Below are positions 1 through 5,182 of a stretch of 5,182 nucleotides of DNA, piece after piece. How positions within the stretch are numbered: position 1 is the first letter of the stretch; every line of letters starts with the position of its first letter. The notes below the pieces were generated by a model, which saw only the letters and a list, made by a program, of their open reading frames with translations, was not told where the DNA came from and did not search any database. The position numbers and the translations under genes were made by a program. The DNA is taken from the IMG/VR virus record IMGVR_UViG_3300008807_000074, positions 1 through 5,182 of that record, one strand, 5' to 3'. Source of the DNA: a virus.

Positions 1-99
1 CGGCAAAACCTCATCAACATAGAACGGAATGAGATAGCCCGAATCAAAAGTAAGAAGATGACGCTGTTCAGCGGTAAATTTACTGCGCGGGATACGCGC
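1..99. repeat. Terminal direct repeat, copy 1 (identical to 5084..5182); overlap from a circular genome assembly
   Basis: Base-by-base comparison: cggcaaaacctcatcaacatagaacggaatgagatagcccgaatcaaaagtaagaagatgacgctgttcagcggtaaatttactgcgcgggatacgcgc occurs at 1..99 and again at 5084..5182, running to the window end. Offset is 5083 nt. Confidence 0.97.
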
Positions 100-150
100 A
101 TCGGGAATCATAGCAAAGTGAGAGACATTGGCAGAACGGTTGCGAAACAT
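1..150 (-). CDS. VP1: Major capsid protein VP1, N-terminal 50 codons with the true start (ATG 150..148)
   Basis: The reverse complement of 1..150 translates to MFRNRSANVSHFAMIPDARIPRSKFTAEQRHLLTFDSGYLIPFYVDEVLP and joins in frame to GDNHNL… at 5083. The RS-F … G-Y-L-I-P … V-L-P-G-D pattern is the conserved N-terminus of Microviridae capsid proteins. The SD AGGAG (160..156) sits 5 nt upstream within TAGGAGTTTTTATG. Confidence 0.92.
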   Translation of the reverse strand, partial: MFRNRSANVSHFAMIPDARIPRSKFTAEQRHLLTFDSGYLIPFYVDEVLP

Positions 151-158
151 AAAAACTC

Positions 159-467
159 CTATTTTGGATCATATTCGACGTGAATGTGATCAGACTCCAA
201 AACCACGTCAAAATCAGAGCCCAAGTAGCCTTTGATAACGTTGATTATTTCAGGAAGTCGCGCAGGTGGAATATTGCGAATGCGCAAATCAGCGGCGCGG
301 CCAGAATAATGAAGAGAGCCATCTGAATGAGCTCCGTCACAAACTGAAGTGAGAGTAAGTCCATAACCAAAAACCCTTTGGAATACATCGTGGATGGTAA
401 CCAGCCCCAGCACGAGCTGGGGCTGGATTTTTGAAATGTCTACGCCCTGTTTGAGAGCAAGAACCAT
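159..467 (-). CDS. Small zinc metallopeptidase of the LAS / peptidase M15 (D-Ala-D-Ala carboxypeptidase, VanY/phage endolysin-like) fold; putative peptidoglycan hydrolase (endolysin)
   Basis: ATG at 467..465, stop TAG at 161..159, 102 aa. It contains S-L-H-YSGRAA-D (H-x6-D) and D-H-I-H-V-E (H-x-H), the zinc-ligand signature of LAS/M15 peptidases. An SD-like AAGGGG lies about 5-6 nt upstream. There is no obvious N-terminal signal peptide (MVLALKQGVDISKIQ…). Its stop codon overlaps the VP1 SD. Confidence 0.8.
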   Translation of the reverse strand: MVLALKQGVDISKIQPQLVLGLVTIHDVFQRVFGYGLTLTSVCDGAHSDGSLHYSGRAADLRIRNIPPARLPEIINVIKGYLGSDFDVVLESDHIHVEYDPK

Positions 468-559
468 TACTGCCCCTTCTTCTTATGAGCGACGAGAAGG
501 AGGCCGATTGCGTTGAGGATGGTCATAATGCCATCCCAATTATCGACAAGAAACGACAT
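467..559 (-). CDS. 30-aa single-pass membrane peptide (candidate holin-like / membrane-lesion partner of the peptidase); not in the supplied ORF track as a separate ORF
   Basis: ATG at 559..557 is preceded by a strong SD (TAGGAGGGGACTCATG: GGAGG, about 6-nt spacer). My own translation is MSFLVDNWDGIMTILNAIGLLLVAHKKKGQ*. It has an acidic N-terminus, a roughly 17-residue hydrophobic core and a KKK C-terminus. Stop TAA (469..467) overlaps the peptidase ATG (467..465) as TAATG. The segment lies downstream of the VP5-like stop (572..570), so it is not overprinted on another gene. Confidence 0.6.
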   Translation of the reverse strand: MSFLVDNWDGIMTILNAIGLLLVAHKKKGQ

Positions 560-569
560 GAGTCCCCTC

Positions 570-884
570 CTACGCTGCGAATTGAGGCTGGACGGGAGCA
601 AGCTCTTTGAGCGAAGCAGCTTGAGCAACAAGCTTCGGGACATCGTAAGCAGTAACAATACCCGTGCGATGATCATACGAGCCTACCTCATACAGTGCGA
701 AATCGTTGGAATGAGTATTGAACATGTTGCCTTCGCGCGGAGTGTTCACCTCAACGGTAAAACCACGAATAGCCTCATTGGCATTGCGCTGAACAAAGGG
801 GGTATTAAAAGTGTCCCCTACTGCATCACGTACAACATAAAGAAAGTGTGTAGGGACATTAGAATTACTGGATTTATTAAACAT
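570..884 (-). CDS. Conserved gokushovirus small non-structural protein occupying the VP5 (ORF5) position; function unknown
   Basis: ATG at 884..882 with SD AGGAGA (CAGGAGACCTTATG). Stop is TAG at 572..570, 104 aa. The pattern Y-V-V-R-D…F-N-T-P-F…N-E-A-I-R-G-F…D-F-A-L-Y-E-V-G-S-Y-D…T-G resembles a small protein I recall downstream of VP4 in many gokushovirus genomes. Synteny (after VP4, before VP1) agrees. Confidence 0.75.
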   Translation of the reverse strand: MFNKSSNSNVPTHFLYVVRDAVGDTFNTPFVQRNANEAIRGFTVEVNTPREGNMFNTHSNDFALYEVGSYDHRTGIVTAYDVPKLVAQAASLKELAPVQPQFAA

Positions 885-953
885 AAGGTCTCCTGTTTTG
901 TTGAGTTAAAACAACAGGTTAACCATAGTACATATTATGCGACAATCGCCATT

Positions 954-1946
954 TCACAGTAACTTACGGCGTAGGCGCTCTAAAGATGCAATAGCAACCT
1001 GTTCCTTAGACTTCAACCTAAGTGGAGTATTGTCGTCAACAGAAAGTTGCGCTTTTTCCATCCGTTTGTCTTTTATTTCTACGAGAGCATCAGAAAGTGT
1101 GACATCTTCGTAACTAATGATAGCGCCATTTGAAAGCGTTACGGGAACGGAAAACACAGTAGATTCAGAGCGTTCTAGCAGTTTATCATAGTAACGAGGC
1201 ACAGAAACGGGCTTTCCATTAACAATGACATTATCATGGGGAAAGACACTGGCCTTGTATTTTTCAAACCACGAGGCCCCTATTCCCGGCTTCAGGGACA
1301 TTTTATTGAACTCTGGCTGGCGCCAGAAACGATCACCGGTGGATGGATCAACATATTCATAGTGAGTATCAGCTGCATCACCTGTCATTTTTTTCATGAC
1401 ATAACGTGCGACATAAGCAGCAGACTCATAAGTAAGTTCACCGACCGAAGAGAAACCAAAAGGCCATAATTGTTCGAGTATTTTTGAACGATAAATAGCA
1501 GCACCAGAAGGAGTGCGACCATGGTAATCACGATCGGGAAAGTTAAGACCAAAGATACATGCGTGGAAATGAGGTCTACCAAACTGCTCACCATACTCAC
1601 CTGCCATATAGAAACGAATTGTTAAATCAGGAAAGCGCTTACGCAAGCGCTTCATAAATTTTTGAAATTCCTCATAGCGCAGATCAGAGCCTGAATGATG
1701 ACGATTATCGAGCCAAGAGAAGGATGCGAAAGTCAGTGTAATGAAGCAATTATCTTCATGCATTTGAGCTTCATGCATAATGCGAGTTGCCCACTTACGG
1801 GATCGAGTTAGGCGACACCCTACACAACGACCACAAGGAAGTTTTAAGTCAGGATGAATTGAATCACAGACCTTTGCATTATAAGTAAGAACTAGCTTTT
1901 TTTCGGACGGATGACGCCAAGCATCGAGAGGATGGTAGCAGACCAT
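954..1946 (-). CDS. VP4: Replication initiation protein VP4 (HUH rolling-circle endonuclease, Microviridae Rep)
   Basis: 330 aa, ATG at 1946..1944, stop TAA at 956..954. It has the N-terminal MVCYHPLDAW and C-G-R-C-V-G-C-R cysteine cluster. RCR motif 1 is FITLTF, motif 2 (HUH) is RPHFHACIF, and motif 3 is YVARYVMKK with two tyrosines spaced Y-x-x-x-Y. This is the canonical Microviridae Rep layout. Confidence 0.93.
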   Translation of the reverse strand: MVCYHPLDAWRHPSEKKLVLTYNAKVCDSIHPDLKLPCGRCVGCRLTRSRKWATRIMHEAQMHEDNCFITLTFASFSWLDNRHHSGSDLRYEEFQKFMKRLRKRFPDLTIRFYMAGEYGEQFGRPHFHACIFGLNFPDRDYHGRTPSGAAIYRSKILEQLWPFGFSSVGELTYESAAYVARYVMKKMTGDAADTHYEYVDPSTGDRFWRQPEFNKMSLKPGIGASWFEKYKASVFPHDNVIVNGKPVSVPRYYDKLLERSESTVFSVPVTLSNGAIISYEDVTLSDALVEIKDKRMEKAQLSVDDNTPLRLKSKEQVAIASLERLRRKLL

Positions 1947-2041
1947 AATGATTTACCCGAATAAGACGGGAAGTTACCCCCAACCGCCCGCCTGCTATTT
2001 GGGAAGCGCGAGCGGATTGGGGATAACTCCCCTGCACTGTG

Positions 2042-2164
2042 CTAGAGACGAATACCACCACGAACACCGTAGTGAAGATTGACCATTTTTGTACGTGCAG
2101 CATGACGATTGAATTGATGAGTCGAGCTGCGACGATCTACTTTGTGACGAGAAAGAGGCTTCAT
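2042..2164 (-). CDS. 40-aa highly basic DNA-binding/packaging peptide (phiX174 J / gokushovirus VP8-ORF8 analogue); below the length cut-off of the ORF track
   Basis: My own translation is MKPLSRHKVDRRSSTHQFNRHAARTKMVNLHYGVRGGIRL* (ATG 2164..2162, TAG 2044..2042). It has about 10 Arg/Lys plus 5 His in 40 aa and a C-terminal RGGIRL, as I recall from small basic gokushovirus peptides. The translation-initiation region GGAGTTTTTATG (2173..2162) is identical to that of VP1 (159..148). Its position between VP3 and VP4 matches ORF8 of chlamydiaphages. Confidence 0.7.
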   Translation of the reverse strand: MKPLSRHKVDRRSSTHQFNRHAARTKMVNLHYGVRGGIRL

Positions 2165-2197
2165 AAAAACTCCATGTTAAAGTTGAGAGCGGTGTCA

Positions 2198-2234
2198 CCT
2201 GGCACCATTACATCAAGTAGGTAATGGTGCCAGG
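2198..2234 (-). promoter_or_regulatory. Perfect 14-bp stem / 9-nt loop hairpin; candidate viral-strand replication origin (Rep nick site in the loop)
   Basis: cctggcaccattac (2198..2211) pairs perfectly with gtaatggtgccagg (2221..2234). The loop atcaagtag (2212..2220) reads CTACTTGAT on the coding strand. The hairpin is intergenic, between the VP3 stop and the basic-peptide start. Confidence 0.5.
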
Positions 2235-2253
2235 AGGGGGCTAAGCCCCCTCC
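2233..2253 (-). promoter_or_regulatory. GC-rich 9-bp hairpin enclosing the VP3 stop codon and abutting/overlapping the 14-bp hairpin
   Basis: ggagggggc (2233..2241) pairs with gccccctcc (2245..2253). The loop is taa, or 8 bp with a 5-nt loop. The VP3 TAG is at 2243..2241. Bases 2233..2234 are shared with the neighbouring hairpin stem. Confidence 0.45.
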
Positions 2254-2801
2254 CCTCCCCCGGTTGTATCCTGCGCGGGAGACTGAATCACGACAGGCAG
2301 AGGAGTAACCACGGCGGGTTTCTCAAAAAGACCCATCTCAATAAGCTTTTCAGCATTTTTAGGGTCCATAATAAAGTCAACAAAAGCAATAGGGTTATTG
2401 CCGAATTGTGAACGAATACTTTCAGGAAGGTCAGCAAACTGCTGACGAGCTTGAACAGTAATATTCATGATCTCGTGGAACGATTGAGGCATATCAGAGA
2501 AGTCGCCTTGAACAGGCTGACGAGGATTGAGGAACATCGAAATATCCTGCCCTTTGGCATGGCGATCAATGATCCAATTAGGGTCAGACATATCAGTAAA
2601 CTCTTGACGGGTAAGCGAAGGCTCCACGTTAACAGTAGCCGTCAGGTCAGAAACGAAGGCTCCAAAGCCATCATAAGGAGTGCGGCAGAGCGGAAGCTGA
2701 ACAACATCATGTAGCTCCATATAATATTGAACGACATCAGGCGTACGATCATAAAGTTGCGCGATACGAAGGCATTCAGCAGAAAATTCAGTAGTAGACA
2801 T
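2241..2801 (-). CDS. VP3: Internal scaffolding protein VP3 (chlamydiaphage/gokushovirus scaffold family)
   Basis: The preferred start is ATG at 2801..2799 with SD AGGAG (AATAGGAGTTCTCTTATG), 13 nt after the VP2 stop. 186 aa, stop TAG at 2243..2241. The C-terminal half (GDFSDMPQSFHEIMNITVQARQQFADLPESIRSQFGNNPIAFVDFIMDPKNAEKLIEMGLF) matches the conserved VP3 scaffold motif (…F..LP..IR..F.N.P..F..F…) as I recognise it. The track's longer version (to 2933) overlaps VP2 and lacks an SD. Confidence 0.88.
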   Translation of the reverse strand: MSTTEFSAECLRIAQLYDRTPDVVQYYMELHDVVQLPLCRTPYDGFGAFVSDLTATVNVEPSLTRQEFTDMSDPNWIIDRHAKGQDISMFLNPRQPVQGDFSDMPQSFHEIMNITVQARQQFADLPESIRSQFGNNPIAFVDFIMDPKNAEKLIEMGLFEKPAVVTPLPVVIQSPAQDTTGGGEGA

Positions 2802-2814
2802 AAGAGAACTCCTA

Positions 2815-3489
2815 TTATTTAACAAATTTAACGACATTACGAACGGGAAGTTTTGCGGCTTTAGCCGCAGATACTGCAGATGCAGCAGAATGAGCAGCGC
2901 CGGAGGCCTGACCAAGGCCACCAAACAATGCATTCATTTTTTTACCGAAACCTACTGTCCAAGGATGTGATGCATTCCAATCAGCATCACTTTTTGCACC
3001 TAAAGTGTCTTGATTAATTTTAGCAGTAGAAGCGTTAGAAGTAGCGGCATCAGCCAATGCTTTGATACCAAGATTCCGATTAAGAATAATATCAGAATTA
3101 TTTTTAGCAGTTTGACTACGAATTTGATCATTTTGAGCCTGAAGATTGGCAACTTGAGCAGCATTCATTTTAGCAGCCATGGCAGTATGAACAGCAGACC
3201 CAACTGCGTTTTGCATAACGGCCTGCGCACCACTACCTGAAGATGCACCACCATTCGTATATGCAAGCATGGGATTAAGTCCAGCGGCTTTTAAATCAGC
3301 GACAGCGCGTTGATAGGCGGTACCGGTTTGATCAGCTTGAAAGGCGCGATTAGCGTCAGCCTCGGCAGAATTTGCATTATTAGTAAGGACACCACCAAGA
3401 AGATCAAGACCACCAGAGATAAGCGCGGAAGAACCGCCATCACCAAGAAGCGAAGAACCAATTTTAGCGATGCTTGAGAACAGACCCAT
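2815..3489 (-). CDS. VP2: Minor capsid / DNA pilot protein VP2
   Basis: The preferred start is ATG at 3489..3487 with SD GGAGGA (GTGGAGGATACCTATG). 224 aa, stop TAA at 2817..2815. It has a Gly/Ser/Ala-rich N-terminus (MGLFSSIAKIGSSLLG…) and the conserved AYQRAVADLKAAGLNPMLAY block typical of gokushovirus VP2. The position after VP1 agrees. Confidence 0.88.
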   Translation of the reverse strand: MGLFSSIAKIGSSLLGDGGSSALISGGLDLLGGVLTNNANSAEADANRAFQADQTGTAYQRAVADLKAAGLNPMLAYTNGGASSGSGAQAVMQNAVGSAVHTAMAAKMNAAQVANLQAQNDQIRSQTAKNNSDIILNRNLGIKALADAATSNASTAKINQDTLGAKSDADWNASHPWTVGFGKKMNALFGGLGQASGAAHSAASAVSAAKAAKLPVRNVVKFVK

Positions 3490-3586
3490 AGGTATCCTCC
3501 ACAATACGTTTTACATCACGATCAAATTGATCTTTTTTGATAAGACGAGCCTGTTGCTCGGGGGACAAATCTTTAAATTTGGACAT
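3464..3586 (-). CDS. Hypothetical 40-aa charged peptide between VP1 and VP2, overlapping the VP2 start by 26 nt
   Basis: My own translation is MSKFKDLSPEQQARLIKKDQFDRDVKRIVEDTYGSVLKHR* (ATG 3586..3584, TAA 3466..3464). An SD GGAG lies 7 nt upstream (GGAGCTATCCTATG). It fills an otherwise non-coding 154-nt VP1/VP2 spacer. I recognise no homology. Confidence 0.35.
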   Translation of the reverse strand: MSKFKDLSPEQQARLIKKDQFDRDVKRIVEDTYGSVLKHR

Positions 3587-3601
3587 AGGATAGCTCCATT
3601 T

Positions 3602-3633
3602 CCCCCATTGTTTCCCAAGAGAAACAACGGGGG
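3602..3633 (-). promoter_or_regulatory. 13-bp stem-loop 10 nt downstream of the VP1 stop (possible weak terminator, mRNA-stabilising or ssDNA structural element)
   Basis: cccccattgtttc (3602..3614) pairs with gaaacaacggggg (3621..3633) around a 6-nt loop. The single non-Watson-Crick position is A·C on the + strand but G·U(T) wobble on the - strand, so the stem is continuous only in coding-strand polarity. No U-tract follows it, so it is not a canonical intrinsic terminator. Confidence 0.45.
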
Positions 3634-3643
3634 CCATATAAGG

Positions 3644-5182
3644 TTAGAGACGAGATGAGATGCCCGGGACACTGTAGAGCGGCATTTGACGAGCCATAGT
3701 GACCGAGAACAAACAATCAGCGATAATCTGTTGACCATTGGCAGAAGCACCAACAGCAAGAACACGCGAATGCGGCGGCGTATCCTGAATAAACGTATCG
3801 TTGAGAGCCGGAAGCGAAGCGAATTTTTGAGCAAGATGCCAACCATCGATAGTACCGGCAGCAGTAGAGGTGAAGAGACCGGAGATACGGTTAGGCTTAA
3901 AGCGATATTCAGCCCATGCCTCTTGATATCCAAAAGTAAGGGTATCGTTAGCAGAACCATCGCAATAAATTTCATCATTGCGGACAGCTTTTTCACCCAG
4001 ATTAGCGAGCGCGGGGAAATAGAAGTCATAGCGCGTTAAACGAGTCCACATACGATGGAGACCTTGCTGATAGGTCAGGTCAGCGCGAACGGAACAAAGC
4101 CCAATAATATAACCATGCTCAGTGAAGGATTGCGAGAAGCCAATACCATGATCGACAATAGTACCAATACCCGAAAGGGTACCAAGCGGGGTAGAACCAC
4201 CGGTAACACCGGTTTGAGTGGTTTGAGCGATAGGATTGATATTAATAGGAACAGAGCCACCACCGAGATATTCGGGACGTTGGAGACGAGCGTCGGGTGA
4301 TGTAACACCGAAATGAGCCTTAGTGAGCTCAATGTAGCGAGTACCACCACGAGCATCTAATTCAAGAAGCTCTTGAATCATAATGGATTGACGAAGAACA
4401 TTGAGGGAAACGCCAGTAGAAGCAGACAAATCGGCGAAGAGAGGATTCCCAGTAGGAGCACCAGCATTAAGGAAAGCGCTGCCAGTAGTAAGGGTAGAAA
4501 TAGACATATTGCGCTGGCTACCAGCGCCATCACGAACAGTAACAGCAGTGCTAGGAGTAGAAATAGTAGCCACAGGAGCAGTACCAGCAAGCGGAATAGT
4601 TTGTGTAGAAGCACCTTTTTGCGGCCAAGGCAGACACGAGGTAAAATAGTCATGACGCTTACCGCGGCGGCGAAGAACATAGTTAGCGACAGTATCAGGG
4701 CCATCACCGATATCTATAGTAGGTGAATTTTGTAAGTTTTGATCGCGGAACCACTCTTTATAAATGAGATTGTAGGCACGAAGAGGAAGAGCACTAGCGG
4801 ATTTAGAGTTAGCGCCGCCCATTTGACCGACAGTGATCAGGCCGAAATAGTGTTGAAGAGAGCCGACAGCATAGCCACCGACGGGCGAAACCTGTTGAGG
4901 AATAGTATAAGCAATAGAATCACCGGGATTGTCTTGCTCGCCCATGAATTTTTTCCAGTTTGACCACACAAGGCGAGCCGGAACGAAGAAGTAGAATGTA
5001 TCGAAATAGAGGTTATCCAACAGCGGATAAATAGGCGTAGCCATACGGCCATAAACAGTATGACGAAGATTGTGGTTATCACCCGGCAAAACCTCATCAA
5101 CATAGAACGGAATGAGATAGCCCGAATCAAAAGTAAGAAGATGACGCTGTTCAGCGGTAAATTTACTGCGCGGGATACGCGC
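3644..5182 (-). CDS. VP1: Major capsid protein VP1 (Microviridae F/VP1 family), main body. The ORF is open to the window edge and continues through the repeat into 150..1
   Basis: This is the longest ORF. 5182-3644+1 = 1539 nt = 513 codons, in frame to the window end. The track start at 5089 is an internal TTG, not the real start. Stop is TAA at 3646..3644. Joined across the circular junction the gene is complement(join(3644..5083,1..150)), 529 aa, a size typical of gokushovirus VP1. Sequence character (…LPGDNHNLRHTVYGRMATPIYPLLDNLYFDTFYFFVP…) matches the capsid F/VP1 family as I recognise it. Confidence 0.93.
   Translation of the reverse strand, partial: ARIPRSKFTAEQRHLLTFDSGYLIPFYVDEVLPGDNHNLRHTVYGRMATPIYPLLDNLYFDTFYFFVPARLVWSNWKKFMGEQDNPGDSIAYTIPQQVSPVGGYAVGSLQHYFGLITVGQMGGANSKSASALPLRAYNLIYKEWFRDQNLQNSPTIDIGDGPDTVANYVLRRRGKRHDYFTSCLPWPQKGASTQTIPLAGTAPVATISTPSTAVTVRDGAGSQRNMSISTLTTGSAFLNAGAPTGNPLFADLSASTGVSLNVLRQSIMIQELLELDARGGTRYIELTKAHFGVTSPDARLQRPEYLGGGSVPININPIAQTTQTGVTGGSTPLGTLSGIGTIVDHGIGFSQSFTEHGYIIGLCSVRADLTYQQGLHRMWTRLTRYDFYFPALANLGEKAVRNDEIYCDGSANDTLTFGYQEAWAEYRFKPNRISGLFTSTAAGTIDGWHLAQKFASLPALNDTFIQDTPPHSRVLAVGASANGQQIIADCLFSVTMARQMPLYSVPGISSRL
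5084..5182. repeat. Terminal direct repeat, copy 2 (identical to 1..99)
   Basis: Exact 99/99 match to the window start. The repeat lies inside the capsid ORF and keeps its reading frame, as expected for a circular molecule linearised with redundancy. Confidence 0.97.

What the first reader, a model, noticed from the sequence alone, without database searches (positions are those of the whole stretch)
159..467. Minimal (102-aa) LAS/M15 zinc peptidase encoded by a microvirus: an enzymatic endolysin instead of a phiX-type single-gene lysis protein
The ORF carries the H-x6-D (SLHYSGRAAD) and H-x-H (DHIHVE) zinc-ligand motifs of the LAS/M15 peptidase fold. That fold includes D-Ala-D-Ala carboxypeptidases, VanY-like enzymes and phage L-Ala-D-Glu endopeptidases. 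Classical microviruses lyse through protein E, an MraY inhibitor, and carry no muralytic enzyme. The lysis mechanism of gokushovirus-like phages is largely unresolved. To my recollection, M15-type peptidase genes have been noted only sporadically in metagenomic Microviridae. At 102 aa this is close to the bare catalytic core, with no cell-wall-binding domain and no signal peptide. It sits in the variable VP5/VP1 junction, consistent with an acquired accessory gene.
Basis: partly seen in the sequence, partly recalled or inferred. Interest (0 to 1): 0.72.

Follow-up and report, generated by a model that had tools for sequence, protein, structure and literature searches.

The report
Microvirus mini zinc peptidase plus membrane peptide
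A small gokushovirus carries a 102-residue zinc peptidase of the cell-wall-cutting LAS fold, paired with a previously unnoticed 30-residue membrane peptide; this is probably a tiny two-gene lysis cassette, but peptidase "endolysins" in microviruses have been known since 2012.

Summary
A 102-aa ORF lies at 159-467 on the minus strand, with H-x6-D and H-x-H motifs, in a complete circular 5083-nt gokushovirus, between VP5 and VP1.

It is a real gene under purifying selection. It belongs to a large, unannotated family of ~100-aa proteins (4,571 clusters at E<=1e-10), and H47, H53, D60, H94, H96 and E98 are invariant in the 81 aligned members.

The AlphaFold model is confident (pLDDT 96.9) and has a LAS fold. 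The best solved relatives are Hedgehog N-terminal domains (profile E=7e-8, TM ~0.73). The protein scores below Pfam's Peptidase_M15_3 cutoff (14.8 vs 23.2 bits), so it is not the M15_3 family already reported in microviruses.

The idea of a microvirus peptidase acting as an endolysin is published (Roux 2012; Kirchberger 2022).

New here:
- A conserved 30-aa single-pass membrane peptide gene (467-559) whose stop overlaps the peptidase start. The pair forms a ~400-nt insertion seen in 10 related gokushoviruses and absent from 77 relatives.
- Analogous small membrane peptides flank the peptidase in two other microvirus lineages.
- A selected DNA/RNA hairpin lies inside the gene.

The endolysin role remains an inference. 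The membrane peptide also occurs without an adjacent peptidase in two contigs, one of them a near-complete genome with no peptidase at all.

The parts
159..467 (-). PEP: 102-aa LAS-fold (Hedgehog/DD-peptidase-like) zinc peptidase gene; stop TAG at 161-159
   Evidence: ORF; 130 homologues; invariant H47/H53/D60/H94/H96/E98; family profile vs PDB Hedgehog N-domain E=6.7e-8; AF2 pLDDT 96.9; Foldseek TM 0.70-0.75 to Hedgehog N-domains for most top-ranked hits, plus 1lbu and VldE; pN/pS 0.21-0.57
467..559 (-). TM30: 30-aa gene MSFLVDNWDGIMTILNAIGLLLVAHKKKGQ, with one hydrophobic segment and a basic C-terminal tail; candidate holin-like membrane partner
   Evidence: Sequence. Homologous peptide directly upstream of PEP in 9 other gokushovirus genomes or fragments. 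Invariant M1 L4 W8 T13 N16 G19 L20. pN/pS 0.27-0.68 in all 21 pairs with synonymous sites near saturation. No PHROG family.
566..572 (-). VP5 stop codon (TAG, 572-570) overlapping a GGAGG Shine-Dalgarno (570-566) placed 6 nt before the TM30 ATG
   Evidence: Read from the sequence: TAGGAGGGGACTCATG. SD-like motifs are present upstream of TM30 in most of the 7 genomes examined.
465..469 (-). TAATG: the TM30 stop codon overlaps the PEP start codon (probable translational coupling)
   Evidence: Overlap or a gap of at most 4 nt at this junction in all 7 genomes examined. Coupling itself is inferred.
401..426 (.). Perfect 11-bp GC-rich hairpin inside PEP (codons for QPQ..LGL); conserved structured element of unknown role
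   Evidence: found. Present in 6 of 7 clade members and in L197 and L198. At most 1 of 2,000 synonymous-codon randomisations reaches the observed stability in each of the 6. Not found as such in tailed-phage homologues.
148..161 (-). PEP stop / SD / VP1 start: TAGGAGTTTTTATG
   Evidence: VP1 then reads through position 1 and continues from 5083.
570..884 (-). VP5 (Phage_ORF5), upstream boundary of the cassette
   Evidence: Pfam PF20577 E=5.2e-22
3644..5083 (-). VP1 major capsid protein, main part; its first 150 nt lie at window 150-1. Downstream boundary of the cassette.
   Evidence: Phage_F E=1.9e-151; circular reconstruction
5084..5182 (.). Terminal direct repeat, identical to 1-99; an assembly signature of a circular genome
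   Evidence: Exact 99-nt repeat

Best explanation
The ORF encodes a minimal zinc-dependent peptidoglycan peptidase of the LAS (Hedgehog/DD-peptidase) fold. By homology with Sonic hedgehog, H53, D60 and H96 bind the zinc, and H47 and E91 act on the zinc-bound water. The protein has no export signal. It is made together with a 30-aa single-pass membrane peptide (TM30) encoded immediately upstream, whose stop codon overlaps the peptidase start. The proposed mechanism is a two-gene lysis cassette of about 400 nt. TM30 oligomerises in the inner membrane and makes a lesion, the cytoplasmic peptidase then reaches the murein and cuts its peptide stems or cross-links, and the cell bursts. A sub-clade of gokushoviruses captured the cassette by horizontal transfer. 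Shown: the fold, residue conservation, purifying selection on both genes, the insertion, and the gene linkage. Inferred: zinc binding, the murein substrate, the bond cut, hole formation by TM30, translational coupling, and the timing of action (exit rather than entry).
For: Enzyme: invariant H-x6-D and H-x-H plus H47 and E98, with E91 at least 90% conserved. The family profile aligns both motifs to the zinc ligands of Sonic hedgehog at E=6.7e-8. 44 of 81 members hit HH_signal and 17 of 81 hit Peptidase_M15_3. The AF2 model has pLDDT 96.9. Foldseek gives Hedgehog N-domains at mostly TM 0.70-0.75, then the VldE LD-endopeptidase and the Streptomyces Zn DD-peptidase 1lbu, and phage 'Peptidase M15A' proteins at TM up to 0.75. 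Extracytoplasmic target: family variants carry N-terminal signal or anchor sequences (P0155, P0137, P0076, P0082, P0245) or C-terminal TM anchors. Lysis context elsewhere: homologues lie directly next to GTA_holin_3TM holins (PHROG holin E=4e-26 and 2.5e-23). Five recognised holins and three small terminase subunits are among 99 small neighbours. TM, lipoprotein and coiled-coil neighbours flank the closest tailed-phage relatives. Cassette: TM30 has a Shine-Dalgarno site and a TAATG overlap with PEP and is under purifying selection. The order VP5-TM30-PEP-VP1 occurs in 10 genomes or fragments. Both genes are absent from 77 relatives, whose VP5-to-VP1 distance is about 400 nt shorter. Unrelated or undetectably related peptides of about 30 aa, with one TM segment and a basic tail, also flank the peptidase in two other microvirus lineages: L085, and L086/L170/L171/L172. 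Literature precedent for microvirus peptidases as lysis genes: PMC3394797, PMC9239249, PMC11499846.
Against: There are no activity data of any kind. TM30 matches no known holin family. Its hydrophobic stretch is short (about 14-17 residues, with D9 and N16 inside it), and no TM-prediction tool was available. TM30 also occurs without an adjacent peptidase, between VP1 and VP2, in L194 (a near-complete genome with no peptidase) and in fragment L200, so the pair is not obligate. Many tailed-phage homologues are not in lysis cassettes. They sit in tail modules (about 10 neighbours) or directly after giant polyvalent proteins (LPD38 in 9 of 28 large neighbours), which suggests entry-associated roles for part of the family. 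No spanin-like gene is evident for a Gram-negative outer membrane. One microvirus with the peptidase (L169) shows no adjacent TM peptide. The host is unknown.
Confidence: 0.55

Rival explanations
1. TM30 is the actual lysis effector: a single small membrane-active protein comparable in size to the single-gene lysis proteins of ssRNA phages. The peptidase is a dispensable accessory that speeds or completes wall breakdown, or TM30 has a role unrelated to the peptidase.
For: TM30 occurs without an adjacent peptidase in L194 (where none exists anywhere in the 4,300 nt held) and in L200. It is under purifying selection in its own right.
Against: In 10 of 12 occurrences it lies immediately upstream of the peptidase, with overlapping or nearly abutting stop and start codons. 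Small TM peptides recur beside the peptidase in other microvirus lineages. The 77 peptidase-less relatives have no such peptide.
Confidence: 0.2
2. The peptidase acts at entry rather than exit. It would be a virion-associated or co-injected murein hydrolase that opens the wall locally for DNA delivery, as tail-associated lysins do.
For: Many tailed-phage homologues lie in tail modules (DUF2460/minor-tail upstream, a 1,287-aa protein downstream), after an SLT-domain protein, or after LPD38/ART-PolyVal polyvalent proteins. A few family members are fused to the C-terminus of 746-1,075-aa proteins.
Against: Seventy-seven close relatives infect without it. A T=1 microvirus capsid has little spare room and a well-defined composition (established knowledge of the family). 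The gene is coupled to a membrane peptide rather than to VP2. Nothing links it to the virion.
Confidence: 0.1
3. It is a non-lytic wall-remodelling enzyme, for example a DD- or LD-carboxypeptidase that trims stem peptides. It would change host wall chemistry for superinfection exclusion, receptor masking, or conditioning of the cell for release by another route.
For: The LAS superfamily includes carboxypeptidases and dipeptidases (VanY, VanX) as well as endopeptidases (established knowledge). The bond specificity cannot be read from the sequence.
Against: There is no export signal, so the enzyme cannot reach the wall in an intact cell without a membrane lesion. Holin adjacency in tailed phages also argues against this.
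Confidence: 0.1
4. It is a catalytically dead LAS-fold binding protein, in the way the Hedgehog zinc site is often called a pseudo-active site.
For: The nearest solved relatives are Hedgehog ligands whose peptidase activity is disputed (PMC6027127).
Against: Every zinc-ligand and catalytic position is invariant or at least 90% conserved across 81 divergent members. Drosophila Hedgehog, the accepted non-catalytic case, has lost these residues.
Confidence: 0.03

Closest known systems
Peptidase M15_3 / M15A genes of Microviridae (Roux et al. 2012, PMC3394797; Kirchberger et al. 2022, PMC9239249; Occultatumvirinae, PMC11499846)
   Same: A LAS-superfamily peptidase gene acquired horizontally by a microvirus, related to (pro)phage genes, and proposed to act as an endolysin.
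   Different: It falls below the Pfam M15_3 threshold. It is structurally distant from annotated microvirus peptidases: Microvirus mar59 (167 aa) at TM 0.50 and mar50 (234 aa) at TM 0.58, against 0.92 to an unannotated Microviridae protein of its own family. It is shorter (102 aa). It sits at a different locus (VP5/VP1 rather than the VP1-VP4 positions described). It comes with a dedicated 30-aa membrane-peptide gene, which none of those papers describes.
Hedgehog N-terminal (signalling) domain and bacterial Hh/DD-peptidases (Roelink 2018, PMC6027127)
   Same: Best sequence and structure match among solved structures. It shares H-x6-D, H-x-H, the H135 equivalent (H47) and the E177 equivalent (E91, shifted by one residue).
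   Different: Identity is only about 25%. It aligns only to Shh residues ~84-155 and lacks the N-terminal third and the Ca2+-binding region. It is below the HH_signal gathering score (14.3 vs 22.1 bits). Bacterial Hh proteins are ~145-aa domains, more than 50% identical to Shh, at the C-terminus of larger proteins. This one is a free-standing 102-aa phage protein.
Streptomyces albus G Zn DD-peptidase (1lbu) and S. pneumoniae VldE LD-endopeptidase (9flk)
   Same: LAS fold and zinc site; bona fide murein peptidases recovered by Foldseek.
   Different: Weaker matches (TM 0.52-0.55, E 0.01-0.04), larger proteins or other domain contexts, and no sequence-level hit.
LAS-type phage endolysins (Listeria phage A500 Ply500, cited in PMC3394797; T5 L-alanoyl-D-glutamate peptidase, from my own knowledge)
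   Same: Small zinc LAS enzymes used with a holin for lysis. The S-x-H-x-x-G-x-A-x-D signature is present here (S51...D60).
   Different: No sequence hit to any of them in the PDB at E<=1. Those are larger than 130 aa or carry wall-binding domains.
Holin-endolysin cassettes of tailed phages (e.g. GTA_holin_3TM plus peptidase in L020 and L072)
   Same: A soluble, signal-less murein hydrolase gene abutting a small membrane-protein gene.
   Different: TM30 is only 30 aa with one short hydrophobic segment, which I believe is far smaller than characterised holins (own knowledge). It belongs to no known holin family. No spanin is evident.
phiX174 protein E (single-gene lysis, MraY inhibitor)
   Same: A microvirus lysis function involving a small membrane protein.
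   Different: E is 91 aa, is overprinted inside gene D, and works without any muralytic enzyme (and established knowledge). Here the small gene is free-standing in an intergenic insertion and is coupled to an enzyme.

Membership tests
LAS / Hedgehog-DD-peptidase superfamily (Pfam clan Peptidase_MD) | H-x(3-6)-D zinc-ligand motif | tested here: met
   H53-x6-D60, invariant in 81 of 81 members; aligned to the Shh zinc ligands
LAS / Hedgehog-DD-peptidase superfamily (Pfam clan Peptidase_MD) | H-x-H motif supplying the third ligand | tested here: met
   H94-I-H96, invariant; aligned to Shh HIH
LAS / Hedgehog-DD-peptidase superfamily (Pfam clan Peptidase_MD) | Catalytic acid/base near the metal (Shh E177 and H135 equivalents) | tested here: met
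   H47 is invariant and aligned to the second His of Shh 'GHH'. E91 is at least 90% conserved, one residue out of register with Shh E177 (residue roles from PMC6027127).
LAS / Hedgehog-DD-peptidase superfamily (Pfam clan Peptidase_MD) | The fold | tested here: met
   AF2 pLDDT 96.9, pTM 0.88. Foldseek probability 1.00 and mostly TM 0.70-0.75 to Hedgehog N-domains, plus hits to 1lbu and VldE and to phage M15A proteins at TM up to 0.75.
LAS / Hedgehog-DD-peptidase superfamily (Pfam clan Peptidase_MD) | Zinc binding and peptide-bond hydrolysis; three-dimensional clustering of the ligands | not testable with these tools
Pfam Peptidase_M15_3 (PF08291), the family reported in Microviridae in 2012 | Score at or above the gathering threshold (23.2 bits) | tested here: not met
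   14.8 bits, E=0.033, matching only profile positions 61-107. Only 17 of 81 family members reach E<=0.01.
Pfam HH_signal (PF01085), Hedgehog signalling domain | Score at or above the gathering threshold (22.1 bits) and full-length domain of about 160 positions | tested here: not met
   14.3 bits over 23 residues. The family profile covers only Shh ~84-155. 44 of 81 members reach E<=0.01.
Holin-endolysin lysis cassette | Muralytic enzyme gene adjacent to and co-oriented with a small membrane-protein gene | tested here: met
   TM30 at 467-559 with a TAATG overlap onto PEP; conserved in 10 genomes or fragments
Holin-endolysin lysis cassette | Partner has at least one TM domain and a charged C-terminus, and belongs to a recognised holin family | tested here: inconclusive
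   Hydropathy maximum 1.8-2.2 over 15 residues and a KKK/RK tail. No PHROG match at E<=10 for most members. hhalign to the 58-aa TM partner of tailed-phage homologues gives probability 31%, P=5e-4. No TM predictor was available.
Holin-endolysin lysis cassette | Obligate pairing of the two genes | tested here: not met
   TM30 occurs without an adjacent peptidase in L194 and L200. The peptidase occurs without an obvious TM neighbour in L169.
Holin-endolysin lysis cassette | Lethal membrane-hole formation and lysis on co-expression | not testable with these tools
   Requires experiment.
phiX174 E-type single-gene lysis (amurin) | Overprinted gene embedded in another reading frame; no muralytic enzyme | tested here: not met
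   TM30 lies in the VP5-PEP gap. Its conserved part cannot extend upstream (a stop lies 5 codons upstream in L006). It is followed by an enzyme gene.

The most novel reading that the evidence does not exclude
TM30 plus PEP is a self-contained, horizontally mobile holin-endolysin system of only about 400 nt. It would pair a 30-residue single-pass membrane peptide (by far the smallest holin) with a 102-residue Hedgehog-like zinc peptidase (among the smallest endolysins), and it would have been captured more than once by microviruses. It would then be the first two-component lysis system described in Microviridae and a direct handle on how at least some gokushoviruses lyse their hosts. The conserved hairpin inside the peptidase gene would be an additional cis-acting element of this cassette.
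Probability: 0.35. Interest if true: 0.68.

Novelty: new variant of a known kind. Interest (0 to 1): 0.45.

Why it matters
How gokushoviruses, the most abundant microviruses in nature, lyse their hosts is not known. Peptidase genes have been proposed as the answer for some lineages, but no partner that would let a signal-less enzyme cross the inner membrane has been described.

This locus offers a compact, directly testable candidate: 400 nt, two genes, easily synthesised and expressed.

It also exposes a large "dark" family. About 4,600 clusters of ~100-aa LAS proteins have no Pfam, PHROG or NCBIfam model, and they are labelled "hypothetical" or left uncalled in at least 14 GenBank microvirus records. 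Their nearest characterised relative is the animal Hedgehog ligand, which bears on the proposed bacterial or phage origin of the Hedge domain.

A very small, single-domain, Gram-negative-phage peptidase could also interest enzybiotic work.

If the enzyme proves inactive or entry-related, the finding reduces to one more accessory peptidase gene in a metagenomic microvirus.

Tried and rejected
1. Single-sequence profile searches gave only sub-threshold Pfam hits and nothing in PHROGs or NCBIfam. A family profile was needed.

2. I tested homology between TM30 and the 58-aa TM protein (phrog_9685) that follows the peptidase in about 10 tailed-phage loci. An HMM of TM30 finds nothing outside the gokushovirus clade at E<=10. 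hhalign gives probability 31%. I treat them as analogous, not shown to be homologous. The same applies to the small TM peptides of L085, L086 and L170-172.

3. Weak PEP-HMM hits (E about 0.03) in many peptidase-less relatives turned out to be the VP4 Rep motif FITLTYD...GSLHY, a chance match.

4. A bootstrapped NJ tree of 92 peptidases has no resolution. The microviral copies are not monophyletic, but independent acquisitions are not proven.

5. Sigma-70 promoter and intrinsic-terminator scans gave counts no higher than shuffled controls.

6. Host identification failed. Only whole-virus contigs binned into freshwater MAGs (Chlorobiaceae, Bacteroidota, Burkholderiaceae) turned up. Integrated relatives have VP1 identity of 43% or less.

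7. A nucleotide search of GenBank phages found no match over the cassette.

8. The base composition of the cassette (GC 0.46-0.47) does not differ from the genome (0.46), so there is no compositional trace of transfer.

9. A search for TM30-like intergenic peptides in 77 peptidase-less relatives found none.

10. The search for homologous proteins refuses queries under 40 aa, so TM30 could not be searched in the 5.8-billion-protein set.
Full report
**1. What is in the window**

The window is a complete gokushovirus-type microvirus. All recognisable genes are on the minus strand:
- VP1 capsid (Phage_F, E=1.9e-151)
- a 57-aa ORF
- VP2 pilot protein (PHROG pilot families, E down to 1e-25)
- VP3 scaffold (Chlamy_scaf, 6e-28)
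- VP4 replication initiator (REP_ORF2-G2P, 7e-20; phrog_942, 2e-109)
- VP5 (Phage_ORF5, 5e-22)

The first and last 99 nt are identical, so the genome is a 5083-nt circle. VP1 starts at the ATG at 150-148, 8 nt after the stop of the ORF in question (TAGGAGTTTTTATG), and reads across the contig ends.

**2.

SLHYSGRAAD gives H53-x6-D60 and DHIHVE gives H94-x-H96. The ORF has 130 homologues at E<=1e-3 in the word-indexed search, nearly all about 100 aa and unannotated. The exhaustive HMM search finds 6,242 representative clusters at E<=1e-3 and 4,571 at E<=1e-10.

In an 81-sequence alignment (38-58% identity to the query), T40, H47, H53, D60, V88, H94, H96 and E98 are invariant. S51, G56, A58 and E91 are at least 90% conserved. 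Among the gokushovirus copies pN/pS is 0.21-0.57. It is a real, constrained gene.

**3. Which family**

On its own the protein is sub-threshold for everything: Peptidase_M15_3 14.8 bits (cutoff 23.2), HH_signal 14.3 bits (cutoff 22.1), and no PHROG or NCBIfam hit.

The family profile hits only Hedgehog N-terminal domains in the PDB (E=6.7e-8 over 70 positions). Both motifs are aligned to the Shh zinc ligands, and H47 is aligned to the second His of the Shh "GHH". Of the 81 members, 44 match HH_signal and 17 match Peptidase_M15_3 at E<=0.01.

The AlphaFold2 model is very confident (pLDDT 96.9, pTM 0.88) and is a single compact alpha/beta domain. Foldseek against the PDB returns Hedgehog N-domains (mostly TM 0.70-0.75, probability 1.00). 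Two genuine murein peptidases follow: VldE (9flk) and the Streptomyces Zn DD-peptidase (1lbu).

Against predicted viral structures:
- The best hit is a Microviridae protein that an automated pipeline named "Sonic hedgehog protein..." (TM 0.92, rmsd 1.1).
- Next is a Salinibacter phage protein (0.82).
- Phage "Peptidase M15A" proteins reach 0.75.
- The annotated microvirus peptidases mar59 and mar50 score only 0.50 and 0.58.

Roelink (PMC6027127) defines the Hh/DD-peptidase motif as H-x6-D, H-x-H plus E177. All three elements are present here, E91 being one residue out of register.

My conclusion is that it is a member of the LAS / Hedgehog-DD-peptidase superfamily. It belongs to a distinct, unmodelled ~100-aa subfamily. 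It is not a member of Pfam M15_3 as defined, and it is not a Hedgehog signalling domain.

**4. Where the enzyme acts**

The protein has no export signal. However, some family members carry N-terminal signal or anchor sequences (for example P0155, MVRKLIVAALLLVALSSEAS) or C-terminal TM anchors. That places the catalytic domain outside the cytoplasm in those cases, which fits a cell-wall substrate.

**5.

The 102-nt gap between VP5 and the peptidase holds a 30-aa ORF (559 to 467): MSFLVDNWDGIMTILNAIGLLLVAHKKKGQ. A GGAGG site overlaps the VP5 stop, and the ORF's own stop overlaps the peptidase start (TAATG).

Homologous peptides occupy the same position in nine other gokushovirus genomes or fragments: L001, L005-L008, L016, L197, L198 and L199. 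M1, L4, W8, T13, N16, G19 and L20 are invariant. All 21 pairwise pN/pS values are 0.27-0.68 while synonymous sites are near saturation. The stop/start junction with the peptidase overlaps or is at most 4 nt apart in all seven genomes examined.

Gene callers did not call this ORF, and no PHROG family matches it. Its one hydrophobic segment, conserved polar Thr/Asn/Gly face and basic tail are what one expects of a small oligomerising membrane peptide. That last point is inference.

**6. The pair is a clade-specific insertion**

I examined 84 gokushoviruses related to the window (VP1 61-80% identical). Seven carry both genes. The other 77 carry neither, and their VP5-to-VP1 distance is about 400 nt shorter (150-300 nt against 567-593 nt). 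Those relatives also show no TM30-like intergenic peptide.

Searching IMG/VR and the JGI metagenomes with TM30 alone recovered the same cassette-bearing viruses plus two exceptions:
- L194 is a near-complete genome in which a clear TM30 homologue sits between VP1 and VP2, with no peptidase anywhere.
- L200 is a fragment with the same arrangement.

So the linkage is strong (10 of 12 occurrences) but not obligate.

**7. Recurrence in other microviruses**

Fourteen GenBank Microviridae records encode family members (33-47% identity). All are labelled "hypothetical protein" or are not annotated at all. They sit at other loci: between VP1 and VP2 in a Ciona microvirus, and between VP2 and VP4 in ~6-kb human-associated microviruses.

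In those lineages the peptidase is followed by a different small peptide with one TM segment and a basic tail (...NIVTFLLGLFINPKKR...; pN/pS 0.43-0.80 for divergent pairs). In L085 the following peptide carries an NWD.I motif. A cattle virus (L169) shows none. A tree of the peptidases is unresolved, but the microviral copies are not monophyletic.

**8. Contexts outside microviruses are mixed**

Most homologues are in tailed phages or prophages.
- Some are in lysis-type settings. Two lie directly beside GTA_holin_3TM holins. Five recognised holins and three small terminase subunits are among 99 small neighbours. Lipoprotein, TM and coiled-coil neighbours flank the closest tailed-phage relatives.
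- Others are in tail modules (DUF2460/minor-tail upstream, a 1,287-aa protein downstream).
- Others lie directly after giant polyvalent proteins (LPD38 in 9 of 28 large neighbours, ART-PolyVal in 3, SLT in 1), followed by a conserved 58-aa TM protein.

The family is therefore used both for exit and, probably, for entry. This keeps an entry role alive as a rival explanation for the microvirus copy.

**9. Mechanism proposed**

I propose, at confidence 0.55, a two-gene lysis cassette. TM30 would permeabilise the inner membrane, and the signal-less zinc peptidase would then reach and cleave murein peptides.
- Shown: the fold, residue conservation, selection on both genes, the insertion, and the linkage.
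- Inferred: metal binding, the substrate, the bond specificity, hole formation, translational coupling, and timing.
- Rivals: TM30 as the primary effector with the enzyme as an accessory (0.2); an entry-associated lysin (0.1); non-lytic wall remodelling (0.1); a dead enzyme (0.03).

**10. Novelty**

The general claim is published. Roux et al. 2012 found M15_3 peptidases in 11 Microviridae genomes and proposed them as horizontally acquired endolysins. Kirchberger et al. 2022 list peptidases among the few microvirus accessory genes and link them to lysis. Zhang et al. 2024 find them in most Occultatumvirinae.

I found no paper that links microviruses with a Hedgehog-like peptidase. Among the top-ranked papers that mention both Microviridae and holin, none that I read describes a microviral holin-like partner.

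What is new is the subfamily, the membrane-peptide partner and the cassette architecture, so I rate it a new variant of a known kind. Interest is moderate at 0.45: testable and tidy, but not surprising in principle.

**11. Side observation**

A perfect 11-bp GC-rich hairpin (401-426) lies inside the peptidase gene over the codons for QPQ..LGL. It is present in 6 of the 7 clade genomes and in two further fragments. In each of the six it is far more stable than synonymous-codon randomisations (at most 1 of 2,000 reaches the observed energy). It is the third most stable 60-nt stretch of the genome, and it is absent as such from tailed-phage homologues. Its role is unknown. Candidates are a single-stranded DNA signal, an mRNA element, or an antisense terminator.

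Noticed in passing
window 401-426 (inside the peptidase gene): Perfect 11-bp, 9-GC hairpin encoded by the codons for QPQ..LGL. It is conserved in 8 of the 9 gokushovirus copies that were folded (L199 was not folded) despite saturated synonymous sites, and it is far more stable than synonymous-codon controls (p<=0.001 in each of 6). A run of T follows it on the + (antisense) strand. Function unknown.
   Followed up: partly
window 1-99 and 5084-5182: Exact 99-nt terminal direct repeat, so the contig is a circular 5083-nt genome. The 'TTG start' of VP1 at 5089 is an artefact: the real VP1 starts at 150-148 and wraps across the ends, giving about 529 aa.
   Followed up: yes
L194 1217-1303; L200 29-112: Homologues of the 30-aa membrane peptide located between VP1 and VP2 with no adjacent peptidase. 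L194 is a near-complete genome that has no peptidase at all. This suggests the peptide has a function of its own.
   Followed up: partly
L086 4529-4633; L170 5745-5840; L171 4654-4830; L172 4553-4729: A second family of small peptides with one TM segment and a basic tail (...NIVTFLLGLFINPKKR...) lies just downstream of the peptidase in ~6-kb human-associated microviruses. In PV0679xx records neither the peptidase nor this peptide is annotated.
   Followed up: partly
L023-L026, L031, L051, L053, L059, L062, L081 (around 7000 in each locus): In tailed phages the peptidase often follows, with overlapping stop and start, a giant (700 to over 2,300 aa) polyvalent protein carrying LPD38 or ART-PolyVal domains. 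It is followed by a conserved 58-aa TM protein (phrog_9685, unknown function). This may be an injected-effector or entry module.
   Followed up: partly
window about 1947-2292 (VP3 end and VP3-VP4 intergenic region): This roughly 290-nt non-coding stretch, together with the end of VP3, holds the most stable predicted single-strand structures of the genome: 60-nt windows of -18 to -23 kcal/mol against a genome mean of -4.8. It is a candidate origin or terminator region.
   Followed up: no
window 3464-3637 (minus strand): A 57-aa ORF between VP1 and VP2 (MAPVVSLGKQWGKWSYPMSKFKDLSPEQQARL...) has no Pfam or PHROG match. L194 has an unrelated 55-aa ORF at the same position.
   Followed up: no
BFVD entry A0A8S5SY19 (Microviridae sp. 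ctoGr7): A family member in a public microvirus genome carries the automated name 'Sonic hedgehog protein, Cell adhesion Protein-Protein Complex...'. The name was evidently copied from a structure-database hit. It is misleading as a product name but records the same Hedgehog resemblance.
   Followed up: no
window 2241-2933 vs 2815-3504 (minus strand): The listed VP3 ORF (230 aa) overlaps VP2 by about 120 nt, and its Pfam match begins only at residue 102. The true VP3 start is probably an internal ATG.
   Followed up: no

Follow-up and report, generated by a model that had tools for sequence, protein, structure and literature searches.

The window, by which we mean the whole 5,182-nt stretch of viral DNA that was analysed, contains a hairpin at 2198-2234 which, together with its flank to about 2191, is probably the site at which the VP4 initiator nicks the viral strand and the (+)-strand origin of rolling-circle replication. 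The assignment draws on the sequence of the loop, on the kinship of VP4 with protein A of phiX174 and on the conservation of loop, stem and flank among related phages.

The hairpin and its setting in the genome

Bases 1-99 of the window are repeated exactly at 5084-5182. This 99-nt terminal redundancy is an assembly overlap, and the window therefore represents a complete circular genome of 5,083 nt. By its gene set (Table 1) it is a gokushovirus. The recognisable genes are all on the - strand and, since the packaged strand of the Microviridae has the same polarity as the mRNA, the - strand of the window is the viral strand. The small basic ORF8-like protein also has matches in relatives by tblastn. 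Between VP5 and VP1 lies an extra ORF of 102 aa (159-467, - strand) with an H-x6-D...H-x-H pattern (SLHYSGRAADL ... DHIHVE). Two LAS-type zinc peptidase families, Peptidase_M15_3 (E 0.033) and the hedgehog N-terminal domain (E 0.03-0.1), match it only below threshold, and its product may be a lysis enzyme. With this ORF and another at 467-676 the genome is ~0.5 kb longer than most relatives. The VP1-VP2 intergenic region has an inverted repeat of its own at 3602-3633 (CCCCCATTGTTTC / GAAACAACGGGGG; 13 nt, 92% complementary, 6-nt loop).

The perfect 14-bp inverted repeat of the original prediction is present in the sequence as described: 2198-2211 and 2221-2234 form arms of 14 nt that are 100% complementary and separated by 9 nt, the longest such repeat in the window. 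Read on the - strand the hairpin is CCTGGCACCATTAC (CTACTTGAT) GTAATGGTGCCAGG, with the loop in brackets, and the layout from the loop onwards is CTACTTGAT GTAATGGTGCCAGG TGACACC, ending at 2191. It is intergenic, starting 7 nt past the VP3 stop codon and ending 33 nt before the start codon of ORF8. When the genome was shuffled 200 times with its dinucleotides preserved, perfect stems enclosing a loop of 3-20 nt reached at most 12 bp, compared with the 14 observed, and the region folds with a z-score of -5.3, a value that none of 200 shuffles equalled. A chance hairpin is ruled out by the lack of any 14-bp stem in the 200 shuffles. The element has no match to a known RNA family in Rfam. No family of direct repeats of the iteron type is present beside 2198-2234 in the window; there is instead the single conserved flank GGTGACACC, which may be the Rep binding ('key') sequence.

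The heptamer ACTTGAT within the loop had been claimed to be unique on the - strand. It does occur only once in the window, counting both strands, but 0.72 copies are expected and at least one copy is present in 95 of 200 shuffles, so that its uniqueness carries no statistical weight and the argument rests on the comparative data. The looser motif CTTGWT occurs 5 times against 6.5 expected.

Table 1. Coordinates of the hairpin, its neighbours and the genes of the window, with the corresponding elements of reference gokushoviruses
Feature	Sequence	Position	Strand	Remarks
Companion GC-rich hairpin	GGAGGGGGCT/AGCCCCCTCC	2233-2253	-	Abuts the origin hairpin; VP3 stop codon in its loop
Hairpin, 5' arm	CCTGGCACCATTAC	2221-2234	-	Perfect complement of 2198-2211
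Hairpin, loop	CTACTTGAT	2212-2220	-	9 nt; putative Rep recognition and cleavage core
Hairpin, 3' arm	GTAATGGTGCCAGG	2198-2211	-	Part of the conserved block 3' of the predicted nick
Conserved flank	GGTGACACC	2191-2199	-	Overlaps the base of the stem
Predicted nick	CTACTTG^AT	G2214 / A2213	-	Placed by aligning the loop with phiX174 (cut at G4305/A4306)
VP1, major capsid protein		3644-5089	-	Crosses the junction; Phage_F 2e-151
VP2, pilot protein		2815-3504	-	
VP3, scaffolding protein		2241-2801	-	Pfam Chlamy_scaf 6e-28; start uncertain (2801, 2837 or 2933)
ORF8-like small basic protein		2042-2164	-	40 aa; phrog_10695 3e-7; first gene 3' of the putative origin
VP4, rolling-circle initiator (HUH)		954-1946	-	Presumed to act on the hairpin; Pfam PF23343 (REP_ORF2-G2P) 7e-20
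VP5		570-884	-	
Chp2 element	CTAGCGTATAACAG(TCTACTTGAT)CTGTTATACGCTAG			Between VP3 and ORF8
phiMH2K element	AGTTCGGCTAC(GGACCCTACTTGTTGTAA)GTAGCCGAACT			
SpV4 element	TGGGGCATAT(ATTACTTGTTATA)ATATGCCCCA			
EC6098 element (MT185428, L401)	CCTGGCACAG(CGCCCTACTTGATGTAA)CTGTGCCAGG TGACACC	1683-1726		

Occurrence and covariation among relatives

A near-identical DNA relative was not found among the GenBank phages, where the only match was of 103 nt in the capsid gene, and loci were therefore gathered through VP4. The first set comprised the 80 closest relatives, IMG/VR contigs whose VP4 is 47-67% identical to that of the window and whose gene order is VP1-VP2-VP3-(ORF8)-VP4-VP5. In 78 of these ACT[TA]GAT is found on the coding strand in a hairpin loop just after VP3, usually as the sole copy on that strand, both exceptions being partial contigs. 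The VP4 of Chp2 or of phiMH2K, used as a single query, retrieved 2-3 loci each, and hence a query built from aligned VP4 proteins, those of Chp2 and phiMH2K among them, was used to collect a second set of 77 loci. A hairpin with a perfect stem and ACT[TA]G in the loop was present in 66 of the 77; the remainder mostly have variant loops that keep CTTG(A/T)T, and a covariance model located copies in several others. A lack of conservation of the hairpin or the loop heptamer in relatives had been named as grounds for rejecting the original prediction, but the comparison gave the opposite result: overall 152 of 160 genomes (~95%) have a hairpin whose loop contains CT[TA]G[AT]T, or has it at the edge, in 82 distinct versions. 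Of the exceptions, some are partial contigs and the others have a weaker copy, which the covariance model does recover. The element is on the coding strand, once per genome, and its loop ranges from 6 to 22 nt. A 46-nt consensus matched 232 GenBank phage records, all of them microviruses and nearly all without a feature annotated under the match.

The reference gokushoviruses Chp2, phiMH2K and SpV4 also have the element, with stems of unrelated sequence (Table 1). In EC6098, a culturable gokushovirus of E. coli, the lower stem and flank are nearly as in the window (CCTGGCAC...GTGCCAGGTGACACC), and the gene order is vp4-vp5-vp3-hairpin-vp1-vp2-vp8. Since this order differs, the constant neighbour of the hairpin across genomes is the end of VP3 and not the start of ORF8 or VP4. 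In three microviruses with a VP4 of only 26-28% identity (Tortoise microvirus 58, Robinz RP_139 and Bajarodmic virus 7) the element is the strongest hairpin of the genome. An alpavirus-like genome (L162, Dulem virus 251, 6.3 kb) has CTACTTGATATTAT...GAGTGACA at 3944-3975 in the intergenic region between the pilot and Rep genes, with a stem of only 4 bp. A search of two distant microviruses, Rhizobium phage RHph_TM1_7A and Bog9017_22, gave no such element.

Some contigs showed irregular arrangements. In L105 (4382-4425) the whole element, including its GGTGACA flank, is inverted with respect to VP4, VP5, VP1 and VP2, and no VP3 was detected on the contig. The inversion may come from misassembly or rearrangement at this place, or L105 may be a genuine exception. 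Several others, among them L008, L015, L022, L046, L092 and L110, contain multiple genome units and as many as three copies of the origin, with slight differences between the loops, and some multi-unit IMG/VR contigs have inverted VP1/VP2 segments. The multi-unit contigs are probably chimeric assemblies of co-occurring strains.

The stem covaries at every pair. In a plain MAFFT alignment of 83 unique elements all 14 of the 14 stem pairs show double-sided changes, in 118 cells, and 78.9% of cells are paired, compared with 25-42% (maximum 41.8%) when the register is slid; none of 500 shuffles reached the observed value in any of the five measures. These pair counts are conservative because a few rows, such as that of Chp2, are in a shifted register. 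An alignment fitted to the model (105 hits), which leans in the opposite direction, gave double-sided changes at 13 of 13 pairs and in 165 cells, with 83.3% of cells paired against at most 36% in slid registers; here 0 of 500 shuffles reached the values of three measures, and 3 and 13 did so for the two type counts. The central pairs of the stem are paired in 97-100%. Applied to the window, the covariance model gave one strong hit, at 2196-2236 on the - strand (49.7 bits), while the palindromic echo on the + strand scored 21 bits, so that it is the loop that makes the element strand-specific. For a negative control, the exact 14-mer TACTTGATGTAACT was sought in viral contigs of up to 7 kb and in contigs of bacterial genomes. 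The viral matches had a stem of at least 7 bp in 74 of 90 cases and a downstream TGA in 73 of 90, compared with 2 of 120 and 4 of 120 in the bacterial contigs, where the matches were at chance level only and gave no host assignment.

Conservation extends beyond the loop. Among 134 unique 65-mers from the relatives, anchored on CTTG, it spans positions -3 to +27 (~31 nt, CTACTTGATGTAACTGTGCTAGGTGACACC), and the information content is at background on either side. The core is CT[T/A]G[A/T]T, T-2 and A-1 are each 93% conserved, and a TGA follows 17-18 nt past CTTG in 127 of the 134; a flank of the GGTGACACC type is also found in EC6098 and Chp2. Conservation is stronger on the 3' side (GATGTAAC...) than in the 5' arm; the 3' side is retained even where the upper stem is unpaired, and the 5' arm merely follows it by complementarity. 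Judged from these alignments, the conserved unit is larger than the loop and includes the 3' arm and the GGTGACACC flank, and the window conforms exactly to this layout.

A companion hairpin rich in GC adjoins this unit in the window and in many relatives. In 85 of 145 relatives, compared with 15.3 expected, the 70 nt that precede the origin hairpin contain another perfect hairpin, with a stem of at least 7 bp. Those of the relatives (L002-L063 and other loci) are in the same place but are unrelated in sequence and have compensatory changes of their own, for example AGCAGCT, AGCCACT or AGGCGCT around a constant loop. The companion may function as a terminator, stabilise an RNA or act as a complementary-strand origin.

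The hairpin as a candidate (+)-strand origin

phiX174 and G4 (Bullavirinae) belong to the same virus family as the gokushoviruses, and the initiators are homologous. VP4 contains GRPHFHACIF and AAYVARYVMKK, in agreement with the HUH motif and the two-tyrosine YVARY arrangement that had been read from the window, and matches phiX174 protein A in BLASTP with an E value of 1e-6. The aligned motifs of VP4 and protein A are FITLT/FDTLT, EYG..GRPHFHA/GRLHFHA, LWPFGFS/TWPYGYS and YVARYVMKK/YVAKYVNKK, and both HxH and Y-x3-Y are invariant across 9 gokushovirus VP4 proteins. The phiX174 record has its rep_origin at 4306 within CAACTTGATATTAATAACACTATAGACCAC (surrounding sequence CCCCCAACTTGATATTAATAACACTATAGACCAC). 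Comparison with this record upheld the predicted match, eight of the nine loop bases of the window being identical to phiX174 CAACTTGAT, and the shared core, C(T/A)ACTTG^AT, is on the viral coding-sense strand in both. It is mainly because a homologous enzyme with the same catalytic layout is found with the same core on the same strand that the loop is read as a cleavage site. In a saturation-mutagenesis preprint on phiX174, Tyr343 and Tyr347 are given as the catalytic residues, cleavage and religation are placed at G4305/A4306 within the 30-nt ori(+), and synonymous changes were detrimental over codons Q107-D115 (CAA CTT GAT ATT AAT AAC ACT ATA GAC).

From these likenesses we infer the position of the nick (G2214|A2213), binding by VP4 and a function as both origin and terminator of replication. 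The inverted repeat would extrude or breathe in the supercoiled replicative form, which would leave the loop of the viral strand, CTACTTGAT, single-stranded, and VP4, as an HUH protein with two catalytic tyrosines like phiX174 protein A, would bind the 3' arm and the GGTGACACC flank. One of the tyrosines would cut between G2214 and A2213 and keep a link to the 5' phosphate, and the 3' OH would be extended by a host polymerase. After one round the second tyrosine would cut the regenerated hairpin, and the displaced strand would be ligated into a circle that is then converted to the replicative form or packaged. Reviews of rolling-circle replication describe an initiator that acts at a 'bind' locus and a 'nick' locus, the latter as a rule being exposed as ssDNA where the supercoiled origin forms a hairpin or cruciform. 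Against the origin reading stand the difference in architecture from phiX174, which has the only characterised origin of the Microviridae, the failure to find the element in the two distant microviruses and its inverted orientation in L105.

An intergenic, strand-specific and strongly folded element could also serve as the complementary-strand (-) origin, where host primase, RNA polymerase or PriA would prime synthesis at a hairpin of the SSB-coated viral ssDNA. Replicons of ssDNA need such a site in the form of a viral-strand hairpin, and that of phiX174 is bound by PriA and intergenic. However, such sites are read by the host machinery alone, yet the same loop core is found in phages of Chlamydia, Bdellovibrio, Spiroplasma and E. 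coli, an invariance that would point to a reader encoded by the virus rather than by the host. The loop, moreover, matches the (+) origin of phiX174 and not its (-) origin, and the adjacent GC-rich hairpin, with its variable sequence, is the better candidate for this role. It would therefore seem unlikely that the hairpin at 2198-2234 is a (-) origin.

The reader of the conserved loop could equally be another conserved viral protein, and the element might be bound without being cleaved, as a packaging or procapsid-docking signal or as an operator for VP4, VP5 or ORF8. A conserved loop and flank with a covarying stem would fit any site recognised by a protein through sequence and structure, and genes for small DNA-binding proteins adjoin the element in many genomes. 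This would, however, leave unexplained why the core of the loop is the cleavage core of the homologous phiX174 system; there is also no second conserved candidate for the nick site, the motif usually being unique on the coding strand. In addition, phiX174 is not known to need a packaging signal besides its origin. A site that is bound and left intact is thus quite improbable.

Since the hairpin comes directly after the VP3 stop codon and would also fold in a polycistronic mRNA, it might be a transcription terminator, or an element for mRNA processing or stability, that separates VP1-VP3 from the downstream genes; hairpin terminators are present in intergenic regions of phiX174 (phiX174 preprint). 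A run of at least 6 T in the 10 nt past the stem is nevertheless found in 0 of 152 relatives, and a terminator scan of the window did not return the site. At 6-22 nt the loops are large, and their sequence is conserved, which a terminator does not require; the Rfam search gave no match. In EC6098 the hairpin is followed by VP1, so the element does not mark a constant boundary of expression. On these grounds we consider this explanation very improbable.

Some gokushoviruses integrate through a phage dif that is partly palindromic and non-coding, but a dif-like XerC/XerD recombination site for lysogeny is refuted by EC6098, where the dif motif (1-28) and the hairpin (1683-1726) are separate elements; dif is in addition a 28-bp site with 11-bp arms and a 6-bp spacer and is rare outside the enterogokushoviruses, whereas the element has spacers of 6-22 nt (9 here) and is nearly universal, and phages without dif still infected their hosts and persisted as circles (EC6098 paper).

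The (+)-origin reading would make the mechanism a conventional one, and the element appears to be undocumented for a very large group of phages. A literature search found no description of an origin or hairpin in gokushoviruses, and neither is mentioned in the EC6098 paper, Roux 2012, Labonte and Suttle 2013, Krupovic and Forterre 2011, Kirchberger 2022 or the PhiCA82 paper; an early remark in the original reports of SpV4 (1987), Chp2 (2000) or phiMH2K (2002) is possible. Gokushoviruses are among the most abundant ssDNA phages of gut, marine and soil viromes. A defined origin would give their genomes a natural zero coordinate and the family a DNA marker, the covariance model giving one hit per genome, would allow minimal replicons or phagemids to be made for the study of replication and packaging, and would explain how Rep specificity is kept across hosts. 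E. coli supports both the growth of EC6098 and its reconstruction from PCR products (EC6098 paper), and since this phage carries the element the hypothesis is directly testable.

Comparison with known origins

The 30-nt ori(+) of phiX174, CAACTTG^ATATTAATAACACTATAGAC, and the block of ~31 nt in the window are colinear. In phiX174 a GAC stands at the same spacing as the gokushovirus TGA(C), 18-20 nt past the cut, although identity in this right half amounts to only 3-4 bases (the GAC at equal spacing) and could be due to chance, and the spacer between core and GAC is unrelated in the two groups. The presentation of the site also differs: the phiX174 origin is part of gene A and is not bordered by an inverted repeat (best stem 1 bp), whereas in the window the site is intergenic, between VP3 and ORF8, and the core is in the loop of a 14-bp hairpin. 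The L162 site, CTACTTGATATTATATGTAGGAGTGACA, has 11 consecutive bases (ACTTGATATTA) in common with the phiX174 origin and a TGAC flank, and may be intermediate between forms with and without a hairpin.

Taken together, we put at about even the chance that the element is a near-universal origin module of the Gokushovirinae and neighbouring lineages, and that all Microviridae share one ancestral origin with two modes of presentation. The module would consist of ~31 nt, YTACTTG^AT ... GGTGAC, displayed by the loop and 3' arm of a hairpin that can be extruded, usually accompanied by a second, sequence-variable GC-rich hairpin. The two modes, an intergenic hairpin and a site without a hairpin embedded in the Rep gene, would both have evolved from the ancestral origin.

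As in the CRESS-DNA viruses (geminivirus, circovirus, nanovirus), the element is intergenic and has a covarying stem, a conserved loop and an HUH Rep. The predicted cut between positions 7 and 8 of the 9-nt loop presumably has the same geometry as that of the CRESS nonanucleotide. The loop CTACTTGAT itself does not match this nonanucleotide, TAATATT^AC / TAGTATT^AC (consensus NANTATTAC), no iterons of the CRESS type are found beside the stem in the window, and the CRESS Rep is of another HUH family with one tyrosine, compared with two in VP4.

In the double-strand origins of the rolling-circle plasmids pC194/pUB110 (Rep_1), pMV158 (Rep_2) and pT181 the nick site is likewise in the loop of a hairpin or cruciform, with a Rep binding site adjacent to it. 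The nick sequence of the pC194 family, CTTG^ATA, we take to be the same core as that of the window loop. These are plasmid replicons, however, and their initiators differ from VP4, the Rep of pT181 being of a different fold family and that of pC194 having Tyr plus Glu instead of two Tyr (review). A defined gokushovirus origin would connect the phiX174 model with the hairpin origins known from plasmids and CRESS-DNA viruses.
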